Shown here: positions 1 to 64,000 of the stretch, one piece after another | Layout of the letters: each line of letters begins with the position of its first letter | Position numbering within the stretch: the stretch's first letter is position 1 | Assembly: GCA_048940645.1 (NCBI GenBank) | Contig: JBHLOI010000004.1 | Location: 27,966 to 91,965, forward strand | DNA: 64,000 bases | Direction of reading: 5' to 3' | From: Promethearchaeota archaeon | GTDB lineage: Archaea > Asgardarchaeota > Lokiarchaeia > Sigyniarchaeales > SOKP01 | Program-made: the position numbers and the translations under genes | The notes under the pieces: generated by a model | Database searches by the model: none | The model's input: only the letters and a program-made list of their open reading frames with translations | Told to the model about the DNA's origin: nothing

Positions 1-208
1 TCTCTTTTAACGCGTTTATTATAGTTATTCTTTCTTTATTTCCCAAAGCATTTAAAAAAGCTAAAATTGAATTTAATTTCTCATCAAATCTTAAATTTTT
101 TCCTAATTGTTGTAAATTTTTAAAATATTTGTCGCTATCAAAACATTCGTCACAACTACAAAGCATTTCTTTGATTTCAGATTCCCGATCAATTTTTATA
201 AAAATCAC
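1..208 (-). CDS. ArsR/SmtB-family winged-helix regulator, N-terminal part only (gene runs off the window start)
   Basis: The minus-strand frame from GTG 208 (or ATG 166) reads ..MLCSCDECFDSDKYFKNLQQLGKNLRFDEKLNSILAFLNALGNKERITIINALKE. The LxALGNxxRlxIlxxL stretch is typical of ArsR-family HTH proteins. It is divergent from the ars-type genes downstream. It is absent from the supplied ORF track because it is truncated. Confidence 0.5.
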   Translation of the reverse strand, partial: MIFIKIDRESEIKEMLCSCDECFDSDKYFKNLQQLGKNLRFDEKLNSILAFLNALGNKERITIINALKE

Positions 209-357
209 CTATTATAGGTAATAACCTTCTTCATTATATTAGAAGCTATTAAATTATAAAAATTTTATTCAAATCGAGTCATCTAGATTCACATCGAAAT
301 CTTTTTATTTGAAACATTCTATTAATATCTTAAGCTCTAACCATATAGAATTCATTA

Positions 358-1110
358 ATGAATAAAATGGAAAACAATAAAAAACTAAAGATTGGAATAA
401 TTTCAGACGGTAAGTACGGAGATAGAGCATATGAAAATATAAAAAAGAAATTTGAAACCCGCTGGATACTCCTCCCAGAGATACCACAAAACGTTATATT
501 AGATAATGAGTATAATTTTGAAATTCCTGAATGTGACCTTTATATTTCATATATTAGACACCCAGATATAATGCTGCAGTTAGCAGAACTTCAAAAACCA
601 TTGATTTTAGGGATACTTCCGGGAATTGGGTTATATTTACAAGCCAGAAAAATAAATCCTAAAGTTATATCTGCTCCTACTATGTGTTCATTGGAAAATA
701 ATACTGGGATTCCTGAAATTGACCTATTTACTAGTTTTTTTGGCCGACCTATTTATCAGGTTAATATAAATGAAGATAGGGTTATTAATAGGGTTGAAGT
801 ACGCCGTTCTTCACTATGTGGGTCTTCTGAAGCTGGAGCGAAATACCTACTGAATAAAACTTTCAATAAAGAAAATCTTCAAAATTTTGCTTTAAGTGTT
901 TGTTATGAATGTCGTGCTCCTCGTTTTGGGCATACATGTGATAAAGAAGTAGCGGGAATTATTCATTTGGTTTCAATTTTTGAGAGTATACCTAATGAAA
1001 TTTCAAATAAATTTGATAAAAATTCGCAATCCTTTATTGAAGATATTGGAAAGGAATATAAAAGAAGAAATAAAAATTCAGAGTTATTACTAAAAGAGGT
1101 AATATATTAA
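358..1110 (+). CDS. DUF166-family protein (archaeal conserved, function unknown)
   Basis: The N-terminus KIGIISDGKYGDRAYENIKKKF and the Cys/His cluster CYECRAPRFGHTCDKE resemble DUF166/COG1810 proteins as I remember them. The stop lies 3 nt before the ACR3 start. Confidence 0.5.
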   Translation: MNKMENNKKLKIGIISDGKYGDRAYENIKKKFETRWILLPEIPQNVILDNEYNFEIPECDLYISYIRHPDIMLQLAELQKPLILGILPGIGLYLQARKINPKVISAPTMCSLENNTGIPEIDLFTSFFGRPIYQVNINEDRVINRVEVRRSSLCGSSEAGAKYLLNKTFNKENLQNFALSVCYECRAPRFGHTCDKEVAGIIHLVSIFESIPNEISNKFDKNSQSFIEDIGKEYKRRNKNSELLLKEVIY

Positions 1111-1113
1111 ATT

Positions 1114-2193
1114 ATGCAAGAAGGAGAATTAAATGAAGCTGGAAAGGAAGCTTTAGACACTATCGAAGTTAAGGAGGAAAAGGGTAAAGAAATTAGTTTT
1201 TTTGAAAAATTCCTTCCTCTTTGGGTGGCTTTATGCATCTTTATAGGAATTTTGTTATCACAGATTTTTCCGGGGATAAGTATAGCGATTGAAGCTTTTA
1301 AAATTGGTGAGATTTCTATACCAATTGGAATTTGTTTATTCTTAATGATGTATCCGGCAATGTTAAATCTACAAACTTCTGAATTAAAAAAATTGGGTAG
1401 AGATCCTAAGCCAATTATCTTAACAATAATATCTAATTGGCTCATTGCTCCTTTTGTGGGTTTAGCAATGGTTAGGTTATTTTTACAAGGAAATCCGCAG
1501 TTATCAGTTGCTATAATTTTACTTTCAAGTTCACCTTGTACTGCTATGGTTCTCGTCTGGGGCTGGATGGCAAAAGGCAATCAAGAACAGAATGTAATAA
1601 ATACCAGCTTAAATACAATTACAATCATATTTGGTTATGCTCCTATGGTAACATTATTAACAGGTATTCAAGCCATACCAGTTGATTGGATTCTTCTGTT
1701 AATATCAACATTTGTTTTTATCGGGCTTCCTCTAGTATTTGGAATAGTAAGTAAAAGATTATTAATTTCTTCTAAAGGAGAAAAATGGTTTAATAACACT
1801 TATCGACCAATCGTAGGAAAAGTTTCCATAGTAGCCTTATTAACAACATTAATAGTACTTTTTTCATTGAATGGAAATGTTATGATCAATCATCCGGATT
1901 TATTGCTACTTGTTTCAATTCCACTCCTATTAGGATTTCTAATCGTAGTTGGTTATAACATTTTAATTACTAAACTTTTCAAGTTGAAGTACAAAGAAGC
2001 TGTAATTACTGTCATTATTGGATCTTCTAGCCATTTTGAAATCGCGATTGCTACTGCTATCGCTATGTATGGAATTGGTTCATTTGCTGCTTTGGGTACA
2101 ACAATGGGTTTATTTTGGGAGGTTCCAGTAATGTTATCGATAGTCTATCTTGGAAGATATCTAAAAAAACGTGGATTTTGGAAATCTGAATAA
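1114..2193 (+). CDS. acr3: ACR3-family arsenite efflux permease
   Basis: It is a polytopic membrane protein with ACR3 hallmark blocks: FFEKFLPLWV, MMYPAML, and SSSPCTAMVLVW with the conserved Cys-containing helix. It sits in an ars context. Confidence 0.9.
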   Translation: MQEGELNEAGKEALDTIEVKEEKGKEISFFEKFLPLWVALCIFIGILLSQIFPGISIAIEAFKIGEISIPIGICLFLMMYPAMLNLQTSELKKLGRDPKPIILTIISNWLIAPFVGLAMVRLFLQGNPQLSVAIILLSSSPCTAMVLVWGWMAKGNQEQNVINTSLNTITIIFGYAPMVTLLTGIQAIPVDWILLLISTFVFIGLPLVFGIVSKRLLISSKGEKWFNNTYRPIVGKVSIVALLTTLIVLFSLNGNVMINHPDLLLLVSIPLLLGFLIVVGYNILITKLFKLKYKEAVITVIIGSSSHFEIAIATAIAMYGIGSFAALGTTMGLFWEVPVMLSIVYLGRYLKKRGFWKSE

Positions 2194-2226
2194 TTTAAAA
2201 TTTAATTATTATTAGGTGAGAAATTA

Positions 2227-3891
2227 ATGGCCGTCGTGTATATGCGAAAATTGGAGCAAGAACCAGAGACGTATGACTCAGAGTTTACTACCCTAACAAA
2301 GGGAGTAAATATGGAAGTTCAAGATTGGATTCTTAATCGAATAAATTCTTCAGAGTCAATATTAGATGTTGGTTGTGGAACTGGTGCCCTTTCAGCTAAA
2401 CTTGCGTTGAAAGGAAACGATGTTGTTGCCATTGATAATAATTTTCAAATGATTAATTATGCTATGCAAAATTACCCTCAAAAAGAAAATTTACATTTAT
2501 TATTTCAAATAGGATCGTTCTCTAACCTCCAAGCCGAGCACCATTCGAAAGACATAATAGTGAGTACATTCATGTTATCAGAATTACGACCATTTGAGCA
2601 ACAAATTTTCCTTCGAAATGCATGGAAAGCATTAAAACCAGAGGGGCGATTAATTATAGCTGCAGAGTTTATCCCTTCTGGATTTTGGAAACTAATTTTT
2701 AAAATTAAGAGATGGCGGTATAAAAAAAAGCTTAGAAGACTTCGATTAAGAAGTACTTTTCTATTGAAATGGTTTTTTAATTATCTAGAACCGATAGGAT
2801 TTAAAATCATTGCTCAAAAAAAATGGAAACATGGTGCTATTCAGGTAATGGAACTAAAAAAAATAAATTTCACCCAAACTGAGGAGCCTGGTTATTATCG
2901 TCCTATACCAAAAAAATTTAAGGGAGTGCGTTCCCAATTAAGGATTTACCGATGCATTTTTACTGGACAAGTTGATCATGTTCCTATTGAACCAGGAATT
3001 TACCAAGCTGGTAAGCCTGATAAAAATTCTCCGATTACTGTTACAGCTAATTATGAGTATACTTACATTAAAGTGATGCGAGATTTAAAAGGTATTGATG
3101 CATGGGTATTATGTGTGGATTCTAATGGGATTAATGTATGGTGTGCCGCTCGTGGTAGCAACTTTGGCAATGCACAACTACTTGAAGCAATAGAAGCAAC
3201 CGGCATTCAAAATTATACAAATAAAAAAACCTTAATACTCCCTCAACTCTCTGCTGGGGGAGTAGCTATTCCAGATTTACCAATAAATTCAGAACAGTTC
3301 CCATTTAAAGTAAAATACGGTCCAATTTGGTCGAAACATATACCAACCTACTTAAAGAATCAACCTTCTAAAAAACCAGAAAAAATGAGGCTTGCCAAAT
3401 TTACAATACCTCATCGCATTCGCGCTGGAATAACGCATACAACATTCTTATTCCGTAAAATATTCATCTTACCTATAATAGCTTTATTAATGCTATTTTT
3501 AGGCCTATACATCTTTACAGTTTTTGATAAATTATGGTGGATTGGTGAACTGTGTATCTGGATTTTATTCGCAAATGTGATCATATTTTTCTTATTTCCA
3601 CTTTCTAAATTTACTCAAAAATTTGTAAATAAAGGATTTTTCTTTGGATTTATTAATATAGTTATTTTAGGGGGATTGACATGGTTAATTCATCGTTCTA
3701 TTTTTTATACATTGATTAATTTACCTTTTTTCTTTTGGATCACTTTCTTTTCAACGATGTCATTTAGTGGCTACACAATGGCAACAAGTCCAAGAAAAAT
3801 TGAAAATGAATATCCAATTTTTAAAAAATTAAATAAAATTTTATTAATAATAAGTTTGGTTTCTTTAGCAATTGGAATTATATTTTATTAA
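2227..3891 (+). CDS. Fusion protein: class I SAM-dependent methyltransferase + HgcA-like corrinoid-binding domain + C-terminal multi-TM domain
   Basis: Residues 1-215 carry Rossmann MTase motifs (ILDVGCGTG, VVAIDNN, LKPEGRLIIA). Residues 235-375 align by eye block-for-block with HgcA: PGIYQAGKPDKNSPITVTANYEYTY, GIDAWVLCVDSNGINVWCAARGSNFG, LILPQLSAGGVA. The cap-helix Cys is residue 306 (nt 3142..3144). Residues 400-554 contain several hydrophobic helices, as in HgcA. Confidence 0.8.
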   Translation: MAVVYMRKLEQEPETYDSEFTTLTKGVNMEVQDWILNRINSSESILDVGCGTGALSAKLALKGNDVVAIDNNFQMINYAMQNYPQKENLHLLFQIGSFSNLQAEHHSKDIIVSTFMLSELRPFEQQIFLRNAWKALKPEGRLIIAAEFIPSGFWKLIFKIKRWRYKKKLRRLRLRSTFLLKWFFNYLEPIGFKIIAQKKWKHGAIQVMELKKINFTQTEEPGYYRPIPKKFKGVRSQLRIYRCIFTGQVDHVPIEPGIYQAGKPDKNSPITVTANYEYTYIKVMRDLKGIDAWVLCVDSNGINVWCAARGSNFGNAQLLEAIEATGIQNYTNKKTLILPQLSAGGVAIPDLPINSEQFPFKVKYGPIWSKHIPTYLKNQPSKKPEKMRLAKFTIPHRIRAGITHTTFLFRKIFILPIIALLMLFLGLYIFTVFDKLWWIGELCIWILFANVIIFFLFPLSKFTQKFVNKGFFFGFINIVILGGLTWLIHRSIFYTLINLPFFFWITFFSTMSFSGYTMATSPRKIENEYPIFKKLNKILLIISLVSLAIGIIFY

Positions 3892-3938
3892 AATAATAAA
3901 AAAAATTAAAAAGTATAAAAAGATAGGAGGTTATAAAG

Positions 3939-4253
3939 ATGACAGAAATAGATTTTAAAACTTTTAATTTTACCGAAATCATAAAGAATATTCGAATATT
4001 TATTGATCGAGATGCTTGTACTGGATGTGGATTGTGTGGAGAGATATGTCCTTTTGGATTACCTCAACCTAGCACTAATGGAAAATTTGAAATAACAAAC
4101 CCAGATCTTTGCACAGAATGTAGCGCTTGTAAAAGAAATTGTCCAACTCAAGCCATTATCATGCAAGAACAAGCGGGATGTGGATGTTTGTGGAATGTTA
4201 GGAATAGAGTAAAAAGCTCAAATCAATCGAATCAATCGTGTAATTGTGGGTAA
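3939..4253 (+). CDS. HgcB-like 2x[4Fe-4S] ferredoxin with Cys-rich C-terminal tail
   Basis: It has two CX2CX2CX3CP motifs (CTGCGLCGEICP, CTECSACKRNCP), followed by GCGC and a terminal CNCG. The order and spacing resemble HgcB (C-x-ECGAC-x-x-NCP plus a C-terminal Cys pair). It lies immediately downstream of the HgcA-like gene and has a GGAGG RBS. Confidence 0.75.
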   Translation: MTEIDFKTFNFTEIIKNIRIFIDRDACTGCGLCGEICPFGLPQPSTNGKFEITNPDLCTECSACKRNCPTQAIIMQEQAGCGCLWNVRNRVKSSNQSNQSCNCG

Positions 4254-4271
4254 AATAGTTGGTTAATAATC

Positions 4272-4544
4272 ATGAAACAAAATAATAAATTAGAAGTTGA
4301 TATTTACGTTCCATTAGATGCATGTGCCTGTGAATGGGATAAGTTTATGAATCGGGTTTTTATAGTTTTAACACCTTATATAAAATACATTAATTATAAT
4401 ACGAAAAATCTTAATTCGGAGGAAGCAAGAAACCTAGATTTACATGGAAATACAATTGTTGTTGACAATAAGAAAAAGTATACTGCTTCCTATTCATTAA
4501 AAAAAGATTTACCCAATTTACTAAGAGAAAAAGGTTTGATTTAA
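4272..4544 (+). CDS. Small Cys-containing protein, possibly thioredoxin-fold/ArsD-like (hypothesis)
   Basis: The 90 aa protein has a beta-strand-like VDIYVPLDACACEWDKF at the N-terminus and ..NTIVVDNKKKYTASYSLKKDLPNLLREKGL at the C-terminus. This layout is reminiscent of ArsD and small thioredoxin-fold proteins. I see no strong motif match. Confidence 0.35.
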   Translation: MKQNNKLEVDIYVPLDACACEWDKFMNRVFIVLTPYIKYINYNTKNLNSEEARNLDLHGNTIVVDNKKKYTASYSLKKDLPNLLREKGLI

Positions 4545-4685
4545 GCAAATTTATTAAATTGGGGTGGTCAAAAAATTAAAAAAATAGAATTTGAAATTAG
4601 TATTCCAATAAAAGGACTCCAGCAAGGTAAAAAATATACACTTAATGTCGAAGATGATACTACCTTCATAGAAACATTAGCATTA

Positions 4686-4931
4686 GTGGATAAAATCGAG
4701 ATGATAGAGACCAAGACCAGTATTTTTCCAGTGTATGAAGGCTATATTCATAGTTATCTTCAGCTTTTTATAAATCTTGAAGAAGCTTCAATATACGATG
4801 ATGTTGGAGTGTATGCATATGCGCCTGATGACCATGGAATTATGCGAAAATTTAATCCTATTAGGGAAAATATTGAATTTAATCTATATCCTGATAGTTT
4901 GATTCAATTACAACCAGATGTAGGATGTTGA
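4686..4931 (+). CDS. Hypothetical small protein (true start probably upstream of the annotated GTG)
   Basis: The frame is open from 4545 and is the same frame as the preceding ORF. The upstream segment reads protein-like (KIKKIEFEISIPIKGLQQGKKYTLNVEDDTTFIETLALV). The protein ends ..LQPDVGC. Confidence 0.35.
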   Translation: MDKIEMIETKTSIFPVYEGYIHSYLQLFINLEEASIYDDVGVYAYAPDDHGIMRKFNPIRENIEFNLYPDSLIQLQPDVGC

Positions 4932-5185
4932 TGAGAAAAGGTGAAAGAAAGAGTGGATAATGAAACACTCAAAATAAAACTTAGGCAAAAATATGGCAAA
5001 AATAATAAATATTTTCTCCATTATTTTCAAATTTAATTTTTTGGATGAAATCTTTCAAGAAATAGTAGTGAAAGATTGACAAAGGGATTGCTTCCTATAT
5101 ATTATAAGAATAAAAATTAAAATTATTAATCATCATTAAAAAAAAAAGTAAATAATTCTTGAAAATATAAAAGCAACTATTATCA

Positions 5186-5617
5186 ATGGAGAAATCAAAA
5201 GTAATTTTTCTTTGCACTGAAAATTCGGTACGTAGTCAAATGGCAGAAGCATTTCTTAAAAAACAGGCAGGTGAGCATTTTGAAGTATATAGTGCTGGGT
5301 TCGATCCTCAACCTATACATCCTTTTACAATAAAAGTAATGGAAGAATTAGACTATGATTTAAAAGATCAATATTCTAAAGAATTAAAGGAATTCCTAGG
5401 AAAAGTACACTTCGAGATTGTTATAACTGTGTGTGAAAAAGCTGAAAAGACCTGTCCTATTATTCCTGGAGTAAGTACTAGGTTATTTTGGTCATTTGAA
5501 GACCCTGCTGCATTTGAAGGAACAAGACAGGAAAAACTGGATAAATTTCGACAAGTCAGAGACCAAATTTATGAACAAATTCAAGTTTGGTTAAAAAATA
5601 GAGCAATTTTAAAGTAA
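5186..5617 (+). CDS. arsC: Arsenate reductase, low-molecular-weight phosphotyrosine-phosphatase family
   Basis: The N-terminal P-loop VIFLCTENSVRSQMAEAF is a CX5R(S) motif. Downstream Cys residues (VCEKAEKTCP) are typical of thioredoxin-coupled ArsC. Confidence 0.85.
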   Translation: MEKSKVIFLCTENSVRSQMAEAFLKKQAGEHFEVYSAGFDPQPIHPFTIKVMEELDYDLKDQYSKELKEFLGKVHFEIVITVCEKAEKTCPIIPGVSTRLFWSFEDPAAFEGTRQEKLDKFRQVRDQIYEQIQVWLKNRAILK

Positions 5618-5728
5618 AACATCTTTTATCGATTCCAAGTAAACTTTTATTTATTTTAATTTATCTACTCCTTTATTTTAAAATCTATAACTTAAAAAAT
5701 AATTATTTATTTAAACTTTCTACCAGTC

Positions 5729-6676
5729 ATGGATATTTTCACTCACTTTATAATCGGAATACTCGCTAGTGTTTATGGCCTTAAATCTTTACCATTTAGC
5801 CTTGTAATTTATGCGTCTATAATGTCAGTAATTAGTGATTTCGATATATTTCTAGCACCATTACGTTTGATTAAAAAGTCAAATTTTTTATCCCATAAAG
5901 GATTATCCCATTCATATTTCACTGCTTTGATATTTTCGTTTTTTACAGCAATATTATTTGCTTTTATTACCAATGAGAATTTCTTGATTGCTTGGCTTAT
6001 TGGATTTCTTTTTTATAGTCTGCATGTTACACTGGATCTAATCACAGCATCAAAAATTCCGATATTCTACCCTTTTTCAAAGAAAAGATATAGATTTTTC
6101 ATAGATAGAGCTATTAATTTATTTTTAGCTGTAATCTCTGGACTTGTTGTTTTATCCTATTTTTTAATGTTTTTTTATTTACCAGAAGTATTCTTTTCAG
6201 ATTTATATCATTATATTTTTGGATTTTATCTCGTATATTTCTCCTATCGATTCATTTCCAAAATCTGGATTCAATTCAAATTACCAGAAAATTCTCTTTA
6301 TATCCCCGGTATTCTTCCTTTTGTCTACTTTATTTATGAAAATATCTCCTTGGAAAAATCTAATTTGTATAAATTTTCAAAAAAAATTCAATTTTTAAAC
6401 AAAAATTCTCTTATTTTACAATCAGAGATATCTATAAACTCCGATGATATGAAGTTCTATGAAAAAGCTATAAAAATCTCGAAAGATTATGTATTTTTTA
6501 ATAAGTGGGAAGCAGTTATTCCAATTATAGAAAAAGATTTTGATAAATATACTATACTTTTAATATTAACAGAAAGTTATTTTTCTGGCTCAACCTACTC
6601 ACTCAAAGTAGTGTTTAATAGAAAAGCAGATACGATTGATAATATATCTGACGGCTTTAACTTGTTTAAAGTATAA
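5729..6676 (+). CDS. Membrane-bound metal-dependent hydrolase (YdjM/DUF457-like) with extra C-terminal domain
   Basis: It has the MDIFTHFIIG start, His-containing TM helices (HKGLSHSY, SLHVTLDL) and multiple TM segments. The C-terminal ~110 aa are soluble with no recognisable match. Confidence 0.55.
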   Translation: MDIFTHFIIGILASVYGLKSLPFSLVIYASIMSVISDFDIFLAPLRLIKKSNFLSHKGLSHSYFTALIFSFFTAILFAFITNENFLIAWLIGFLFYSLHVTLDLITASKIPIFYPFSKKRYRFFIDRAINLFLAVISGLVVLSYFLMFFYLPEVFFSDLYHYIFGFYLVYFSYRFISKIWIQFKLPENSLYIPGILPFVYFIYENISLEKSNLYKFSKKIQFLNKNSLILQSEISINSDDMKFYEKAIKISKDYVFFNKWEAVIPIIEKDFDKYTILLILTESYFSGSTYSLKVVFNRKADTIDNISDGFNLFKV

Positions 6677-6861
6677 AACCTTTTACTGCAGTTAAAAATT
6701 ACGTAAGTAAATCTAAAGATAAATCAAGTTTAAATCTCTTTTTCAATGAAAGATTTTCTATTTATGATAAATATTTAAATATATGTTTATCTGAAACACT
6801 AATTGTCAAATCTAATTTGAACAAAAAATTAAACTCAAAAATATATAGAAGTGATTAAAAT

Positions 6862-8337
6862 ATGGAACGAACAACAAAAAGAATACTTGCAATAGTTCTT
6901 GTAATAGCAATCGCAGGTGCTGGAATAGGCATCGGTGTTTGGTATTTAACCCAAGAGGTTGGAGAAGCAGGATGGGAGACCCCAGGAGTTTCAGGTGTAC
7001 CAAGCGATAACTGGATTAGATGTGGATATCTTGGTGGCTTGAGAGGGATACAAGGTGATGGAGGTTGGAAAGGTGCTTGGTTAGCGGCATATGATATAAA
7101 TACTAAAGATGGTGGTATTCAGGTTGGCAATGAGACATATTACATAGCAGTTAAGGCACGAGATACTAATGAACATGATCCTCAAATACCTATCTCTACA
7201 GGGTTGGCTGCAGCTGAGCAAATGATATACGTGGATGAAGCAAGATACCTCTTTGGTGGATTTAGAACAGAGGTCACAAGAGCGATTGTAGAAGTAGCAA
7301 TGGATGAAGACTTAATTTATTATGGTTGCGGTGCTTCTACAGATGAATTTTGTGTTAATGTGTACAACAACTATCCAAGATATAAATCTTACTTCAGGCA
7401 AACTCCCATTTCAAGTACTTTCCTCGCATTAGAAATAATTAAAGGCTTTTGTCATGTAATAAATGTAATGGAAGCTAACTTGTCAAGAAGAGTAAACAAA
7501 ATTGCAATCTTTCGAGAACAGCTAGATTGGACTGTAGGTATGTCAGGTCTTTTAAATGGTCTCGCCGCTGCTGTTAATTACACTGTAGTATACGAAGTAG
7601 CTTATGACATTGCTAACCCTGATTTTGAGACATATTGGGATCTAGCTGAGGCGGCAGGTGCTCAAATAGTTGTACCCGTTGTTTCGGGAGATACAGGAAT
7701 AACCATGATGAAACAATATGGAATTACGAGACCTCACTGTCTTGTATTTGGTATTGATGTTGAAGGGCAGATGACCACCTATTGGTCGACTACGGGTGGA
7801 GCTTGTAATTACCAAATCTTTTTAACAACTCTTACTCCTAATTGCCCCGTAACACCTTATTCCACAACATTTTACAATGATTATCTCACGAGGTATGGTA
7901 TTGGACCTACGATCTACACAGCACCAGGTACTTACGACGCGGTTAACACTTTAGCATGGGCAATTAACCAGTCTCAATCATTGGATGAGCTAGACATTAT
8001 TGCTCAACTAGAAACGTTAAATAGAAGTGCTGGGGTTTACCTTTCAGGTCCTAGAGCTGTAGCTGCCAGAAGATTGTCCTATACTCAAGTTGGTGGTGGA
8101 TTCCCTCCAAGCAACCCTACAGCGCATGATGTTGAAGAGGGCTGGCCATGGGGTTGTACCAGATTTGGTCAGTGGCAAGGTGGGACTATAGTATGTATAC
8201 CCACTGGAAATGGGACCTTATATACCCGTGGATATCCAGCTGGTCCATATGGAGATTTTTCAAATTTAGCTCTTGGAGTATATCCAAATTCATTAGCGAC
8301 TGGAAATATTTTCCTGCCATATTGGGGTATAAATTAG
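6862..8337 (+). CDS. ABC transporter substrate-binding protein, branched-chain amino acid (LivJ/Peripla_BP_6) type, membrane-anchored
   Basis: It has an N-terminal TM anchor (ILAIVLVIAIAGAGIGIGVWY) followed by a type-I periplasmic-binding-fold pattern (AAYDINTKDGGI..., GGFRTEVTRAIVEVA). It lies upstream of livHMGF-like genes. Confidence 0.8.
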   Translation: MERTTKRILAIVLVIAIAGAGIGIGVWYLTQEVGEAGWETPGVSGVPSDNWIRCGYLGGLRGIQGDGGWKGAWLAAYDINTKDGGIQVGNETYYIAVKARDTNEHDPQIPISTGLAAAEQMIYVDEARYLFGGFRTEVTRAIVEVAMDEDLIYYGCGASTDEFCVNVYNNYPRYKSYFRQTPISSTFLALEIIKGFCHVINVMEANLSRRVNKIAIFREQLDWTVGMSGLLNGLAAAVNYTVVYEVAYDIANPDFETYWDLAEAAGAQIVVPVVSGDTGITMMKQYGITRPHCLVFGIDVEGQMTTYWSTTGGACNYQIFLTTLTPNCPVTPYSTTFYNDYLTRYGIGPTIYTAPGTYDAVNTLAWAINQSQSLDELDIIAQLETLNRSAGVYLSGPRAVAARRLSYTQVGGGFPPSNPTAHDVEEGWPWGCTRFGQWQGGTIVCIPTGNGTLYTRGYPAGPYGDFSNLALGVYPNSLATGNIFLPYWGIN

Positions 8338-8374
8338 GAACTGCGAATATTTGAATATTTTAAAATATTAAGTC

Positions 8375-8385
8375 TTTTTTTTTTT
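8375..8385 (+). terminator. Oligo-T tract (T11) after the substrate-binding protein gene
   Basis: An 11-T run lies 38 nt after the stop codon and is followed by a ~140 nt AT-rich gap before livH. Archaeal RNAP terminates at oligo-T. Confidence 0.45.
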
Positions 8386-8525
8386 AATATTTGTGTATAA
8401 GTTTTTAGGAAAAATAGAATTATAGAAAAATTAGTACAAATTATAGATTAATTTTAAATATAATGAGGTAGAAATAACATAATAAAAATCAGAACAAAAT
8501 AACTTTATTTAAAGATTATTGAATA

Positions 8526-9578
8526 TTGAGGGATTGTTTTATTATGATAGTAGAATTAGAAAAAGATATGAAAGATAATGAAATCGTTAAAAAAACGAAA
8601 AAGTTGAGTAAAAGACTACAAATTACCTTAGGAACAGCTGGTATAATTGCAATTGTTATCATATTATTATCTTTAAGTTATTATTTTTTCAAGGTACCAG
8701 AGGGGTTACCTCAGATAATAATTTTTGGCACAACGCATGGAGCTATTATTTCCCTACTTGCAATCGGGCTCTCATTAGTGTATGGTGTAGGAGGAGTTAT
8801 GAACTTAGCTCATGGGGGATTCTATTTAATGTCAGGATATATTTTTTACTGGACGGTAACGGCTACGAAAGTATTCATGCCATTTGGGGGAATAATATTA
8901 GGTATAATTATAGTATTGATAGCTATAACGATTATTGGAGCTGCTTCATACCTCTTATTTATTAAACCTTTGATGAATTCTCCTATAGGTGTATTAATGG
9001 TTACATTTGCTATTGCTTATTTCTTTCAAGCATTGATTCTGCTGATAGTTCAAGTATCCCACCCATTATTAATGGATGAATTAATTCCAGGTAGTATTAC
9101 AATTTTTGACGTTACATTCGGCGCTCAAAATATCTTAATCATTATTCTTTCATTATCAATTGTAATCGGTGTTACAATATTTATTAGTAAAACTAAACTT
9201 GGGAAATCTATTAGAGCAGTTGCTCAAGATAGAGAGGCAGCAATGCTTATGGGTATAAATGCTGATAGAATCCTTATGTATGTTGTAATGATCTCTGCTT
9301 TTTTAACAGGTGTAGCAGCAATCCTCAATGTACCCAAAGAATATATATCACCCTATGTGGGTTGGGGCATTTTAGCAGAGTCATTTGCAGTTGTTGTTCT
9401 TGGAGGATTGGGAAGTTTACCTGGTAGTGTTGCTGGATCATTCATCCTTGGCTATGCAACTTCTATCTGTAATTATCTGATCGACCCCTCTTTTGCTGCT
9501 TTAATCCCTGGTATTGTGATCGTGGTAACCCTTGTACTAAGACCTCAGGGCTTATTTGGAAAAAAAGAAATTGATTAA
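8526..9578 (+). CDS. livH: Branched-chain amino acid ABC transporter permease (LivH-type)
   Basis: It is a polytopic membrane protein with LivH-type blocks (LSLVYGVGGVMNLAHGGFYLMSGY, KLGKSIRAVAQDREAAMLMGIN). The start is uncertain (TTG 8526, ATG 8544 or ATG 8568). Confidence 0.85.
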   Translation: MRDCFIMIVELEKDMKDNEIVKKTKKLSKRLQITLGTAGIIAIVIILLSLSYYFFKVPEGLPQIIIFGTTHGAIISLLAIGLSLVYGVGGVMNLAHGGFYLMSGYIFYWTVTATKVFMPFGGIILGIIIVLIAITIIGAASYLLFIKPLMNSPIGVLMVTFAIAYFFQALILLIVQVSHPLLMDELIPGSITIFDVTFGAQNILIIILSLSIVIGVTIFISKTKLGKSIRAVAQDREAAMLMGINADRILMYVVMISAFLTGVAAILNVPKEYISPYVGWGILAESFAVVVLGGLGSLPGSVAGSFILGYATSICNYLIDPSFAALIPGIVIVVTLVLRPQGLFGKKEID

Positions 9579-9620
9579 TTTATTAAAAAGATAGTAATAA
9601 TTAAAGGTGTTTATATAAAA

Positions 9621-10646
9621 GTGTCAAAATTAAAGGAAATTATAGGAAATTACATTAGGATTAAAAGTAAACCTTCTCGTCGTCTAATATCTTGGGTAAA
9701 AACCTTTAAGGGTAGTTTAACATTACTCTGTTTACTTGGACTATTTGCTTTACCATTGCTTACTGATAATCCATATTATTTGGGAATATTTATTAATGCA
9801 GCGATTTTTTCAATTTTTGCTGCAAGCTGGAACTTTTTAGGGGGGTATACCGGACAAGTAAGTTTTGGACATGCAATATTTTTGGGCATGGGTGGTTATA
9901 TAACTGCATCTTTAGTTCGTTATTTTAATGTCGCATGGTCCATTTCACTTATTGTGGGTGGGCTCTTTTCTGTATTAATTGCCTTTTTCATTGGTATTAT
10001 TTGTTTACGATTAAAAGGCCCCTACTTAGCTTTAGGAACCATGGCTTTAGGTCTTTTTACAATGGCTTTATTCAATAATGAGTTACTGGGAACAGCTAGT
10101 GACTGGCTATTTTTCGGATCACAGGGAATTGATAGAGTCCCTCGCATCTCTAGAGATGTAGTAGAAATATTTTATGTTTATCTGATTATTATGATAGTTT
10201 CAGTTATAATAATGATTCTTATTGGTGATTCTAAAATGGGTACAATTTTCAAATCCATTCGAGATGATGATACTGGAGCCGAAGCCTCAGGTATTAATTT
10301 AACTAAATATAAAGTTATTGCATTCATGATAAGTGGCTTTTTTGCAGGAATTGCTGGAGGCCTTCTCGCTATGCAATCTAGGAATGTAGCTCCTGCATTT
10401 TTTCAGCCTCTTTATTCATTTTACGCAATAATTATGACTGCTATCGGAGGAATAGGTTTAATATCTGGATCAGTCCTTGGAGGCTTTATTTTCTTTGGGT
10501 TAGAAGCATTATTAAGTGACGTATGGGATCCAGTATTTTTATTTTCTATCATCTTAATTTTAATCATTCGATTTGCTGAAATGGGACTTTTAAGACCTGT
10601 CTTAGAACACTTAAGAGATCTCTGGGATTTGGTATTAGGAAAATAA
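9621..10646 (+). CDS. livM: Branched-chain amino acid ABC transporter permease (LivM-type)
   Basis: It carries LivM-type blocks: GGYTGQVSFGHAIFLGMGGY, LKGPYLALGTMALG, IRDDDTGAEASGINLTKYK. Confidence 0.85.
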   Translation: MSKLKEIIGNYIRIKSKPSRRLISWVKTFKGSLTLLCLLGLFALPLLTDNPYYLGIFINAAIFSIFAASWNFLGGYTGQVSFGHAIFLGMGGYITASLVRYFNVAWSISLIVGGLFSVLIAFFIGIICLRLKGPYLALGTMALGLFTMALFNNELLGTASDWLFFGSQGIDRVPRISRDVVEIFYVYLIIMIVSVIIMILIGDSKMGTIFKSIRDDDTGAEASGINLTKYKVIAFMISGFFAGIAGGLLAMQSRNVAPAFFQPLYSFYAIIMTAIGGIGLISGSVLGGFIFFGLEALLSDVWDPVFLFSIILILIIRFAEMGLLRPVLEHLRDLWDLVLGK

Positions 10647-10673
10647 AAAAAAATATAATAATAATTAAAAAAT

Positions 10674-11426
10674 GTGAATTATAATATGGGAATAATTTTA
10701 GAAGTAAAGAATCTAACAAAAAAATTTGGCGGATTAACAGCGGTTAATGATTTTAGTTTTGAAATTCATCAAGGAGAATTTCTTGGACTAATTGGTCCAA
10801 ATGGTGCTGGAAAAACTACTGTTTTTAATTTAATATCTGGTTTTGAAAAGCCAAGTGCGGGGACTATTAGATTTGATGGTATTGATATCACAGGTAAAAA
10901 ACCTCATAAAATTGTAAATTTTGGAATCGCTCGAACCTTTCAACTAGTTAGATCGTTTAAATTTCTCAATCTGCTTGATAATGTTACCGTTTCATGTCTT
11001 TCTCCTAGAGGAAAAAAAGTTGCAAGACATGTTGGATTTGAGGAATATGCTAGTTCAATTCTTGCTTCTGTTGGACTTGTAGATAGAGCTAGAATCCCTC
11101 CTGTTATTTTACCGCATGGTGATTTAAGGAAATTGCAAATTGGTAAAGCTGTTGGTACTAATCCTAAATTACTTCTTCTAGATGAACCATTTAGCGGTCT
11201 TACGCATGAAGAACAGGAAGTTATTACAGATTTAATTATAAAATTACATGATGATGGGGTAACCGTTTTTCTTACAGGACATGTGCTAAGAGAATTAATG
11301 CAGTTAGTCCCAAGAGTAATTGCTATGCATCAAGGTAAATTTATTGCTGAAGGTTCTCCATTAGAAGTCGCAAATAATAAAATAGTACTTGAAGCATATT
11401 TAGGGAGAGGTGAAGAATTTGCTTGA
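10674..11426 (+). CDS. livG: Branched-chain amino acid ABC transporter ATPase (LivG-type)
   Basis: It has Walker A GPNGAGKTT, a Q-loop, an ABC signature region and Walker B LLLLDEP. The N-terminal LxVxNLTKxFGGLxAVND is typical of LivG. Confidence 0.9.
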   Translation: MNYNMGIILEVKNLTKKFGGLTAVNDFSFEIHQGEFLGLIGPNGAGKTTVFNLISGFEKPSAGTIRFDGIDITGKKPHKIVNFGIARTFQLVRSFKFLNLLDNVTVSCLSPRGKKVARHVGFEEYASSILASVGLVDRARIPPVILPHGDLRKLQIGKAVGTNPKLLLLDEPFSGLTHEEQEVITDLIIKLHDDGVTVFLTGHVLRELMQLVPRVIAMHQGKFIAEGSPLEVANNKIVLEAYLGRGEEFA

Positions 11427-12123
11427 ATTAAAAAAAATTTATCATTATTATGGAAAAGCTAAATCTCTTGAAGAGATAAATTTAAAAGTGGAACAAAAAT
11501 CCTTAGATTCCGTTATAGGACCCAATGGTGCTGGAAAATCAACTCTTCTTAGAGTAATTTCCGGATTAGAAGAGCCTGATAGAGGTAAAATCATCTTCGA
11601 AGGAGTGAGAATTGATGAAGAAAAACCTTATAGAATTGCGAGAATGGGAATCGCCCATTGTCCAGAACGCCGAAGACTTTTTTATGATATGAGCGTTGAG
11701 GAAAATCTTAGCATGGGGGCATATTCACTAAAGGATAAATCAAAATTAAAGGGATTATTACAATTTATATTTGAAATTTTTCCTCGTCTTAAGGAAAGAA
11801 AGAAACAAAGAGCTGGAACTCTCAGTGGTGGTGAACAACAAATGCTTGCTATAGCACGTTCTCTTATGTCAAACCCAAAATTACTCTTAATGGATGAACC
11901 TTCGTTAGGACTTGCACCTAAAATTAAAAACAAAATATTTGAAGCCATCCAAAAAGTTAAAGAAGAAGGTACTACAACACTTTTAATTGAACAAGATGCT
12001 GTCTTAGCTATGGATATAGCAGATTATATTCATGTACTAGAAGAAGGAAAAATCGAAATGAGAGGTACAAAACAAGAATTAAATCGAGAACCTAGAATTA
12101 AACAAGTATATTTAGGGATTTAG
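11410..12123 (+). CDS. livF: Branched-chain amino acid ABC transporter ATPase (LivF-type)
   Basis: It has Walker A GPNGAGKST, signature LSGGEQQMLAIARSL and Walker B LLLMDEPSLGLAP. It overlaps livG by 17 nt. Confidence 0.9.
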   Translation: MKNLLELKKIYHYYGKAKSLEEINLKVEQKSLDSVIGPNGAGKSTLLRVISGLEEPDRGKIIFEGVRIDEEKPYRIARMGIAHCPERRRLFYDMSVEENLSMGAYSLKDKSKLKGLLQFIFEIFPRLKERKKQRAGTLSGGEQQMLAIARSLMSNPKLLLMDEPSLGLAPKIKNKIFEAIQKVKEEGTTTLLIEQDAVLAMDIADYIHVLEEGKIEMRGTKQELNREPRIKQVYLGI

Positions 12124-12133
12124 GTGGGTTAAA

Positions 12134-13633
12134 ATGTCAGCAACATTAGAAAAATTATTAAGAGATGCAAGAATAGATTTGGTTTTATCAAGAATCGAGA
12201 AAGATTCCTCTGTGTTAAATGAAGTGATTGAATATTTAGATAGTGAAATAAGATCAATTAAATTTAATGCTATATTTATATTAGGGGAATTAGGTCAGAA
12301 ATCTGTAAATGGAATTCCTAAATTAATAAATTGTTTAGATAGTGAGGATTGGAGCATAATACGTGAAGCCGTCCGATCATTGGGAAAAATAGGACCACTA
12401 GCAAACGAATCAATTCCGAAATTAACAGGATTATTAACCAGCAAGGAAGATACAATTCGGAAAGAAACGGCTATAGCTTTAGGAAATATTCAAAAACTTT
12501 CTATTGACGCCATTAAAGGATTAACTAGTGCTTTAAAAGACAACAATGAAGAGGTTCGAGCTGAAACAGCAAAAGCTCTTGGAAAGATGGGACCTGAAGG
12601 TTACGAAATTGTTCCAGAATTGATAAAAAGTCTTAAGGATATAAGCTGGTTAGTTAGAACCACATCTGCTCAATCGATAAGTCAAATTGGGAAAGTATCT
12701 CCAAAAGCAATTCCTACCTTAATTAGTGCCTTGGAAGATAAGGATTGGAGAGTTCGTTATAGAGTTATAAATACTCTAGCACAAATAGGAGGAGATGAAA
12801 TAGTTTCTAATCTTTTAAAATATTTAAACCATAATAAATCACAAGTTAGAAAGGAAGCAGTTGATGCTTTAGGAGAACTTAAACAATCTGATCCTGTAGT
12901 TCTTGAAAGTTTATATCCATTATTAGAAGATGGAAATGAAGCTGTTAGAGGTAAAACAGCTGATACACTCCGAAGTATTGGAAAAAAAGCAATCCCACCC
13001 TTAATTAAATCCTATGATGATAATTTGAAATTTCCAATTGATTGGGTTCTTTACTGGGTCTTAATTTTCTTAGCTGTACCTTATTGGCTGCTTTTTGGAG
13101 GGATTTATATCTTAATCTTGCCATTACTTATTTCATTTATTCTCACGCTCAGAAGGTTAATACTTCATATTATGGCCAATCAAAGAAAAAAAATAATGAT
13201 TATTTCTAGTCTTGGAGGAATGGGCCCAGATGCTATAGAGGCAGTTCCATTTATTATAGATTTATTAAAGACAAAGGTTAATGCAAAAATTCGAGCTGAA
13301 ATGGCTAGAACATTAGGAAAAATTGGAATTAATTCTGAGCAAGCGGTTTTAGCATTGGAAGGCACCCTTAATGATCCAAAAAGCATTGTAAGACGTGAGG
13401 CAGCACTAGCTTTAGGAAAAATTGGTTCTCTAGCCACTAGAGCAGTTCCTACGTTAGTAAAATCATTACAAGATAAGAATGCAGATGTTAGATGGAGAGC
13501 TTCTGAAGCATTAGGTTTTATTGGAGTTAATACAAACGAAGTCATTTCTAATTTAAATAGCTTAATCCATGACGAATGCGATTATGTCTGTGAATCTGCC
13601 ATCAATGCTATAGATAGTTTAACAGAAGAGTGA
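12134..13633 (+). CDS. HEAT (PBS-lyase type) repeat protein interrupted by a hydrophobic hairpin
   Basis: It has at least 10 repeats of the xxVRxxAxxALGxIG type (EVRAETAKALGKMG, WRVRYRVINTLAQIG, SIVRREAALALGKIG, ADVRWRASEALGFIG). The central stretch FPIDWVLYWVLIFLAVPYWLLFGGIYILILPLLISFILTL is predicted to be 2 TM helices. The gene starts 10 nt after the livF stop. Confidence 0.75.
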   Translation: MSATLEKLLRDARIDLVLSRIEKDSSVLNEVIEYLDSEIRSIKFNAIFILGELGQKSVNGIPKLINCLDSEDWSIIREAVRSLGKIGPLANESIPKLTGLLTSKEDTIRKETAIALGNIQKLSIDAIKGLTSALKDNNEEVRAETAKALGKMGPEGYEIVPELIKSLKDISWLVRTTSAQSISQIGKVSPKAIPTLISALEDKDWRVRYRVINTLAQIGGDEIVSNLLKYLNHNKSQVRKEAVDALGELKQSDPVVLESLYPLLEDGNEAVRGKTADTLRSIGKKAIPPLIKSYDDNLKFPIDWVLYWVLIFLAVPYWLLFGGIYILILPLLISFILTLRRLILHIMANQRKKIMIISSLGGMGPDAIEAVPFIIDLLKTKVNAKIRAEMARTLGKIGINSEQAVLALEGTLNDPKSIVRREAALALGKIGSLATRAVPTLVKSLQDKNADVRWRASEALGFIGVNTNEVISNLNSLIHDECDYVCESAINAIDSLTEE

Positions 13634-13719
13634 TTTTAAGTTTAATCAAAATATTTTTATTTAATATTAAATCATTTGAATTTATATGAGTTACTAAATA
13701 TTTGAGGTATTTATGAAAA

Positions 13720-15408
13720 ATGAGTGAAGAAAATCCATATGCATCAAAACCTTGGTTAAAACATTACGATGAGGGAGTACCTCCTCACATAGATTATCCT
13801 GAAATAAATATCTATGAATTTTTAGATAATGCCACAAAAGATTTTGGTGGTCGTACAGCAATATGGTTTATGAAAAATAAAATTTCTTATAAGAAATTAA
13901 AAGATATAGCCGACAGATTAGCAACTGCTCTTGTTGACTTAGGAGTTAAGAAGGGTGACGCTGTGGCAATAATGATACCTAATTTTCCGCAATTCATAAT
14001 GAGTTACTATGGAATATTAAGAGCTGGTGGAGTAGTTACTTGCTGTAGCGTACTCCATACGGAACATGAACTAGCTTACCAATTAAACGATTCTGGAGCA
14101 GAAATAATTATTGCTTGGGATAATCAAGTAGATAAAATTAATAAGATTCGGGATAGAACGCGTTTAAGGCATGTTATAATTACAAATGTGCTAGATTATT
14201 CTCCAATGGCTCCTCGTAATCCTCCTGAAATATCAGGAACGAAGCAATTCTTAAACTTAATTGACAGTACAAAATCAAATCCCCCTAAGTTTGAAACCAA
14301 CGCGAAAGAAGATGTTGCCAGTCTTCAATATACCGGAGGTACAACTGGAGTGCCTAAAGGCGCTATGTTAACCCATTACAATTTAGTTTCAAATTGTCTT
14401 GCAACGCTTTCTTGGATTGGTCAAGAATCGAACAGAGGAAAGGAAACCATCTTGACAAATTTACCACTGTTTCATATTTATGGACAAACTGTTTGTATGA
14501 ACATACATGTTTATAATGCCTCGACAATAGCTTTAAATCCAGATCCTCGTGATCAAAAATCTTTATTTGAAATAATAAAAGCAACACAGCCTTCAATGTT
14601 TCCAGGAGTTCCAACAATGTATATGCGTTTATTAGAAAGAGATGATTTAGAAGATTATGCTAAAGATCTTAAATCTATAAGAGTTTGCAATACAGGTGCA
14701 GCTCCAATGCCTCCTGAAGTTCTTAAGGAATTTGAAGAAAGAACTGGTGGAAAAGTGATAGAAGGATACGGAATGACAGAAACTTCGCCAGTAACACATA
14801 GTAATCCTATAGCTGGAGAAAGAAAGATCGGCTCTGTGGGAATGCCTATACCTGATACTGAAGTAAAAATAGTCGATATTGAGGATTATACAAAAATAAT
14901 TCCTCTTGGAGAAGCAGGAGAAATAATGATAAAAGGACCACAAGTAATGAAAGGTTATTGGAATAAGCCAGAGGAAACAGCGAATCAATTGAAAGGTGAG
15001 TGGGTACTGACAGGAGATATTGGAAAAATGGATGAGGATGGCTATTTTTACATTGTTGATCGAAAGAAAGATATGATAAATGTAAGTGGTTTTAAAGTTT
15101 ATCCTCGAGAACTTGAGGATGTTTTGTTTGAATATGAAGCAATAGAAAATGTTGCGATTATAGGAATTCCTGACCCAGATCTCCGCGGAAGTGAAAAAGT
15201 AAAAGCATATGTTGTATTAAAAGATGGATATAAAGAAAGTGAAGAAATTAAAAGTGAAATTAAGGAATTCTGTAGGCAAAATGTTGCCCCATATAAAATT
15301 CCAAAATTCATCGAATTTAGAAAAGAACTTCCAGAAACCTTAGTTGGTAAAGTTCAAAGGAAGGAATTAAAAGATATTGAAGCAAAAAGAAGAGGAGAAG
15401 AAGTTTAA
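13720..15408 (+). CDS. fadD: Long-chain/medium-chain fatty acid--CoA ligase (AMP-forming, ANL superfamily)
   Basis: It has the AMP-binding motif LQYTGGTTGVPKGAMLTH, then EGYGMTETSP, TGDIGKMDEDGYFYIVDRKKD and a C-terminal PKxxxGKxxRxEL. Confidence 0.9.
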   Translation: MSEENPYASKPWLKHYDEGVPPHIDYPEINIYEFLDNATKDFGGRTAIWFMKNKISYKKLKDIADRLATALVDLGVKKGDAVAIMIPNFPQFIMSYYGILRAGGVVTCCSVLHTEHELAYQLNDSGAEIIIAWDNQVDKINKIRDRTRLRHVIITNVLDYSPMAPRNPPEISGTKQFLNLIDSTKSNPPKFETNAKEDVASLQYTGGTTGVPKGAMLTHYNLVSNCLATLSWIGQESNRGKETILTNLPLFHIYGQTVCMNIHVYNASTIALNPDPRDQKSLFEIIKATQPSMFPGVPTMYMRLLERDDLEDYAKDLKSIRVCNTGAAPMPPEVLKEFEERTGGKVIEGYGMTETSPVTHSNPIAGERKIGSVGMPIPDTEVKIVDIEDYTKIIPLGEAGEIMIKGPQVMKGYWNKPEETANQLKGEWVLTGDIGKMDEDGYFYIVDRKKDMINVSGFKVYPRELEDVLFEYEAIENVAIIGIPDPDLRGSEKVKAYVVLKDGYKESEEIKSEIKEFCRQNVAPYKIPKFIEFRKELPETLVGKVQRKELKDIEAKRRGEEV

Positions 15409-15451
15409 TCCTCTTAAAAAACTAATATTTTTTATCGACTCCCTTTTATTC

Positions 15452-15461
15452 TTTTTTTTTT
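15452..15461 (+). terminator. Oligo-T tract (T10) after the acyl-CoA ligase gene
   Basis: A T10 run lies about 45 nt downstream of the stop. Confidence 0.4.
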
Positions 15462-15501
15462 ACAGAAATTATCATTAAAAGTTAAAATTATAAAATAAAG
15501 C

Positions 15502-16077
15502 ATGTTGGAAGCAATTCGTAAATTTGCGAGAGAAAATTCCGAATCTGATGATATTCATGGATTTCCTCACGTTGAAAGAGTATATAATTTGTGTCTTAAA
15601 ATAGGAAAAAAATTAGATGCTGATATTAAAATATTAAATATTGCAGCATTACTTCATGATATCGGAAGAAATAAAGAAGGAGTAAACACCTTTAACAGAA
15701 ATCATGCTGAAATTTCTGCAGAATTAGCAATTAACTTTTTAACTAACGTAGATATTGGACTCCCTAAAGAGAGTTTTGAGAATATTATTCATTGTATAAA
15801 AGCTCATTCTTTTTCAAACAAGTTAAAGCCTAAAACTCTGGAAGCAAAAATTTTGTCTGATGCAGACAAACTGGATGCATTAGGAGCTATTGGTTTATAT
15901 CGTACAATAGGATTTACAGTTAAAAGTAGGGGTGGAGTTGATCAGGTGATTGAACATTTGGAGAACAAAATAATGAAATTGAAAAGTCAGATTTATTTAG
16001 ACATTTCAAAAGAAATTGCAATAAAACGTGAAAAAATAATAGTGAAGTTTTATCATCAAATTATTGATGAAAGATAA
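15502..16077 (+). CDS. HD-domain metal-dependent phosphohydrolase
   Basis: The motifs are HGFPHVERV ... AALLHDIGR ... DADKLDALGAIG, a classic H..HD..D pattern. Confidence 0.8.
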   Translation: MLEAIRKFARENSESDDIHGFPHVERVYNLCLKIGKKLDADIKILNIAALLHDIGRNKEGVNTFNRNHAEISAELAINFLTNVDIGLPKESFENIIHCIKAHSFSNKLKPKTLEAKILSDADKLDALGAIGLYRTIGFTVKSRGGVDQVIEHLENKIMKLKSQIYLDISKEIAIKREKIIVKFYHQIIDER

Positions 16078-16131
16078 AGAAAAAGAATTTTCCTTCTGTT
16101 CTTAAAGAATTTACCTTGGTATAATCAAGTT

Positions 16132-16293
16132 TTGGAGAAGCTTGCGGATCATTTTCACAAATCATTAGATGATGCGAGAAGGTGGATTAAAGATCCTGAT
16201 GAATTAGAAACTGCACTTAAAGCTTTAAGTAATCGAGAGAAATCGGTGCTAACTTTAATTTCTAACCTTGATCAAGTAGAAGGTATTATGTAA
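16132..16293 (+). CDS. Possible small ORF (TTG start), in frame with and directly after the HD-domain gene stop
   Basis: There are 71 stop-free codons after TAA 16075..16077 in a genome where stop triplets are frequent. The peptide is helical-looking (LEKLADHFHKSLDDARRWIKDPDELETALKALSNREKSVLTLISNLDQVEGIM). There is no ATG. Confidence 0.25.
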   Translation: MEKLADHFHKSLDDARRWIKDPDELETALKALSNREKSVLTLISNLDQVEGIM

Positions 16294-16315
16294 AACAAAT
16301 TTTTATTTTTATTTT

Positions 16316-17518
16316 TTAACTAATTCTCAATATTATACTTAACAAGATTGGAAATTTTTCTTCAGACCCCCAAATCACATAGATTTTATCATCAATTGGT
16401 ATAGCAACATGCTTTGCCGCAACAATCCAATCTGTTCCAATATTATTCGCCGTTTTAGTATCTTCTTTAAATTTTAGATGCATAATTGCTCCAAAATAAT
16501 CACTTATTGTTGTATGAGTGATTTTAATATCCTTTAAATCTGGATTTGTGAATTCTTCTTTTATTGGATCTGGCTGTAAATGTCCTTTTAGTTTCTCGTA
16601 CGACAGTTGTAAAGCTGCTTGAATGATGACTTCTTCTTTCACAGCTTTATCATATTCAAATATAATAAGCCCACAATCTTTTTCAACTCCAATTATTCCT
16701 AAAGCGTTATATTCTTTTGAAACATCAATCCAACCATTTTCTGAACTCTCACCCATTATATATCTAAAAGATTTTAGAATCTTTAACTCATCTTCCCTTT
16801 CACTAATTATATTATCAATAACTTCATTGAGAGGTCTAGCAACATAGATCATTGTACCTGTTGGGCGTTCCATGACTTTATCAACCCATCTTTTATTAAT
16901 TAACCGTTCAATGATCCTATAAATTGTCGTTCTCTTGATATTCAGTTTTTTATTAAGATTTCCGACCTTTTCTCCTTTTTCACCAATCTGAAGTAGAGTC
17001 AAATACACCTTTGCCTCTTCAAGTGTTAATCCAACCTTCAATAAACCTAATCTTTGTAAGTTCTGAGTGTCATCTAGCAAAACTTTTGGAGTAGCCCATT
17101 TAATCTCTTTAATTTTACCTAAACTTGTATGGGGATCTAAATAAGGATCCTTTTTACGTAGTTCTCCTAAAGTCCTTGAAGCATCCATTAAACCTAATAG
17201 TATTGTATCTCCAGGCTCTATTCTACAGATAATTCTCCTCTCATCATCCTTAAATCCAATGATACTACCTCTTTTTTCTAAATTCATAGCAACAAGCCTT
17301 TCATATGAAACTTGTATAATTTTGTATTTAATTTTATCAATAAGAAGCTCTCCGAGTTCTTGTGAATCCCATAAAGAATTAATTTCTTCTAAATCATCAG
17401 TAATATCCCAATTATCAGATGAATAGACTATTTTACTATTTCCTTCAATAATGATTGTTGAGATAATTCTAGATTCAGGTGTAAGAAATTTATCTAACCT
17501 GTTGATAATTTTTTCCAA
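16316..17518 (-). CDS. TrmB-family winged-helix regulator with N-terminal profilin-like (or roadblock-like) alpha/beta domain
   Basis: Residues ~160-225, LTLEEAKVYLTLLQIGEKGEKVGNLNKKLNIKRTTIYRIIERLINKRWVDKV, form a TrmB-type wHTH. Residues 1-122 follow the profilin order: N-helix, STIIIEGNSKIVYSS, ITDDLEEINSLW, LLIDKIKYKIIQ, three strands, then the C-helix GLMDASRTLGELRK. It has a TTG start preceded by AAGGAGAA and lies 60 nt downstream of actin. Confidence 0.6.
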   Translation of the reverse strand: MEKIINRLDKFLTPESRIISTIIIEGNSKIVYSSDNWDITDDLEEINSLWDSQELGELLIDKIKYKIIQVSYERLVAMNLEKRGSIIGFKDDERRIICRIEPGDTILLGLMDASRTLGELRKKDPYLDPHTSLGKIKEIKWATPKVLLDDTQNLQRLGLLKVGLTLEEAKVYLTLLQIGEKGEKVGNLNKKLNIKRTTIYRIIERLINKRWVDKVMERPTGTMIYVARPLNEVIDNIISEREDELKILKSFRYIMGESSENGWIDVSKEYNALGIIGVEKDCGLIIFEYDKAVKEEVIIQAALQLSYEKLKGHLQPDPIKEEFTNPDLKDIKITHTTISDYFGAIMHLKFKEDTKTANNIGTDWIVAAKHVAIPIDDKIYVIWGSEEKFPILLSIILRIS

Positions 17519-17578
17519 TTCTCCTTAACCTCCTTTTTAAAATGGAATAAAAAAAATTGAAAATATTAAAATATTTCA

Positions 17579-18715
17579 TTAAAAACACCTATGTATTATT
17601 TTAGGGCCAAATTCTTTATATTCACGTCGAGTAATCCACATCCTATGAAATGTCTTTAATGATCCTAAAATTGAGCCTCCAATCCACACTGAATACATAC
17701 GTTCTGGTGGACTGATAATTCTTACTTCTACGGATTCAGAAATCATTTCCTTTATCTCTTTTGTTAATCTTTCCTTAATACCTGGAAACATAGTAGAACC
17801 ACCTGACAATACAATATTGCTATAAAGGTCTCTTCGAAGGTCAACATCACATTCAGATATAGCGCTTACAATAAGATCATCAATTGGGTCTAACTCTTTT
17901 CCTATCACTGATGGATTGAAAAAACATTCAGGAGCTAAGAATCTCTCTATTCCTAAGCTAACAGTTTCTCCATCCGGAAGCATAAATAATTTTTCCATTC
18001 CAGCAACTTTCTTAGAAAGTAATAATTCTTTTTCTGGATCTATTGCAACATAACATAGCTTTTCTTTAATATCTCTTACAATTTCAATTTCAGCAGTTGA
18101 GGTGAATGAATAACCTTTTTGTCTTAGCAACCTTTGTAAATATTTTGTAACGTCTCTTCCTGCTAGATCTATTCTTTGTATAGCATGGCTCAATGCAAAT
18201 CCTTCATATATCGGAACAATATGAGACACTCCATCGCCAATATCTATTACAGTTCCTGTTGTTCTTCCTGAAGCATATAAAGATAACACTGCTTGCATTG
18301 CAATGTACAATGCAGGTACATTAAATGTCTCAAACATGATTTCTGCCATTTTCTCTCTATTTTGTCGCGGATTCAATGGTGCTTCTGTAAGGAGTATCGG
18401 ATGTTCTGAAGGATCAATTCTTAGGTCAGTATAATATGTATAATGCCATAATTTTTCCATAGCAGGCCAATCTTCTACAATACCATGTTCGATCGGAAAT
18501 TTAAGACTTAAAAGACCTCTAAGTTCCATTGCCTCTTCTCCAATATAATAATCTCTAGAAAAATGTTTTACATCTGGCATCACAGTTCCATATTTTGGAG
18601 TACCAATCATGGTAGGAAAAACCGATCGTGGTTGATCTTCTCCACCAAAACCGTTTTTGGAAATTCCTGTTCCATTATCTAAAATAATAGCCCTATTAAA
18701 TTTTAATTCTTCCAT
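17579..18715 (-). CDS. Actin, eukaryote-like (Lokiactin type)
   Basis: It has long near-identical blocks to eukaryotic actin: [153 protein letters not shown]. Confidence 0.95.
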
Positions 18716-18896
18716 AATTTATTCCTCCACCAATTTTTTTTCGAAATTATATGCTAATTTTTCACAATAGAAATTTAAAATAATGGAATATAAAAATAAA
18801 TTGGTTTATAGTTAAATCCAAGAACTATTTTAGTATCTATTGATGAATTACAGCATATAATTATAATATGATAAAATAAATTTAACTATTTAAATG

Positions 18897-18927
18897 TTGT
18901 CACAATATTGTCGCATCATTGCGACAA
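18897..18927. promoter_or_regulatory. GC-rich direct + inverted repeat (TTGTCACA-ATA-TTGTCGCA-TCAT-TGCGACAA) upstream of actin
   Basis: A perfect 8-bp inverted repeat with a 4-nt spacer lies at 18908..18927, preceded by a near-copy of the half-site at 18897..18904. It is ~190-210 nt upstream of the actin start and 26 nt downstream of the stop of the preceding gene. It stands out in otherwise AT-rich spacer. Confidence 0.35.
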
Positions 18928-18952
18928 ATGAATATATATTCATAAACTAGAT

Positions 18953-19567
18953 TTAGTTATATTTTTTAAGAAATTTTTCAGCTGATTTTCTAGTTTTAAG
19001 GCTTTTACATTCCAGTTGAGCTTTTACAAATTCAATGACTTCTTCCTTATTTTCTATTTCATTAAAGAATTCATTGAAAGATTCAATAATATATGCTTTT
19101 ATTAAGTCTTTACGGCTAATTTCGTGATGTGTCTCATCTATACTTAATAATACTTTAGTTAGCTTATCTCTTAGGTGCGGTTTTGCTTTAGCAATGGTGC
19201 CAAGATTCGCTGCTAGATGCCCAGCTGTCATTACACTTTTAGCATCAATTAAATTACAATAAATATCAAAAATATCTTCAAACTTATTTTTAGTATCAAT
19301 TCTGGCAAGGTTGGCGAGAATTTGAATTCCAATAACTTTATGGAAATTGTTTTGACTTTTTAGCAAATCAATAAAAAAATCCCAATGTGGATAAAGGACT
19401 TCTGGTTTATTCTGGCTTATAATTAATAAGACTTTATGGCTATTATATCGAATAATTTCAGCTTTAGCTATAAGATTATTTATCAATTCAACTAATATTT
19501 TAGGATCTTCTATTGCTTTATTAATAAGGCTTTCAGGTTCAAAATCTTTCTTATTTAGATTATGCAA
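18953..19567 (-). CDS. Hypothetical all-helical protein (HEAT/ARM-like repeats?)
   Basis: The 204 aa protein has helical-repeat character (ILVELINNLI.., VIGIQILANLARID.., MTAGHLAANLGTIAKA..). I recognise no diagnostic motif. Confidence 0.35.
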   Translation of the reverse strand: MHNLNKKDFEPESLINKAIEDPKILVELINNLIAKAEIIRYNSHKVLLIISQNKPEVLYPHWDFFIDLLKSQNNFHKVIGIQILANLARIDTKNKFEDIFDIYCNLIDAKSVMTAGHLAANLGTIAKAKPHLRDKLTKVLLSIDETHHEISRKDLIKAYIIESFNEFFNEIENKEEVIEFVKAQLECKSLKTRKSAEKFLKKYN

Positions 19568-19634
19568 ATTTTATCCCTACATAATTTAATTTTAATAAAA
19601 GAAAATTAAAAAAAAGTTAAGAATAGATATACTT

Positions 19635-20765
19635 TTAGCTTCGCTTTCTTTTATCACGCGCTTTCTTTTTTTCATCAATAAATACCCAGATTATTAATGA
19701 ACTTGCACCAACAATTCCAATTGTTACCAAAGAGATTATTAAAATAGTCTTTTCATCCATAATTATTCTATAAATTGGCTCGGTTTTAAACAAATCAGCA
19801 ATTGGAATCATCTTACCAATAATTCCACTTTCATTCCCACTGGGATAGATTCTACCATGTGTAAATCCGAAATATTGAACTCCAGGAGCTCCAGGTACGA
19901 TTTTGGCTAATTCGTCATCCAAATTCAGTTTAACAACTTTGCTAAAATCGTGATGATAATAAATATAAATATCACGACTAACAGGATCAAAAATATTGCT
20001 ATACCATGTTTGATACATAGCTACAGCATTTAAAACCTCCCGACAAATGTCAACGGTGAGGACTTCTTCAGAATTAACATCGTCAAGTATAGAACAGGCG
20101 GCATCATAGCGCTCACATGGATACCATCCATTTGATGGATTTGCTAAGTTAAAATTAGTTGAAACTAGATAATTTGAATCATTTATACGTGTATATGCGA
20201 ATTCTCCATCAATTCCCGCACTCACAACTACAGCATCACCTGTAGCATCAGCATAGTGCATCTGTGCTGCAACTGCTGTACCAAAATAATAATTTTCAAA
20301 AAAATCAATAGCATCCTCAACATTACTTAATTCCCATAACCATTGAAACCCAACGTGTATTTCTGGGTAAGTATCATTCCGTTCGGGGTGGTCATTCAGG
20401 GGAGCGACTGGTAATCCATTTGCATCATAACACAAGCCTTGATCATTCATCCCGCCCTGTGGCACTCCATCACCTATAAAATAATTATTGTAAAATCCAA
20501 AAAATATCATTCCATGCATAAGTTGCTTTCCTTCAGGAGTTCCCGGGTCAATTTCTTGACTTGGAATAAGCCATATGTATACTCCTTCCATATCGTAATC
20601 TTCACTATTTCCAAAGAAGACTTTATCACCTAACTTAGCTGTAAATATTGTACAGGATTGAGCAATAGGATGAGGGGGATGGATACTAACAATGTTAATA
20701 ATTTGGATATTTGTAAAGAGACAAGAAAAAATAAAAAAATATAATAAAAGTCTTTTAGATTTCAT
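19635..20765 (-). CDS. Secreted/membrane-anchored Ntn-hydrolase-like protein (C45/choloylglycine-hydrolase-like), Cys nucleophile
   Basis: It has a signal/anchor sequence followed by AQSCTIFTAKLGDKVFFGNSEDY, a Cys-Thr start of the mature chain typical of linear-amide Ntn hydrolases. It also has a C-terminal TM helix and a basic tail (KKKARDKRKRS). Confidence 0.5.
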   Translation of the reverse strand: MKSKRLLLYFFIFSCLFTNIQIINIVSIHPPHPIAQSCTIFTAKLGDKVFFGNSEDYDMEGVYIWLIPSQEIDPGTPEGKQLMHGMIFFGFYNNYFIGDGVPQGGMNDQGLCYDANGLPVAPLNDHPERNDTYPEIHVGFQWLWELSNVEDAIDFFENYYFGTAVAAQMHYADATGDAVVVSAGIDGEFAYTRINDSNYLVSTNFNLANPSNGWYPCERYDAACSILDDVNSEEVLTVDICREVLNAVAMYQTWYSNIFDPVSRDIYIYYHHDFSKVVKLNLDDELAKIVPGAPGVQYFGFTHGRIYPSGNESGIIGKMIPIADLFKTEPIYRIIMDEKTILIISLVTIGIVGASSLIIWVFIDEKKKARDKRKRS

Positions 20766-20902
20766 GAGATAATCCCAGATTAAGAAAAATTTATGTTATT
20801 CTATTATATATTGGATGCTTTTTAAATTATTATCTCAATACTCGTATCAAAATGAACTTATGTTACACATTGTGAACAGATTTGTACAAAAGGATAAATG
20901 AA

Positions 20903-23407
20903 TTAACTCATTTTTAGATAAGCCGCTGTTATAGACTCCTTAGATTTTATTATTTCTTCTGGATTACCTTTAGCAATAACTTTTCCACCCTTTGGCCCTC
21001 CTTCAGGTCCTAGCTCAATGATATAGTCAGTATAAGCAAGGATTTGAGGATCATGTTCAATTATAATGACACTATTTCCCTCTTTAACAAGTTGTTCGAG
21101 TAATTCCATTAACTTTACAGCATCATAGAATGATAAACCAACCGTTGGTTCATCTAATATATACAGTGAATCACCTTTGCGTGCTTTTCCTAATTCTTTC
21201 GCTAGTTTGATACGCTGAGCCTCACCTCCACTCAATGTCGGAGCTGGTTGTCCAAGTGTGACATACCCCATACCGATCCTATCAAGGATTTTTAGTACAT
21301 TCGAAATATTTACTTGGGATTTAAATAATTCTAATGCCTCACTTACTGTCATGTTCAACACTTCTGAAATCGTCTTGTCTTTATATTTAACTTCTAGGAT
21401 TTCTGGCTTATATCTCATACCTTTACATTCCTTGCAAGGGATTGTGAAGCTACTAAGAAATGATATTTGTAAATCCTGAACACCATTTCCTTTACATGCT
21501 GGACATCTTCCACTATCAGAATTATAAGAGAAATGTCCTGCTTTATAATTTCTCTTTTTTGCCTCAGGAGTTTTAGCAAAGATATTTCTAATTTTTTCCC
21601 AAATCCCGATAAAAGAACAAGGTGTCGAGGTTCTTACCCTAGAAATTGGCTTTTGGTTGACAACAATGACTCCATCCAAATTTTCCCATCCTTCTATAAT
21701 TCCAGAGTACTCTAACAGATCTTTATCATTTTCCTCGTTTTCATCCTCCTCCTCCTTTTTCATTTGTTTTATTTCAACACCTCTTTTAAAAAATGGTTTT
21801 ATCAGTGGTACAAGACTATCCAATATTAGAGAACTTTTCCCAGACCCTGAAACCCCGGCAATACCTACCATCATTCCCAATGGAATTTTAACCGTAATAT
21901 TTTTTAGGTTATTAGTTTTTACATTCCTAATTGTAATGTATTTAGTGTTTTCATTAATAACCTTATTTTCCTCAATGAGTTTTTCAGGCAATTTAATATT
22001 ACCAGCTAAAAATTGACCAGTATATGAATTTTCTACATTTATTATTCCATCAATCGAACCTTGATAAACTATCTCACCACCATTCACGCCCGCTCCTGGA
22101 CCTATATCTATTATTTCATCAGCAATATCTATAAAACGTTTATCGTGCTCAACAATAATTACTGTATTTCCTAAATCTTTTAATTGTTTTAATACTTCAA
22201 TTAAGGAATCCTTCTCTTTTTCATGTAAACTCATGCTGGGTTCATCTAATATATAGACAAGAGAATCAAGGCCAGAATCTAAATGGGTCATGAGAGTTAA
22301 TCGTTGAAGTTCACCACCACTTAATGTAGGTAAAGAACGATTTAAATGTAAGTATGAAAGACCAACATTAATCATACGTTTTAATCCTTCTAATAAGCTA
22401 TCTAACATTGATTTACCTTGCGGACTTATTACATGTTCTTCACTAATGCTTTCTAAAAATACAATCAATTCATCAATAGTCATCATAGCTAACTCACCAA
22501 TATGTTTTTCAGCGACTTTAACTTCTCTCGCATGTTCATTTATTCGATAACCATCACATTCTTCACATTTTTTCATTGACATGAAATTTTCATGAATCTT
22601 ATGCCTTCTATAAGTACTCTTTGACTCTGTGAGAGCACGCTTCACATGGGGAATAATTCCTTCAAACACTCTTTCTAATATTCCTGTAAATGTCTTAGAG
22701 TCCCACTCAAAAGGTAATTTTTTACCACTACCATATAAAAATACCTGTCTTATATCATCCGGTAAATCTTTATACGGTGTTTTAATGTCAAAATCGTAAA
22801 ATCTTGGCAATTGTTCAACAAAACGAATTTGATCAGCAAAAACAGCTGAACCTGCTTTTGTTATTTGAACTAAGTTTCTATTAGTATCTTGAACGATTAA
22901 ATCCTCAGTAATGTGCATGGTATATCCTCTACCCTTGCAAGATAAGCACATACCTGAGGGTTCATTAAATGAAAAATGTTTAATTTGTTTCCTTTCCACG
23001 ACCATCCCGCACAAATCACATTCTAGATTATTATTAACTGGTTCCTTGCAAATAGGGCATATCAAAATACCTTCAGTGGCATATAGCATTCTGAGTAATC
23101 CATAAATTCCTGTTTTAGTTCCTACTGTAGAGCGAGGATTAAATATACGTGTAGTTCGTTGTTCCACTGCTACTGTGGGACTTAACCCCTCAATTAAATC
23201 AAAAGGCTTCTCATCTTCAAATTTAGGTGGAAAACCGATGGATTGAAGGTATCTATTCATCCCCTCATCAAATATAATATCAAATGCCAAGCTCGATTTA
23301 CCTGAACCTGAAACTCCTGTGATAAGAATTATTTTTCTTTTTGGAATATTAACATTTATGTTCTTTAAATTATGGATTCTTGCTCCAACAACTTTTATTA
23401 CATCCAT
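20903..23407 (-). CDS. UvrA paralog lacking the UvrB-binding domain (class II UvrA / DrrC-like)
   Basis: It begins IKVVGARIHNLKNINVNIPKRKIILITGVSGSGKSSLAFD and has two ABC modules (GVSGSGKSS twice; LSGGELQRL and LSGGEAQRI) plus zinc modules. Only ~25 residues separate CPICKEPV from FSFNEPSGMCLSCKGRG, where canonical UvrA carries a ~140 aa UvrB-binding insert. The protein is 834 aa. Confidence 0.9.
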   Translation of the reverse strand: MDVIKVVGARIHNLKNINVNIPKRKIILITGVSGSGKSSLAFDIIFDEGMNRYLQSIGFPPKFEDEKPFDLIEGLSPTVAVEQRTTRIFNPRSTVGTKTGIYGLLRMLYATEGILICPICKEPVNNNLECDLCGMVVERKQIKHFSFNEPSGMCLSCKGRGYTMHITEDLIVQDTNRNLVQITKAGSAVFADQIRFVEQLPRFYDFDIKTPYKDLPDDIRQVFLYGSGKKLPFEWDSKTFTGILERVFEGIIPHVKRALTESKSTYRRHKIHENFMSMKKCEECDGYRINEHAREVKVAEKHIGELAMMTIDELIVFLESISEEHVISPQGKSMLDSLLEGLKRMINVGLSYLHLNRSLPTLSGGELQRLTLMTHLDSGLDSLVYILDEPSMSLHEKEKDSLIEVLKQLKDLGNTVIIVEHDKRFIDIADEIIDIGPGAGVNGGEIVYQGSIDGIINVENSYTGQFLAGNIKLPEKLIEENKVINENTKYITIRNVKTNNLKNITVKIPLGMMVGIAGVSGSGKSSLILDSLVPLIKPFFKRGVEIKQMKKEEEDENEENDKDLLEYSGIIEGWENLDGVIVVNQKPISRVRTSTPCSFIGIWEKIRNIFAKTPEAKKRNYKAGHFSYNSDSGRCPACKGNGVQDLQISFLSSFTIPCKECKGMRYKPEILEVKYKDKTISEVLNMTVSEALELFKSQVNISNVLKILDRIGMGYVTLGQPAPTLSGGEAQRIKLAKELGKARKGDSLYILDEPTVGLSFYDAVKLMELLEQLVKEGNSVIIIEHDPQILAYTDYIIELGPEGGPKGGKVIAKGNPEEIIKSKESITAAYLKMS

Positions 23408-23432
23408 ATTCTAATTCATCACTTTTTTTAGT

Positions 23433-24098
23433 TTATTTTTGAAAAATATAGAATGCACAATCAAATTCTTTAGGATTTTTCTTAACCATGTTGATTTCTT
23501 CTTCATAAGGCTTCAAACTTTTAATCTCTTTATATTTTTTATATTTAGAACGTAATTCCTTGATCTTTTTTTCCATCGGTAAATAATATTCTTTCCACCA
23601 ACATTCTTCTGGTAATAAGAACTTATTTAAGAGATTAAAACCGTATTCAGGAAAGACTTCTAAGTTCTTGTTAATCCATTTTATTCCTTCTCCCACTACC
23701 AAAAACCCATTTGGCTTTAATACTCGGTGACATTCCACTAAACTTTTCTTGATATTAAGGAGATGTAATACTCCTTCATCCCAAATAAGATTAAAACTCT
23801 CCGCTGAGAAGTCTGTATTATATACAGAACGATTTAATATTCTTATACGAGTTGAAAGACCTTCTTTTACAATTTTTAATTTAAATCTATCTAAAGCAGT
23901 TTGATTTATATCAATTCCAGTGATCTCACCATCGCTAAGCCTTGCTAATTCGATTGTTGGGGCACCAGACCCGCAACCAATATCTAAAATACTTGGATTT
24001 TCCATTTTAGGAAGCATATTAAATGTTTTCCTTGTATATTTTAAGAAGACCTCGCGCATTTTTTCAACATCTAATTCATTCGAAATATCTAACGACAT
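23433..24098 (-). CDS. Class I SAM-dependent methyltransferase
   Basis: It has motif I ILDIGCGSGAPT, post-I ITGIDIN and LKPNGFLVV. Confidence 0.8.
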   Translation of the reverse strand: MSLDISNELDVEKMREVFLKYTRKTFNMLPKMENPSILDIGCGSGAPTIELARLSDGEITGIDINQTALDRFKLKIVKEGLSTRIRILNRSVYNTDFSAESFNLIWDEGVLHLLNIKKSLVECHRVLKPNGFLVVGEGIKWINKNLEVFPEYGFNLLNKFLLPEECWWKEYYLPMEKKIKELRSKYKKYKEIKSLKPYEEEINMVKKNPKEFDCAFYIFQK

Positions 24099-24108
24099 TT
24101 TCTTTTTT

Positions 24109-25278
24109 TTAAATTGATTTTTTTATTGTTTCCCATGCATTAATTTCTAATTCTGCCCATTCTTGAATACCCTTATCTATATGGGGGATACGGTCTCTCC
24201 ATGCATCTAATTCCTTTTTAGCCCCATTTGTAACTTCTTCAGTTTCATCATCAAGCTTTTTCAACTGCTTCTGATAATTACTACCTCCTTCTTCCGTAAT
24301 CTCATTGCTTTTTAGGAATAATCCTCTTAATTTTCCAATGTTAGGAAGGTCATCCGGCAACATAATAGTTTCTAATTCTCGAATTTTATAAACAATTTCA
24401 TCAAACATATATGAAGCTTTAAGAAGCCCATTATTACTTAATAAATTTCCTGCTTCTTTTAAGAAATCCCGATATAAAATTCGAAACATTGCACCACCAG
24501 TCCCCCCCGTCTCCATGTAAATAAACACAGAAACTATACCAAACAATAGATTATCATCATTAAAGTTGGTAGCCCACGTCGGAAGCATCTTTCTCCATTT
24601 CTCAAAACCAGTCAATCCCATATTACGGATTGGAGGATTGTACATATAATTCACATTAGCCTTTATAGCAGTGGGAATAATTTCCTTTAAATTCTTAACC
24701 TTTTTTGGTAAGATTAATTCAACTAATTTATTCTTGGCTGGAAAAGGTGCGTGTTTACTCCCCCTTGCTGCCTTTAATTGCTCATAGGACATTATATGGG
24801 GATTAGCATATCGATCAGAAATATAAACTTCATTTTTTTCCTCATCAATTCCATATGTTACAAATGTATGGGCGCCAAAATGACCCGATTGTTCATTAGG
24901 GATGGGGGTGCCCTCTGCAAAAAAGAAAGGCAGATACGCAAAATCAACAAATGTTATAGCGGGTTTTCCTTTCTCTAATAATGCAATTAGATTATTATGG
25001 GCAGCATTTTCTGATGCTGTCTCTGTAACTTTTATACTTCCTCCTAGAATGCTTAAAACCCTTTCAAAAACCTCGGTTTTCTTCACTGCTAGTCCTAAAA
25101 CCATTGGAAAGGGCATTCTTTTCATGTAGAAATAGAAAAAACCTAACCCTGAGCACAATCCAATTATCATTGGTTCGGAAAGTTCAATGCCATAATAAGC
25201 GAGGACTTTTCTTAAACTTGAAGTCTGGCAATTTGCACCTGCCATATGTTTAAAATCATCTATTATTATTCTAACCAT
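24109..25278 (-). CDS. BtrH_N (papain/C39-like) + DUF4872 protein, paralog B
   Basis: It has an N-terminal GANCQTSSLRKVLAYYG (candidate Cys nucleophile), HFGAHTFVTYGID (His) and YISDRY (Asp). The architecture matches its paralog at 26795..27931. Confidence 0.6.
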   Translation of the reverse strand: MVRIIIDDFKHMAGANCQTSSLRKVLAYYGIELSEPMIIGLCSGLGFFYFYMKRMPFPMVLGLAVKKTEVFERVLSILGGSIKVTETASENAAHNNLIALLEKGKPAITFVDFAYLPFFFAEGTPIPNEQSGHFGAHTFVTYGIDEEKNEVYISDRYANPHIMSYEQLKAARGSKHAPFPAKNKLVELILPKKVKNLKEIIPTAIKANVNYMYNPPIRNMGLTGFEKWRKMLPTWATNFNDDNLLFGIVSVFIYMETGGTGGAMFRILYRDFLKEAGNLLSNNGLLKASYMFDEIVYKIRELETIMLPDDLPNIGKLRGLFLKSNEITEEGGSNYQKQLKKLDDETEEVTNGAKKELDAWRDRIPHIDKGIQEWAELEINAWETIKKSI

Positions 25279-25290
25279 TTTTTTCCCCTT

Positions 25291-25728
25291 CTACTTTATA
25301 TTTGGATTAATTTTATTACCACAATCATAGCATTCTGCATCGTGAATGCAAATTTCACCCTTACATTTGGGGCATGTATAGAGTTTTTCTTGCTCCTGGA
25401 GCCACAATTCAACTCCAATTTCTTCAATTCTTCTTAAATTATTAATCATATTGACGGAATACCTTTCTTGATAAAGACTATCCATTTTTTGTAGCTTTTG
25501 ACAAGGGAAGCTATCACATTCATAACAAAATTCTAATTCTTTTTTTCTCAATGCCGGACAATCTTTTCTTATAAATGCACAATTTTTATTTCTTATTCGA
25601 CAACCTTTACAACCTATTTTATACCCTCTTTCTTCTAATAAATCTTTTTTCCAGAGGAGATACTGCCTGCAAGCACCACAATATATACCGCAGGGTGCTG
25701 CTAAATTATTATCAACCATTTTTTCCAC
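25291..25728 (-). CDS. DUF3795-type Cys-rich protein
   Basis: It reads CGIYCGACRQY ... CKGCR ... C..C .. CPKCKG, a Cys pattern typical of DUF3795. Confidence 0.6.
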   Translation of the reverse strand: MEKMVDNNLAAPCGIYCGACRQYLLWKKDLLEERGYKIGCKGCRIRNKNCAFIRKDCPALRKKELEFCYECDSFPCQKLQKMDSLYQERYSVNMINNLRRIEEIGVELWLQEQEKLYTCPKCKGEICIHDAECYDCGNKINPNIK

Positions 25729-25758
25729 TACTCATGCTTTTATTTTTATGTATTTATT

Positions 25759-26775
25759 TTAACTATAATATCGTTTTAACACTCTTAAGGCAAATAATGT
25801 AATCCATTTACTTTCCTTTCCTTTTTGTTCGATATTTGCCTGCATTCGCCCATTAAAAGATTTCTCTAATATCCATCGACCATTCTCATTTTGCTTTGAT
25901 ACAATTAAATCAATGGCTTCTGTCATTCTATCGTCTTTACAGCCTAATTTTGTTAAGATATCTGAAACTTCTAAAGAATCGATTTTCCAAAATAAAGGAA
26001 AACCAAATTCAACCCATTCTTGCTTCGCAACAGCTTCCAAATTATGACTTTGCTTATAAATATGATGATTAAGCATAAATTCAGTTGCTTTATTTATTGT
26101 ATCTCTTACATCATTTGATCTTTTATCTGGGGGTATCTCCGCCAGTGCCTTTAAATTTTTCACAACCGCCATATGACATGTGTGTGTTCCCCAACAAGCT
26201 TCACCTTTCTTAGAGCCTACAGTATAAGGCCATTCTTCTGGAGGCCTTTTTCCACCATCATCAAAGCGTTGATATTTGGTAATCCAGTCTATCCCTTGTT
26301 GGATTCTAGAATCCCCCAAATATCCAAATCTAATCAAACTCCAGAGCATATTACCGGTTAAACAAGCTAATACTTTATTATGATCACCACCATTTTCTCC
26401 ACTATAATAAGCAAATGCTCCACTTAACTTATCTTGAGAATTCTGAAGGATAAATTCACAAGTCTTCATAATCTTTTCATCATTACCATCAGCATGAAGT
26501 TCAGATAATACTATGAACTGCCAAATTGTTCCTTTATATTTTGTTCTAATGTAAAAATTTTCAGCAATTTCCCAAAATCCATCGGTTTTTTGCTTACTCA
26601 AAATTTTAGGAACAACACCAACCGTCATAATTTTTTCTTGTGTCTTTTTAACCTTATCATCGTTCGGGTTCTTATCTAAAAGATCTGTTAGCGTAAAATA
26701 ACGAACTGAAGGATTATTTTCTTCTAATAACCATTCAATTGGATCTGATTTCAAATATGATTTCCAATTTCTCAT
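25759..26775 (-). CDS. Alpha/alpha-toroid (prenyltransferase/terpene-cyclase-like repeat) protein
   Basis: It has repeating helical-hairpin segments with aromatic-rich motifs (DGFWEIAENFY, GTIWQFIVLSEL, SGAFAYYSG, NGRWILEKSF). The assignment is by general resemblance only. Confidence 0.45.
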   Translation of the reverse strand: MRNWKSYLKSDPIEWLLEENNPSVRYFTLTDLLDKNPNDDKVKKTQEKIMTVGVVPKILSKQKTDGFWEIAENFYIRTKYKGTIWQFIVLSELHADGNDEKIMKTCEFILQNSQDKLSGAFAYYSGENGGDHNKVLACLTGNMLWSLIRFGYLGDSRIQQGIDWITKYQRFDDGGKRPPEEWPYTVGSKKGEACWGTHTCHMAVVKNLKALAEIPPDKRSNDVRDTINKATEFMLNHHIYKQSHNLEAVAKQEWVEFGFPLFWKIDSLEVSDILTKLGCKDDRMTEAIDLIVSKQNENGRWILEKSFNGRMQANIEQKGKESKWITLFALRVLKRYYS

Positions 26776-26794
26776 TCTCTCAAACTCCTATAAA

Positions 26795-27931
26795 TTAAAT
26801 TTTAATTTTGGATAATTTCTTAAAGAGCTGTTCCTCTTCTGACAATATTTCTAAAGTAAGATTATGTAGTTCATTTAGATTTACGTGCTTTAAACATTCA
26901 TTTTTATATTCATCAGCAGCATTTTTTAAAGTCTCTGCTAAAAGCGTCCATTTTTGAGCAGATGCAGTCAAGTGTGGAAGAGAAGCCTTTAAAATTTCCA
27001 ATTCATCAATTTTCCATGCTCTTTGACCCTCTTTTAACTCCGGGTGATCTACAAGCTCTTCGATGAAGGATTTATACAAATTTCGAAAACTTGCTCCACC
27101 AGTCCCCCAAGTTTCAATATACCCATGTATTAATTCAAAGGTTAATCTAGCAGATGATTCTTCTTTTCCATTATAGGGATTAATAATTTGACCCTTTAAT
27201 GTCTCATTCCAGTTTAATATTGCATTTGCGAAGCGTTTGAATCCTTGAATTCCAACATTATTCATTGATGGCCTTAACATATGATTTACAACTTTCTGGA
27301 TTGCTAGCTTTACCCCTGCAGCGAATGGAGGATGTTTTCCGTCCACACGTCGTTGCATTGAATATTGGGTATTGTTAGGGTGTAAGAATTTTGGACCATG
27401 TCTAGAATTTCGTGCTTTTTTCAAATCTTCAATAAAAATTTCTTGAAAACCTTCAAATTCGGTATCTCCCACATACGCAAATCCTTTATCTTCATTGTAT
27501 CCAGCAAGAGTTATTGCATGCCCCCCAAAATGGATCTCTTCCTCTTCTTCAAAATAAGGCAAGAAACCTAAATCAACTTGAATTAATAATGGAACATCTT
27601 GCATGAGAAGCTTTTTAGATTCCTCCCATGCTTTATCTGCACTTGTAAATGATTGCTTTCTTAAAGTAATACCTAAAAGCCGACAGGCTAAGGAATTTGG
27701 TGTGATTGTATCTTGTTTTCCACCAACAAAAATAGCCATATCTGAGGGTTCTGATCCAGCTGTTCTAGTGGAGCTATCAAAATATGCAAATCCCATTGTT
27801 CCATCAAGTCCAAATGCCATTGGTTCCGACATGGGAAATCCATAAAATTCAAACATATCTCTCATTGCAGAAGATTCACAATGGGAGCCAATTTTGTGAA
27901 TAAAGTTATTTACCAAATGATTCTGAGTCAA
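26795..27931 (-). CDS. BtrH_N (papain/C39-like) + DUF4872 protein, paralog A
   Basis: It has GSHCESSAMRDMFEFYG, IHFGGHAITLAGYN and YVGDTE. The shared downstream block WGTGGA.FR.LY..F..E also occurs in paralog B. Confidence 0.6.
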   Translation of the reverse strand: MTQNHLVNNFIHKIGSHCESSAMRDMFEFYGFPMSEPMAFGLDGTMGFAYFDSSTRTAGSEPSDMAIFVGGKQDTITPNSLACRLLGITLRKQSFTSADKAWEESKKLLMQDVPLLIQVDLGFLPYFEEEEEIHFGGHAITLAGYNEDKGFAYVGDTEFEGFQEIFIEDLKKARNSRHGPKFLHPNNTQYSMQRRVDGKHPPFAAGVKLAIQKVVNHMLRPSMNNVGIQGFKRFANAILNWNETLKGQIINPYNGKEESSARLTFELIHGYIETWGTGGASFRNLYKSFIEELVDHPELKEGQRAWKIDELEILKASLPHLTASAQKWTLLAETLKNAADEYKNECLKHVNLNELHNLTLEILSEEEQLFKKLSKIKI

Positions 27932-28487
27932 TTTGGCCTCCTCCTTTCTTAATTTCTTCTAAAACCCATTTCAAAAATTCAATATCAGTTCCTAATATCC
28001 TAATAGGATGTTCAAAAAGACCTCTAACATTCAATGGCATATGAGAATTCTGCTTTAACATCCACTCTAATCCCTTTTTATGTTTTTTTATTTTGGCTAA
28101 TGAATGATTAATTGCCTTAATTTGTTCTTCTCTTGATAATAAAGGAAGCATTGAAAAGGCAACATAGAAATCCTCATCTTTCTTCCCCATAAATTCAGAT
28201 AATACATTAATCATCTTTTTCTTTAACGCTTTAAATCCAAGATCAGTTATAGTGTAAACCTTTCGAACTCTATTATCTACTTCTTCTTCATAAAACTCTA
28301 CAAATTCGGCGTCTTCCAATTCACCTATAACCCGGTAAATTGAAGACTTCCCAATTGCAGTCCAAGCTCTCATACCTCTCTCTTCTATTCTCTGATTTAT
28401 ATTATAAGCATGGCTAGGAAATTCTGCGACTAAACCTAGTAAAACAAATTGCTTATGAGTTAATCCATTTTCTGAGTTTTCAGACAT
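27906..28487 (-). CDS. PadR-family transcriptional regulator
   Basis: It reads FVLLGLVAEFPSHAYNINQRIEERGMRAWTAIGKSSIYRVIGELEDAEFVE...RKVYTITDLG, a canonical PadR wHTH. It overlaps the next gene by 26 nt. Confidence 0.85.
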   Translation of the reverse strand: MSENSENGLTHKQFVLLGLVAEFPSHAYNINQRIEERGMRAWTAIGKSSIYRVIGELEDAEFVEFYEEEVDNRVRKVYTITDLGFKALKKKMINVLSEFMGKKDEDFYVAFSMLPLLSREEQIKAINHSLAKIKKHKKGLEWMLKQNSHMPLNVRGLFEHPIRILGTDIEFLKWVLEEIKKGGGQIDSESFGK

Positions 28488-28512
28488 CCTAATCTTAATT
28501 TTTTAAAAAATC

Positions 28513-28550
28513 GAATATTCTCATTTGAGAATATTCTCATATGAGAGTAT
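28513..28550. promoter_or_regulatory. Candidate PadR operator: tandem GAATATTCTCAT repeats forming two palindromes
   Basis: The sequence is GAATATTCTCAT-TTGA-GAATATTCTCAT-ATGAGAGTAT. ATTCTCA-TT-TGAGAAT is a perfect inverted repeat and ATTCTCAT/ATGAGAGT is a near-perfect one. It lies 26-63 nt upstream of the padR start. Confidence 0.5.
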
Positions 28551-28647
28551 ATGTTAATTTTATATTTAAATCTTTTCATCAAGTTAGAGTAGATAAAATT
28601 GAAGACTACAAAAATCTATTATTAAAAATAAAAAAAAGTTTTATGTA

Positions 28648-29454
28648 TTAACCTTGAAATCTTTTTTCCAGTGTTTTTTGATGTATTGCAAAGGCTAAAA
28701 ATAGAAAACCAAATCCAAATCCTAATAAAACTAAAATGTCAATTATTAATCCAAAAGGTCCGAATGCACTAACTTCTCCTAACCCTACATTTATTATATC
28801 AAGAGAATATGTAAGTGGAGATATTATCGCAGTTGGCAGTGAAGTAATAGGCATAAAAAGCGGGCTAATAAATAGCAATGGAAATTTAATGAAGATTTGT
28901 AAAATCATTGTATTTCCAGGATTTTTTGTTGGTGGAGCAGAGATAATCAAACTAAAACTAGAAAAGACTAGTGCCGAAATAATCATACCAGCAATAATTA
29001 GAAAATAATTAATAAGCAATCCACTTGAGAGAAATATTACTCCTAAGACTAAAGGAATTGATGAGAATAACAAGCCATATATAAATGAACCCCAAATACT
29101 ACCAATTAATATAGTTTTAATTGAAACTGGACAAGTAGTTAAACGCTCAAAAGTACCACGCATAGTCTCCCATGGAAAGATGATTGGGCCCAGAGAAGTT
29201 GAAGTCAAGAAAAGAACCATTGCTATTATTCCAGAAATAAGATAAACGGGTGATATAGTTCTTCCTATTGTAAAAGCAAGAAATAAAATTATCGGAAAAA
29301 ATATTCCTTGAATTAATACAGGGGGTTTATTATAATAAATTTTCAAATCTTTTTTAGTTATTGTAAAAGATCTTTTTAATTGTGTTTTAAAATTTCTAAA
29401 CTTGGATTTTTTAGTAATTAAGTACTCCTTATTAATTTTTACCACCCCTTTCAA
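28648..29454 (-). CDS. ABC-2 type exporter permease
   Basis: It is a six-helix hydrophobic protein that overlaps the upstream ATPase gene by 23 nt, a typical ABC-2/DrrB-like layout. Confidence 0.8.
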   Translation of the reverse strand: MKGVVKINKEYLITKKSKFRNFKTQLKRSFTITKKDLKIYYNKPPVLIQGIFFPIILFLAFTIGRTISPVYLISGIIAMVLFLTSTSLGPIIFPWETMRGTFERLTTCPVSIKTILIGSIWGSFIYGLLFSSIPLVLGVIFLSSGLLINYFLIIAGMIISALVFSSFSLIISAPPTKNPGNTMILQIFIKFPLLFISPLFMPITSLPTAIISPLTYSLDIINVGLGEVSAFGPFGLIIDILVLLGFGFGFLFLAFAIHQKTLEKRFQG

Positions 29455-30448
29455 TGATTTTTAAAAATGCATCCTCTAATTTTGGTTGATGTGTATTTAA
29501 TTGTTTTATAATTAGATGATTCTGCTTTATGAAATCTATTATTTCGCATATACTTTCATGAACGTCTTCTACAATTATGTGAAAACCTTCTCTTACCTCT
29601 TGAACTTCTCTCACTGTGCTTAATTCTTCAATTTGGTTTTTATTTACTCCATTGGCAAAATAAAAATCGATTGCTTTATATTCCTGAGTTAAATTTTTCA
29701 AGTTTTTAGGAGTATCCAAACTTATGATTTTACCATGATGAATAATTGCAATCCTATGGCATAATTCGTTTGCTACCTCCATATCATGAGTCGTAAGGAA
29801 GATTGTCACACCTTTTTCATTATATTCTCTAATCAATTGCTTAATAATGCGAGCAGATTGTACATCCAATCCACTTGTCGGTTCATCCAGAAATAAAATT
29901 TCTGGATCACTCATTAATGCCATACATAGCAATAATCTTTGTTTCATTCCCTTCGAATATTTCATTGATTTCATATTACGCTTTTCATATAATTCGAATT
30001 TCTTAAGTAGAGCCTCTGCTCGTTTTAAGCGGACTTTTTTAGAAACACCATATATTTCTCCAATAAACATTAAATTTTGTAAACCTGACATTTCAAAATA
30101 TACGTTTGCCTCCTCAGGAACATTTCCAGTAATCTGTTTGACGAGAATTTGATTCTTCCATACATCCAGTCCAAATATAGATACATTTCCTTTAGTAGGG
30201 TTTAATACTCCTGTCATCATACGAATCGTGGTTGTTTTTCCAGCACCATTAGGACCTAGAAATCCAAAGATTTCCCCCTTTTTCACCTCAAAGTTAATAT
30301 TATCAACTGCTCGAATTATACCCTGCGTTCTTTGCGGACTATTTGGTCCCCTTTTCCCATTTTTCCCTTTTTTTGGGGATTTAAAATGTTTGGTTAGATT
30401 ATTTACAATTATTGCGCTCATTTTAATACCTCTACTTCTCTTCTTCAT
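29432..30448 (-). CDS. ABC-2 type exporter ATP-binding protein (DrrA-like)
   Basis: It has Walker A GPNGAGKTT, signature YSKGMKQRL, Walker B ILFLDEPTSGLD and an H-loop TTHDM. An alternative start is ATG 30421 (MSAIIVNNL). Confidence 0.9.
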   Translation of the reverse strand: MKKRSRGIKMSAIIVNNLTKHFKSPKKGKNGKRGPNSPQRTQGIIRAVDNINFEVKKGEIFGFLGPNGAGKTTTIRMMTGVLNPTKGNVSIFGLDVWKNQILVKQITGNVPEEANVYFEMSGLQNLMFIGEIYGVSKKVRLKRAEALLKKFELYEKRNMKSMKYSKGMKQRLLLCMALMSDPEILFLDEPTSGLDVQSARIIKQLIREYNEKGVTIFLTTHDMEVANELCHRIAIIHHGKIISLDTPKNLKNLTQEYKAIDFYFANGVNKNQIEELSTVREVQEVREGFHIIVEDVHESICEIIDFIKQNHLIIKQLNTHQPKLEDAFLKIIERGGKN

Positions 30449-30590
30449 CTAATTGAATGTGCTTTAAAAGCTCATTGATAGGTTGATCACCATGACATTT
30501 GATAATTTGATTTAGAGAACACCCGTGTGGATGCTTATCTTTTATTTCAGGCTTATCGCAAGCACATTCTTCTGTTTCCTTTATTTTCAT
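30432..30590 (-). CDS. Possible 52-aa Cys/His-containing small protein at the head of the ABC exporter operon
   Basis: The peptide is MKIKETEECACDKPEIKDKHPHGCSLNQIIKCHGDQPINELLKHIQLDEEEK. It has an ATG start, and its stop overlaps the ABC ATPase start by 17 nt (coupled arrangement). It falls below the ORF-track length cut-off. Confidence 0.3.
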   Translation of the reverse strand: MKIKETEECACDKPEIKDKHPHGCSLNQIIKCHGDQPINELLKHIQLDEEEK

Positions 30591-30770
30591 TTTGTAATTA
30601 CCTTCAATTCTTTATTTTTGGTTTTTCTTAATACTTGGAACAAGTACAACTATCACAATAGAGTTTTATAAAAATTTTTTAATTAGTTAAATGATAGATT
30701 GAACTAATCAAACCATATATTTAAATATTCCTAAAATTTCTATATTATAGGATTTTGAAGGTTTAAGGAT

Positions 30771-31118
30771 ATGACAAAAGAAATAGATCTTGAAAATATG
30801 GGTGATTATATAAAAGCACTGCATTGTGAAATTCGTTGGGTTTTAATAGACATTTTACGAGATGGTCCAAAATCTTCTGATGAGATTTTTAACCATCTTA
30901 AAAGTGTTAGTGGAAAAATTAACGATAATATAAAATGCCATGGTATGTGTGGTAAAGGAGATTTTAAGGATTTAAAGAAACCATCTTTATATTATCATCT
31001 TAGGGAATTAGAAAACGTAGGTATTATTAAAGCAGATTACAAGCCAAGCGAAAGTAAAAGAGCCCCTGAAAAAGTATGGAAATTGAATTTGGAAAAACTA
31101 ACAATAAATTTAAAATAA
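30771..31118 (+). CDS. ArsR-like winged-helix regulator with Cys-containing insertion
   Basis: It reads IKALHCEIRWVLIDILRDGPKSSDEIFNHL ... LYYHLRELENVGIIKA, with an inserted KCHGMCGKGDF loop. It is divergent from the ABC exporter operon. Confidence 0.6.
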   Translation: MTKEIDLENMGDYIKALHCEIRWVLIDILRDGPKSSDEIFNHLKSVSGKINDNIKCHGMCGKGDFKDLKKPSLYYHLRELENVGIIKADYKPSESKRAPEKVWKLNLEKLTINLK

Positions 31119-31204
31119 ATTTAATCATATCCTTTCTCAACTCTAAATATAACATTAACCTTTCGAGCAACATTAACAAACTGGATTAAAAAAAAAAAGA
31201 ATTT

Positions 31205-32008
31205 TTAAGTGTATTTTTCATGTAAGCTTTTTATAAAATCATCAAGTTCCTTCATAGACTTTTTTTCTGTATCATATGCAACTATCCCGCACTCATCTTC
31301 TAAATCAAAAAATGATTTAATATATCTTTTATTCATGATGGCTAACATTGATTTTATAAAGAATAAAAATTCTGTCTGGTATTTTGTTAATTGCTTCACA
31401 AAAGTAAGAGTTTCTTCTTCAAGTTTATCCGGTGGAAACACCCGTGTTGGAAAATTAATATTTTGCAATTCTTGTATCCCTACTTTATCAGTAGTAAAAA
31501 GAAGATTTTTTGCGTAAGTTAATCCAAATGCTATTAAAGGCAGGAATGTAGCTCCAGTCTGCGGAAAAGCGGATATAGCTATTTCCGGAAGCCTTAAATA
31601 CAACTCATCCTTAGGTCTATTCGCAAACACTCGTAAGTCTGACGCCAAGGTTATTAATACTCCAAAACCAACGGCAATACCTTGGACTTGGACTATCACA
31701 GGCTTCTTTAGTAGAACAATACTCTCATTAACGTTTCTTCCCCATTCTTGGATCATTTTTGCCTTTTCAGGAGATCCTTGAATCTCTTTTAGGTCATATC
31801 CCGCAGAAAAGAACCTATCCCCTGTACTCTTAATTAAGATACATTTAACTTTCTCATTTTTATCAGCGTCAATTAAACTCTCGTGAATCTTTTTCAACAT
31901 TGCAACATTACAAGAGTTAGCCTTATCGGGTCTATTAATTGTAATAATAGCAATTCGTCCTTTTATTTCGTATAAAATCAAATCTTGGCTACTCATAAGA
32001 ATTGACAC
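31205..32008 (-). CDS. Enoyl-CoA hydratase/isomerase (crotonase) family protein
   Basis: It reads IAIITINRPDKANS, FSAGYDLKE and VQGIAVGFGVLITLASDLRV. Confidence 0.8.
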   Translation of the reverse strand: MSILMSSQDLILYEIKGRIAIITINRPDKANSCNVAMLKKIHESLIDADKNEKVKCILIKSTGDRFFSAGYDLKEIQGSPEKAKMIQEWGRNVNESIVLLKKPVIVQVQGIAVGFGVLITLASDLRVFANRPKDELYLRLPEIAISAFPQTGATFLPLIAFGLTYAKNLLFTTDKVGIQELQNINFPTRVFPPDKLEEETLTFVKQLTKYQTEFLFFIKSMLAIMNKRYIKSFFDLEDECGIVAYDTEKKSMKELDDFIKSLHEKYT

Positions 32009-32149
32009 TTAAAATTTAATTAAAGATGTAAATGGAATGATTTTTAGATTACTAATGAACTATCAATCTATTATATAATAAATATTTTAACTATTAAGGT
32101 TTATATAGACTATTATCTGAGATAAAAACATTCAAACAATAATCGATAG

Positions 32150-32626
32150 GTGATAAATATAGAAAATATAATTATGATTAAAGAAGAATTTAATTGTGAC
32201 GTACCTACAGCTTTTAAAATGTTTACAGAAAATAATTTAATCGAATCTTGGTTAACCGAGAAGGCTGATGTAGAAGCAAAAATTAGAGGTAAGTATGAGC
32301 TTTTCTGGGACCCTAACAATCCCAAAGATAATAGTACTATTGGGTGTAAAGTTACTGGAGTTGAGCCTAACAAATTTATTTCATTTGATTGGAAGGGACC
32401 TGTACAATTTAAATCCTTTATGAATTCTGCTGATCCGTTAACTCACATTATTGTATTTTTTTCTGTTAATGATCATCTGAACCAGAATAACACTAATATT
32501 TACCTTTTCCATACTGGGTGGAGAAAAACCCAAGAATGGCAAGATGCTCGTAATTTCTTTGAAAAAGCCTGGAAAAAAGCTTTCAAGGAATTAAAAGAAA
32601 GAATTAGTGAAGGAATAAATATTTGA
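32150..32626 (+). CDS. SRPBCC/AHSA1-like ligand-binding domain protein
   Basis: It reads VPTAFKMFTENNLIESWL, GKYELFW and ISFDWKG..., a pattern typical of Activator-of-Hsp90-ATPase-homolog-1-like/SRPBCC proteins. The likely true start is ATG 32174. Confidence 0.55.
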   Translation: MINIENIIMIKEEFNCDVPTAFKMFTENNLIESWLTEKADVEAKIRGKYELFWDPNNPKDNSTIGCKVTGVEPNKFISFDWKGPVQFKSFMNSADPLTHIIVFFSVNDHLNQNNTNIYLFHTGWRKTQEWQDARNFFEKAWKKAFKELKERISEGINI

Positions 32627-32642
32627 TGAGATTAACCCTTTT

Positions 32643-33638
32643 TCACTTATTCGTAGTAAGTACACTTTTAGGGATATGGATTGCGAATTTACATTCCAGG
32701 GCACCATTTAAAGCAGTCTGCACAGGTTCAACTTTAATGGATTGCTCGAAAAGTTGATCCCAATAAAGCTTATACCAACCCGCACTACAATGACAGAAAT
32801 CTTCTGTAATTTCTTTTTCAGTACCATTTTTTATTGCTCCTCTAATCCAAGGACAATAACAAATAAAAAATTTCTTCATTCGATCATCTTTAGCATCTAA
32901 AAACTTCCTCATTTGGTAAGGAAGTTTTGATACATATATGATATTTTTATCTCTAATCCCTTCAGCAATCATCTGATTATTTTTTACATATTGTATTATC
33001 TCATCATCTATTTTCTGTGCAAATTCTAAAGTACCTTCATCTCTATGTTTCTCAAGTCTTGCTATTAGATCTTGATGTTTCTTCACTAAAAAACGATCTA
33101 TCCCTACTTCCTTTAGGAGTTTTTTATCACCCTCAATATCATCTGGAGGTCGTCCATGAAGGCATGGTGAAAGTAGATCAACAACTTTTTCCTTCCCAAT
33201 TTTTTTTTCCAGTCTTTTTAAAATAACCTTTGTAAATTCGGGTTTCTTTTCAGGATGAATACCAAGCGGGGGAATAATTAAATCTTGGAAGATTTCATCC
33301 CTTAAAGGTTCGCTATAAAATTCTGCTACTCTCGAGTACAAGTTATCCATTGCGTTATAAGATTCACTAATATCTATTACTTTAGTAATAAATTCATATC
33401 TCTTAGTAAAATTAGCATAGTACATTATTGCTCTTAGGAAATCTAAAACAAATTCTCCATCCAGCGAGACGAGATATTCAGAATATTCCATAATCTTTTC
33501 AGGTAAACTTATTTCAAGGGTTAGGTTATCGTTAGAGAGAAATTTTTCATAATTCTTAATTTGTTCAATTAATTTTGTAATGATTTGACTCTCAACTTTT
33601 CTTTCTTTCAAATACTTTTTAAATTTAGCTTCATTCAT
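32643..33638 (-). CDS. Hypothetical protein with C-terminal Cys cluster
   Basis: The 331 aa protein has the C-terminal pattern FICYCPWIRG ... FCHCSAGWY ... ECKF, suggesting a metal/cluster site. I cannot assign a family with confidence. Confidence 0.4.
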   Translation of the reverse strand: MNEAKFKKYLKERKVESQIITKLIEQIKNYEKFLSNDNLTLEISLPEKIMEYSEYLVSLDGEFVLDFLRAIMYYANFTKRYEFITKVIDISESYNAMDNLYSRVAEFYSEPLRDEIFQDLIIPPLGIHPEKKPEFTKVILKRLEKKIGKEKVVDLLSPCLHGRPPDDIEGDKKLLKEVGIDRFLVKKHQDLIARLEKHRDEGTLEFAQKIDDEIIQYVKNNQMIAEGIRDKNIIYVSKLPYQMRKFLDAKDDRMKKFFICYCPWIRGAIKNGTEKEITEDFCHCSAGWYKLYWDQLFEQSIKVEPVQTALNGALECKFAIHIPKSVLTTNK

Positions 33639-33898
33639 GACTATTCTATTAATGAGTTATTTTGGGAAAAATATATATATTTTCAATTTCAACCTAAAAA
33701 CCCTTAAATGTTATTTATATTGAAAGTGACCCACATGAGATATTTTAGGATAATCTATTCATAAATAAAAAAAAATAGGAATTACTCCAAGTAGATTTTT
33801 CAGATTCATTTGTCGAATACTTTTTCGGAAAAATTTAGATACCAATGACAATAATTTAGCATTAATAGAATAGACAGCAAAATCAGAATGTAAAAAAA

Positions 33899-35392
33899 AT
33901 GAAGGAATATAGTATTACTGAAATTCAAGCCTTAATGAAAAAAGGTGAACTTTCTGCTAGAAAACTAACTGAAATGTATCTAACTCGCATTCATGAAATC
34001 GATAAATTGGGTCCCAAAATAAATGCTGTAATTGAAATTAATCCAGAAGCATTAAAAGTTGCAGAAAATTTAGATGAGGAATGGAAAAACAACAAAGTTC
34101 GTGGACCTTTACATGGTATTCCGGTTATTATTAAAGATAACATTAACACTGCGGATAAGATGCAAACAACTGCGGGATCTTTAGCCCTTGAAGGGAACAT
34201 TGCTTCGGAAGATGCCTTTATTGTTAAAAAGTTACGAGATGCAGGAGCAATAATTCTCGGAAAAGCAAATTTAAGTGAATGGGCAAATTTTCGTTCAACT
34301 CGTTCTACTAGTGGTTGGAGCAGTCGAGGAGGACAAACTCTTAACCCATATTCATTAGATAGAAGTCCATGTGGCTCTAGCTCTGGATCCGCTGTTGCTG
34401 TAGCAGCTAATTTATGTTCAGTTGTCATAGGAACTGAAACCGATGGTTCGATAATATGTCCTTCACATGTTAGTTCAATTGTAGGAATTAAACCAACAAT
34501 TGGATTAGTTAGCCGAACTGGAATTATACCAATTTCACATAATCAAGATACTGCTGGACCTATGGCAAGAACCGTTCGAGATGCAACGATTCTACTGGGT
34601 ATAATAGCAGGGGTTGATCCTGATGATACAAGCACTATAAAGCATAACAATGAAATTCCTTCAGATTATACGAAATTGTTAGATTCTAATGGTTTGAATG
34701 GAGCAAGAATTGGTGTTGCTCGAAACTATTTTGGTAAAAATGATCATATAGATAAAATTATAGAGGGAGCCATTAAAAAAATGAAAGCACTAGGAGCAGA
34801 AATAATAGATCCTGTTGAAATTAAAGCTATTGATGATTTAGAGGACCCTGAATTTGAAGTCCTTTTATTTGATTTTAAACATGATTTGAATGAGTATTTA
34901 GCCAAATATGGACCTGTTAATTCTATGAAGAATATAGATGATATTATCCAGTTTAACAAAGAACATCAAGAGAAAGTTATGCCTTATTTTGGACAAGAAA
35001 TATTCATTATGGCAAGTGAAAAAGGCCCCCTAACGAGTGATGAGTATGAAGAAGCGTTAAAAAAATGTCATCGCTTAGCTCGAGATGAAGGAATTGATGC
35101 AGTTTTGGAAGAGCATCAATTAGATGCTATTATAGCTCCAAGTGGAGGAGCTGCTTGGCCAATAGATTATGTCAATGGAGATCATTTCACTGGGGGAAGT
35201 TCTTCTGCTGCAGCAATTGCAGGATATCCCAATATAACAGTTCCAGTAGGTTATGTGTTTGGTTTACCAGTTGGTATTTCATTTTTTGGTGGTGCTTTTC
35301 AGGAGCCAAAATTACTAAAAATTGCGTATTCTTTTGAGCAATCAACCCAAATACGCAAATCACCTAAATTTTTACCAAAATTAGATTTATAG
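33899..35392 (+). CDS. Amidase-signature (AS) family amidase
   Basis: It has GIPVIIKDNI, TTAGS and the AS signature GGSSSGSAVAVAANL..GTETDGSIICPS. Confidence 0.9.
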   Translation: MKEYSITEIQALMKKGELSARKLTEMYLTRIHEIDKLGPKINAVIEINPEALKVAENLDEEWKNNKVRGPLHGIPVIIKDNINTADKMQTTAGSLALEGNIASEDAFIVKKLRDAGAIILGKANLSEWANFRSTRSTSGWSSRGGQTLNPYSLDRSPCGSSSGSAVAVAANLCSVVIGTETDGSIICPSHVSSIVGIKPTIGLVSRTGIIPISHNQDTAGPMARTVRDATILLGIIAGVDPDDTSTIKHNNEIPSDYTKLLDSNGLNGARIGVARNYFGKNDHIDKIIEGAIKKMKALGAEIIDPVEIKAIDDLEDPEFEVLLFDFKHDLNEYLAKYGPVNSMKNIDDIIQFNKEHQEKVMPYFGQEIFIMASEKGPLTSDEYEEALKKCHRLARDEGIDAVLEEHQLDAIIAPSGGAAWPIDYVNGDHFTGGSSSAAAIAGYPNITVPVGYVFGLPVGISFFGGAFQEPKLLKIAYSFEQSTQIRKSPKFLPKLDL

Positions 35393-35533
35393 TAAAGAAA
35401 GATAGAGATAAAAAATTTAGTTCATAGAAATTTGTTTGAAAGTTAATATACCAATTGAATCTATATAGATTAACTTTTTTTAAAATAGAGATAATAATTA
35501 CTATATTACTAATTATATTAAAATGAAAAAATT

Positions 35534-36310
35534 ATGATAACTTGGATTTTAGGTGTAATACTAATTATTTGGATAATAATAATGCGTTTTAGTAAAGAGG
35601 GAAAAATTGAGGGAGAACCGTTATCTTTACCACGTGGTACAATAAGAGCATTAATTACTTTATTAATTGTATCTTTTCCATTGAATAATTTAATTCAAGG
35701 TAAAGAAATTCCACCTATAATTATTAATGCTGTTTTTATATTAGTTGCTTTTTACTTTGAAGCCAGAAAAGGTATTAAAGAAGAATTAAAAAAGATTATC
35801 AAGCATATCAAAAGTCCTGAAAAATTGGAATTAGAAACAAAAACACAAAAATATCCTTTATATTTACCAAAATACTCAGTGAGAATTACATTAATAATTA
35901 TTTTAGCATTCACATTAGTTTATAATCTACTAGGACCTATGGTCCCTTTTGTAACAACGAACACTCTTCAAGATATTTTGATTATTATTGTATTATTCAT
36001 AATTGGAGCTATATTTAGAGCAATTGGAATTGCACTTAAAAAGGGAAAGCTAAAAGAAGAAATTGAAAATATTAATGGTTATAAATCCTTATCAACTGAA
36101 GATATTATTGAGAAATTATCTCAAAAAGAAGCAAGAAAGTGGAAAACAATAGGAAAGAGCTTGATATCAATCATTTTGTTAGTTGCGATATTGATTGCAT
36201 TAATGTTATATACTCTAGATATTATTATCTTAGTTATTCCTTTCATTAATATCTCTCTAAGAGACTCATTATTACTTTTAATTAATGTCTATTATGGATT
36301 TAGAGATTAA
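35534..36310 (+). CDS. Hypothetical integral membrane protein
   Basis: It has six or so hydrophobic helices separated by Lys/Glu-rich loops. I recognise no motif. Confidence 0.45.
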   Translation: MITWILGVILIIWIIIMRFSKEGKIEGEPLSLPRGTIRALITLLIVSFPLNNLIQGKEIPPIIINAVFILVAFYFEARKGIKEELKKIIKHIKSPEKLELETKTQKYPLYLPKYSVRITLIIILAFTLVYNLLGPMVPFVTTNTLQDILIIIVLFIIGAIFRAIGIALKKGKLKEEIENINGYKSLSTEDIIEKLSQKEARKWKTIGKSLISIILLVAILIALMLYTLDIIILVIPFINISLRDSLLLLINVYYGFRD

Positions 36311-36455
36311 TATTTCTCTTCATCTTCAAAATCTACCTATTTTTTTATTTCATTAATTCTATGTATCTACAAAACCATTGGAAAGTAAATTATATATTAT
36401 TAAATATGCCAATATTAAGAAAGAATTAAATATTTCAGGAAAAAATTAAGAAATT

Positions 36456-36578
36456 TTGCAGCAATATGGTCTTTCTCGAAGAATTTATGTGAATGGTAAA
36501 ATAATGGAAATAGGTCCAGAAATAGAAAAAAATATACTAAGAAAGGCGATTGAAGCTGCCTTGTTAAAATTAAATTAG
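36456..36578 (+). pseudogene. Possible remnant of a small thioredoxin-fold (redox-active disulfide protein) gene
   Basis: The frame reads LQQYGLSRRIYVNGKIMEIGPEIEKNILRKAIEAALLKLN. This resembles the C-terminal half of small thioredoxin-family proteins (..YGVMSTPALVINGKVV.SGR.P..EEI...L). The N-terminal CxxC half is missing and a stop lies immediately upstream. Confidence 0.25.
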
Positions 36579-36592
36579 ATTTTTTTTAAATC

Positions 36593-37192
36593 TTATAGTT
36601 TTTTAGCAAATATCCAATATTGAAATTCGCTACCTCTAACAAGAACACCTTCAAATAATATTGAAAATCCAACTGATTTAACTATTTCCAATGTCTTTTT
36701 AGGATCATAATTGCTCCAAAACATAGGTTCCCCAAAAAATTGGCTTACTCCTTCAGATTCAGAAGTTCCTGTATTAATTAGCAAAATTCCATTAGGTTTT
36801 AGGATTTTAAAAAATTCTTTGAAAATATTTGGATGATTATTTTTTGGAACATGAAATAAGGCATAAACAGAAATAATTCCATCGAATGAATTTTTATGAA
36901 AATCAAGCTTGTTCATATCTTTATTAATAAAATCGGCTTCTGGTACATTTTTCTTAGCCATCTCAAGCATTGTGTCTGAAATATCTATACCAGTCACTTT
37001 TAAGCCTCTACCTACTAAATATTTTGCTGTGGGAATTCCAGCGCCGCATCCAACATCTAAAACATGCCCATTCTTAGGTAAAAGATCAATAAATTTATCT
37101 AATTCACCATTAAACTTTTCTAAGTCTCTATGTGAATAATAAGAAGCAGCAATTTTATTATAGCTCCTTTTTACCATTTCTGATTCAAACAT
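36593..37192 (-). CDS. Class I SAM-dependent methyltransferase
   Basis: It has VLDVGCGAGIPT, VTGIDISDTMLEMAKKN and LKPNGILLI. Confidence 0.85.
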   Translation of the reverse strand: MFESEMVKRSYNKIAASYYSHRDLEKFNGELDKFIDLLPKNGHVLDVGCGAGIPTAKYLVGRGLKVTGIDISDTMLEMAKKNVPEADFINKDMNKLDFHKNSFDGIISVYALFHVPKNNHPNIFKEFFKILKPNGILLINTGTSESEGVSQFFGEPMFWSNYDPKKTLEIVKSVGFSILFEGVLVRGSEFQYWIFAKKL

Positions 37193-37360
37193 AACTTATC
37201 ACTCTAAAAAATAAATTAAATAATTAAAATAAGATCGTTTAATTACACCTACAAAATAGCAATAATAAAAGTGAGTTTAATAACTCATAACAATCAAATG
37301 TATTTCAGTAGTTTTTTAAAAGCTGATTAGATATTTCTTTGATAAATAAAAAGTATGTAA

Positions 37361-37948
37361 TTAATCATCCTGTGTGTCTAATTCTCTTTTGGATTCGAAT
37401 TCTTCTAAAGAGGAATACCCCAATTTTTTAATAAGATGATCAAATCTTACTTTAGCTAAATTTATCCCACTGTTTTTTGCTAATTCAATATCATTTACAT
37501 ATAATTCAATTGATCTATCAGAATAAGTTTCTAACTCACACGAGAGATATCTACTAAAGTATTCTGGTTTATGATTAATACTTAATGGATATCGATTGAA
37601 TAACTCATTCATCCAATTTAATTCTATAGAAACAATTTTTTGGATTAGTGGATTAACTTTAAGTGGGGGTATAATATTATTCATACGGGCATATTTTTCA
37701 GTCATTAAGTTCCTCCCCTTTGACTTTGCAGCTTTTAAATCTTCAAGATATGATTTAAGTACATTATAAGATAATGCACTATGATTCATTTCCCTCATTA
37801 ACTTAAATGTCACAGAATTTTCTTGACATAATGAGGGTTGACTAGTTCTTACATTTTCAAACATCTCAAGCTCGATTTTTAGTATCTTTTTTAAAATATT
37901 TTTCTTATTTTTAGGCATGAAGACCAATTTATTTAAATTTTTAGTCAA
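37361..37948 (-). CDS. Hypothetical protein, possibly DUF4125 family
   Basis: It is helical, with blocks MFENVRT...C and MTEKYARM that I associate with DUF4125. This comes from memory only. Confidence 0.4.
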   Translation of the reverse strand: MTKNLNKLVFMPKNKKNILKKILKIELEMFENVRTSQPSLCQENSVTFKLMREMNHSALSYNVLKSYLEDLKAAKSKGRNLMTEKYARMNNIIPPLKVNPLIQKIVSIELNWMNELFNRYPLSINHKPEYFSRYLSCELETYSDRSIELYVNDIELAKNSGINLAKVRFDHLIKKLGYSSLEEFESKRELDTQDD

Positions 37949-37955
37949 AATCGGT

Positions 37956-38768
37956 TTAATGAACGGAAATAAGCTCTCGTTTAATAAAAGGTTTCAGATC
38001 TTTTCCCTTCTTCCAGTACCATTCAAATAATTCTATTGTCCAATTTATGAAAGAATCGTTAGAATCGATTAAACATTGGCTATAATCAATTTGACCATCT
38101 TTATTCAAAAAAAGTATGGCTCCTTTATCAGATACTATTAAAGAGAAATTAATTTGATCTAATAAACGAATATTTTGGTAAATATTTAATTTCTTGAAAA
38201 ATTCCTGAGCATTTTTAAATAATCTTAACCATTCATTAGGAATTTTATAAGATTTAGCAAGAGCAGGATTTATTAAAGCTCTTACATCTATAGACTGATC
38301 TTTAATTTTTTTTTCAACAATAGGTAAAAGAGAATTTTGTAGTTGGTCTGAAATTGCAAAAATGAATCTTTGGGAATCAGTTACTAAGTTAGACCAAAGC
38401 TCAATGTTTTGTAATGTTTTTTTATTAATTTCTATTGTTTTTAGTTTACCTAATTGAAGTATAAGGTGAACTGGAATTGAAGTTAAATGATGTGTATTGA
38501 AAAACTCTTTCAAACTGATAGAAACCTCAAAAATATCCATTATCCTATAAAAAATTCTCCCAATATTAGAAATAGTATATTTGTTATCAATTGTCTTTAT
38601 TATTAAATCCTTTTCTAACAATCTTTTTAGGTGTCGAGAAATTTCCGATCCTGGGATATTTAACTCTTTTTCTAATTCACTATGTCTTTTTTCTTTATCA
38701 TATAAGTTTTTAAAGACAATTAACCTCTTATCATTCGAGAACTCGATAAAAATCTCATTCAAATTCAA
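37956..38768 (-). CDS. Winged-helix regulator with DUF1724 (FilR1-like) C-terminal domain
   Basis: The N-terminus is an ArsR-like wHTH (KRLIVFKNLYDKEKRHSELEKELNIPGSEISRHLKRLLEKDLI). It is followed by a ~190 aa domain of the type found in archaeal DUF1724 regulators. Confidence 0.65.
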   Translation of the reverse strand: MNLNEIFIEFSNDKRLIVFKNLYDKEKRHSELEKELNIPGSEISRHLKRLLEKDLIIKTIDNKYTISNIGRIFYRIMDIFEVSISLKEFFNTHHLTSIPVHLILQLGKLKTIEINKKTLQNIELWSNLVTDSQRFIFAISDQLQNSLLPIVEKKIKDQSIDVRALINPALAKSYKIPNEWLRLFKNAQEFFKKLNIYQNIRLLDQINFSLIVSDKGAILFLNKDGQIDYSQCLIDSNDSFINWTIELFEWYWKKGKDLKPFIKRELISVH

Positions 38769-38885
38769 GAAATGCTCACTTTGAAATTATTAAAATCCAA
38801 CTAAAATTATTAGTATTCTTCTAAATATTTTAATTTTATTCAAAATATTTTTATCATCTTAATTTTAGATTAAAAGAATTAAGAC

Positions 38886-38910
38886 TCCATTTAGGATTTT
38901 CTTAAATGGA
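38886..38910. promoter_or_regulatory. Perfect 8-bp inverted repeat TCCATTTA-N9-TAAATGGA in a divergent intergenic region
   Basis: It lies between the DUF1724 regulator (start 38768, minus strand) and the acyl-CoA operon (start 38988, plus strand). It is a candidate operator. Confidence 0.35.
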
Positions 38911-38987
38911 TTCAAGCAATTATATAGTGCAATCTAAAATATTTAAGAATTTTGAATTTAAAATAAACTGTTAAAAAGGTGTGAGAT

Positions 38988-39287
38988 TTGTACGAAGAAT
39001 TAGAATTAAGAGCGCTTAGATTATTAGCTAAGCAATTTGAATATAATCAAGCGCTTCATATGGAAGCAGTTGATATGGCAAAATTATTAGACGTGAAAAG
39101 AAAAGATATACAGGCTGTTTTGAAAACACTAGCTGACTCTAAACTAATCAATATTTATGAAGAGCGGGATAAAATTAAGTTAGCGAAGATTTCCTGGCAA
39201 GGCTTAAATGAGATTGGTGATGTTAATTTAAAATTTGGGATGGGAAGAGAAGCATATGAGAATTATAAAAAAGAGGGATTAGAATAA
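38988..39287 (+). CDS. Small putative winged-helix protein
   Basis: The 99 aa protein has a TTG start and reads AVDMAKLLDVKRKDIQAVLKTLADSKLINIYEE, which is HTH-like. The stop abuts the ACAD start at 39289. Confidence 0.4.
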   Translation: MYEELELRALRLLAKQFEYNQALHMEAVDMAKLLDVKRKDIQAVLKTLADSKLINIYEERDKIKLAKISWQGLNEIGDVNLKFGMGREAYENYKKEGLE

Positions 39288-39288
39288 A

Positions 39289-40536
39289 ATGACATTTGAT
39301 TATATGCCATGGTGGAGTGATAGAACAAAAAAATTCGCAGATGAAGTTGAGAATTTTATGGATACGGAACTCCAACCCCGAGCAATTAAACTTCTTGAGC
39401 AGAATAAAGATCCAATGGCAATTCAATGGGAAGCTTCAAAACTTTGTATTGATAAAGGATTCCATCCTTTAATGGTTTTAGCTGAAGAAGAATATGGTGG
39501 AGTTGATCAAGGATATGCTGGTTATACAATCTTAAATGAAGAAGTAGGAAGGGCAATGATAAATATAAACCCATTATTAACAAGTGTATTTGGAGCTGGC
39601 CCGATACATTTGTTCGGGACTGAACAACAAAAACAAAAATTTATGGTTCCATTAGTAAAAGGTGAGAAATGGGCTTCTATTACTGTCACTGAGCCAGATG
39701 TGGGTAATGATGCTGCTGGAATTCAATTAAATGCTGAAAAAGATGGAGATGAGTGGATTCTGAACGGTTGGAAGCGTTATATTACTTTAGGAGCAATAAG
39801 TGATTATCATATGCTTTATGCTAACTCAGATCCAGACATGAGGAGAGTTTATAGACATTTAACAGCATTTTTTGTTCCTACTGATCTTCCCGGAATCTCA
39901 ATTGAAAAAATTAATTCATTAATAGGGGATGTTGAAATGGCTAATTCAGTAATTAGATATAATGATGTTCGAGTACCAGAAGAAAATATGATACTGGATC
40001 CTGGAGATGGTTGGACTGTTATGACTAGCGCTTTAAATATTGAGCGCTTAGGAATAGCTGGAGTTGTAGGCTCATCCAGAAATCTATTAGAAACAGCAAG
40101 AGCTTATGGAAGGAGAAGAGTTCAATTTGGAATGCCTATTTCGAGATATAATGGTGTTCAATTAAGAATGGCAAATATTTCAATGAAAATGAATCTAACT
40201 AGAGTCTTCTTGTACTATTTAGCTGATCTATTGGATAAAGGTGAAGCTGATATGTTCAGCTTTGGAGTGAAATCTTCAATTTCTAAAGTATTCGGAACGC
40301 AATCATTAACTGAGATGGCTTTGGATGCTCTTTTCATCTGTGGGGGAGATGGCTATCTTCAAGAAATAGGTGTAGGAGGAATTCTCAAAAATGCTGCGTT
40401 AATGCAAATAGCAGGAGGTTCTAATGACATTTTAAAATTATTCATTGGCAGAAATGAATTTATGCAAGATGTTGATACTCGCATGTTAACTCCATCTGTG
40501 AGAGGTCCAACTGAAGAAGATGTTAAAGATTTATAA
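39289..40536 (+). CDS. Acyl-CoA dehydrogenase
   Basis: It shows an ACAD three-domain pattern: ASITVTEPDVGNDAAGIQ, WILNGWKRYITLG, RLGIAG, RRVQFGMPI and GGDGY. Confidence 0.9.
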   Translation: MTFDYMPWWSDRTKKFADEVENFMDTELQPRAIKLLEQNKDPMAIQWEASKLCIDKGFHPLMVLAEEEYGGVDQGYAGYTILNEEVGRAMININPLLTSVFGAGPIHLFGTEQQKQKFMVPLVKGEKWASITVTEPDVGNDAAGIQLNAEKDGDEWILNGWKRYITLGAISDYHMLYANSDPDMRRVYRHLTAFFVPTDLPGISIEKINSLIGDVEMANSVIRYNDVRVPEENMILDPGDGWTVMTSALNIERLGIAGVVGSSRNLLETARAYGRRRVQFGMPISRYNGVQLRMANISMKMNLTRVFLYYLADLLDKGEADMFSFGVKSSISKVFGTQSLTEMALDALFICGGDGYLQEIGVGGILKNAALMQIAGGSNDILKLFIGRNEFMQDVDTRMLTPSVRGPTEEDVKDL

Positions 40537-40554
40537 GAAAGGAGGTTAGAAAAG

Positions 40555-41355
40555 ATGACAAAATATGAAGAAATTAAGTTTGAAGTGGAAGATGGTATTG
40601 GGTGGATTACTATTGATCGTCCTGAAAGAAGAAATGCACTATCTAGAGATGTATGGGCAAGTATTGGCCAAGTTTTATCGGATAGTTGGGATGATATTAA
40701 TGTAAGAGTAATTGTATTAACGGGAAATGATGAGGAATATAAAGGTGGTCGGGCTTTTTCAGCAGGACTTGACATAAAGGAAATGTCAACAACAGGGTTT
40801 AAGAATCTTGGTGATTTTCTAGGAATCCTGCTTGATCCATGTGAATTAATGGCACGTTATCCCAAACCCTTGATCGCAATGATTAATGGTTATGCATACG
40901 CCGGAGGTTTAGAGCTTACTTTATGGTGTGACTGTGCTCTTGCTGCGGATGATGCTCTAATGGGCTTTTGGGAAAATCGAAGAGGGTTAGCAAGTGGTGT
41001 TGCATTTCTATTGCTTCCTGAACTAATAGGAATGCGCCATACAAAAGAGCTTTTACTAACTGGGAAAATTATTTCTGCAGATGAAGCTTATAGAATGGGT
41101 TTGGTTAACAAAGTAGTAGCCCATGATCAATTAAGGGAAGCTACCAAGGAAATGGCTGAAGAAATGAAAAAAGTAGCTCCTATAAGCCATAAGTGGACTA
41201 AAAAGTGGTTTCAACAAGGATATCATTATACTAGAACTAGAGCAATTGGTAGTCTTTGGGAGCCATTCCAGGAGCTCTTCCACTCTGAGGATGTTATTGA
41301 GGGTTTTACTGCTTTTATGGAAGATAATCGAGAACCAAAATGGAAAGGAAAATAA
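40555..41355 (+). CDS. Enoyl-CoA hydratase/isomerase family protein
   Basis: It reads GWITIDRPERRNAL, FSAGLDIKE and INGYAYAGGLELTLWCD. Confidence 0.9.
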   Translation: MTKYEEIKFEVEDGIGWITIDRPERRNALSRDVWASIGQVLSDSWDDINVRVIVLTGNDEEYKGGRAFSAGLDIKEMSTTGFKNLGDFLGILLDPCELMARYPKPLIAMINGYAYAGGLELTLWCDCALAADDALMGFWENRRGLASGVAFLLLPELIGMRHTKELLLTGKIISADEAYRMGLVNKVVAHDQLREATKEMAEEMKKVAPISHKWTKKWFQQGYHYTRTRAIGSLWEPFQELFHSEDVIEGFTAFMEDNREPKWKGK

Positions 41356-41401
41356 ATTTTTTTTAAATTATATTAAAATTAAAATTATAGGAGGAAAAAT
41401 T

Positions 41402-41731
41402 ATGTCAGATGAAGAATTAATCGAAGGAATTAAGAAAATGGTTAGTAAACTGGATGATCCTGCTTACCAAGAACGATTTAAGGGATTTGATAGGATATTA
41501 CAATTTAATTTTAAAGATACTAATAATTACTATTTAGTTTTTAAAGATGCTAAATGTGAAATAAAAGATGGTGATGTTGACGATCCAAATATCACTATTA
41601 CGACAACTAGTGATGTAATCATTGATATAATGGATGGCGAATTAAGTCCTACTAAAGCATTCATGGGAGGAAAGTTAAAGGCAAAGGGTCCTATGAAAGA
41701 TATGCTTAAAATGCAAATGCTTATGAAATAA
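41402..41731 (+). CDS. SCP2 (sterol carrier protein 2) domain protein
   Basis: It starts at ATG 41402 behind GGAGGA. The protein ends ..DVIIDIMDGELSPTKAFMGGKLKAKGPMKDMLKMQMLM, the SCP2 C-terminal signature. The track ORF starting at 41246 is an over-extension into the upstream gene. Confidence 0.8.
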   Translation: MSDEELIEGIKKMVSKLDDPAYQERFKGFDRILQFNFKDTNNYYLVFKDAKCEIKDGDVDDPNITITTTSDVIIDIMDGELSPTKAFMGGKLKAKGPMKDMLKMQMLMK

Positions 41732-41748
41732 GCAAATGCTTATGAAAT
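41713..41748 (+). repeat. Tandem duplication GCAAATGCTTATGAAAT (x2, period 19) spanning the SCP2 stop codon
   Basis: Copies lie at 41713..41729 and 41732..41748. The first copy contains the last codons and the start of the TAA stop. Confidence 0.8.
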
Positions 41749-41782
41749 TTTTTATAGATTAATTTTTTTTATTTTATATTTA

Positions 41783-42625
41783 ATGATGATAAAGAGGGTT
41801 AAAAGAATGGATTTCAAATATCTATTATTTGAAGTAAAAGATAATGTGGCTGTTATAACACTTAACCGAGAGAATAAATTGAATGCTATAAATGGTAAAA
41901 TGTTTGATGAGATTTATGAAGCTTTAGATGAGATAGCAAATAACAAGGAAATTAGAGCTGCAATTATCACAGGTAAAGGTCGTGCTTTTTCCACTGGTGG
42001 AGATTTTAATCAAGCTAGCCAAGGAATGGCAGGAGATATAGATAGTGTAGAAGATGGAGGAAAAATGCAATCTGGAGAAATAGAAATAGATGTTTCTCAA
42101 AAAAGATTAGTGCTAAAATTGCAGAGGACTCCTAAACCCATTATAGCTGCGATTAATGGGCTTGCTCTAGGAGGAGGGTTAAATATTGCTTTAAATTGCG
42201 ACTTGATTTATGCTGCTCAAAATGCTGAGCTCGGTACTTTTTTCATGAAAAGGGCCATTATCCCAGAAATGTCTTCGACATATATATTGCCAAGAATAGT
42301 TGGTATACATAAGGCAAAAGAACTCATCTTTTTTGGCGATAGATTTAGTGCTCAAGAAGCTTTAAAAATGGGATTAATTAATGGTGTCTTTCCTGTCGAG
42401 GAATTCATGAATAAGGTCATGGAAGTCGCTGAAAAATTAGCAAAAGGACCTACATTTTCAATTGGATTGGTGAAATTAATCATAAATAAAGTATTAGAGG
42501 AAAAAACAATTCAAGCACTTGAAAATGAAGCGGAAGCTTTATTTAAAGCATTTGATTCAGAGGATTTTACTGAGGGCTTGTTGGCATTTTTCGAAAAAAG
42601 AGATCCTGAATTTTTAGGAAGATGA
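41783..42625 (+). CDS. Enoyl-CoA hydratase/isomerase family protein
   Basis: It reads VAVITLNRENKLNAI, FSTGGDF and INGLALGGGLNIALNCD. The likely start is ATG 41807 (MDFKYLLFEV) behind AGAGGG. Confidence 0.9.
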   Translation: MMIKRVKRMDFKYLLFEVKDNVAVITLNRENKLNAINGKMFDEIYEALDEIANNKEIRAAIITGKGRAFSTGGDFNQASQGMAGDIDSVEDGGKMQSGEIEIDVSQKRLVLKLQRTPKPIIAAINGLALGGGLNIALNCDLIYAAQNAELGTFFMKRAIIPEMSSTYILPRIVGIHKAKELIFFGDRFSAQEALKMGLINGVFPVEEFMNKVMEVAEKLAKGPTFSIGLVKLIINKVLEEKTIQALENEAEALFKAFDSEDFTEGLLAFFEKRDPEFLGR

Positions 42626-42647
42626 AAAAAGTGAAAGCGAGAAAAAA

Positions 42648-43082
42648 ATGAAAGAAGAGAAAGCAAATAAGATATTGAAAATTTTATCAATGATTGGAGG
42701 TATTTATGAAATAATATTTGGAATTTTGATGATATTTTTCATAGTACCTTTATTAAATTTAATGGGTCTAAATATTTTGCAAATAGAATATCCTATATTT
42801 ACTCATACTGCTGGATTATTGGCTGTAATCCTAGGTTTAATATTACTTTTCTCAGCATTTAATATAAAAAAATTCTTAAACAATATAATTTTCATAATAC
42901 TTCTACGTTTTATTATTCAAATTGTTATCATTGTAAATATTTTTATAATTCCGACGATTTGTATCGGTTTGGTTTTATTCGGCTTAATTGATTTAATTTT
43001 TGCCATCCTTACTATACATTTCATCAAAATCTCAGGGTTATCATTTAACATTATTAAAAATATAAAAGATGGGGGGAGTTAA
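42648..43082 (+). CDS. Small hydrophobic membrane protein
   Basis: It has four predicted TM helices and overlaps the next gene by 14 nt. Confidence 0.45.
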   Translation: MKEEKANKILKILSMIGGIYEIIFGILMIFFIVPLLNLMGLNILQIEYPIFTHTAGLLAVILGLILLFSAFNIKKFLNNIIFIILLRFIIQIVIIVNIFIIPTICIGLVLFGLIDLIFAILTIHFIKISGLSFNIIKNIKDGGS

Positions 43083-43797
43083 GATCACTAAACAAGATAC
43101 AATAATTAAAGATGTCCTTAATCAAAATAGAACATTCCTAATGGAACATGAAAGTAAGGATTTAATTGCTAAATATGACATTCCGGTAGGAGAATATAAA
43201 GTTGTTAAAAATGAGTATGAAGCAGTAAAATTTGCTAATAAAATAGGCTATCCTGTGGTTGCAAAATTAATGAGCCCAGACATAATCCATAAAACTGAAG
43301 CCAGAGTGATTAAGTTAAATTTGAATTCTGATGAAGAGGTTAGAAAAGCTTATAAAGAAGTTATTCATAATGGCAAAAACTATAATTCTGAGGCTCAAAT
43401 AGAAGGGGTAAATATACAGAAAATGATGGAAGAAGGTCTCGTTGAAATCATAATAGGAAGCATCAGAGATATTAATTTTGGGCCAGTTCTTATGTTTGGA
43501 TTAGGTGGTATTTTTGTTGAAATATTTAAAGACGTGTCATATCGAGTATGTCCAATTTCTCAAGGTGAAGCTAGTAAGATGATTAGAAACATCAAAGCTT
43601 TTCCATTGTTGGATGGATATCGAGGACAACCGAAAGCGGATAATGAAAAAATAATAGAAGTTTTATTAAAATGTTGTCACCTTTTAATTGAAAATCCGGA
43701 AATTGAAGAATTAGATTTAAATCCCGTAATTGTGTTTGAAAAAGGTAAAGGGTTAATGGTTCTGGATGCGAGAATTATTTTAAGGGAGGATTTATAA
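43069..43797 (+). CDS. ADP-forming acetyl/acyl-CoA synthetase, beta (ATP-grasp) subunit
   Basis: It reads E.ESKDLIAKYDIPV..., GYPVVAKLMSPDIIHKTE, FGPVLMFGLGGIFVE and DLNPV. Confidence 0.8.
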   Translation: MGGVKITKQDTIIKDVLNQNRTFLMEHESKDLIAKYDIPVGEYKVVKNEYEAVKFANKIGYPVVAKLMSPDIIHKTEARVIKLNLNSDEEVRKAYKEVIHNGKNYNSEAQIEGVNIQKMMEEGLVEIIIGSIRDINFGPVLMFGLGGIFVEIFKDVSYRVCPISQGEASKMIRNIKAFPLLDGYRGQPKADNEKIIEVLLKCCHLLIENPEIEELDLNPVIVFEKGKGLMVLDARIILREDL

Positions 43798-45260
43798 TGG
43801 CTAAACTTGAAGAATTTAATGGATTTTTTAATCCTAAAACTGTTGCTTTCTATGGTGCTTCTAATGTAATGCAAAAGTTTGGAAGTTTACATCTTACAAA
43901 CTTATTAGCTGCAGGGTTTCAAGGAAAAGTAATACCAATTCATCCAAAAGGAGAGAAAATCTTAGGCTTTAAAGCATATAAAAATATAAAGGATGTGCCT
44001 GAAGATATTGATCTAGTTGTAATAGCTACTCGTCCTGATATAATTAATAATATTTTAGAAGATTGCGGTCAAAAAGGGGTAAAACATGCTATTATTGTAT
44101 CAGGAGGTTTTTCAGAAATCGGAAATGAAGAAGAACAAAAACGAATGAAGGAGATAGCTAAGAGATATGGAATTAAAATTATGGGTCCTAATTGTTCAGG
44201 AGAAGTAGTAGCTCCAAATATTAACATTACTCATGTTCCTTGGCCACCAAGAAAAGGGGGGGTTTCAATTATTTCACAATCGGGAACTTATGCGGTCCAA
44301 CCTTTAATTGCGATAAGTACAAAGATAGGCGTAGGAATTTCTAAAATAATTTCAGTTGGAAATGAAGTTAATACAGACTTAGTTGATTATCTAGAAGTGC
44401 TAGAAGAAGATCAAGATACTACTTGTATTGGTTTATATTTTGAAGCAGTTAGGCGAGGGAAAGAATTTATAGAATTAATTGAAAGAATAAATAATAAAAA
44501 ACCAATTGTAATAATTCCAATAGGGCAAACTGAGGCAGGCACAAGATCCGCCAAATCTCATACTGCTGCTATTACATCTCCAGGCTATATTATTGATTCA
44601 ATTTGCGAGCAAACAGGAGCAGTTAAGGTAAAAAATAGTATAGAGATGCTAAACTTGTTAAATGCGTTTGATTCACTTCCTCTTCTAAAAGGAAATCGTG
44701 TAGCGATACTTACTATGGGGGGAGGACCTGGTACATTAATGTCTGATTTATTTGAAAGTCATGGAATGAAAGTGCCTGTTTTAAGTGACGCATTACAAGA
44801 AAAAATTAAACCATGGCTCCCACCAACTGCGTCAACAGTGAATCCTATTGACCTTACCTACAGTGATGATATGCAAAATTACCTGAATGTTGTACCAGAA
44901 ATTCTTTTAAAAAGTGATGAGATCGATTCTTTAATATTTTATGGGCTGATGGGAAATCAATATTTTACTAATATACTTAAAGTTCCAGATTATATGAAGG
45001 ATCTGGAAAGTGTAATTGCTTTGGAAAACTTTGGAGATATGATGGATGATTTTTTTATGGCTCTTTTCGATGAGCTTGTAGAATTTAAAGAAAAATATAA
45101 TAAACCCATAATATTAACATGTTATAATACAAGAGAGGAAAAATTTGTAGCTTATTTACAAGATAATGGAATTCCAGTATATTATCCAGAAGAAGGAGTA
45201 TGGGTTTTAATACTTATGTGGCAGTATTCAAATTTTATGCTTACTAAAATCAATACATAA
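43797..45260 (+). CDS. ADP-forming acetyl/acyl-CoA synthetase, alpha (CoA-binding/succinyl-CoA-synthetase-like) subunit
   Basis: It reads FFNPKTVAFYGAS, DLVVIATRP, GPNCSG, ISQSG and a His-loop GQTEAGTRSAKSHTAAI. The ATG overlaps the beta-subunit stop (ATAATGG). Confidence 0.85.
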   Translation: MAKLEEFNGFFNPKTVAFYGASNVMQKFGSLHLTNLLAAGFQGKVIPIHPKGEKILGFKAYKNIKDVPEDIDLVVIATRPDIINNILEDCGQKGVKHAIIVSGGFSEIGNEEEQKRMKEIAKRYGIKIMGPNCSGEVVAPNINITHVPWPPRKGGVSIISQSGTYAVQPLIAISTKIGVGISKIISVGNEVNTDLVDYLEVLEEDQDTTCIGLYFEAVRRGKEFIELIERINNKKPIVIIPIGQTEAGTRSAKSHTAAITSPGYIIDSICEQTGAVKVKNSIEMLNLLNAFDSLPLLKGNRVAILTMGGGPGTLMSDLFESHGMKVPVLSDALQEKIKPWLPPTASTVNPIDLTYSDDMQNYLNVVPEILLKSDEIDSLIFYGLMGNQYFTNILKVPDYMKDLESVIALENFGDMMDDFFMALFDELVEFKEKYNKPIILTCYNTREEKFVAYLQDNGIPVYYPEEGVWVLILMWQYSNFMLTKINT

Positions 45261-45267
45261 TTTCTTT

Positions 45268-45486
45268 TTATGAGAAAAAATCCTTTAATAAACTAGATAT
45301 TATATTATAGCTCTCATTTATTTTGCCATTTTTATTATTTTCTAATTTTAATAAGAGAGTTTGATTTCCAGAACTTAATTTAATTGTTAATTTTTTTGTT
45401 TCATTAGATCTATTACCCCACATTTCTTCTAGTCTATCGCAAAATTGGTCTTTTTTCTTTTCTTTTATTAAAGCTTCTTCTTTCAT
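45268..45486 (-). CDS. Hypothetical small protein
   Basis: The 72 aa ORF is convergent with the ACD genes and has no motif. Confidence 0.25.
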   Translation of the reverse strand: MKEEALIKEKKKDQFCDRLEEMWGNRSNETKKLTIKLSSGNQTLLLKLENNKNGKINESYNIISSLLKDFFS

Positions 45487-45536
45487 AGTTTTCCTTTTGT
45501 CTATAGTATCTTTAATTCTAATACAAACTTTTTAAA

Positions 45537-46670
45537 GTGAACAAAAAATTACAATTAAAATATACAATATATTACTTGCCTATTGCAATTCAAATGCTAT
45601 CTAATCTACCTACTAGTAATAAAAAAATATATACAAAAATTAATGAGAATATTATTTTAATTCATCAGGATTCAATGGCAACTATGAATTTTAATTCATG
45701 TAATTGTTATTTAATTCATATTAATGATAAAGAATATGCTATAATAGATCCTGGGTGTTCGAAAAGAAAATTAAATACAACTTTGAAACAAAATGAAATA
45801 AATTTCTCAGAAATTAAATATTTTTATATCACTCATGGACATAGTGATCACATTGGATTAATTGATTATCTTCAAAAAAAGAATAGAAAAATTCAAGGAT
45901 ATATTCATAAGTTAGATAAACGATCCATTGAAAGTTCAATAGAATACTATAATATGCTCTTTGATATTTCTCTATTAAAAAAAAATAAAAGATACAAAGA
46001 TTTCATTGATGCAATAAAATATTATACTACTCCTAATTCTACGATTCCAATTAAACAGAGTTTTAAAATGATTTTTGATATTTGGAATGTTAAAAGTAGG
46101 AAAATTATCAATACATTTAGAGATGGTGAAATTTTACCCGGAAATTTGAAAGTGATTCATGCTCCAGGGCATACTCCTGGAATGTGTATGCTATATAAAG
46201 AAGAAGATTATTTGCTTTTTTCTTCTGATATCCATTTGAGTAGTATTGGACCAAGTTTCTCAGGTAATTATAGTAATATATCTGATTTTAAATTATCTAT
46301 TAATAAGATTATAAACTTAGTAGAAACTGGATTAGTAAAAGTGATATTATCTGGACATGGTAAAAATCCCATAACTGAGAAATTAACGGAACGATTATTA
46401 AAATTCTATGAAGACATCACAGCTAAAGAAAATCAATTATTGTTGATATTACAAGAAAAAGGAAACTTGACACTTGAACAAATTACAAAGAAAACATTTA
46501 AAGAATATATAAAAAGATTTGAAAAGTTTCTTCATAGACCTGAATTACTCGAAACAATAGTTATTGCTGAAGCATCAGAAATGATGTCAAACTTAAATAT
46601 ATTAAAAGAGTTAGAAAGACTAGGAAAAGTATCAAAACTGATAAAACAAAATGAAGTCTATTGGAGTTAA
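45537..46670 (+). CDS. MBL-fold metallo-hydrolase with C-terminal helical domain
   Basis: It has ITHGHSDHIG (HxHxDH), HAPGHTPG and SGHG. The start is uncertain (GTG 45537 or an internal ATG). Confidence 0.75.
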   Translation: MNKKLQLKYTIYYLPIAIQMLSNLPTSNKKIYTKINENIILIHQDSMATMNFNSCNCYLIHINDKEYAIIDPGCSKRKLNTTLKQNEINFSEIKYFYITHGHSDHIGLIDYLQKKNRKIQGYIHKLDKRSIESSIEYYNMLFDISLLKKNKRYKDFIDAIKYYTTPNSTIPIKQSFKMIFDIWNVKSRKIINTFRDGEILPGNLKVIHAPGHTPGMCMLYKEEDYLLFSSDIHLSSIGPSFSGNYSNISDFKLSINKIINLVETGLVKVILSGHGKNPITEKLTERLLKFYEDITAKENQLLLILQEKGNLTLEQITKKTFKEYIKRFEKFLHRPELLETIVIAEASEMMSNLNILKELERLGKVSKLIKQNEVYWS

Positions 46671-46694
46671 ATTAACACTCTTTTGAGATTTTTG

Positions 46695-46730
46695 TCGCTC
46701 AGAACTCATATTCCGTTCTATCATCACGAA
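46695..46730 (-). ncRNA. C-box/D-box-like (k-turn-like) element, too short for a canonical C/D sRNA
   Basis: The minus strand reads UCG-GUGAUGA-N18-CUGA-GCGA. The RUGAUGA and CUGA boxes are flanked by a complementary UCG/CGA. I recognised no C'/D' boxes. Confidence 0.2.
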
Positions 46731-46951
46731 AAACATTCTTTTAAATAAACTTTAACAATATACAATCAGAGATCTTATTAAGAAACGGAAGGATTCCATT
46801 AACTCGAGCTAAACATTGGATTTCGCCCTCTATTAAGCAGAAATGCTTAATTATTTCTAAACCTTATAATTTTTGCTCGAACTATGGATCCTTACGCTTT
46901 TTTTTATAAAATTTAAGATTTATACAAATATAATTCCAAAAAAATTAAAAA

Positions 46952-47134
46952 ATGCTAGATATTAGATATCCTAGAGTTAATTTAAAAATAAGATTCATTT
47001 TATTTATGAAAAAGAAATGCAATAAGTGCGGAATGATTAGATCTACTAAAGATTTAGTTAAATTTGAGGGCGGAGATTATATCTGCTTTTCATGTTGGAA
47101 TAAATATCTTAGAGAGAAAAAACTAATTAACTGA
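46952..47134 (+). CDS. Small zinc-ribbon protein
   Basis: It reads CNKCG...(17)...CFSCW. The likely start is ATG 47007 (MKKKCNKCG). Confidence 0.35.
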   Translation: MLDIRYPRVNLKIRFILFMKKKCNKCGMIRSTKDLVKFEGGDYICFSCWNKYLREKKLIN

Positions 47135-47180
47135 TTTAACTCAAAATTTCTTGTTAATAAGGTTGGGTTCTAAATGCATA

Positions 47181-47396
47181 TTAATCATAAGAAACTAGGT
47201 AAGTGTATTTAGTTAAATCAAATTTCTTAATTTTTATATCTTTTTTAGAATTTTTTCTTGGAATTAAAGGCATTTTAACTACAATCTTATAATCATCTAA
47301 ATAGATATTATTGTAAAAGCAATTTTCAAACTTGTCCCAATCAATAAATTTACTTAGCATTAACTCATCCTTTTTTGTAGTTGGAAATAAAGACAT
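47181..47396 (-). CDS. Hypothetical small protein
   Basis: The 71 aa ORF is preceded by GGAGGT and has no motif. Confidence 0.3.
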   Translation of the reverse strand: MSLFPTTKKDELMLSKFIDWDKFENCFYNNIYLDDYKIVVKMPLIPRKNSKKDIKIKKFDLTKYTYLVSYD

Positions 47397-47679
47397 TTCA
47401 TACCTCCAAAATATTTTTGAAAATATGATTTAGTTTTATCAATTTTTTGCCTTTGATCGATTTCTCCGAAAATTACCCTTAAACCATTAAATCCTAATAA
47501 ACTAATGGTATTAACTAAAAATCTCTGATAAATCTCTAAACGATTATAATATAAAAAACGACATATTTATAAGTTTCGACCGTTTGATTAAAAGAGTTGT
47601 TGAACAAAAGCTTTACTTTTAATTTAAGATAATAGAAAAGGAATTATAAAAAGAAGTTTTTAAAACAAGTATGTAAAAG

Positions 47680-48777
47680 TTAGAAATCTTGGTAAAATTC
47701 CCTAAAATCTTCGATTTCTTTTTTTATTTCCTCAATATTTTTAATATCTTCTACTTCAGGATAAGGTATCTCTTTAAATAGATCGACTACAGGAAGATTA
47801 AGCCTCCTTCGTGCTTTTTTTTCTAATTTAGCAAATGGAATTTTAGTTTTGAAGAATTTATATAACTTAAATTTAATTTTACTCAATTTGCCCTCCCATT
47901 CTTTAGCAAACTCACCACTTTCAATGTTTTCAAGTACTTCTTTTTGAAGCTCTTTTATATTTTTAGATACTTTTCGAAATTTAATCGCACGACTTATTGA
48001 TCCATATTGGGATGTTTGAGAATGGTAATTCATTTGATTAATCAAACCAACTTCTGTCATTTTCTCATAGGTGTAACTCATTTCTCCAGAGTAAACTAAC
48101 TCTACAAATACTGCTTCTGGGGGATATCCTTTTCCTACTAGCGTATTAATAGAATTCATTAAAATTTGACCAAAACCAGGACCATATGCTTGTTCTGTAA
48201 AAAGATCGAGAACCGCTTCTTGTTTGAAACTAGTTTCAATTCCTGCTTTACTAAGAGCACCAACTCCCTTTGCTAAAGCTAATAAAATTTCTTTAGCCAT
48301 ACCCGAAGCATCTTGATGCACTCCTATAAAGCTAAAATATCCTTTTTTATTTAAAAATCGTTCTCTAACCCCGATCCCTATCATTCTTGGAGCAATTAAT
48401 AAAATATCTATGTTTTTTGGAGGCTTTATCAAGTCAAAAGCAATATTATAACCACTTGCAAAGATTATTGCTTGCTTTTCTTTAAGGTTTGGCAGAATTT
48501 CATTTTTATAGACATCTTTCATAATTTCATCAGGAATTAGAAAAAATAAGTAATCTGCAAGTTTTACAGTTTCTGCGATTGAATAAGCATCAAATCGATC
48601 ATTTTCTGCTCTTTTCTTATAATCGTCATCTATGTTACCAACAATTACTTTCAATCCAGCATCTCTCATGTTCAATGCTTGTGATCTTCCTTGATTTCCA
48701 TATCCAATCATTCCTATAACTTTTCCGTCTAAGAATGATAAATTTCCATCATTTTCATAATAGATTTCTTGTGACAT
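47680..48777 (-). CDS. ilvC: Ketol-acid reductoisomerase (class I KARI) with C-terminal extension
   Basis: It reads GMIGYGNQGRSQALNMRDAGLKVIVG, ..FASGYNI.., HQDASG, EQAVLDLFTEQA and SQTSQYG. It has an extra ~40 aa acidic/basic tail. Confidence 0.85.
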   Translation of the reverse strand: MSQEIYYENDGNLSFLDGKVIGMIGYGNQGRSQALNMRDAGLKVIVGNIDDDYKKRAENDRFDAYSIAETVKLADYLFFLIPDEIMKDVYKNEILPNLKEKQAIIFASGYNIAFDLIKPPKNIDILLIAPRMIGIGVRERFLNKKGYFSFIGVHQDASGMAKEILLALAKGVGALSKAGIETSFKQEAVLDLFTEQAYGPGFGQILMNSINTLVGKGYPPEAVFVELVYSGEMSYTYEKMTEVGLINQMNYHSQTSQYGSISRAIKFRKVSKNIKELQKEVLENIESGEFAKEWEGKLSKIKFKLYKFFKTKIPFAKLEKKARRRLNLPVVDLFKEIPYPEVEDIKNIEEIKKEIEDFREFYQDF

Positions 48778-49101
48778 AAAAATTACATCATATAATATTT
48801 AATTCATTTAATATTAATTCAATCTTAAAATGTAAGATTTTTAAGAACAAATAAAAATCTCTAATTTTATCTAAAATTAAGTTTTGGACAATTAAATAAA
48901 AATAAAGCTTTATATAAATTAAAATCTAAATTTAAATCAAGAAAAGTCAAATTTGGTAAGTGAGTTTCAAAATTAAGCGTCAATTTCATAAAAATTTTTA
49001 ATTATATAATCATTTAAAATTTTGAAATATTTAAAACAATATTTTTTAATTTTAAATTATAAATCTAAATAAAATTCAAAAATAAAAGATATACGTTATT
49101 T

Positions 49102-51066
49102 ATGTCTTACGGATTTTTTGGTAAAATATTATGGATAAATTTATCTAATGGTAAATTTGAAGAAGAAAGTTTACCAGATAAATTGTATCATCAGTATTTG
49201 GGAGGCTATGGTTTAGGTTGTAAAATATTATATGATAATATAGAACCTCGAATTGATCCTCTAAGCTCTGAATCAATTCTTGGATTTTTCCCAGGAATAC
49301 TTACAAGTACAGCCGCTCCTTTATCTGGAAGATATATGATTGTAGGTAAATCCCCTTTAACCGGAACCTGGGGTGATGCTAATAGTGGTGGAATATTCGG
49401 ACCTGAGATAAAGAAGTGTGGCTATGATGCGATCTTGGTAAAGGGAATTGCTCAAAATCCAGTATATATATCAATTTTTAATGGCAGTAAAGAAATTTTA
49501 GATGCTTCGGATTTGTGGGGATTAGATTTTGTCAAGACGGAACAATTTCTAAAAGAAAGATATGGTAAATTTGCTAAAGTAGCAGGAATAGGACAAGCAG
49601 GTGAAAAATTATCTAAAATATCTGGAATTGCAAATGATAAGGGCCGAATTGCAGCTAGATCAGGTTTAGGGGCGATAATGGGATCGAAAAATCTCAAAGC
49701 ACTTGTTTTAAAAGGAAATCATAGCTTGAATATCTATGATAAAGAGCAGTTCATGAATTTAATTAAAAATTATAATAGAATGGGAGTCAAAAAGGAACCA
49801 GGAAAGCTGATTAAAGCTATTTTAAATAAAGTTCCTAATTTCGCTAAATTAATACGGAGATTTAGAATAAAATTTTCAGGTCCAGCAGGAATGATTAGAC
49901 ATATCTATCGAAAATTTGGAACTAGTATTGGAAATACTCTTGCTGCAGAAACAGGTGATTCTCCTGTTAAAAATTGGTCTGGAATTGGCATGTATGATTT
50001 CCCATTCTCAAAATCAAAAAACATTTCTACGCTTATTATCCATGATTATAAAATTGGAGATTATGGGTGTTTTAGTTGTCCCATTCAGTGTGGAGCAATT
50101 TTAAAAGTCCCAGAACTAAATTTAGAAGAAACACTTCTACCCGAGTATGAGACTTGCTGCTCATTTGGAACGCTTCTGGTAAATGATGATTTAATGTCAA
50201 TATTGGAGATTAATGATTTGTGCAACCGTGCAGCAATTGACACTATTTCAACAGGGGCCACTATTGCTTTTGCTATTGAATGCTTTGAAAATGGAATTTT
50301 AAGTTTAGAAGATACTAATGGTTTAGAATTAAAATGGGGAAATTCAAAAGCTATAGTTGAGTTAGTAAAAAAAATTATTAATCGGGAAGGAATAGGAGAT
50401 CTTTTAGCTGATGGTTGTAATATTGCAGCAAAAAAAATAGGGAAAGAGAGCCAAAAATATGCTATGACTTCCCTTGGTTCTGAAGTTGCTATGCATAATC
50501 CGAGAACATTTCGTTCCTTAGCTTTTACATACAATTTTGACCCAACTCCTGGTAGGCATACAGCAGCAAGTGTAGATTTTATTGATATTGGCCCGATTGA
50601 TAAATTCCAAAAGGGATTTAAATTACCAAGAGGTTGGAGCAAAAGTGATAAGATTAAGCAAAAGGCTCAGAGATTAACAACGTGTTTTCATCAAACTTTA
50701 TGTAGTGCAGGTCTATGTATATTTTCAACTCTATTTGGATCATATCCCTTCATGGATCTTATCAATTCCTTAACAGGTTGGAATCTAAATATAGATAATA
50801 TTATTGAAATTGGACAGAGAATTCAAACTTTAAGGCAGACTTTTACATTACGAGAGGGTATAGAAATCAGTAGAAATGAATTGCCCGGTAGAATTACTGG
50901 ACATCCCCCTGATCAAAAAGGGCCTGCTAAAGGTCTATCTGTTGAGTATAAAGAGTTCTATAAAGGATATTGTACTGAAATGGGATGGAATCCAGAAAAT
51001 GGGTATCCATTGGAAAAAACTCTAAAAGATCTTGATTTGAATTTTGTTATCAAGGATTTATATTAA
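49102..51066 (+). CDS. aor: Aldehyde:ferredoxin oxidoreductase (tungstopterin AOR family)
   Basis: It begins GKILWINLSNGKFEEE and has GGYGLG, PLTGTWGDANSGG, GRIAARSGLGAVMGSK-like and C..C...C cluster residues (DYGCFSCPIQCG). Confidence 0.9.
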   Translation: MSYGFFGKILWINLSNGKFEEESLPDKLYHQYLGGYGLGCKILYDNIEPRIDPLSSESILGFFPGILTSTAAPLSGRYMIVGKSPLTGTWGDANSGGIFGPEIKKCGYDAILVKGIAQNPVYISIFNGSKEILDASDLWGLDFVKTEQFLKERYGKFAKVAGIGQAGEKLSKISGIANDKGRIAARSGLGAIMGSKNLKALVLKGNHSLNIYDKEQFMNLIKNYNRMGVKKEPGKLIKAILNKVPNFAKLIRRFRIKFSGPAGMIRHIYRKFGTSIGNTLAAETGDSPVKNWSGIGMYDFPFSKSKNISTLIIHDYKIGDYGCFSCPIQCGAILKVPELNLEETLLPEYETCCSFGTLLVNDDLMSILEINDLCNRAAIDTISTGATIAFAIECFENGILSLEDTNGLELKWGNSKAIVELVKKIINREGIGDLLADGCNIAAKKIGKESQKYAMTSLGSEVAMHNPRTFRSLAFTYNFDPTPGRHTAASVDFIDIGPIDKFQKGFKLPRGWSKSDKIKQKAQRLTTCFHQTLCSAGLCIFSTLFGSYPFMDLINSLTGWNLNIDNIIEIGQRIQTLRQTFTLREGIEISRNELPGRITGHPPDQKGPAKGLSVEYKEFYKGYCTEMGWNPENGYPLEKTLKDLDLNFVIKDLY

Positions 51067-51124
51067 ATCTTAATTTTTCTATTATTAATCTTCATTAAAA
51101 AAATACCTATAGAGTTAGATTAAT

Positions 51125-51607
51125 TTGAAAGATGAATCATCATCTAATATTGAATTTTTAGAATCATTTCTTAAAACTGAAATAATTAAAAAAGCTAAAG
51201 AATTAAAAGCTAGATATCCTTCTATTTCGGAAATAGCAGATGGAAAGCCAAAAATTCTAAAAATTAAAAATTTTTATGAAATGAAAGATGAATTTAAAAA
51301 CTATTATCTTATTAAAGTCAAGAATTATAACAGCGATCCAAAATTTAGACATTTTTTAGCAATAATTTTAGCGTCTCAAAGCTCTGACTTCTTAGCGTCA
51401 ATAGCAAAAGAGGCTATAAAAGAGATTGGTAATATAAAATTAATTCAATTCTCAATTTACCCAAAAAACTTTAGAATAAGTTTATTATCATTAAAAGAAA
51501 TTCGAAACAAAGATGATTTTTTGAAATCAGTTAAACTCTTGAAAGATTTAAGAATAAATTTTAAAAAAAAATTAGATAAGATAAAAAATCTAATAGAAAA
51601 TAAATAA
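51125..51607 (+). CDS. Hypothetical protein
   Basis: The 160 aa ORF has a TTG start, is Lys-rich and has no motif. Confidence 0.35.
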   Translation: MKDESSSNIEFLESFLKTEIIKKAKELKARYPSISEIADGKPKILKIKNFYEMKDEFKNYYLIKVKNYNSDPKFRHFLAIILASQSSDFLASIAKEAIKEIGNIKLIQFSIYPKNFRISLLSLKEIRNKDDFLKSVKLLKDLRINFKKKLDKIKNLIENK

Positions 51608-51645
51608 TTTTTAAAGAGAAAAGAAATAATATTAAATTGATTTAG

Positions 51646-53112
51646 ATGTCTTTTCGTGAAAATACTATTAAGATAATAGCTACTCTAGGTCCAGCTTCAA
51701 ATTCCAAGAATATGATTAAGAGTTTAATAGATGCCGGGGTAGATATCTTCAGATTAAATTTTTCTCATGGAACGCATGATGAGAAAAGAGAAATAGTTGA
51801 AAAAATTAGGGGAATTGATAATTATGTAGGAATTTTAGCGGATATTCAAGGACCAAAAATAAGGGTTGGCAAATTCAAAAATGATGAGGCATATAATTTA
51901 AATGTAGGTCAAGAGGTAAAAATTTACGAGACCGAAATAGATGGTGGAGGAGACCAAACTAGATTTTCCGTGCCCTTAGTTGGATTTCTAAAATCTATGA
52001 AGAAAGGAGACTTTTTTTACGTTAATGATGGGATTATTAAGATCAAAGTAAAAAGTAAAGAAAAGGATCATTTCGTAGGTGAAATAATTGCAGGTGGCTT
52101 AATAAGCAACAATAAAGGAGTAAATATACCCCGTGGTGAATTAGAAACGAGAGTTCCCACCGAAAAGGATATAAAGGATCTTGAATTTATCTCTCAACTA
52201 AATCCAGAATTTGTGGCAATTTCTTTTGTTTCTGGAGGAGATGATGTACTAACTGTAAAGAAACTTCTTGAAAATTATGGTAATAATGAAATAAAATTAA
52301 TTTCAAAAATAGAACGACCAGTTGCATTAGATAATTTTGATCAAATATTAGAAGTTTCTGATGGAATAATGGTAGCTAGAGGAGATCTAGGCGTAGAAAT
52401 ATCTCCAGATCAAGTTCCTATTAAACAAAAAGAGCTTATTTATAAATGTAATAAAGAGGGAAAGCCTGTTATTGTAGCTACCCAAATGTTAGAATCAATG
52501 ATAAACACTCCTGTTCCAACTCGTGCTGAGGCTAATGACATTTATAATGCTGTAATAGATGGAACTGATGCGGTAATGCTCTCTGCTGAAACTGCTGTTG
52601 GTAAGTTTCCTATAAACTCTGTTGAATATATGAATAAAATCGCTACTACAGCTAGCCAACACACTCCTTTAAGATCACCCGATGATTATGACTCTGATCG
52701 ATTGACACATACTCAAACTCTTGGCCATGCAATCCATGCATTAGCTAAAGAAATGGAAGAATTAAATTTTCGAGGAAAAATCTTAGTAATAACTCGACGA
52801 GGTTATGGTGCACGAATGATTTCAAAATTCCGTCCACCATTACCGATAATTGCGATGACACCATTTAAAAAAACTGCGAGAGAATTACGCTTAGTTTGGG
52901 GTGTCCAACCAATCCATATTGAAAACATAGATTTTTTCAATTTAGATGTAGAAAGCTTAATAGAACAATCTGTTAAGTATGGAGTTGAAATTGGAAACTT
53001 AGATGAAAATGAACATGTAATTATCTTATTAGTTTCAAGAAAATTTCAAAATAGAGGAAATTTAGTAGGTCTTTATTATATAGGAGAAATTCTCGAACCT
53101 AACTCAGATTAA
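51646..53112 (+). CDS. pyk: Pyruvate kinase
   Basis: It reads KIIATLGPAS, FRLNFSHG, DIQGPKIRVG, MVARGDLGVEI, VATQMLESM and MLSAETAVGKFP. Confidence 0.92.
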   Translation: MSFRENTIKIIATLGPASNSKNMIKSLIDAGVDIFRLNFSHGTHDEKREIVEKIRGIDNYVGILADIQGPKIRVGKFKNDEAYNLNVGQEVKIYETEIDGGGDQTRFSVPLVGFLKSMKKGDFFYVNDGIIKIKVKSKEKDHFVGEIIAGGLISNNKGVNIPRGELETRVPTEKDIKDLEFISQLNPEFVAISFVSGGDDVLTVKKLLENYGNNEIKLISKIERPVALDNFDQILEVSDGIMVARGDLGVEISPDQVPIKQKELIYKCNKEGKPVIVATQMLESMINTPVPTRAEANDIYNAVIDGTDAVMLSAETAVGKFPINSVEYMNKIATTASQHTPLRSPDDYDSDRLTHTQTLGHAIHALAKEMEELNFRGKILVITRRGYGARMISKFRPPLPIIAMTPFKKTARELRLVWGVQPIHIENIDFFNLDVESLIEQSVKYGVEIGNLDENEHVIILLVSRKFQNRGNLVGLYYIGEILEPNSD

Positions 53113-53267
53113 AGATATTAATAAATTTTTTTTATTTGGCTTCATAAAAATATTATATTTTTTCTCATTAACAAATTAAGACTTTAAGTATAAGTGAAAA
53201 CTTAAAATATAAAAAACCTAAATATTATTTAAAATCAATTTAAAATAGAAAATGAAGGATTGAGGTA

Positions 53268-53723
53268 ATGAATGATATGGGAGAATCAACTGGTTGGAAA
53301 CATGAATCACTTGCCTCTGGTATGGGTAAATGGGCTTGGATTGTTGTACTTATAAACGGAATATTAGAAATTATCTGGTGGCTATGGAGTTTAATTCCTA
53401 TTATACAGTGGAACATCGCATTTCCAAGTTATCGTATATCAATGTTTAGGCAAGTTTGGTGGATAATCTGGGGAGTATTATTAATTATTTTGGCAGTAGC
53501 AATTATTAAACCAAAGTTTTCAGATAAATGTGCTGCAAAGGATTGGGATGCTTTATATGAATGGATACTACCTCTTGGGAAACTTAGAGTGCCGTGGATG
53601 CTAATATGGGGAATCATCGTTGAGATCTTTGGTTTTTGGGGATGGGCAGGTATACTAATTATTGTTCCAGCATGTTTGCTATTATTTGCTGGTCCAAAGA
53701 AGTTTAATTGGAAAACAGAATAG
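53268..53723 (+). CDS. Trp-rich small membrane protein
   Basis: It has four hydrophobic helices and no motif. Confidence 0.4.
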   Translation: MNDMGESTGWKHESLASGMGKWAWIVVLINGILEIIWWLWSLIPIIQWNIAFPSYRISMFRQVWWIIWGVLLIILAVAIIKPKFSDKCAAKDWDALYEWILPLGKLRVPWMLIWGIIVEIFGFWGWAGILIIVPACLLLFAGPKKFNWKTE

Positions 53724-53815
53724 TAAATTTTTTTAAACCTTTTTTTTTATTTCTAATCACTATAATTGTTCTGAATAAAGAAAGGCTTATATTTATGTGA
53801 ATTTAATTTTATTTC

Positions 53816-54649
53816 ATGAATTTTGAACATTTAATTTATGAAGAAAAAGAACAAGTAGCATATATAACTCTAAATCGACCTAAAGTTTTGAATGCCTTAA
53901 GTATCAAACTTTCTGACGAAATTGTAAATATAATTGAACTAGTGCGTCAATCTACCAAAATAAAATTTTTAGTAATTAAAGGAGCTGGAAACAATTTTTG
54001 TGTAGGTGATGACATTACTGAAATGATGAAATGGGGTGATGCAAATGATATTACTAGAAGAGCTAGGTATTATCAAAATATGGCGAATCAACTTGAGGAA
54101 TTAGATAAAATTACAATTTGCGCTGTAGATGGATATGCTGTTGGTGGTGGTTTAGAAATAACTATGGCTTGTGATTTTGTTATTGCCACAGAGCGAGCTA
54201 AATGGGGAATGCCTGAGGTAGATGTAGGAATCACTCCAGGTTGGGGTGGAACTACTAGACTTGCACGTTTAATCGGAAGACGTAGGGCAAAAGAAATAAA
54301 CCTTATTGGAGCTTTACATACTGCAAAACGTGCTGTCGAGTGGAATCTCTGGAATCGAGTAGTTCCAAATGATAAACTTGATGCTGAAGTAGATAAATTA
54401 CTAGATGTGCTTAAATCTAAAAATCAACAGGGATTAAGGCAATTAAAGTTTATAATAAACCGAGGAGTTGAGTGTGACCTTTATACTGCTCAAGGATTTG
54501 AAGCTTTATCAGCCGCCCTTACTGGTGCTGTAAGCGGTATGTGGAAAATAAAAGATGCAGACCAAGGTTTGGGGATTTTGGCTTTCTCTAAAAAAAATGA
54601 ATTATGGGAAAAAAGAAGAAGTTTAGCGAGACATTTTTGGGTTGACTAA
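53816..54649 (+). CDS. Enoyl-CoA hydratase/isomerase family protein
   Basis: It reads VAYITLNRPKVLNAL, FCVGDDI, VDGYAVGGGLEITMACD and GITPGWGGTTRL. Confidence 0.85.
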   Translation: MNFEHLIYEEKEQVAYITLNRPKVLNALSIKLSDEIVNIIELVRQSTKIKFLVIKGAGNNFCVGDDITEMMKWGDANDITRRARYYQNMANQLEELDKITICAVDGYAVGGGLEITMACDFVIATERAKWGMPEVDVGITPGWGGTTRLARLIGRRRAKEINLIGALHTAKRAVEWNLWNRVVPNDKLDAEVDKLLDVLKSKNQQGLRQLKFIINRGVECDLYTAQGFEALSAALTGAVSGMWKIKDADQGLGILAFSKKNELWEKRRSLARHFWVD

Positions 54650-54875
54650 ACAAAAAGATTATAATTTCACCAATTATTAATAATAATTTTTATTTTCTAT
54701 AGAAGTGATTGTTATACATTAGGATAACTTCTATCCACCAATTAGTAAAAATTAAGAAATAAGTGTTTTTTTAAAATTTGCAGGAAAAAAAAACAATGAC
54801 CCGAAATTGACAAAAAAAATTCTATAAAAATATAAATTAGAAGTAAATTATCATCATATTCATAATTTTATTGAT

Positions 54876-55046
54876 TTACTCTTTAATTACCCCTTGATGC
54901 TTCTCATAATCTTCTTTAGTGATATCCCTAAGACTATCTTTTTTACCGCAGTTTTCACAATATACTCTTTCCATATTAGAAAACTCTCCGCAATTAGTAC
55001 AAATATATGGATATGATTTCTTAAATGTTTTCCATTTAACCTTCAT
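54876..55046 (-). CDS. Small zinc-ribbon protein (56 aa)
   Basis: The peptide is MKVKWKTFKKSYPYICTNCGEFSNMERVYCENCGKKDSLRDITKEDYEKHQGVIKE, with two CxxC pairs. I prefer it over the low-complexity plus-strand ORF at 54919..55125. Confidence 0.35.
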   Translation of the reverse strand: MKVKWKTFKKSYPYICTNCGEFSNMERVYCENCGKKDSLRDITKEDYEKHQGVIKE

Positions 55047-55404
55047 TTTTCTTCTCTTCTTTCCTAATCATTATCTTATATTATTTAACTATATTATTAA
55101 ATCTATAAAAATTGTAAAAACTTAAAAGTTCTATTATATTTCTATAATATTTTAATTATAGAACCATAATTCCAAAATAATAATCAAAAAGAGGAATCAA
55201 ACTAATTCTGTTTTGTTACTGTTTAATTGAAAACACTAATCGATTAAAAGTTTATTAATTTTAAATTAAAAAATATATTTTAAAATTCTAAATACAATTT
55301 TTTAAGATATATCTATATAAGTATTAATTTTAATCAAAAAGTAACTTTATGCGCATTATTATTTAAAATCGAAACCTTTAAATACTTATTTCAACATATA
55401 GTAA

Positions 55405-55442
55405 TTGACAATCATTAGTTGACAATAAAAATTAATTGACAA
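55405..55442 (+). promoter_or_regulatory. Three direct copies of TTGACAA(T/A) between a TATA-like box and the grpE start
   Basis: TTGACAA occurs at 55405, 55419 and 55436, with spacings of 14 and 17 nt. TTTAAATA at 55377..55384 is a plausible TATA box. The grpE start is at 55450/55459. Confidence 0.4.
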
Positions 55443-55449
55443 AAATAAA

Positions 55450-56133
55450 TTGAAAAAAATGGTATTTGAAGATTTTTATGATGGATTTTTCAATGCTCGG
55501 AGGTCATTAGAGGACCCTTATAGCAAGATTACAATATCTAAAGCCGAATATAGGCAATTGAGAGAAATTGCTGAAAAATATGAGACTTTAGTTGAGAAAT
55601 TTAAAGATATCGAAGCTAAAAAATCAGAATTACACAAACAACTTGAGGAAATGAGAGATGATGGTAGAAAGCTTAAAGATTTAGAGGAGAAGACAGAAAA
55701 ATATTTAAATTCACTCGTAAGAGTGCAAGCTGATTTCGAAAATTATAAGAAATCAAATCATCGTGAAAATGAAAGGTACAAGATGAGAATAAAGGAAGAA
55801 ATACTAAAAAAATTGATTATACATTATGAAGATTTACAACGGGCATTAAAAATCTTAGAGACTTTAGAAAACATTGAGCATGTAAAAAAAGGGTTTAAGA
55901 TGATTATAAAGAACTTTGAAAAATTTCTCGAAGAAGAGGGAGTAAGAGAGATGAAATGTGAAGGCCAGAAATTTGATCCTTATAAACATGAAGCTCTTAT
56001 GGTTGAAGAGAACGATAATCTCCCTGAAAATACTATTATTGAAGAATTAGATAAAGGTTATTATTTTAATAACACTATATTGAAACCCGCAGGGGTTAAA
56101 GTATCAAAATTAAAATTTAATACAAAAAATTAA
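55450..56133 (+). CDS. grpE: Nucleotide exchange factor GrpE
   Basis: It has a coiled-coil N-terminus followed by RVQADFENYKK, GFKMI...F...L...GV..., G.KFDP..HEA and V.E....GY.....ILKPA.V.V. The start is TTG 55450 or ATG 55459. Confidence 0.9.
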   Translation: MKKMVFEDFYDGFFNARRSLEDPYSKITISKAEYRQLREIAEKYETLVEKFKDIEAKKSELHKQLEEMRDDGRKLKDLEEKTEKYLNSLVRVQADFENYKKSNHRENERYKMRIKEEILKKLIIHYEDLQRALKILETLENIEHVKKGFKMIIKNFEKFLEEEGVREMKCEGQKFDPYKHEALMVEENDNLPENTIIEELDKGYYFNNTILKPAGVKVSKLKFNTKN

Positions 56134-56160
56134 AAAAAAAAAAGAAAAAAGTGAAGAAAT

Positions 56161-58047
56161 ATGGGAAAAATAATTGGTATCGATTTAGGAACTTCAAATT
56201 CTGCTGCTGCCGTATTGATTGGTGGTAAACCAACCATTATTCCTAGTGCAGAAGGTAATACATTAGGGGGTAAAGCATTCCCCTCAGTCGTAGCATTTAC
56301 GAAAGATGGACAGAGATTAGTCGGTGAGCCAGCACGAAGACAAGCTATTTCAAATCCAGATCGAACTATAACAGCTATTAAACGTAAAATGGGCACTTCT
56401 TACAAGGTGACAATTGATAAAAAGGATTATACCCCACAGGAAATTTCAGCAATGATTTTAAGAAAGATCAAAGAAGATGCTAGCGCTTATTTAGGTGAAG
56501 AAGTGACTGAGGCAATAATTACTGTTCCAGCTTACTTTAATGATAATCAAAGACAAGCTACGAAAGATGCGGGAAGGATCGCGGGATTGAACGTTAAGCG
56601 TTTAATCAACGAACCCACTGCCGCTGCCGTCGCTTATGGATTAGATAAGAAAGACGCTAGATTAAAAATTGCTGTTTTAGATCTTGGTGGAGGTACTTTT
56701 GATGTCACTATAATGGAAATGGATAATCATGTATTCGAAGTTATTTCCACAGCTGGAGATACTCAACTTGGTGGTACAGATATGGATAGAATTCTTGTTG
56801 ATTACATAATTGATGAGTTTAAAGCCAAAGAAGGTGTTGAATTGAGAAAAGATTCAATGGCAATGCAAAGAATAAGAGAAGCTGCAGAACAAGCTAAAAT
56901 TGAGTTATCAACCTCAATTACAACTGATATAAATCTACCGTACATTACAGCTACAGATTCAGGCCCTAAACATCTTAATTTGTCAATTACAAGAGCAAAG
57001 TTAGAACAATTGATAGAACCTGTTTTGAAAAGATTAGAAGCTCCAATTATCAAAGCTCTGAACGATGCAAATCTCAAGAAAGGTGAAGTTGATAAAGTAA
57101 TATTAGTAGGTGGACCCACAAGAATGCCAAGTATTCAAGAGAAGTTTGAGAAATTCTTAGGTAGAACACCAGAAAGAAGTATTGATCCTATGGAATGTGT
57201 TGCTATTGGTGCTTCAATTCAAGGTGGAGTTTTAACTGGTGAAGTCAAAGATTTGCTACTTTTAGATGTGACTCCATTATCTTTAGGAGTTGAAACATTA
57301 GGTGGTGTTTTTACCAAATTAATTGAAAGAAATACTACGATTCCAACTAAAAAAACTGAAATTTTTAGTACAGCTGCTGATAATCAACCTGCAGTGGAAA
57401 TTCATGTTTTACAAGGAGAGAGACCTAGAGCTGCAGATAACATAACATTAGGTAAGTTTCATTTGACCGGAATTCCTCCAGCACCAAGGGGTATGCCTCA
57501 AATCGAAGTTACTTTTGATATAGATCAAAATGGTATCTTAAATGTATCTGCAAAAGATAAAGGAACGGGAAAAAGTCAAAGTATAACTATTACTGCTTCA
57601 ACAAAAATGTCTGAAGATGATATCGAACAAAAAATAAGAGAAGCGGAGCGAAATGCTGAAGAGGATAGGAAGTTCAAAGAACTAACTGAAGCTAAAAATC
57701 AAGCAGAAGCTCTGATATATCAAACAGAGAAACTTATTAAAGAAAACGAGGCTGGAATCGGAGATTTGAAATCAATGATTCTCGAAAAAATTTCAGATTT
57801 ACGAAGTGCTATGGAATCAGATGATCTCCCCAGAATTAAAAGCGCAACAGAAGCTTTGCAAAGTTCATTACATGAGGTTTCAGCTCGTATTTATGGGCAA
57901 CAACAAGCTGCATATCAAGGAGCCCCACCTGGAGGTATGGGTGGAGCAAATCCAGGATCTCAGGGAAAAACTCAAGACGAAATCGAAGAAGAGCAATTTA
58001 GACGTGCTACTGGGCAAGATAATGTTGTAGATGCAGAATATGAATAA
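56161..58047 (+). CDS. dnaK: Hsp70 chaperone DnaK
   Basis: It has [30 protein letters not shown] and the C-terminal lid. Confidence 0.97.
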
Positions 58048-58126
58048 TTCCATTTTTTTTAATTTTATTTTTTATTTTATATTAATTCACGATTATTATG
58101 ATAATTATTAAATAAAGGGGTTAAAA

Positions 58127-59140
58127 ATGGCTAAAGATTATTATAAAATTTTAGGTATCCCAAAAAAGGCTACAAAAGAAGAAATAAAAAGAGCATTTCG
58201 AAAAATGGCTCGGAAGTATCACCCAGATGTAAATCCAGATGAGCCAAAATCAGGTGAAACTTTCAAAGAAATAAACGAGGCTTATAGTATTTTAAGTGAT
58301 GACAAAAAGAGGGAAATGTATGATAAGTTTGGTGTAGTAGATGGAGATCCTTCAACATTCCAACAATGGGGACAGGGATTTCCTGGAGGAGGAAGAACAT
58401 ATAGAAGTCCAGATGGAAGCACAACTTATTACTATTCAAACTCGGGTAACCCTGGAGGATTTGATTTTAGTGAAATCTTTGGAAATAATAAATCTTCAAA
58501 TGGGAGATTTGGAGGATTTGATTTTTTCAATGATTTAGGAGATATTTTTGATGTATTTACGAAAAGAGGTACTGGTAGTACGAGAGCTCGTGCCCCATCA
58601 TATAATTATCCAAGAGAAGGAGATGATCTACGATATGATATGGAGATTGAGTTTATGGATGCTTTTTATGGAGGGAAAAAGAAGATTCAATATAAAGATC
58701 CAAAAGCTGGCCAAATGAAGACCTTAACAGTCAATATACCTAAAGGTATTAGGGATGACCAAAAATTAAGATTAAAGGGAAAAGGAATGCCTGGAGAAAA
58801 TGGAGGTTCTCCTGGAGATTTGTATATTGCAGTTCACATAAAGGAACATCCTCTTTTTGAAAGAAAAGGTGATGATCTTTATATAGAACGTGAGATCCCT
58901 TTCTCAGTTGCAAGTTTGGGAGGAAAAACTCAAGTTCCTGGTATTGAAAAAACATTAAATGTAACAATACCTCCTGGAACAAGCGATTCATCTACACTAA
59001 GATTGAAAAATCAAGGATTTTTCAAAATTAATTCAAATGAAAGAGGAAATTTATTAATTAGAATAAAAATTAAGATTCCTGAAAAATTGAGTAAAACCCA
59101 AAAACAATTAATTGAACAATTAAGAGCAGCCGGATTATAA
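58127..59140 (+). CDS. dnaJ: J-domain co-chaperone, class B (CbpA-like): no zinc-finger domain
   Basis: It has a J domain ([33 protein letters not shown]), a G/F-rich linker and two C-terminal beta domains. None of the four CxxCxGxG motifs of class A DnaJ are present. Confidence 0.85.
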
Positions 59141-59159
59141 AGAGGTGGGAAAAAAAGTG

Positions 59160-61775
59160 ATGAAATTCGATAAATTTACGATAAAAGTTCAAGAGGCTCT
59201 TATGGCTGCAAGATCATTAGCTCAAACTAATGATAATCAGCAAATTGAACCAATTCATTTACTAATCTCTTTAATAGAGCAACAAGATGGTGTTACTACT
59301 CCATTACTACAGAAATTAGGGATAAATATCTCAAATTTATTACACAATTTGAATGAAGATTTAGAAAAATTACCGAAGGTGACTGGATCAGGAGCAACTG
59401 ATGTAGTTTTATCGCGAAATTCTGGAAAATTATTTGATAATGCGTGGAAAGAAGCTGAATCTATGAAAGATCAATTCCTAAGTACAGAACATTTAATTTT
59501 AGCTATGTCTAAAGACCAAGCTTTACCTATTTATTCTATTTTAAAAAAATTTGGAATAACTAGCGATAGAATTTTACAAGCATTAACTTCCATACGAGGA
59601 AGCCAAACTATTACGGATCAAGATCCAGAGGGGAAATATCAAGCAATTGAAAAATACAGTCGCAATCTTACGGATTTAGCGAGAAGGGGGAAAATTGATC
59701 CCGTTATTGGAAGAGATGATGAAATAAGAAGAGTAATGCATATCCTCTCAAGAAGAACCAAAAACAATCCCGTTTTAATAGGAGAAGCTGGTGTCGGAAA
59801 AACTGCAATTGTTGAAGGATTAGCGCAACGTATTGCTAATGATGATGTTCCAGAATCTTTAAAGAATAAAGATATAATTGCAATGGATTTAGCTGCAATG
59901 GTTGCGGGTGCTAAGTATCGCGGGGAATTTGAAGATCGTTTAAAAGCATTTCTTAAAGAAGTAGAAAAGGGAGCAGGAAAATATGTATTATTTATTGATG
60001 AATTACATACTTTAGTCGGGGCAGGTGCGGCTCAAGGGGCTATTGATGCGTCAAATATGTTAAAGCCCGCATTAGCAAGAGGAGAATTACGGGCGATTGG
60101 AGCAACTACCATAGATGAATATAGGAAGTATATAGAAAAAGATGCTGCATTAACACGAAGATTTCAGACTGTATTTGTAGAAGAACCTAATGTAGAAGAT
60201 TCAATAGCCATTTTGAGGGGATTAAAAGAGAAGTATGAAATCCATCATGGAGTAAGAATAACTGATTCAGCAATTATAGCAGCTGTTATGTTATCACATA
60301 GGTATATTGCTGATCGTTTTTTACCAGATAAGGCTATTGACCTAATGGATGAGGCTGCATCAAGATTGCGAATTGAGATAGATAGTATGCCAACGGAAAT
60401 AGATGAAATAGAACGAAAGATTATTCAATTAGAAATTCAAAAAGAGGCTTTAAAAAAAGAGAATGCTAAATCGATAAAAGAAAAAATGGAGAAATTGGAT
60501 GAGGAACTGCATAATCTTCGAGAAGAAAGCGATAAGTTAAAAATTCAATGGAATAACGAAAAAAATTTCATATCAAAAATCAATGAAATTAAAAAGAAAA
60601 TGGAAGAAACTAAAATTGAAGCTGAAAGAGCTGAAAAACGAGGAGATCTTGAAAAAGCTGCGGAATTAACTTATGGAGTTTTAAACCAACTAAAAAAAGA
60701 TTTAGTACAATATAATTCTGAGTTAAATGAGATTCAAGAAAATAAAACAATGTTAAAGCAAGAGGTTGATGAAGAAGATATCGCAAAAATTGTTTCACAA
60801 TGGACAGGAATTCCTGTTTCAAGAATGTTAGAAGGTGAGCGTGATAAATTATTAAAAATGGAGGATCGTTTGGGGAAGAGAGTAATTGGTCAAGATGAAG
60901 CATTGAATATAATTTCAAATGCTATTAGAAGGGCTAGAGCTGGAATTCAAGACCCAAATAGACCAATTGGGACATTTATTTTTATGGGGCCTACTGGAGT
61001 AGGGAAAACCGAGACTGCAAAAGCATTAGCCGAATTTCTATTTGATGATGAAAATGCCATGGTAAGAATTGATATGTCAGAATTTATGGAAAAACATAGT
61101 GTAGCTAGATTAATAGGAGCTCCTCCTGGTTATGTGGGATTTGAAGAAGGAGGATATTTAACAGAAGCAGTAAGAAGGAGACCTTACTCAGTAATTTTAT
61201 TTGATGAAATTGAAAAAGCACATCTAGAAGTTTTTAACATTCTTCTACAAATTATGGATGATGGAAGATTGACAGATGGTCATGGAAGGACTGTTGATTT
61301 TAAGAATACTATAATTATTATGACTAGTAATATCGGTAGTCAATACATCCTCGAATCAAGAAAGGAAGATAAAGAAAAGAATAGAGAATTAATATTGAAT
61401 ACTCTAAAAAATTACTTCAGACCAGAATTCTTAAATAGAGTTGATGAAATAGTCATGTTTAACTTTTTAGAAGAAGAACAAATTAAGTTAATTGTAGATA
61501 TACAAATCAGGAATCTAAATAAAGTTCTCTCGGAGCATAAGATTCAAATAGAATTATCAGATGCAGCAAAAGGAGTGCTCGCTAAAAAGGGATTTGATCC
61601 TGATTATGGAGCAAGACCTCTAAAAAGAGCAATTCAAAATTTAATTCAGAATCCATTATCACTCAAGATTTTAGAAGGAGACATAATTGATGAAGATCTT
61701 ATTAAAGTTGATTTAAATAAAAATGAAAATTTTGTTTTTAAAAAAGTAGGTAAAATTTCGAGGGATTTATCATAA
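59160..61775 (+). CDS. clpB: AAA+ disaggregase ClpB
   Basis: ATG 59160 gives [14 protein letters not shown].., which aligns with ClpB N-termini. The track's GTG 59145 lies 5 codons upstream. It has two AAA modules (GEAGVGKTA; GPTGVGKTE) and a long middle coiled coil. Confidence 0.95.
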
Positions 61776-61784
61776 TAAATGTAA

Positions 61785-61820
61785 TTTTTTTTGTTATTTT
61801 TTATAATTTTTTTTATAAAA
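61785..61820 (+). terminator. Oligo-T tracts after clpB
   Basis: A T8 run at 61785..61792 and further T6-T8 runs lie before the tfb RBS. Confidence 0.4.
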
Positions 61821-61839
61821 TAATTAAGGTGATGTTTTA

Positions 61840-62727
61840 ATGAATGTTGTTTATAATTTGAATAAAACTATCAATTTATGCCCTGAATGTGGGGGTAATA
61901 TTATTTCACTCCAGGAAACTGGAGATGTTGTTTGTAATCAATGTGGATTAGTTATGCAAGAAAAAAATGTTGATTTTTCTCATAGTGGAAGAAGAGCTTA
62001 TAGTAATGAAGAAAAATCTAAAAGGGAAAGAACTGGTTCGCCAATCTCAAGCCTTGTCCCAGATATTGGATTAACCACTACTATAGATAAAAAAAAAATA
62101 GAAAATCCTGATTTAAAAAGAGCAGCGAAATGGGATACAAGAATACCTTGGAAAAAGCGGAATATACTAATTGCCACCACAGAACTTAAAAGAATTAGTA
62201 CGAATTTGAATTTACCAAATCATGTAAAGGAAGAAGCAATGCGCCTTTATAGGGAGGTATTCAAGCAAAATTTACTTCGGGGTAGATCAATAAACTCAAT
62301 GATTGCTGCTTGTTTATATTATGCAATTAGAAAATATAGATTATCTAGAACCCTGCATGAAATCTTAGAGGAAACTGCTGAAAAAGATAAAGATGTTAGA
62401 CGATGTTATAGAGTGTTAATTAGAGAATTAAATTTGAAAGCGCCAAATACTAAACCAAGTGCTCTTATTCCAAGATATATTGCTGAATTAGGGTTATCTT
62501 CAGAAATTGAAAATTTAGCCACAAAAATAGTAAAAACTTTTATTTCCAATTTTTCTAGCAGTGGAAAAGATCCGAAGGGGATAGTTGGTGGAGCTATTTA
62601 TCTAGCATGTAAAATAAAGAATAAGGGTTATACCCAGAAACAAATCGCTGATTCAATTGGGGTGACTGAGGTAACCCTTCGTTCAAGATATAAAGAATTA
62701 AGGCAAAAACTTAAAATTTCTATATAA
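61840..62727 (+). CDS. tfb: Transcription initiation factor B (TFB/TFIIB)
   Basis: It has an N-terminal zinc ribbon CPECGG..(13)..CNQCG, a B-reader/linker and two cyclin folds (RGRSINSMIAACLYYAIR; KGIVGGAIYLACK), and ends with the HTH IADSIGVTEVTLRSRYKEL. Confidence 0.9.
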   Translation: MNVVYNLNKTINLCPECGGNIISLQETGDVVCNQCGLVMQEKNVDFSHSGRRAYSNEEKSKRERTGSPISSLVPDIGLTTTIDKKKIENPDLKRAAKWDTRIPWKKRNILIATTELKRISTNLNLPNHVKEEAMRLYREVFKQNLLRGRSINSMIAACLYYAIRKYRLSRTLHEILEETAEKDKDVRRCYRVLIRELNLKAPNTKPSALIPRYIAELGLSSEIENLATKIVKTFISNFSSSGKDPKGIVGGAIYLACKIKNKGYTQKQIADSIGVTEVTLRSRYKELRQKLKISI

Positions 62728-62787
62728 AAATATCAATTTTCTTTTTTTAATTATTATATTGTTTCAATATCATTTTTAAAATATATT

Positions 62788-63717
62788 CTATAGATAAGAT
62801 TTAAACCTAGGGAAAAGTAATAAGGCATTTTCTTGTTCAATAGCTAAACGTGTCTCTTCGTTAAATTCTTTATAGTTTTTAATTCCTTGAATCATTTCTT
62901 TTATCTTTATTTCATGCACAAAAGGAAAATCACTCCCAAAAAGAATATGTGAAGGATTCACCAATTCAATGATGGATCGAAAAACATTCCTTGTTGCTGT
63001 TAATGCTGTACCATAATAGAGTTCCTTGAATTGTTTCATTAATCTTTTATTTCCAAAAGTGATTCGCCATGCGATATAGGGCGCTGTTCCTCCTGCATGG
63101 GCAAAAACAAATTTAATGTTAGGATACTTTTTGAAAATGCCTTGATGCATAAGATTTGAAATTGCTCGTGTTGTATCAAAAACAAATTCTAAAACAGATG
63201 ATGGTAATTTAAGATTAGGTAATTTTTCTTCAGGAGGAATATCTGGATGAATGAACACTACTGTATTTCGCCGATTCAGCTCTAAAAAGAGATCATCAAA
63301 TTCAGGATCCCCAATATATTTACCATTGAAATTTGTGAGCATTACAACCCCATCCAATTTTAATGTATCTAAAGCATACTTCAACTCTCGTAGCGAAGCC
63401 TGAAAATCAGGAATAGGTAAGGTGGCAAAACCTCCAAAACGCTCAGGATACTTTTTTATTAAGCTGGCTGAATATTCATTACAAAGGCGCGCAAGATTTC
63501 TTGTAAATTCGAGATCTCCAAAATATATTCCTGGAGAAGATATGGAGGTTATTGCAATTGCAATACCTTGACGATCCATTAACTCAAGGCTATGCTTTGG
63601 ATCCCATTTAGGGAAAGGTAAATTAGTGACAGTAGAAATCCCAATATTAGCTAAGGATTTTAAATATTCCGGAGGGAGAATATGATGATGAATATCAATT
63701 CGATGTGATTTTATCAT
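62788..63717 (-). CDS. Amidohydrolase-2 (ACMSD/metal-dependent decarboxylase-like) family protein
   Basis: It begins IDIHHHILP and continues with ...IHPD..., FAHAGG and FGSDFPF. Confidence 0.75.
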   Translation of the reverse strand: MIKSHRIDIHHHILPPEYLKSLANIGISTVTNLPFPKWDPKHSLELMDRQGIAIAITSISSPGIYFGDLEFTRNLARLCNEYSASLIKKYPERFGGFATLPIPDFQASLRELKYALDTLKLDGVVMLTNFNGKYIGDPEFDDLFLELNRRNTVVFIHPDIPPEEKLPNLKLPSSVLEFVFDTTRAISNLMHQGIFKKYPNIKFVFAHAGGTAPYIAWRITFGNKRLMKQFKELYYGTALTATRNVFRSIIELVNPSHILFGSDFPFVHEIKIKEMIQGIKNYKEFNEETRLAIEQENALLLFPRFKSYL

Positions 63718-63818
63718 AATTACAAAATTATTTTTAATCTAAACTTAACTCTTCAATTTTTAAGTTTTTTTATACTGATATTATATAATTAGTTTTAACA
63801 ATTTAAAAAGTGATAATC

Positions 63819-64000
63819 ATGCTTTCGTTTGAAGAATTAGGGCTTTCAAATACAAATAAAATGTTTAAAGTAGCCTTGGAAAGGAAATTCGCTATACCTG
63901 GATATAATGCAAGCAATCTTGAGCAATTACAAGGAATTATTATTGGTTGTGGAGATTCAAATTCACCGGTCATCATTCAGATTACCCAAACTTCTTTAAA
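63819..64000 (+). CDS. Class II fructose/tagatose-bisphosphate aldolase, N-terminal fragment (runs off window end)
   Basis: It reads KMFKVALERKFAIPGYNASNLEQLQGIIIGCGDSNSPVIIQ, matching the class II aldolase N-terminal pattern (A...g.A.p.fN.....l.a......e..sPvI.q). Confidence 0.6.
   Translation, partial: MLSFEELGLSNTNKMFKVALERKFAIPGYNASNLEQLQGIIIGCGDSNSPVIIQITQTSL

Follow-up and report, generated by a model that had tools for sequence, protein, structure and literature searches.

An Asgard archaeal gene cassette with arsenic genes and an HgcAB-like pair hints at B12-dependent methylation of arsenic or a similar toxic element

At one end of the window (the whole 64,000-nucleotide stretch of DNA that was analysed), a divergent ArsR regulator stands opposite a run of genes encoding DUF166, ACR3, an MTase::HgcA-like fusion, an HgcB-like ferredoxin, two small open reading frames (ORFs) and ArsC. 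We tentatively propose, at a little short of an even chance, that this is a metal(loid)-responsive chromosomal operon of Lokiarchaeia-type Promethearchaeota in which the fusion and the ferredoxin (the pair) move a methyl group from SAM to a corrinoid and on to a thiophilic substrate, with arsenite as the leading candidate. Read from sequence, the locus hints at B12-dependent methylation of arsenic or a similar toxic element. The identities of the genes, the conservation of the cassette and that of the catalytic cysteines are directly established. The features are:

1..208, minus strand: ArsR/SmtB-family (HTH_5) regulator, first 69 codons (PF01022, 58 bits); the gene continues beyond the window
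209..357, no strand: ArsR/DUF166 intergenic region, a predicted divergent promoter region
358..1110, plus strand: DUF166 protein, 250 aa, first gene of the run (PF02593, E 5.6e-31)
1114..2193, plus strand: ACR3-family arsenite efflux permease, 359 aa (TIGR00832, 274.7 bits; PF01758, E 2.6e-37)
2227..3891, plus strand: MTase::HgcA-like fusion, 554 aa (matches to NF043040, NF043039, NF040863 and PF03599)
3939..4253, plus strand: HgcB-like 2x[4Fe-4S] ferredoxin, 104 aa (NF040864, 56.3 bits, and Fer4 families)
4272..4544, plus strand: CxC protein, 90 aa (no family match; homologues in Asgard-labelled sources only)
4575..4931, plus strand: protein of probably 118 aa ending in DVGC (open frame with homologous N-termini; no family match)
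5186..5617, plus strand: LMW-PTP ArsC-like arsenate reductase of the thioredoxin-coupled type, 143 aa (PF01451, 71 bits; TIGR02691, 124.9 bits)

Every specific NCBIfam equivalog score in the locus falls short of its curated cut-off. For ACR3 the TIGR00832 cut-off (282.8 bits) was narrowly missed and Pfam SBF (PF01758) was passed, with the motifs PC142TAMV and HFE309IAIA present; for ArsC the TIGR02691 cut-off is 174.3 bits, and C10-X5-R16 and C83/C90 are readable in the sequence.

The layout bears out most of the original prediction, since the divergent ArsR has its 69 codons and PF01022 match, every gene named in the same-strand run was found in its predicted place, and ArsC, expected about 250 nt downstream, lies 254 nt away. 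Measured gaps before ArsC, in gene order from ArsR, are 149, 3 (DUF166 stop to ACR3 start), 33, 47, 18 and 141 nt; the predicted internal spacing of 3 to ~50 nt therefore holds for four of them and fails for the 141 nt before the second small ORF. Gene callers and the original prediction started that ORF at 4686 or 4701. Its true start is probably ATT 4575, which would give 118 aa and shrink the gap to 30 nt: the frame is open from 4545, the residues encoded upstream are homologous to the N-terminal ends of 110-123-aa relatives, the ATT aligns with the ATG of locus L015 and is likewise ATT in L084 and L010, and GGTGG lies 8 nt 5' of it. Motifs resembling a Shine-Dalgarno sequence (SD-like) occur 5' of internal genes only, including GAGGT 5' of ACR3, and together with the tight gaps this argues for a single transcript from ACR3 through the pair; we infer that the cassette genes are co-transcribed. 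The region 5' of ArsC is AT-rich, no SD-like motif was found in it, and ArsC probably has its own promoter. Aligning eight orthologous intergenic regions showed two conserved stretches within 209-357, both AT-rich and TATA-like, at 248-268 and at 293-313; the latter follows an invariant ATCGA and has TCA(A/C)AT...ATTTGA on its flanks. These elements are candidates for promoter and operator. A sigma-70 scan of the region was uninformative, the DNA being AT-rich and archaeal. The label of an arsenic-resistance island proved misleading: GC content is 0.304 at the cassette and 0.312 in the remaining window, and synteny across relatives extends to the flanking genes, so that the locus is an old chromosomal operon and no acquired island.

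The full ArsR (133 aa in identical public contigs; copy L081:5581-5982) carries an alpha-3 CVCE motif and an N-terminal C-x-C-x2-C cluster, both of which are likewise kept in Thorarchaeota copies. Such a regulator adjoins the pair in Promethearchaeota with or without ACR3 (L002, L005 and L097), and a Cys-rich MarR with CC motifs takes its place in the other Loki clade, so that a Cys-rich regulator is present in every Asgard context. The ArsR site, combining N-terminal cysteines and alpha-3 CVC, is as CadC-like (Cd/Pb/Zn) as As(III)-like, which weighs against a reading centred on arsenic. ArsR most likely controls the run from DUF166 to the 118-aa protein. There is a precedent in Pseudodesulfovibrio mercurii ND132, for which the original prediction named an ArsR-like regulator next to hgcAB: ArsR2 regulates hgcAB there and responds to arsenic and SAH.

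The fusion protein consists of a CpaM-like class-I SAM methyltransferase (residues ~1-215), an HgcA/CFeSP-like (CdhD/HgcA-like) corrinoid-binding domain with the cap helix GINVWC306AARG (~235-400) and a hydrophobic C-terminal membrane domain (~404-554), in which four hydrophobic segments pass the Kyte-Doolittle cut-off and a fifth (~495-520) was judged by eye. It scores 140.7 bits against NF043040 (CpaM; cut-off 180), 177.2 against NF043039 (HgcAB_like; cut-off 285), 168.2 against NF040863 (HgcA; cut-off 275, with canonical HgcA reaching 419) and 58.5 against PF03599, and its PDB profile matches are SAM methyltransferases and the CFeSP large subunit. More than 120 full-length Asgard homologues share 64-91% identity, and SAM motif I (GCGTG), D70 and C306 are invariant in an alignment; a further conserved Cys lies in the strand before the cap helix (VLCVDS). 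In almost all Asgard loci the HgcB-like gene (56.3 bits against a cut-off of 99) comes after the fusion gene, and its product has a Cys-rich tail, GC81GC83 ... C101NC103G. The GCGC aligns to canonical GVGC, where Cys73 is placed by residue count, and the C-terminal CxC/CC aligns to HgcB Cys94/95 (residue roles from PMC11588087). All four cysteines essential to HgcAB are thus matched, HgcA C93 by C306, and HgcB C73 and C94/95 by GCGC and the C-terminal CxC/CC.

These matches bear on whether the pair truly methylates mercury and is governed by an ArsR-type regulator, like hgcAB of ND132, with the fused methyltransferase making SAM loading more efficient, which we consider improbable. The corrinoid domain with its cap-helix Cys, a membrane domain compatible with the five TM helices of HgcA, the partner's cysteines, the transfer of methyl from SAM by HgcAB (PMC11588087) and the established control of hgcAB by ArsR would all fit such an enzyme. 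However, the strict motifs of PMC10087281, N[VI]WC[AS][AGS]GK for HgcA and C(M/I)ECGA for HgcB, are replaced in the window by NVWCAARG and CTECSA, the HgcA score lies far under its cut-off, and an NJ tree of the domain sets the HgcA-like sequences of Asgard archaea apart as a separate clade. Lin et al. 2023 moreover group Asgard sequences with the fused-HgcAB clade, tested members of which make no methylmercury, and the locus has arsenic genes but no mer genes. Since Hg is not methylated by organisms that carry the related fused HgcAB (PMC10087281), the chemistry of the window's family may differ from that of HgcAB, which also weighs against the methyl transfer proposed here.

The methyl donor demonstrated for HgcAB is SAM, acting via methyl-Co(III) with Co-S(Cys) ligation (PMC11588087), and because of this an HgcA fused to a SAM methyltransferase fits as a Rosetta-stone link; by analogy, we infer the SAM-to-corrinoid step here. 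In the proposed mechanism, a divergent thiolate-rich ArsR repressor would control the DUF166, ACR3, MTase::HgcA-like, HgcB-like, 90-aa and 118-aa genes, ACR3 and ArsC would carry out ordinary arsenic detoxification, and the fusion membrane protein and the HgcB-like ferredoxin would form a self-contained methyl-transfer machine. SAM bound by the fused class-I domain would methylate the Co(I) of the corrinoid under the Cys306 cap helix, the ferredoxin would supply electrons while its GCGC and C-terminal cysteines present the thiophilic metal(loid), and the methyl group would be handed to this substrate, for which arsenite is the leading candidate and antimonite the next. The methylated product or unreacted As(III) could then exit by diffusion or through ACR3.

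Among the remaining cassette proteins, DUF166 has five invariant cysteines (C110, C154, C182, C185 and C194), and its AF2 model (pLDDT 89.1) has no significant match among PDB folds. E is 0.04 at best and TM stays under 0.35; NAD(P)-binding enzymes and receiver domains make up most of the top structural matches, none of which is significant. DUF166 accompanies the cassette in L015, L084, L090, L095, L167 and L169, and lies on the opposite strand in L012. The 90-aa protein has 221 homologues, all named taxa among which are Asgard and in none of which a Pfam domain was found; P14, L15, C18, C20, E21 and W22 are invariant in the alignment, and relatives carry N-terminal SCCGS..CCG tails. Its AF2 model (pLDDT 84.8) is thioredoxin-like alpha/beta with C18-x-C20 opening helix 1, and the best Foldseek PDB matches, to PDI and thioredoxins, are weak (E 0.84 or worse, TM ~0.5). 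The protein shows no similarity to ArsD (hhalign probability 0.3%). Pfam and PDB searches with the 118-aa protein returned no match.

The cassette could instead be an accessory redox or maturation module of the arsenic system, without methyl transfer to a metalloid, in which the DUF166, HgcB-like, CxC and corrinoid proteins would transfer electrons or handle thiols, for instance in As(V)/organoarsenical reduction or thio-arsenic handling. The numerous Cys-rich or Fe-S proteins, the DUF166 cysteines and NAD(P)-enzyme-like (non-significant) matches, the unexplained thio-arsenic species produced by ND132 and the presence of DUF166 in a different ArsR-linked cluster with DGC-domain proteins (L168) are in keeping with this very unlikely reading. 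However, the conserved methyltransferase motif I and D70, fused to a corrinoid domain at 64-91% identity, argue that methyl transfer is the core chemistry, and DUF166 is absent from the cassettes of L008, L087, L089, L092 and L093.

The prediction that an HgcAB-like module is embedded among ArsR, ACR3 and ArsC holds in the window and in relatives, across which a synteny comparison found this context conserved. The gene order is shared by many independent Asgard assemblies, more than chance would give. Of ~24 Promethearchaeota loci, about half carry the cassette; ACR3 lies directly 5' of the pair in ~13 of ~24 informative Loki-type loci, scattered over several branches of the NJ tree, and ArsC occupies this position in the window's lineage, L087 and L010 only. 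Most cassette loci sit in one syntenic neighbourhood (SMC ... YdjM-PBP-ABC), so that simple vertical inheritance accounts for some of the conservation. Locus L167 has the full cassette amid unrelated flanking genes, and in L015 a bona fide, canonical ArsM is inserted beside the pair, making a second arsenite methylase there look redundant. Thorarchaeota have a compact ArsR–MTase::HgcA–HgcB unit with gaps of 3-5 nt or overlap and varied flanks. Roughly half the Loki-type loci have no ACR3 and ArsC, and neither do any of the six or seven from Thorarchaeota or any of the ~30 bacterial MTase::HgcA-like loci; the bacterial ones instead adjoin TetR or glycine-cleavage genes (in Chloroflexota, glycine-cleavage P and H or TetR).

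These absences, together with the shared flanks and undistinctive GC of the cassette, speak for neighbours without shared chemistry, a reading that we regard as unlikely but deserving of weight. The pair would then be unrelated to arsenic and act on an organic or other inorganic acceptor, in C1/corrinoid metabolism or in halomethane dehalogenation, and its adjacency to ACR3 and ArsC in one Loki lineage would reflect common ArsR-type control and vertical inheritance. Dechlorination of CCl4 by heterologously expressed HgcAB has been reported (bioRxiv 10.64898/2026.04.26.720869), and some ArsR/SmtB members sense SAH and other non-metals. Against this stand the predicted single transcript from ACR3 to the pair, the unrelated flanks in L167, the ArsM within the L015 cassette, the Cys-rich regulator kept in every Asgard context and the conserved metal-binding cysteines of HgcB. 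Canonical hgcAB is also repeatedly found near ars genes (L050, L051, L057, L068, L123, L127, L134, L142 and L153; PMC7438021).

Compared with known systems, the pair resembles HgcA/HgcB of P. mercurii ND132 (NF040863/NF040864) in its CFeSP-like domain, cap-helix Cys, C-terminal membrane domain, adjacent 2x[4Fe-4S] ferredoxin with aligned cysteines, and frequently nearby ArsR-type regulators and ars genes. It differs in the 215-aa N-terminal SAM-methyltransferase domain, absent from canonical HgcA, in the cap helix (canonical ...GK), the extra strand Cys, the CTECSA cluster motif and GCGC...CNCG tail of the ferredoxin, and its low scores and separate clade. The CpaM and HgcAB-like models (NF043040 and NF043039; P. 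furiosus-type clade), which describe a CpaM-like methyltransferase with an HgcA paralogue lacking the cap-helix GK, are the best or near-best matches of the two domains, albeit under both cut-offs (141 vs 180; 177 vs 285), and a published phylogeny groups Asgard sequences with this CpaM-associated fused-HgcAB clade (PMC10083202). The fusion partner differs, however: in those pairs (L047 and L059) HgcA and the ferredoxin form one protein and the methyltransferase another, whereas here HgcA is joined to the methyltransferase and the ferredoxin is a protein of its own. The Asgard ferredoxin has two full CX2CX2CX3CP motifs and a Cys tail, whereas in L047-type and Chloroflexota partners the tail is missing and the first motif is degenerate. 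The fusion architecture recurs across Asgard lineages and in three or more bacterial ones. Bacterial fusions (Anaerolineae, Poribacteria and Desulfobacteraceae; L021-L039) share the order methyltransferase, corrinoid, membrane domain and small ferredoxin, but with ~30% identity, a methyltransferase that passes the CpaM cut-off (230-258 bits), a cap helix reading NVWCAAGGG and the different neighbours described above.

Classical ars operons (arsR-acr3-arsC with or without arsM) share the CVC ArsR, the ACR3 Cys/Glu motifs, an ArsC triad of the Cys10/82/89 type and, in one relative, ArsM at the same position, but lack the DUF166, MTase::HgcA-like, HgcB-like, 90-aa CxC and 118-aa genes; ArsC in turn accompanies this cassette in few lineages only. 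The premise that known biological arsenic methylation uses ArsM was incomplete: methanogens methylate arsenic via methylcobalamin/MtaA, in a multi-metal(loid) side reaction of methanogenesis enzymes, according to Thomas et al. 2011 as cited in PMC6205960. This corrinoid-mediated, ArsM-independent route provides a chemical precedent for the proposed reaction, although it relies on TIM-barrel MtaA and CoM, is neither dedicated nor metal-regulated, and makes use of neither SAM nor an HgcA-type Cys-ligated corrinoid.

ArsR control, SAM as the HgcAB donor and CpaM with HgcAB-like pairs are already documented, as is the bacterial linkage of hgcAB to ars genes (acr3, arsC, arsM and arsR; PMC7438021, PMC10349881). 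Of the suggested extension of this link to an Asgard archaeon, the link itself was thus known in bacteria, and what is new is the fused architecture, together with the cassette, that is specific to Asgard archaea.

The HgcAB-like cassette is real and well conserved. On the plus strand of the window, the genes present at 358-5617 are those listed in the original prediction, which had read this run and the divergent regulator facing it as an HgcAB-like module embedded in an arsenic-resistance island.

Genes of the cassette and the ArsC-like gene downstream (window coordinates, strand, identity)
1-208, minus: ArsR/HTH_5 regulator, first 69 residues (full length 133 aa in identical public contigs)
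358-1110, plus: DUF166 protein (PF02593, E 5.6e-31)
1114-2193, plus: ACR3 (TIGR00832 274.7 bits, cut-off 282.8; passes Pfam SBF; motifs PC142TAMV and FE309IAIA)
2227-3891, plus: 554-aa fusion protein (matches to NF043040, NF043039, NF040863 and Pfam CdhD)
3939-4253, plus: HgcB-like ferredoxin (two CX2CX2CX3CP motifs; NF040864 56.3 bits, cut-off 99)
4272-4544, plus: small ORF, 90 aa, without a family match
4686-4931, plus: small ORF as first called, without a family match
5186-5617, plus: LMW-PTP ArsC-like protein (PF01451; TIGR02691 124.9 bits, cut-off 174.3; C10-X5-R16, C83/C90)

As called, these genes are separated by 149 nt (the divergent pair) and then by 3, 33, 47, 18 and 141 nt, with a further 254 nt upstream of ArsC, in line with the ~250 nt predicted. 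The second small ORF is under-called, at 76 aa from ATG 4701 in public annotations and 81 aa from GTG 4686 by the ORF lister. No stop interrupts its frame as far back as 4545, and the upstream stretch KKIEFEISIPIKGLQQGKKYTLNVEDDTTFIETLALVDK shares homology with the N-termini of relatives whose called lengths are 110-123 aa. The ATT at 4575 aligns with an ATG in the related locus L015 and is also ATT in L084 and L010, and GGTGG lies 8 nt upstream of it. The homologous residues, the conserved ATT and the GGTGG make 4575 the most likely start, so that the gene would span 4575-4931 and encode 118 aa ending in DVGC, with homology to these relatives from end to end. The preceding gap then shrinks to 30 nt and all internal gaps fall between 3 and 47 nt; the predicted spacing of 3 to ~50 nt up to 4931 thus fails for the genes as called (141 nt) but holds with the ATT start. 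SD-like motifs precede ACR3, the fusion gene, the HgcB-like gene and the 118-aa ORF, and no such motif was found upstream of DUF166 or ArsC. This pattern and the tight gaps would fit a single transcript from DUF166 to 4931, with a separate promoter for ArsC.

The ArsR-DUF166 intergenic region (209-357) contains two conserved TATA-like modules at 248-268 and 293-313, the latter preceded by an invariant ATCGA, and we read it as a candidate divergent archaeal promoter with a possible operator. The sole inverted repeat in 150-420, a 9-nt pair overlapping the ArsR start, is unconvincing as an operator. Scans for sigma-70 promoters and intrinsic terminators, an approach ill-suited to archaea, gave nothing meaningfully above shuffled expectation, and Rfam searches found no RNA family across the whole window. 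The term "island" does not survive comparison: because GC content is 0.304 at the locus versus 0.312 in the remainder of the window, and flanking genes are syntenic across relatives, horizontal acquisition is rejected and the locus is an old chromosomal operon. Downstream of YdjM, at 6862-12123, lie a periplasmic-binding-protein (PBP) gene and four more plus-strand ORFs. For the first three of these ORFs, the calls in the identical contig (L081) are two BPD_transp_2 permeases and one ABC ATPase; L084 has a call for a second ATPase. This set is syntenic in relatives, seems to have no connection with the cassette and shows where the cassette stops on the downstream side.

The fusion protein combines a methyltransferase domain, an HgcA-like corrinoid domain and a membrane region. 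Its best specific methyltransferase match, over residues 3-211, is NCBIfam NF043040 (corrinoid protein-associated methyltransferase CpaM; model positions 2-215 of 216) at 140.7 bits, below the cut-off of 180, whereas the bacterial fusions L023 and L021 pass (258.5 and 229.6 bits). Residues ~250-550 match NF043039 (HgcAB-like fusion protein) at 177.2 bits versus a cut-off of 285, over only model positions 14-249 of 350. In the CpaM plus HgcAB-like fusion system HgcA and ferredoxin form one polypeptide, whereas in the window the ferredoxin has its own gene; the pair therefore lies outside that family by architecture as well as by both scores. The methyltransferase domain is not ArsM either, scoring 35.8 bits on NF008823 (cut-off 263; a genuine ArsM in L015 reaches 347). 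Its single cysteine in residues 1-215, C50, lies within GCGTG, and it therefore lacks the arsenic-binding cysteines of ArsM.

The corrinoid domain is supported by PF03599 (58.5 bits, cut-off 24.8; residues 238-343) and by PDB profile matches to the CFeSP large subunit. On NF040863 (HgcA) the fusion scores 168.2 bits, below the cut-off of 275, compared with 419.2 for a canonical HgcA (L063). The high-stringency cap-helix motif of HgcA is N[V/I]WC[A/S][A/G/S]GK (Hg-MATE; PMC10087281); the window helix, GINVWCAARGSN, has RG in place of GK, a substitution that is invariant across Loki-type (Promethearchaeota) and Thorarchaeota copies. C306, which aligns with the Cys of canonical WCAAGK (Cys93 of ND132), is invariant in our alignment of Asgard homologues, as are the whole cap helix GINVWCAARG, SAM motif I (GCGTG) and D70. 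The strand preceding the cap helix carries another conserved Cys (Loki VLC296VDS, Thor VLVCDT; canonical HgcA has VLVLDT), which could be a second ligand for the corrinoid or the substrate. A Kyte-Doolittle scan (cut-off 1.6) of the C-terminus found four hydrophobic segments (~404-437, 435-464, 466-489 and 531-554), and a fifth (~495-520) was judged by eye; HgcA itself ends in a domain of about five transmembrane helices.

The HgcB-like gene, 47 nt downstream, encodes two CX2CX2CX3CP [4Fe-4S] motifs (C27/30/33/37-P and C58/61/64/68-P). HgcB is recognised by the motif C(M/I)ECGA (PMC10087281) and at least 99 bits on NF040864; the window protein has CTECSA and 56.3 bits. With NVWCAARG and CTECSA the pair thus falls outside published high-stringency HgcA/HgcB membership (PMC10087281), and the NCBIfam cut-offs are likewise missed. 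GC81GC83 of the ferredoxin aligns with canonical GVGC, which our own residue count in one canonical sequence maps to Cys73, and its C-terminal C101-N-C103-G (CC-G in other Loki and Thor copies) matches Cys94/95. In a neighbour-joining tree of the domain, built with no bootstrap or CdhD outgroup and read as groupings only, the Loki and Thor sequences group in a separate clade, apart from canonical HgcA, bacterial methyltransferase fusions (NVWCAAGGG) and CpaM-linked fused HgcAB (NVWCAA[AST]GG).

ArsR (PF01022, 58 bits; full-length 133-aa sequence from identical contigs in GCA_048938325.1 and related "Promethearchaeota archaeon" MAGs) is an ArsR/SmtB winged-helix protein with thiolate metal(loid)-site motifs, namely CVCE in alpha-3 (DRCVCELE) and an N-terminal LCSCDEC cluster; we take its sensing site to resemble the CadC type as well. 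ACR3 falls 8 bits under the TIGR00832 cut-off and passes Pfam SBF, and C142 and E309 of its two motifs are presumably the conserved Cys and Glu of Acr3. The ArsC-like protein was compared with thioredoxin-coupled LMW-PTP ArsC, which has a CX5R P-loop and a Cys82/Cys89-type pair, and shows C10-X5-R16 and C83 and C90 seven residues apart. A cold-seep survey reported arsC1 and arsC2 to be missing from Asgard lineages (PMC10060404); the window gene, in a Promethearchaeota genome, has a full Cys10/Cys82/Cys89-type triad, and its sub-threshold TIGR02691 score (125 vs 174) may explain why such Asgard ArsC genes are missed.

Neither the 90-aa nor the 118-aa protein gave a usable match in sequence and profile searches of Pfam, NCBIfam and PDB, and the 118-aa protein has no detectable relatives of known function. 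The 90-aa protein has 221 homologues, among which all taxon names given are Asgard lineages, and relatives carry Cys-rich N-terminal tails. It is modelled as a small alpha/beta fold (pLDDT 84.8) whose helix 1 begins with an invariant CxC, and its likeness to thioredoxins is weak (Foldseek E ≥0.84). Identity with ArsD was rejected (hhalign probability 0.3% against R773 ArsD). DUF166 is confidently modelled (pLDDT 89.1) and has five invariant cysteines including C182-x2-C185; a PDB fold search with this model gave no significant neighbour, the weak best matches being mostly NAD(P)-binding enzymes and receiver domains. A literature lead linking DUF166 to arsenic proved to concern DUF1661, an unrelated family. 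DUF166 adjoins HgcB without ACR3 in L012, and a homologue occurs in a different ArsR-linked cluster (L168:2268-11298). Four proteins of that cluster have a DGC domain (PF08859), one of them being fused to GCV_H; a ferredoxin and an MFS transporter are also encoded there, and a URO-D/MtaA-like methyltransferase and a B12-binding protein follow nearby. We speculate that the three accessory proteins might be redox partners or metallochaperones.

The fusion family comprises more than 120 full-length cluster representatives (64-91% identity), all from Asgard MAGs labelled Promethearchaeota/Lokiarchaeota, Heimdall-, Hod-, Hermod- or Odinarchaeota. Searching 1.84 billion representatives (50% identity) with a profile returned only about a dozen full-length Asgard-type clusters and about a dozen bacterial clusters matched over residues 1 to ~445; the remainder of the match list was canonical HgcA. 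We compared ~27 Loki-type, 7 Thorarchaeota, ~30 bacterial MTase::HgcA-like and ~90 canonical hgcAB loci from GTDB species genomes and JGI metagenomes. In nearly all Asgard loci an HgcB-like gene follows the fusion gene. ACR3 lies directly upstream of the fusion gene in the window lineage and in L084-86, L001, L008, L015, L087, L089, L090, L092, L093, L095, L167 and L169, is disrupted in L010 and L091, and is absent from L002, L003, L005-L007, L009, L012-L014, L088 and L097. The 90-aa and 118-aa genes accompany ACR3-type loci, roughly half of which also have DUF166, and ArsC is confined to the window lineage, L087 and L010. In the neighbour-joining tree of fusion proteins, built with no bootstrap and likewise read as groupings only, the ars-free loci form one nested clade and the ArsR/ACR3/small-protein context is scattered over the remaining branches. 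The arsenic context claimed in the original prediction is therefore genuine and conserved but lineage-specific, many loci being ars-free.

Synteny across relatives agrees with the prediction, the cassette recurring in Loki-type loci. Most cassette loci share an SMC flank on one side and YdjM-PBP-ABC on the other, and conservation is therefore partly vertical; L167 has a complete cassette with divergent ArsR in unrelated flanks (radical SAM, KDD and cupin at one end, a glycosyltransferase at the opposite end). Several loci show further variation. In the 1.28-Mb Promethearchaeota contig L015, the ArsM gene (7800-8681; Cys-rich N-terminus) lies between ACR3 and the fusion gene. In L010 (3303-7940) ACR3 is split by a ~3.5 kb insertion with minus-strand ORFs of 852 and 202 aa without a Pfam match, which may be an uncharacterised mobile element, and only the last ~23 ACR3 codons adjoin the fusion gene; L091 (1108-1179) likewise retains a remnant. 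In the ars-free Loki clade (L003, L007, L009, L014), a MarR regulator rich in Cys pairs (CCPP, CNC, GCCPE) replaces ArsR immediately upstream of the fusion gene (e.g. L009:7210-7674), accompanied by a divergent membrane protein (195 aa) that contains a poly-Gly loop and lacks a Pfam match. Among bacteria, two Chloroflexota fusions (L026 and L029, with matches at 4406 and 8001) are directly preceded by two glycine-cleavage P-protein-like genes and a 128-aa gene, as judged from the sequence alone, and other Anaerolineae fusions by an apparent TetR regulator; none of these bacterial copies has ars genes. Upstream of canonical hgcA, roughly a quarter of bacterial loci (L043, L046, L049, L055, L057, L060, L063, L068, L073; e.g. 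L063:7468-7920) carry an ORF of ~120-185 aa (cluster c8) with no NCBIfam match at E ≤1e-10.

The association with a regulator extends further than that with arsenic genes. An ArsR with the same CVCE and N-terminal cysteines adjoins the fusion gene in the ACR3-free Loki-type loci L002, L005 and L097. Thorarchaeota have ArsR, MTase::HgcA and HgcB as three closely packed, co-oriented genes (spaced by 3-5 nt or overlapping by 4 nt) in varied flanks. Therefore the pair itself, and not ACR3 alone, is consistently linked to thiolate-rich winged-helix sensors.

In purified HgcAB, SAM donates the methyl group via methyl-Co(III), with Co-thiolate ligation by the conserved HgcA Cys, and HgcA C93 and HgcB C73, C94 and C95 are crucial (PMC11588087). 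The window pair has counterparts of all of these (C306 for C93, GC81GC83 for C73, C101-x-C103 for C94/95) and adds a class-I methyltransferase domain with invariant SAM motif I and D70. In the simplest model, the fused domain would load the corrinoid from SAM, and the methyl group would then pass to a thiophilic ion presented by HgcB. The methyltransferase is associated with HgcA in different formats, being fused to it in Asgard archaea and at least three bacterial groups, and encoded by a separate CpaM gene beside fused HgcAB in L047, L059 and L164, which provides Rosetta-stone-type support for SAM-dependent loading family-wide.

We favour As(III) or Sb(III) as the candidate substrate because of the inferred co-transcription with ACR3, the CVC-type sensor, the ArsM inside the L015 cassette, and the repeated proximity of canonical hgcAB to acr3, arsC and arsM (PMC7438021), also seen here in L050, L051, L057, L068, L123, L127, L134, L142 and L153. 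There are also grounds for a second reading, in which the pair lies beside arsenic genes and shares no chemistry with them: many family members are ars-free, L015 already has an ArsM, and the sensing site is ambiguous, presumably being CadC-like too. Corrinoid-dependent metalloid methylation by the locus is a plausible and testable proposal. The fullest version of this proposal, a dedicated ArsR-controlled, ArsM-independent arsenite/antimonite methyltransferase using SAM and corrinoid, Asgard-wide and helped by DUF166 and two Asgard-only small proteins, we consider rather unlikely.

Parts of this picture are established. Associations of hgcAB with ars genes (PMC7438021; PMC10349881), ArsR control of hgcAB (bioRxiv 10.1101/2022.10.17.512643) and Asgard acr3 and arsM (PMC10060404) have been reported, and carriers of the fused HgcAB paralogue made no methylmercury where tested (PMC10087281). 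Lin et al. (2023), who assigned Asgard sequences to the fused-hgcAB clade, removed 327 columns from the start of the alignment as "poorly aligned" and did not mention an N-terminal methyltransferase (PMC10083202). The literature searched gave no account of the MTase::HgcA fusion or of the cassette, and "CpaM" matched only unrelated acronyms.

The occurrence of the methyltransferase fusion in several lineages gives independent genomic support to the 2024 biochemistry in which SAM loads the HgcA corrinoid. The locus also points to under-annotated members of a putative metal(loid) regulon, namely the Asgard ArsC-like genes, the gene that starts at ATT and encodes 118 aa, and two families, DUF166 and the 90-aa protein. 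We know of no benefit of mercury methylation, and the native function of the HgcAB family has long been open; a defined seven-gene cassette (six co-oriented genes and a divergent ArsR), for which an inducer and a substrate can plausibly be named and point mutants are clear, makes this question testable. If the substrate is arsenic, anoxic sediments rich in Asgard archaea would hold an unrecognised route to methylated arsenicals that arsM-based surveys miss. If the full proposal is true, metalloid detoxification would be the native role of this HgcAB branch, and mercury methylation a side activity of a related branch.

What the first reader, a model, noticed from the sequence alone, without database searches (positions are those of the whole stretch)
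16316..17518. Profilin-like domain fused to a TrmB-type DNA-binding domain, encoded directly behind the actin gene
**Seen in sequence**
- The first ~120 residues of the 400-aa protein follow the profilin secondary-structure and motif order:
  - N-terminal helix (MEKIINRLDKFL)
  - STIIIEGNSKIVYSS (compare AAIIGHDGSVWAQS)
  - an acidic helix ITDDLEEINSLW
  - LLIDKIKYKIIQ (compare LHLGGIKYMVIQ)
  - three strands, RLVAMNLEKRGSIIGFKDDERRIICRIEPG
  - a C-terminal helix (LMDASRTLGELRK)
- A clear TrmB-type winged helix follows at aa ~160-225, then a ~170-aa C-terminal domain I cannot assign.
- The gene starts with TTG behind AAGGAGAA, only 60 nt after the stop of the Lokiactin-type actin gene on the same strand. 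This suggests co-transcription.

**Established knowledge**
- Asgard archaea encode stand-alone profilins that regulate their actins.
- TrmB proteins are ligand-controlled transcription factors.

**Inference**
- A DNA-binding protein with an actin-monomer-binding-type sensor domain could couple the G-actin pool to transcription. That would be a functional analogue of eukaryotic G-actin sensing by MRTF-SRF, and I am not aware of one described in archaea.
- The fold call is made by eye. A roadblock/LC7 or longin-like fold is the main alternative.
Basis: partly seen in the sequence, partly recalled or inferred. Interest (0 to 1): 0.85.

Follow-up and report, generated by a model that had tools for sequence, protein, structure and literature searches.

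The report
Profilin-fused regulator of Asgard actin gene
Directly behind the actin gene of an Asgard archaeon lies a conserved DNA-binding protein whose front end is a true profilin (an actin-monomer-binding domain), and a matching conserved DNA palindrome sits on the actin promoter, which suggests that these relatives of eukaryotes adjust actin production by sensing actin itself.

Summary
ORF 16316-17518 (minus strand, TTG start, 400 aa) lies 60 nt behind a Lokiactin-type actin gene.

- **Domains:** Residues 1-122 are homologous to solved Asgard profilins (profile E = 2.5e-14; Foldseek TM 0.77 to Odin profilin). Roadblock is clearly worse. Residues 158-228 are a TrmB-type winged helix, followed by a coiled coil. 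The C-terminal alpha/beta domain has no known relative.
- **Conservation:** The family is full-length conserved in Asgard genomes. Actin lies directly upstream in 43 of 44 loci.
- **New finding:** Every testable actin promoter next to a regulator carries a palindrome (TGTCAC-N6-GTGACA; TGTCGC-N6-GCGACA plus a third half-site in this window) abutting the BRE/TATA box. It resembles the TrmBL1 operator TATCAC-N5-GTGATA.
- **Specificity:** A metagenome-wide scan for operator+TATA hit 33 sites, and all 30 testable ones are actin promoters. Three actin genes without the regulator lack the operator.

Best reading: a dedicated, probably autoregulated, actin-gene regulator whose profilin domain reports the actin monomer pool. 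Actin binding, DNA binding and the sign of regulation are untested. I found no description of it in the literature I could search.

The parts
16316..17518 (-). Whole regulator gene (400 aa + stop), TTG start
   Evidence: ORF; 154 homologues at E<=1e-3; nearly all of the 120 listed are full-length, 45-100% identity; alignment A1, 34 invariant columns
17153..17518 (-). Residues 1-122: profilin domain (helix, 2 strands, helix, 5 strands, helix)
   Evidence: E down to 2.5e-14 against Loki/Odin/Thor profilins in the PDB; model pLDDT about 83; Foldseek TM 0.77 to 5zza_P; invariant W37 and R94 and the KYxIIQ strand
17048..17152 (-). Residues 123-157: linker. Predicted disordered yet nearly invariant in sequence (PY..LGK...KWATP..LLDDT.NLQ.LG)
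   Evidence: pLDDT <50 for 124-157; P125, Y126, L133, G134, K135, K140, W141, T143, P144, L147, L154, Q155 conserved at 90% or more
16835..17047 (-). Residues 158-228: TrmB-type winged helix-turn-helix. Recognition helix KRTTIYRI is invariant across the family
   Evidence: PF01978, E=1.8e-11, 44.1 bits against a cut-off of 25.6; K195, R196, T197, I199, Y200, R201, I202 invariant
16751..16834 (-). Residues 229-256: long helix, probably a coiled-coil dimerisation helix as in TrmB
   Evidence: helix 230-255; the TrmB review describes such a helix after the wHTH (PMC4158304)
16319..16750 (-). Residues 257-400: family-specific alpha/beta C-terminal domain of unknown function. It is not the TrmB sugar-binding domain
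   Evidence: core pLDDT 85-96; no PDB match better than E=0.01, TM about 0.3; 32 relatives in 1.84e9 representatives, all either this family or its profilin-less paralogue
17519..17578 (-). 60-nt actin-regulator spacer: second stop codon (TGA), T8 tract at 17549-17556, Shine-Dalgarno GGAGG at 17529-17533, no TATA-like box
   Evidence: all short spacers carry T8-T13 followed by an SD
17579..18715 (-). Lokiactin-type actin gene (378 aa, ATG start): the presumed target and presumed ligand
   Evidence: 77-98% identical actin directly upstream of the regulator in 42 of the 43 syntenic loci, 59% in the divergent L043
18908..18927 (-). Candidate operator: perfect palindrome TTGTCGC-AATGAT-GCGACAA, 193-212 nt upstream of the actin ATG
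   Evidence: arms conserved, spacer free, both arms changed symmetrically relative to TGTCAC/GTGACA in L006 and most other lineages
18897..18904 (-). Third half-site TGTGACAA, 11 nt downstream of the proximal arm and 2 nt before the TATA box. It overlaps the expected BRE position
   Evidence: a GTGACAA half-site 2-4 nt upstream of TTTAAATA is common to nearly all lineages
18887..18894 (-). TATA-like box TTTAAATA of the actin promoter. It implies a 5' leader of about 145 nt
   Evidence: invariant in 7 related loci. The position of BRE/TATA relative to the start site is taken from PMC4158304. The transcription start site is inferred, not measured

Best explanation
The gene encodes a dedicated transcriptional regulator of the adjacent Lokiactin gene.

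**Proposed mechanism**
- It dimerises through the helix that follows its TrmB-type winged helix.
- It binds the conserved palindrome (TGTCAC-N6-GTGACA; here TGTCGC-N6-GCGACA plus a third half-site) that abuts, and partly overlaps, the BRE/TATA box of the actin promoter.
- Its N-terminal profilin domain, tethered by a conserved flexible linker, binds monomeric actin.
- Actin occupancy changes what the DNA-bound dimer does to TFB/TBP recruitment. Actin transcription is therefore fed back on the free-actin pool.
- The regulator's own transcription also depends on that pool, because it is made by attenuated read-through from the same promoter.

**What is shown and what is inferred**
- Shown: domain identities, synteny, and the existence, position, conservation and target specificity of the operator.
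- Inferred: that this protein binds that operator, that the profilin domain binds actin, and that the loop is negative.
For: 1. The profilin domain is a true homologue of Asgard profilins that were crystallised on actin.
   - It is bridged by a ~200-aa paralogue that matches full-length Odin profilin at E=8.9e-15.
   - The signature Trp (W37), the KYxIIQ strand and the ERL[IV]A strand are conserved.
2. The TrmB wHTH has an invariant recognition helix, followed by a long helix.
3. Synteny is strict.
   - Actin lies directly upstream on the same strand in 43 of 44 loci. The one exception has only 756 nt of upstream DNA.
   - The regulator follows actin in 9 of 9 operator-seeded loci with room.
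4. The exact pattern GTCAC-N4-9-GTGAC occurs once per locus in 31 loci of up to 13 kb. Every occurrence is 88-241 nt upstream of actin and next to TTTAAATA. Variants are present in the remaining testable loci.
5. In the window, the only two matches in 64 kb at up to 2 mismatches lie at this promoter.
6. Arms are conserved, the spacer varies freely, and the arm change is symmetric. That is the signature of a dimeric binding site.
7. The half-site matches the TrmBL1/Tgr operator TATCAC-N5-GTGATA in 5 of 6 bases, and TrmB-family operators sit at BRE/TATA (PMC4158304).
8. A scan of 241 million metagenome records for operator+TATA gave 33 hits. All 30 testable ones are actin promoters, which argues for a single-target regulator.
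9. Three actin genes without the regulator (one in L085, two in L088) have no half-site upstream.
10. The spacer architecture (oligo-T, then SD, no promoter) fits low-level coupled expression.
Against: - There is no direct evidence for actin binding or DNA binding.
- Pfam's Profilin model does not hit the domain.
- The loop after the ERL[IV]A strand, which contacts actin in eukaryotic profilins (my own knowledge of 2BTF), varies within the family.
- The motifs most specific to the family (the GFKDEER hairpin and the linker) have no counterpart in characterised profilins, so the ligand could have changed.
- The window clade's palindrome differs from the consensus although the recognition helix is invariant.
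- The operator could belong to a different factor.
- Neither neighbour of Lokiactin in L. ossiferum appears in the stored part of a published Lokiactin co-IP table. I could not establish which neighbour, if either, is the orthologue.
- The operator position (centre about -42, overlapping the BRE) is compatible with either activation or repression, so the sign of the loop is a guess.
- The negative set for operator/regulator co-occurrence is only two loci.
Confidence: 0.47

Rival explanations
1. It is a dedicated regulator of the actin promoter, but the profilin-derived domain no longer binds actin. Instead it senses something else (a phosphoinositide, a proline-rich partner, a small molecule) or serves only in oligomerisation. 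The circuit would then control actin expression in response to an external cue rather than to actin itself.
For: - The profilin fold class is widely used as a ligand sensor. Weak whole-chain Foldseek resemblance to CodY (GAF + wHTH) appears.
- Asgard profilins also bind PIP2 and polyproline (PMC8410842).
- The family-specific conserved motifs (GFKDEER, the linker) are absent from actin-binding profilins, and the loop after the ERL[IV]A strand varies.
- Pfam's Profilin model misses the domain.
- The uncharacterised C-domain could be the real effector domain.
Against: - Sequence homology is specifically to actin-binding Asgard profilins, not to generic sensors.
- Near-universal adjacency to actin, and a regulon that looks like one gene, actin itself, are most simply explained if actin is also the signal.
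Confidence: 0.25
2. The protein binds actin through its profilin domain, but the conserved palindrome belongs to another transcription factor. The wHTH would then bind elsewhere or non-specifically, for example tethering actin monomers or filament ends to the nucleoid. Synteny would reflect only co-expression of an actin-binding protein with actin.
For: - No experiment links this protein to this operator.
- A second invariant palindrome (TGAATA-N2-TATTCA, 18929-18942) shows that other factors probably act at the same promoter.
- The recognition helix is invariant while the operator arms differ between clades.
Against: - The half-site closely resembles a proven TrmB-family operator.
- The operator is absent from the three actin genes that lack the regulator and present in every testable locus that has it.
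- Fixed 2-4 nt spacing to the TATA box across lineages with about 40% protein identity argues for a local, specific partner encoded in cis.
Confidence: 0.12
3. It is a ParR-like adaptor. The layout (cis site, then actin, then a DNA-binding adaptor with a barbed-end-binding domain) mirrors parC-parM-parR. A dimer bound at the palindrome would present two profilin domains to the two terminal subunits of a Lokiactin filament. That would couple a chromosomal locus to growing filaments for DNA positioning or segregation, with promoter regulation as a side effect, as in ParMRC.
For: - The gene order and the cis site overlapping the promoter are as in type II partition loci (my own knowledge of ParMRC).
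- Profilin binds the barbed face of actin, the face that corresponds to where ParR engages ParM (my own knowledge).
- The architecture is dimeric, with long flexible linkers.
- The cis site is single-copy and highly conserved.
Against: - There are only two or three half-sites, not an iteron array.
- The strictly fixed distance to the TATA box suggests transcription is the selected function.
- Lokiactin is an abundant cytoskeletal protein of cell bodies and protrusions (PMC9834061). It is not a dedicated segregation motor.
- There is no evidence of filament-end binding.
Confidence: 0.08
4. The N-terminal domain is a roadblock/LC7 or longin-type domain rather than a profilin.
For: Roadblock2 of MK-D1 appears in the Foldseek list (rank 43, E=2.9e-3, TM 0.66). 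asCOG work lumps profilins into a Roadblock/LC7 superfamily (bioRxiv 10.1101/2020.10.19.343400).
Against: - Sequence profiles hit only profilins (E=2.5e-14 to 6.7e-9), with no roadblock or longin below 0.1.
- The top 33 structural matches are all profilins, with better TM and rmsd.
Confidence: 0.02

Closest known systems
TrmB family regulators, especially TrmBL1 (Pyrococcus furiosus) and Tgr (Thermococcus kodakarensis)
   Same: - PF01978 winged helix followed by a dimerisation helix.
- A palindromic operator with a TCAC/GTGA core (TGM, TATCAC-N5-GTGATA) placed at the BRE/TATA box.
- Autoregulation has been proposed for Tgr (PMC4158304).
   Different: - The DNA-binding domain is internal rather than N-terminal.
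- There is no TrmB sugar-binding effector domain (PF11495). In its place is an unrelated, family-specific C-domain.
- The sensor candidate is a profilin domain at the N-terminus.
- The operator spacer is N6 rather than N5.
- The apparent regulon is a single cytoskeletal gene rather than sugar metabolism.
Free-standing Asgard profilins (Loki profilin-1/-2, Odin, Thor, Heimdall; PDB 5YED/5YEE, 5ZZB, 5ZZA, 7PBH, 6YRR)
   Same: Homologous sequence and fold, including the NW[DNS][ILV] Trp motif, the KYxI(I/L)Q strand and the ERL[IV]A strand.
   Different: - Covalently fused to a DNA-binding module.
- Carries its own conserved GFKDEER hairpin and SSKKPY tail. These are shared only with a ~200-aa 'profilin + helical tail' paralogue.
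- Actin binding is untested.
MRTF-SRF G-actin sensing in animals
   Same: The logic only: a transcription regulator carries actin-monomer-binding elements, and actin genes are among its targets, so the monomer pool feeds back on actin transcription (my own knowledge).
   Different: - Unrelated proteins: RPEL motifs and a MADS-box partner, against a profilin domain and a wHTH in one chain.
- MRTF works by nucleo-cytoplasmic shuttling, which cannot apply here.
- Nothing here has been tested experimentally.
ParMRC type II plasmid partition (parC-parM-parR)
   Same: The order is a cis DNA site overlapping the promoter, then an actin-fold ATPase, then a small DNA-binding adaptor that also contacts the filament (my own knowledge).
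   Different: - Chromosomal and single-copy, with 2-3 half-sites rather than iterons.
- The actin is the main cytoskeletal actin.
- The adaptor's filament-binding module is a profilin, not a C-terminal peptide.
CodY (GAF sensor + wHTH) and other one-component regulators
   Same: An N-terminal alpha/beta sensor domain of the profilin-like fold class is linked to a wHTH. There is weak whole-chain structural resemblance (ranks 34-49, TM about 0.2).
   Different: No sequence relationship. CodY senses small molecules (branched-chain amino acids and GTP, my own knowledge). Here the inferred ligand is a 42-kDa protein.

Membership tests
Profilin (Asgard/eukaryotic profilin superfamily) | Sequence homology to bona fide profilins | tested here: met
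   Profile of residues 1-125 against PDB sequences: 5yed_A 2.5e-14, 5zzb_A 6.6e-13, 5zza_P 2.5e-11, 7pbh_A 6.7e-9, nothing else below 0.1. Single-sequence search: 1.9e-6. Bridging paralogue P0156 against 5zza_P: 8.9e-15.
Profilin (Asgard/eukaryotic profilin superfamily) | Profilin fold (N- and C-terminal helices packed on an antiparallel sheet) | tested here: met
   AF2 N-domain pLDDT about 83, with the secondary-structure order helix, 2 strands, helix, 5 strands, helix. Foldseek: 5zza_P TM 0.77, rmsd 2.5; yeast profilin 1ypr TM 0.73; ranks 1-33 are all profilins.
Profilin (Asgard/eukaryotic profilin superfamily) | Match to the curated Pfam Profilin model | tested here: not met
   No Pfam family at E<=1 for residues 1-125 except a spurious EF-hand hit. 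Whether characterised Asgard profilins themselves pass this model was not tested.
Profilin (Asgard/eukaryotic profilin superfamily) | Binds monomeric actin at the barbed face and modulates polymerisation | not testable with these tools
   The structure tool returns no contacts or PAE, so a co-fold could not be evaluated. Only indirect support is available: homology, and synteny with actin.
TrmB family transcription regulators | TrmB-type winged helix-turn-helix (PF01978) | tested here: met
   E=1.8e-11, 44.1 bits against a cut-off of 25.6, residues 160-228. Precomputed PF01978 on essentially all homologues.
TrmB family transcription regulators | Amphipathic coiled-coil dimerisation helix directly after the wHTH | tested here: inconclusive
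   A helix at 230-255 is predicted in both models, but only at pLDDT about 45-60. Dimerisation itself was not tested. The feature is described in PMC4158304.
TrmB family transcription regulators | C-terminal TrmB effector (sugar)-binding domain, PF11495 | tested here: not met
   No Pfam hit in residues 227-400. The C-domain model has no TrmB structure among its Foldseek matches. The review notes that many proteins carry only the TrmB DBD, so this protein is a member at the DBD level only.
TrmB family transcription regulators | Palindromic operator at or near the BRE/TATA box of target promoters | tested here: inconclusive
   A conserved palindrome of TGM-like sequence abuts the actin TATA box. 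Binding by this protein has not been shown.
Roadblock/LC7 or longin domain | Best sequence and structure matches are roadblock or longin proteins | tested here: not met
   No roadblock or longin hit in the PDB sequence search. Roadblock2 appears only at rank 43 with rmsd 5.7.
ParMRC-type partition locus | Centromere made of multiple iterated repeats upstream of the actin-like gene | tested here: not met
   Only one palindrome, plus at most one extra half-site. There is no repeat array.
MRTF-SRF-type G-actin sensor | RPEL actin-binding motifs and a MADS-box DNA-binding partner | tested here: not met
   Pfam and NCBIfam scans of the whole protein report only wHTH families. The resemblance is functional logic only.

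The most novel reading that the evidence does not exclude
The locus is an archaeal chromosomal counterpart of a ParMRC system built from eukaryote-type parts. The dimeric regulator bound at the palindrome presents two profilin domains to the barbed end of a Lokiactin filament, physically coupling a defined chromosomal site to actin polymerisation for DNA positioning or segregation, and at the same time autoregulating the operon. None of my evidence excludes this: there is a cis site, an actin, an adaptor with a barbed-face-binding domain, a predicted dimer and flexible linkers. The small size of the site and its fixed spacing to the TATA box make a purely transcriptional role more likely.
Probability: 0.08. 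Interest if true: 0.95.

Novelty: new variant of a known kind. Interest (0 to 1): 0.85.

Why it matters
Lokiactin is the closest prokaryotic relative of eukaryotic actin and one of the most abundant proteins in cultured Asgard archaea. How its level and dynamics are controlled is unknown beyond free-standing profilins and gelsolins.

This locus offers a compact, conserved and directly testable circuit with three parts:
- one promoter with a defined 40-bp control region;
- one regulator whose sensor domain is homologous to an actin-monomer binder;
- read-through coupling of the regulator to its target.

If actin is the ligand, this would be, to my knowledge, the first prokaryotic transcription factor that reads the state of the cytoskeleton. 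[quoted passage not shown]

There are practical gains as well:
- The operator and regulator are candidate parts for controllable gene expression in Asgard genetics.
- The gene pair is a clean synteny marker for the principal actin gene.
- The family adds three undescribed members to the Asgard profilin repertoire (the fusion, a profilin-plus-helical-tail protein, and insertion-bearing variants), which profilin censuses based on free-standing proteins would miss.

Tried and rejected
- **Actin + N-domain co-fold.** I prepared a paired, linker-joined alignment from 41 syntenic loci but did not submit it. I used the second job on the C-domain instead.
- **C-domain identification.** This led nowhere beyond 'novel'. 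There was no Pfam hit, the weak BofC_C hit sits far below its cut-off, and Foldseek gave at best E=0.01 (DcrB, EagT6, PsbP).
- **WH2 motif in the linker.** I considered whether '...LLDDT.NLQ.LGLLK[VF]G' is a WH2-like actin-binding motif and rejected it. 'L..LGL(T/S)..EA.VY' is the ordinary first helix of TrmB-type domains, and the Pfam match starts there.
- **Rfam scan of the locus and the long actin leader.** Only a miRNA hit far below its gathering score, which I treat as spurious.
- **Experimental cross-check in L. ossiferum.** Lokiactin is GNAMCCOK_03343. Neighbours 03344 and 03345 are expressed, but neither is in the stored part of the co-IP sheet, and I could not establish orthology. Cluster look-ups gave no accession from a cultured strain.
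- **Literature.** Eight searches and seven papers read found no description of a profilin-wHTH fusion or of an actin-promoter operator. Akil & Robinson 2018 is not held.
- **L062.** It looked like an interrupted actin gene but is a chimeric contig.
- **Source organism names.** I did not use them to define the phyletic range. Proteins 81-90% identical to the window's carry Hod-, Odin-, Hermod- and Promethearchaeota labels, which cannot all be right.
Full report
**1. The observation**

The window carries, on the minus strand, a 400-codon ORF (16316..17518) that starts with TTG. A 378-codon actin gene (17579..18715) lies 60 nt upstream of it on the same strand. The TTG is preceded by AGGAGGTTAAGGAGAA. 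Homologues start MEK... with ATG at the aligned position, and close relatives keep both the TTG and the distal GGAGG.

The actin matches Pfam Actin at E=3.8e-130. Among solved structures it is closest to an entry named 'HC1 actin' (E=5.8e-179) and then to eukaryotic actins at about 1e-156, so it is a Lokiactin-type actin.

**2. The N-terminal domain is a profilin**

- Pfam and NCBIfam see nothing in residues 1-125.
- phmmer against all PDB sequences returns only four significant hits: 5ZZA chain P, 5ZZB, 7PBH and 5YED (E=1.9e-6 to 2.6e-5).
- A profile of 26 family members raises these to 2.5e-14 (5YED), 6.6e-13 (5ZZB), 2.5e-11 (5ZZA_P, covering residues 17-118 of 121) and 6.7e-9 (7PBH). The next hit is at 0.17.
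- Foldseek names these entries as LokiProfilin1, the LokiProfilin2/rabbit actin complex, the OdinProfilin/rabbit actin complex and Thorarchaeota profilin.
- With the AF2 model (N-domain pLDDT about 83) these are the top matches (TM up to 0.77, rmsd 2.5), followed by yeast, plant, amoeba and human profilins. The first roadblock protein appears at rank 43 with rmsd 5.7.
- The motifs shared with the solved profilins are the NW(D/N/S)(I/L/V) turn with its invariant Trp, the KYxI(I/L)Q strand and the ERL(I/V)A strand.

**3. The rest of the protein**

- **Residues 160-228** match the TrmB wHTH above Pfam's cut-off. The recognition helix KRTTIYRI is invariant in 44 diverse homologues.
- **Residues 230-255** form a long helix, in the position where TrmB has its coiled-coil dimerisation helix (PMC4158304).
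- **Residues 124-157**, the linker, are predicted to be disordered, yet they are among the most conserved parts of the protein. That suggests a docking segment.
- **Residues 257-400**, the C-terminal domain, model confidently on their own (core pLDDT 85-96).
  - It has no structural relative better than E=0.01, TM about 0.3, and no Pfam match.
  - An exhaustive HMMER search of 1.84 billion representative proteins finds only 32 relatives.
  - These are either profilin-bearing proteins of 387-517 aa or a 283-302-aa paralogue with the same wHTH, helix and C-domain but no profilin domain. L045 encodes such a paralogue away from any actin gene.

So the protein is TrmB-like only in its DNA-binding domain. 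The profilin domain looks like an addition to a pre-existing regulator scaffold.

**4. Family and synteny**

- The full-length protein has 154 homologues at E<=1e-3. Nearly all of the 120 listed are full-length, at 45-100% identity. The sources that name them call them only 'helix-turn-helix domain-containing protein' or 'TrmB', and those that name an organism place them in Asgard MAGs.
- In one-genome-per-species contigs, 46 loci were recovered, all titled as Asgard-lineage MAGs or 'uncultured archaeon'. In 43 of the 44 with a full-length homologue, an actin lies directly upstream on the same strand, 77-98% identical to the window's in 42 loci and 59% in the divergent L043. The exception has only 756 nt of upstream DNA.
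- An HD-domain gene like the window's 15502-16077 recurs downstream on the opposite strand in 33 of these loci.
- The actin-regulator spacing falls into two classes.
  - Short spacers (45-92 nt, as here) contain a T8-T13 tract right after the actin stop, then a Shine-Dalgarno sequence, and usually no TATA-like box.
  - Long spacers (225-600 nt) hold an additional small conserved ORF (see section 8).
- By my own knowledge, oligo-T is the archaeal intrinsic termination signal. I therefore read the short class as attenuated read-through: much actin mRNA, little regulator mRNA, both from the actin promoter.

**5. A conserved operator on the actin promoter (new)**

- Reading the actin upstream regions revealed a palindrome next to a TTTAAATA box.
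- The exact pattern GTCAC-N4-9-GTGAC occurs exactly once in each of 31 loci of up to 13 kb. Every occurrence is 88-241 nt upstream of the actin start and is followed by AA-NN(N)-TTTAAATA.
- The remaining testable loci have variants.
- The window and its clade read TTGTCGC-N6-GCGACAA, then TAT-TGTGACAA, then CA-TTTAAATA (18927..18887, minus strand). The palindrome is perfect, with both arms changed symmetrically, and a canonical third half-site lies 11 nt downstream.
- These are the only two matches at up to 2 mismatches in the 64-kb window. The chance mean is 0.7, though 17 of 100 shuffles reach 2, so the window alone is not decisive.
- An alignment of seven related promoters shows conserved arms, a freely varying spacer and an invariant TATA box.
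- The AA of the proximal half-site falls where the BRE adenines at -34/-33 are expected. The palindrome centre is therefore near -42, overlapping the BRE.
- The half-site matches the Thermococcales glycolytic motif TATCAC-N5-GTGATA, bound by the TrmB-family proteins TrmBL1 and Tgr, in five of six positions. For those proteins, sites upstream of BRE/TATA activate and sites downstream repress (PMC4158304).

**6. Specificity and co-occurrence**

- *Operator-seeded test.* A scan of 241 million metagenome records for GTCAC-N6-GTGACAA-NN-TTTAAATA gave 33 stretches.
  - 30 have actin starting 85-233 nt downstream.
  - The other three end less than 270 nt after the motif and cannot be judged.
  - The regulator follows actin in all 9 loci that have enough DNA after the actin stop.
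  - With this architecture, then, the operator is found only at actin promoters.
- *Actin-seeded test.* I took six Lokiactin-type genes, chosen only for long contigs.
  - Four show actin, then the small ORF, then the regulator, with the operator present. One of these (L089) has it as a spaced variant.
  - Two loci lack the regulator: L085, and L088 with two actin genes. None of their three actin upstream regions contains even a half-site.
  - Operator and regulator therefore co-occur, although the negative set is small.

**7. Mechanism**

The best-supported model is a one-gene feedback circuit.

- *Shown:* a profilin-homologous domain; a TrmB wHTH with an invariant recognition helix; near-obligate adjacency to actin; a dimer-type, TGM-like operator abutting the actin BRE/TATA box; the operator's restriction to actin promoters and its co-occurrence with the regulator; and a spacer architecture compatible with coupled low-level expression.
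- *Inferred:* that the protein binds this operator as a dimer, that the profilin domain binds G-actin, and that occupancy alters TFB/TBP recruitment so that excess monomer lowers transcription. The sign is a guess, because the operator position permits either activation or repression.
- *Against:*
  - There is no binding data.
  - Pfam's Profilin model misses the domain.
  - The loop after the ERL(I/V)A strand varies.
  - The most family-specific conserved motifs (the GFKDEER hairpin and the linker) have no counterpart in characterised profilins.
  - Neither neighbour of Lokiactin (GNAMCCOK_03343) in L. ossiferum appears in the stored part of a published Lokiactin co-IP table. I could not establish which neighbour is the orthologue. 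Tag 03344 has mean log2 abundance 20.7 and tag 03345 has 15.6, both measured in the whole proteome (bioRxiv 10.1101/2025.11.30.690169).
- *Rivals, in order:*
  1. The same regulator with a non-actin ligand.
  2. An actin binder whose wHTH does not use this operator.
  3. A ParR-like DNA-filament adaptor. The layout (cis site, actin, adaptor) mirrors parC-parM-parR.
  4. A roadblock fold, which is rejected.

**8. Relatives of the profilin domain, and other things seen**

- Searching with the N-domain profile uncovered a ~190-220-aa family. It consists of a profilin domain plus a conserved ~55-aa helical tail, and it carries the same KDEERKII hairpin and SSKKPY tail as the regulator. It matches full-length Odin profilin at E=8.9e-15 and is not linked to actin. 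It bridges the regulator's domain to classical profilins.
- Some family members carry 50-100-aa coiled-coil insertions after the second helix of the profilin domain.
- In the long-spacer lineages, a 54-83-aa ORF (…RIKLIDGIPCI…MPxYFTxIQESKE…LxELKKKF) with no Pfam family sits between actin and the regulator. The window lacks it.
- In about 35 loci the actin reading frame begins at ATT, 7-9 nt after GAGGTGG, with no in-frame ATG, GTG or TTG. Orthologues have ATG or TTG at exactly that codon.

**9. Novelty**

Eight full-text searches and seven papers read turned up no mention of a profilin-wHTH fusion, of a conserved actin-neighbour regulator, or of an actin-promoter operator. The papers read included two 2026 papers on Asgard archaea (an EMBO Journal review, and a Nature Microbiology study predicting eukaryotic signature proteins by structural modelling), the asCOG preprint, the Heimdall profilin census of 256 Asgard profilins, and the 2025 Lokiactin co-IP preprint. 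The library lacks most subscription papers, and Akil & Robinson 2018 could not be read, so prior mention cannot be excluded.

I rate it a new variant of a known kind: a one-component, TrmB-type regulator with an unprecedented sensor domain and target. It is of high interest because it makes control of actin expression in the closest archaeal relatives of eukaryotes directly testable.

Noticed in passing
L014, L017, L018, L020-L024, L027, L030, L031, L047, L048, L050-L052, L061-L066, L071, L073, L078 and others (actin start regions); not the window, whose actin starts with ATG at 18715: In about 35 loci the Lokiactin frame begins at ATT (gaGGTGGttttaaa-ATT-TCA-GTC-AAC-GGG = I-S-V-N-G). There is no in-frame ATG, GTG or TTG before the DNGTG motif. 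Orthologues have ATG or TTG at exactly this codon. A weak AUU start on one of the most abundant proteins hints at translational control.
   Followed up: partly
L012-L014, L016-L024, L026, L027, L029, L032, L033, L037, L039, L041-L044, L082, L084, L087, L089 (between actin and regulator): A small conserved ORF of 54-83 aa (M.RIKLIDGIPCI.LDDGII...MP.YFT.IQESKE..Y..VL.ELKKKF) sits between actin and the regulator in the long-spacer lineages, with two copies in L044. It has no Pfam family. It is absent from the window and from short-spacer loci.
   Followed up: partly
window 18929-18942 (-): A second palindrome, TGAATATATATTCA (TGAATA-N2-TATTCA), lies immediately upstream of the operator. Its arms are invariant in the window and six related loci. 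It may be the site of another factor at the actin promoter.
   Followed up: no
P0156, P0158, P0162, P0165, P0166, P0172, P0174 (loci L080, L081): An undescribed ~190-220-aa Asgard family: a profilin domain (E=8.9e-15 to Odin profilin) plus a low-complexity linker and a conserved ~55-aa helical tail (VDPQL..EI..FL.WIKDP.GL.GYINYYL...). It has no Pfam hit, is annotated as hypothetical, and is not next to actin.
   Followed up: partly
L045 5947-6837 (+); P0136, P0138, P0140, P0142: A profilin-less paralogue of 283-302 aa with the same wHTH, helix and C-domain. It has a different recognition helix (GRTTIYAI / SRTTLYGI) and is not next to actin.
   Followed up: partly
window 15502-16077 (+): An HD-domain phosphohydrolase gene (Pfam HD, E=9.9e-16) recurs just downstream of the regulator, on the opposite strand, in 33 of the 44 related genome loci and in 2 of the actin-seeded loci. 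It may be a conserved third member of the neighbourhood.
   Followed up: no
P0077, P0079-P0081, P0083 (about 50 aa) and P0125 (about 100 aa): Some regulators carry long, charged, coiled-coil-like insertions inside the profilin domain, after its second helix (after W50). That is about where Loki profilins have their 'Loki loop'.
   Followed up: no
window 17549-17556 (-), and the equivalent position in all short-spacer loci: A T8-T13 tract lies directly after the actin stop codon(s). In the window the stop is TAA followed immediately by TGA. It is probably a leaky archaeal terminator that sets the actin:regulator transcript ratio.
   Followed up: partly
window 16132-16293 (+): An unlisted 53-codon frame (TTG start...LADHFHKSLDDARRWIKDPDELETALKALSNREKSVLTLISNLDQVEGIM) fills the gap between the HD gene and the regulator's stop. 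That gap is about 450 nt wider in the window's clade than in loci such as L004, where the HD gene ends about 48 nt after the regulator. I read it by eye and did not test it.
   Followed up: no
L003, L004, L005 against L001, L002, L028 (record titles): Regulators 78-90% identical to the window's, next to actins 93-99% identical, are deposited under Hodarchaeota, Hermodarchaeota, Odinarchaeota and Promethearchaeota labels. Submitter taxonomy for these MAGs is unreliable and should not be used to infer the family's phyletic range.
   Followed up: no
L062 (Ga0209536_100066612): A chimeric metagenome contig. After about codon 65 of actin the sequence switches abruptly to GC-rich unrelated DNA.
   Followed up: yes
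L088 788-1933 and 3501-4661: Two Lokiactin-type genes (381 and 386 aa) lie 1.6 kb apart on one contig. There is no regulator, no small ORF and no operator, so this looks like a lineage with duplicated, differently controlled actin genes.
   Followed up: partly

Follow-up and report, generated by a model that had tools for sequence, protein, structure and literature searches.

A PadR-headed operon with a UvrA paralogue and papain-fold enzymes beside an ABC exporter in an Asgard archaeon: a candidate tolerance locus for a DNA-targeting small molecule

What could unite a UvrA-like ATPase, papain-like enzymes, a PadR regulator and an ABC exporter in one block of archaeal genes? The window, a 64,000-nucleotide stretch of DNA from a Promethearchaeota archaeon, carries such a block at 20903–30590. 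All ten ORFs given by an earlier note on this DNA were present on the minus strand, and Pfam and NCBIfam profile matches backed every domain assignment in the block except that of the alpha/alpha-toroid protein, for which the match was sub-threshold (Table 1). The block comprised two transcription units: an ABC unit (30590..28648) and a PadR-headed seven-gene operon (28487..20903). The intergenic gaps in the operon were −26, 19, 30, 12, 10, and 25 nt; none exceeded 30 nt, in agreement with the tight spacing noted before.

Table 1. Features of the block and its surroundings, in positions of the window
Feature	Coordinates	Strand	Basis
ArsR-like winged-helix regulator, divergent from ABC unit	30771..31118	+	weak HTH_5 match, E 3.8e-4, below cutoff
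52-aa Cys/His-rich peptide, ABC unit gene 1	30432..30590	-	translation
DrrA-subfamily ABC ATPase	29432..30448	-	PF00005 97.8 bits; TIGR01188 drrA 309.8 bits, just below 312.45 cutoff
ABC-2 type permease	28648..29454	-	PF01061 50.2 bits
Oligo-T tract ttttttttatttttaat past permease stop, likely archaeal terminator	28622..28637	-	sequence; putative role
padR promoter: TATA-like box 28563-28570, then two tandem palindromic operators 28513-28550	28513..28570	-	sequence
PadR-family repressor, two-domain type, 193 aa	27906..28487	-	PF03551 47.5 bits
BtrH_A papain-fold transacylase (BtrH_N + DUF4872), UvrA2-linked subtype	26795..27931	-	Pfam, AlphaFold model
Alpha/alpha-toroid protein, accessory	25759..26775	-	AlphaFold model
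DUF3795 Cys-rich protein, C-terminal zinc-ribbon-like CxxC pairs, accessory	25291..25728	-	PF12675 41.8 bits
BtrH_B, second BtrH_N/DUF4872 transacylase	24109..25278	-	Pfam; triad conserved
Class I SAM methyltransferase, small-molecule type	23433..24098	-	Methyltransf_11/25/31
UvrA2, UvrA paralogue without UvrB-binding domain	20903..23407	-	TIGR00630 854.6 bits vs cutoff 729.8
204-aa helical (HEAT-like) protein, possible eighth operon member	18953..19567	-	position relative to UvrA2 in genus

A TATA box of its own, followed by two palindromic operators in tandem, preceded the seven-gene operon. This layout recurred at about 25 orthologous loci, where the half-sites were lineage-specific and co-varied while the layout was kept. 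PadR was the first gene of the operon at every locus examined. The oligo-T tract after the permease gene is a likely terminator separating the two units.

The PadR operon recurred in at least five Asgard families; therefore, the arrangement is far beyond chance. Chance juxtaposition, which the earlier note had named as a possible outcome, was refuted for the seven-gene string, which was co-conserved in the gene neighbourhoods. The conserved core is PadR, the A-type BtrH_N/DUF4872 protein, and UvrA2, found together in families f1, f4, f20, and f24. Of the Asgard genomes, 52 had an orthologue of UvrA2; in 41 of them a DUF4872 gene lay within about 5.5 kb of it, and about seven of the others were interrupted by contig ends. 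The genes for the toroid protein, DUF3795, BtrH_B, and the methyltransferase varied in presence among orthologous operons, and the smallest conserved units were PadR-BtrH or PadR-BtrH-UvrA2. PadR-BtrH_B units occurred in families f7, f9, f14, and f15, and many lineages held them without any DNA-acting partner. The locus was found in about two-thirds of the family's genomes, and its position was stable, syntenic, and of the core genome, adjoining an actin gene throughout the genus.

The TIGR00630 match of UvrA2 was in two pieces (positions 2–127 and 251–924), and the profile was skipped at about 128–250. The profile match and the alignment confirmed that the UvrB-binding domain is missing, as had been noted, and a canonical UvrA and UvrB pair was located elsewhere in the same genome (contig C46). 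Like the class II proteins Ecm16, DrrC, and UvrA2 of D. radiodurans, the Asgard UvrA2 has two ABC modules, a DNA-binding insertion domain, zinc modules 2 and 3, no UvrB-binding domain, and a canonical UvrA encoded in the same genome. Unlike these, it also kept zinc module 1, with its two CxxC pairs about 10 linker residues apart; it was nearer to class I UvrA (44% vs 35–38% identity), scoring about 670 bits against class I structures vs 504 for 2vf7 and 457 for 7sh1; and it formed a separate clade (support 100/100), apart from that of the UvrA paralogues known to confer resistance. Because of these three features, the loss of the UvrB-binding domain in Asgard UvrA2 was probably an independent event. 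UvrA2 is not a DrrC orthologue, which qualifies the earlier description as DrrC-like.

The proposal of papain-like acyl enzymes was upheld at the level of fold. The AlphaFold model of BtrH_A (pLDDT 83) matched AziU3/U2, CtaG (TM 0.72), and CcbD in Foldseek, with E values of 3e-11 to 2e-7. The triad Cys18/His138/Asp156 was conserved, with a spacing matching C11/H128/D144 of CtaG, and the triad of BtrH_B was conserved too. The NCBIfam DarH profile gave 125 bits against a BtrH protein, with a cutoff of 300. Fold and triad supported the assignment of the BtrH proteins as predicted papain-fold acyl-transfer enzymes. A papain-like N-domain, a helical C-domain, and a Cys-His-Asp triad are shared with the CtaG, CcbD (LmbD), AziU3-U2, BtrH, and AsbE ligases, and the nearest structural matches are to ligases that enclose a chamber for a small molecule (PMC12865890). 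Identity to this class was 13–15%, and the Asgard proteins, unlike the CtaG-class ligases, have neither a carrier-protein partner nor a biosynthetic context; they stand under a xenobiotic-type repressor and are paired with a putative DNA-scanning ATPase. A minority of BtrH_A orthologues carried a fused, intact-looking N-terminal HNH nuclease with complete CxxC...HH...N...CxxCH motifs, and such fusions lay inside UvrA2 operons at L039 and L046.

The sequence of the toroid protein gave only a sub-threshold squalene-cyclase match and had no DxDD motif. Its AlphaFold model (pLDDT 88, pTM 0.90) confirmed the alpha/alpha-toroid fold called earlier and resembled class II terpene cyclases at the level of fold (TM about 0.45). 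The gene was missing from many orthologous operons and occurred stand-alone elsewhere. The best NCBIfam matches of the methyltransferase were CpaM and UbiE/MenG, all far under cutoff, and its sequence had no (D/N)PP(Y/F) DNA-methylase motif.

Three co-directional genes, for the 52-aa Cys/His peptide, the DrrA-like ATPase, and the ABC-2 permease, made up the ABC unit together with a divergent gene for an ArsR-like regulator. The peptide matched no Pfam or NCBIfam family, and was 75–92% identical to orthologues in five other genomes of two genera, with C11, C24, C32, H20, H33, and H44 invariant; the ORF is a real gene. For the ATPase, the ATG at 30421 is more likely to be the start than that at 30448; it lies 10 nt past the stop of the peptide gene, and the L034 orthologue agrees with it. 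The ABC-2 module lay directly upstream of padR and co-oriented with it in the window and at L034, L099, L100, L101, and L102, in two genera, with a permease identity of 63–97% among these six genomes. The ArsR-like regulator accompanied the peptide and ABC genes at L034, L099, L101, L102, and L104. Permease orthologues occurred in 50 of the family's 71 genomes, adjoining the PadR operon in those six; where a genome had both, the unit lay beside the operon in only about one case in four. In most genomes with both, the exporter was far off or on a different contig (the latter in about 15 genomes). A non-homologous heterodimeric ABC_membrane + ABC_tran exporter occupied the same slot upstream of padR at L041, L042, and L103. 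G121 and G141 (L035 and L036), the nearest relatives within the genus, had the same flanking genes and no ABC unit. The exporter–operon link is facultative but recurrent. The earlier view of the exporter as part of a coordinated system was qualified by the separate unit, its own regulator, and the low share of adjacent cases.

Other lineages showed which genes keep company with BtrH and UvrA2. The orders PadR-GyrI-like-BtrH (L080), PadR-BtrH-GyrI-like (L072), and PadR-BtrH-AlkD-like (L077) were found; in G238, a GyrI-like gene was coupled to UvrA2, which an SNF2 helicase gene also adjoined. In Streptomyces, a MerR-GyrI-like gene overlapped BtrH; Acinetobacter had TetR-BtrH; and a Bacillus BtrH homologue lay within a YcaO/SagB cluster. 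Known self-resistance factors against genotoxins include GyrI-like and AlkD/YtkR2 proteins (PMC5684135, PMC8626424). The packing of such genes with PadR-BtrH or UvrA2 in other Asgard lineages resembles the yatakemycin/CC-1065 set (YtkR2 AlkD-like glycosylase, YtkR7 GyrI-like hydrolase, and a transporter), whereas the window's operon has neither gene. The AlkD-like gene of the source genome was on contig C83, outside the operon; across the phylum, the association is confined to a few lineages. Together with the ABC exporters, the GyrI-like and AlkD-like neighbours point to a DNA-targeting small molecule, as the earlier note had suggested.

Aureolic-acid self-resistance sets (CmmRII, CmrX, and CmrA/CmrB of chromomycin; MtrX/MtrAB of mithramycin) were the nearest known modules. 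The chromomycin cluster holds srcmH/I, RII (PadR), and J (CmrX-like) (PMC5992853), and at the Streptomyces plasmid locus L096 the UvrA-like, PadR, ABC ATPase, and permease genes are consecutive in a gene cluster. Both share with the Asgard locus a two-domain PadR and a UvrA paralogue of about 825 aa side by side with an ABC ATPase and permease. The aureolic-acid modules differ in gene order, lie within the producer's polyketide gene clusters, whereas the Asgard locus has no biosynthetic core, and have a PadR just 28% identical to the Asgard one. The Asgard exporter alone has its own regulator and a facultative linkage, and only the Asgard operon has two CtaG-class enzymes, the toroid, DUF3795, and the methyltransferase between PadR and UvrA2. 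The claim that no characterised system has this composition thus held in part: chromomycin clusters already provide an example of PadR with a UvrA-like protein and an ABC exporter, and the added enzymes are undescribed. In Lactococcus lactis, the PadR-type drug sensor LmrR controls the heterodimeric ABC multidrug exporter LmrCD; at L041, L042, and L103, too, a PadR gene adjoins an exporter of the heterodimeric type. The ligands of LmrR are DNA-binding dyes and drugs. Unlike LmrR, the Asgard PadR stands at the head of an operon for enzymes and UvrA2, not of exporter genes, and the window's exporter is of the ABC-2 type with an ArsR-like regulator.

The sequences and models show which genes are present, how the operons are built, how far operators and genes are conserved together, and what domains and folds the proteins have; the ligand, every catalytic step, and the resistance phenotype are inferred, and the earlier interpretation was partly supported in this sense. 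We put at about even the chance that the block is an inducible locus of two units that gives tolerance of a genotoxic small molecule which binds DNA or reacts with it. By analogy with LmrR and CmmRII, PadR would autorepress the operon by sitting on the two palindromes just downstream of TATA until released by ligand. UvrA2, a putative DNA-scanning ABC ATPase that would not recruit UvrB, could upon induction recognise ligand-distorted DNA and clear it using ATP, in the manner proposed for Ecm16 and DrrC. The BtrH enzymes may pass through an acyl-enzyme intermediate as they acylate or deacylate the compound and so inactivate it, and the methyltransferase may modify it further. The toroid and DUF3795 proteins would be dispensable helpers, and the separately regulated ABC unit, often recruited beside the operon, would expel the compound or its products. 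Several observations weigh against this reading: the characterised CtaG/BtrH/CcbD/AziU relatives are all biosynthetic and use carrier-protein-bound donors, whereas the operon has no carrier protein; UvrA2 falls outside the known resistance clade; and in most genomes with both, the exporter is distant or on another contig.

Also against it, an ArsR-like regulator and a Cys/His peptide could serve in metal handling as well, and the block may not be one system at all. The ABC unit would then be an exporter of unrelated function (in metal or peptide handling, for instance) under its ArsR-like regulator, and no more than a neighbour of the operon in some genomes. This is a real possibility, if a somewhat doubtful one: the unit has a separate promoter and terminator besides its divergent regulator, and is absent from the same flanks in G121 and G141 and on another contig in about 15 genomes; the co-oriented adjacency in two genera, the unrelated exporter in the same slot in three other genomes, and the known UvrA-like/PadR/ABC module speak for a link. 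The HNH-BtrH_A fusion, too, weighs against the main reading, since an enzyme that acts on DNA itself explains it better than one that modifies a drug. It would suit dedicated repair of a bulky covalent lesion (such as an acyl adduct, or a crosslink of DNA to a peptide or protein), in which UvrA2 finds the lesion, a BtrH-type cysteine enzyme replaces UvrB/UvrC and removes the adduct on DNA, and the fused HNH nicks the strand in some lineages. The complete fusions in UvrA2 operons, the tight BtrH_A-UvrA2 coupling, the AlkD-like glycosylase at L077, the SNF2 helicase in G238, and the chiefly peptidase nature of the papain fold are consistent with this. We consider it unlikely, as small-molecule sensors (PadR, TetR, MerR-GyrI-type) and GyrI-like ligand binders recur with BtrH, PadR-BtrH_B lacks a DNA-acting partner in many lineages, exporters are recruited adjacent, the nearest folds enclose small molecules (PMC12865890), and the fusion is a minority variant.

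The biosynthetic nature of all characterised structural relatives (PMC12865890) raises the question of a small cluster making a DNA-binding metabolite, with the two CtaG-like ligases, methyltransferase, terpene-cyclase-like toroid, and Cys-rich protein as makers, UvrA2 and the exporter as self-resistance, and PadR as pathway repressor, as in aureolic-acid clusters. The UvrA-like, PadR, and ABC genes within Streptomyces gene clusters and the Bacillus YcaO/SagB case agree with it. It appears improbable: Pfam and NCBIfam found no carrier protein, adenylating enzyme, PKS/NRPS, ATP-grasp enzyme, or precursor peptide in the operon, the supposed tailoring genes are individually dispensable down to PadR-BtrH(-UvrA2), the toroid lacks DxDD and also stands alone, and the position beside the actin gene is stable. 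A MADS-like anti-phage or anti-plasmid defence, in which the UvrA-like protein senses foreign DNA, the methyltransferase marks self, and HNH/cysteine-protease effectors act on the invader, is very improbable. PADLOC matched the UvrA2 halves to mad8 (118 bits) and mad3 (249 bits) and the methyltransferase to mad2 (70 bits), and the HNH fusions would provide effectors; BtrH, toroid, DUF3795, and PadR had no relevant PADLOC match (PadR gave a single weak CARF hit, E 0.0015). Published MADS ATPases are paired with Toprim nucleases and kinases, neither present here (PMC13662399). The methyltransferase is dispensable and without DNA-methylase motifs, the locus is syntenic and widespread, unlike a patchy defence island, and regulator and neighbours alike belong to the drug-sensor kind.

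The PadR operon may extend by one gene. The 204-aa HEAT-like protein had no match in Pfam and PDB searches. Its gene is the usual direct follower of UvrA2 in the genus, lying 38–83 nt past it at L040, L041, and L042; in the window, a 376-aa gene at 19635–20765 stands between the two.

The ten minus-strand genes proposed in the earlier note were all recovered as open reading frames with the same boundaries. The domain assignments were borne out by profile searches and, for the toroid protein, by an AlphaFold model. The PadR string was as tightly packed as described, with gaps of -26, 19, 30, 12, 10, and 25 nt between consecutive genes.

Features of the ABC unit, the PadR operon, and the gap between them, with the evidence or location of each
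Feature	Position	Strand	Evidence or location
UvrA paralogue (UvrA2)	20903-23407	-	TIGR00630, 854.6 bits (cutoff 729.8)
Class I SAM methyltransferase	23433-24098	-	profile search
BtrH_B (BtrH_N + DUF4872)	24109-25278	-	profile search
DUF3795 protein	25291-25728	-	profile search
Toroid protein	25759-26775	-	sub-threshold squalene-cyclase matches only, plus AlphaFold model
BtrH_A (BtrH_N + DUF4872)	26795-27931	-	profile search
PadR	27906-28487	-	PF03551, 47.5 bits (cutoff 27)
Two overlapping palindromes	28513-28550		permease-padR gap
TATA-like box	28563-28570		permease-padR gap
Oligo-T tract	28622-28637		permease-padR gap
ABC-2 permease	28648-29454	-	PF01061, 50.2 bits (cutoff 26.9)
DrrA-subfamily ATPase	29432-30448	-	TIGR01188, 309.8 bits (cutoff 312.45)
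52-aa Cys/His ORF	30432-30590	-	no family; orthologue conservation
ArsR-like gene, divergent from ABC unit	30771-31118	+	weak HTH_5 match

The ATPase and permease genes lay in tandem as a candidate DrrAB-type exporter, the ATPase scoring just short of the DrrA cutoff. The 52-aa Cys/His ORF is a real gene. It has orthologues at 75-92% identity in five other genomes, which represent two genera, and was more conserved than the neighbouring permease (63-97% identity). For the ATPase, a start at 30421, 10 nt past the peptide stop, is more probable than one that overlaps the peptide. The locus was also considered as a RiPP system in which the Cys peptide is the precursor, served by a C39-like protease and the exporter, but this was rejected: the peptide accompanies the ABC and ArsR genes and not the BtrH genes, and a modifying core enzyme was absent. 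The ArsR-like regulator bears the motif KCHGMCGKG, which resembles KCHGDQP of the paired Cys/His peptide; this likeness suggests that control of the ABC unit involves a chemistry common to both proteins, based on metal or thiol.

DUF4872 was present in 117 of the 301 sampled genomes of the phylum, and the window's genome carried two copies only, both inside the PadR operon. In 20 neighbourhoods picked solely by DUF4872 matches, the order PadR-BtrH_A-...-UvrA2 recurred wherever the locus was uncut by a contig end, except in one genome (G040) with UvrA2 about 10 kb downstream. The toroid, DUF3795, BtrH_B, and methyltransferase genes were each absent from some orthologous operons, and the minimal operon, in family f24, was PadR-BtrH-UvrA2-BtrH. 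UvrA2 orthologues (at least 53% identity) were detected in 52 of the 301 genomes, in families f1, f2, f4, f20, f24, and f29. A DUF4872 gene lay within about 5.5 kb of UvrA2 in 41 of these 52 and at about 10 kb in one; about seven were uninformative, as the UvrA2 or DUF4872 gene touched a contig end, and the two genes were unlinked in three (G238, G244, and G162). The neighbourhood check asked for in the earlier note thus found the operon genes recurring together, and its refutation, that they are not co-conserved, fails for the operon. Some UvrA2 orthologues were truncated or carried one in-frame stop (locus L085:8850-9263 in G244, and genome:contig G282:C93, G276:C34, G246:C54, G117:C219, G261:C149, and G162:C76), reflecting either gene decay in some lineages or assembly errors.

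The permease stop is separated from padR by 160 nt, and the ABC genes and the PadR string are predicted to be transcribed as two units. The region upstream of padR was compared across about 30 orthologous loci. Nearly all of them had a TATA-like box and, behind it, two palindromes in tandem, with the layout kept across about 25. The half-sites varied by lineage under this constant layout: TTCTCA·TATGAGAA in the window's genus; TTCTAC·TAGTAGAA in families f9, f20, and f24; and TATGCC·AGCATAA in one f9 genome. Such a pattern looks like the mark of a genuine co-evolving repressor-operator pair. As in other PadR-family regulators, a winged-helix domain (PF03551) was combined with a palindromic putative operator at the gene's own promoter.

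Residues Cys18, His138, and Asp156 were conserved across the Asgard BtrH subtypes. The PDB sequence search with BtrH_A gave nothing useful. With its AlphaFold model (pLDDT 83), the full-length Foldseek matches in the PDB were AziU3/U2 (E = 3e-11), CtaG (TM 0.72), and CcbD, the entries matched including 8gs1, 9qvj (TM 0.72), and 7yn2; phytochelatin synthase formed the next tier. CtaG, BtrH, and AsbE are papain-like ligases that work by a ping-pong mechanism through an acyl-enzyme and share a Cys-His-Asp triad and a helical C-domain (PMC12865890). The papain-like N-domain, the triad, and the helical C-domain of the CtaG/BtrH/CcbD fold were all present, and BtrH_N plus DUF4872, as modelled, is the two-part fold of the CtaG/BtrH/AsbE class. 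Unlike that class, the Asgard operon is without a carrier protein, and its setting is regulatory, not biosynthetic; neither the operon genes nor those flanking them encode a PP-binding or carrier protein. The two BtrH proteins scored 125.7 and 124.2 bits against the DarH equivalog (NF053550), below its cutoff of 300. A minority of A-type BtrH orthologues bear an N-terminal HNH nuclease domain (PF01844/PF14279) with a complete-looking motif, namely proteins P0054, P0105, P0113, P0118, and P0119 and those at L039:9652-11067 and L046:10349-11776.

The UvrB-independent UvrA paralogues known so far are nearly all self-resistance proteins of actinomycetes that make antibiotics. In the window's genome, a canonical UvrA (UvrA1, 959 aa) adjoins UvrB on contig C46. 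UvrA2 matched TIGR00630 at 2-127 and 251-924 and skipped about 128-250, with UvrA_DNA-bind (PF17755) at residues 194-272. The Asgard UvrA2 proteins were aligned with the UvrA1 of the window's genome and with class II proteins from three bacteria. The tandem ABC modules, the insertion domain, and zinc modules 2 and 3 were present, with the CxxC pairs conserved. The UvrB-binding domain was absent, a linker of ~10 residues replacing the about 120 residues of UvrA1. All Asgard UvrA2 proteins kept zinc module 1 (CPIC...CDLC), which the class II proteins of Psychrobacter, Deinococcus, and Streptomyces do not have. Ecm16 has likewise been reported without zinc module 1 (PMC10192343); Asgard UvrA2 therefore differs from Ecm16 and D. 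radiodurans UvrA2 in retaining it.

UvrA2 shared 44% identity with the UvrA1 of its genome, against 35-38% with the bacterial class II proteins. Its PDB scores were about 670 bits for class I structures, 504 for D. radiodurans UvrA2, and 457 for Ecm16. In the IQ-TREE phylogeny, Asgard UvrA2 formed a clade with 100/100 support, apart from class I, bacterial class II, and each half of a giant double UvrA that occurs in Asgard archaea; it fell outside the bacterial class II clade in a tree whose deep nodes lack resolution and which holds three bacterial class II sequences. One row of the tree, labelled Azospirillum 'class I', was an ORF-extraction artefact (branch length 10) and was disregarded. 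The UvrB-binding domain was probably lost independently, and UvrA2 is predicted to work like a class II UvrA without necessarily belonging to the class II clade.

The toroid model (24 homologues; pLDDT 88, pTM 0.90) showed an alpha/alpha toroid. It matched class II terpene cyclases at the fold level only (TM 0.42-0.47, 10-14% identity), and a DxDD motif is missing from the sequence. The idea of a zinc site like that of LanC or prenyltransferases was rejected, as C200 was the sole Cys common to the operon toroid and the distant toroid-like partners of the giant UvrA. The toroid also occurs elsewhere as a stand-alone gene (62% identity). PDB sequence searches gave nothing useful for the toroid, for the DUF3795 protein, which is Cys-rich and had no solved relative, or for a 204-aa HEAT-like protein encoded after UvrA2. 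The methyltransferase is of the small-molecule type. Four toroid-family proteins (P0130, P0135, P0173, and P0202) are labelled 'nitrogen fixation protein NifH' by NCBI; as they are without NifH similarity, the label looks like a propagated misannotation.

A giant tandem double UvrA-like protein of about 1620-1645 aa was seen in families f1, f9, and f14 (loci L043:865-5736, L044:14262-19130, L070:4578-9470, L073:2386-7320, L079:11722-16647, and L103:10670-15544). It is colinear with UvrA2 in its C-unit, and the insertion domain is missing from its N-unit. A distant toroid-like protein is always encoded behind it, which hints at a functional link between UvrA and toroid; the pair sometimes stands right after the PadR operon.

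In other Asgard families, the basic unit was PadR-BtrH_B without UvrA2. It was packed with a GyrI-like ligand-binding protein in loci L080 and L072 and with an AlkD-type DNA-alkylation repair glycosylase in L077 (122 bits). AlkD-like genes were found in 234 of 301 genomes and within 3 kb of a PadR-BtrH unit only in G023 and four f14 genomes, so the support from AlkD is modest. The most divergent UvrA2 orthologue, in G238 (family f29), had no BtrH partner. Its gene string (L105:4630-11970) comprised an unknown 327-aa protein, a GyrI-like/Cass2 gene overlapping the UvrA2 start (translationally coupled), UvrA2, and an SNF2-family helicase with DUF3670. The upstream 327-aa protein was rejected as a cryptic BtrH (hhalign probability 0.3%). 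Outside Asgard, plasmid BtrH homologues lay behind TetR with PaaI thioesterases in Acinetobacter, overlapped a MerR-GyrI-like regulator in Streptomyces, and stood inside a YcaO/SagB cluster in Bacillus. GyrI-like hydrolases and AlkD/YtkR2 glycosylases have established roles in self-resistance to DNA-alkylating natural products (PMC5684135, PMC8626424). BtrH, UvrA2, GyrI-like and AlkD-like proteins, exporters, and xenobiotic-type repressors can thus be joined in one association network, whose common theme is a DNA-targeting small molecule. In three f9 genomes, a gene for RidA (L-PSP, a reactive enamine/imine deaminase) was convergent and directly downstream of PadR-BtrH_B (L068:10561-10962, L074:9196-9576, and L076:8944-9366).

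The four-gene module of ArsR-like gene, Cys/His peptide, ATPase, and permease was itself conserved, and a permease orthologue was present in 50 of the 71 genomes of the family. The earlier note had joined the exporter and the PadR string in one block, which held in some genomes only. The permease lay 0.2-2 kb upstream of padR, co-oriented and within 3.5 kb of the operon DUF4872 gene, in six genomes (G000, G099, G153, G113, G150, and G132), which belong to two genera. It was 8-17 kb from the operon in G207 and G177 and on a separate contig in about 15 genomes. The closest relatives (G121 and G141) had the same flanks, enoyl-CoA hydratase through padR, but no ABC unit. In the unbiased first set, window included, an exporter stood directly upstream of the operon in 4 of 21 loci; L099-L102 were left out because they had been fetched for proximity. 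A non-homologous heterodimeric exporter (ABC_membrane plus ABC_tran, twice) filled the same slot upstream of padR in L041, L042, and L103. The swap of one exporter type for another at the same position is a stronger argument for function than plain synteny. Taken as a separate question, a functionally unrelated ABC unit is a serious possibility, though less likely than not.

From the directly observed architecture, putative operators, co-conservation, domain anatomy, and folds, we infer with moderate confidence that the locus provides inducible genotoxin tolerance, its ligand, chemistry, and phenotype included. PadR would sense the compound and UvrA2 would clear DNA to which it is bound; its inactivation would fall to the BtrH enzymes together with the methyltransferase, and its removal to an adjacent exporter. 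The HNH fusion on some BtrH_A proteins and the tight BtrH_A-UvrA2 coupling would also suit a UvrA2-guided repair pathway for adduct removal, which is rather unlikely. A novel type of repair by direct reversal, Asgard-specific and independent of UvrB and UvrC, appears distinctly unlikely: UvrA2 would locate a drug, peptide, or protein attached covalently to DNA as a bulky adduct and pass it to the A-type BtrH transacylase or peptidase, which would remove it chemically in place, aided in some lineages by the fused HNH nuclease. A small biosynthetic cluster with self-resistance is improbable, since its core enzymes are missing and the 'tailoring' genes are dispensable. Membership in a MADS-like defence system was rejected as very improbable. 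The PADLOC similarity was at the domain level only (ATPase and methyltransferase), and neither Toprim nor kinase was present; in the published system, MAD3 has MAD4, a Toprim protein, as its partner (PMC13662399).

Tolerance to a DNA-targeting compound has a known counterpart. PadR, a UvrA-like protein, an ABC ATPase, and a permease constitute the characterised chromomycin resistance module (PMC5992853), and an equivalent PadR/UvrA-like/ABC module was found on a Streptomyces plasmid (L096), so this part of the locus is already a known kind. All four protein types of the aureolic-acid set lie within 9.7 kb in the window. Unlike the aureolic-acid self-resistance modules, the Asgard locus is not inside a biosynthetic cluster of the resisted compound; no PKS, NRPS, or glycosyltransferase genes were found in the window region 12-40 kb. 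The view that no system of this composition had been characterised thus needs narrowing to the pairing of UvrA with CtaG-class enzymes. Full-text literature searches (DUF4872; Asgard UvrA-PadR) found no published description of a UvrB-independent UvrA paired with CtaG-class enzymes in a non-producer, Asgard setting. What is different is the conserved UvrA2 and CtaG-class pairing, with or without toroid, DUF3795, and methyltransferase, in non-producer Asgard archaea.

In these archaeal relatives of eukaryotes, a probably independently derived UvrA2 is fixed beside enzymes of papain-like ligase fold in a conserved operon under putative repressor control. Such an operon offers a route to the function of UvrA paralogues and is experimentally tractable, with a defined putative operator, one regulator, and few genes, all suited to expression in laboratory hosts. 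If the tolerance reading is true, sediment Asgard archaea meet DNA-targeting natural products with a dedicated inducible answer, and the CtaG/BtrH class would have its first non-biosynthetic (detoxifying or repair) role.

The 204-aa HEAT-like protein was rejected as an AlkD-type glycosylase, since Pfam lent no support at a threshold as loose as E = 10 and the PDB profile search gave no match. Between its gene and UvrA2, only in the window's species and closest relatives, lies a gene (19635-20765, minus strand) for a 376-aa protein that has hydrophobic segments at both the N- and C-terminus and no family match. This gene seems to have its own TATA-like promoter.
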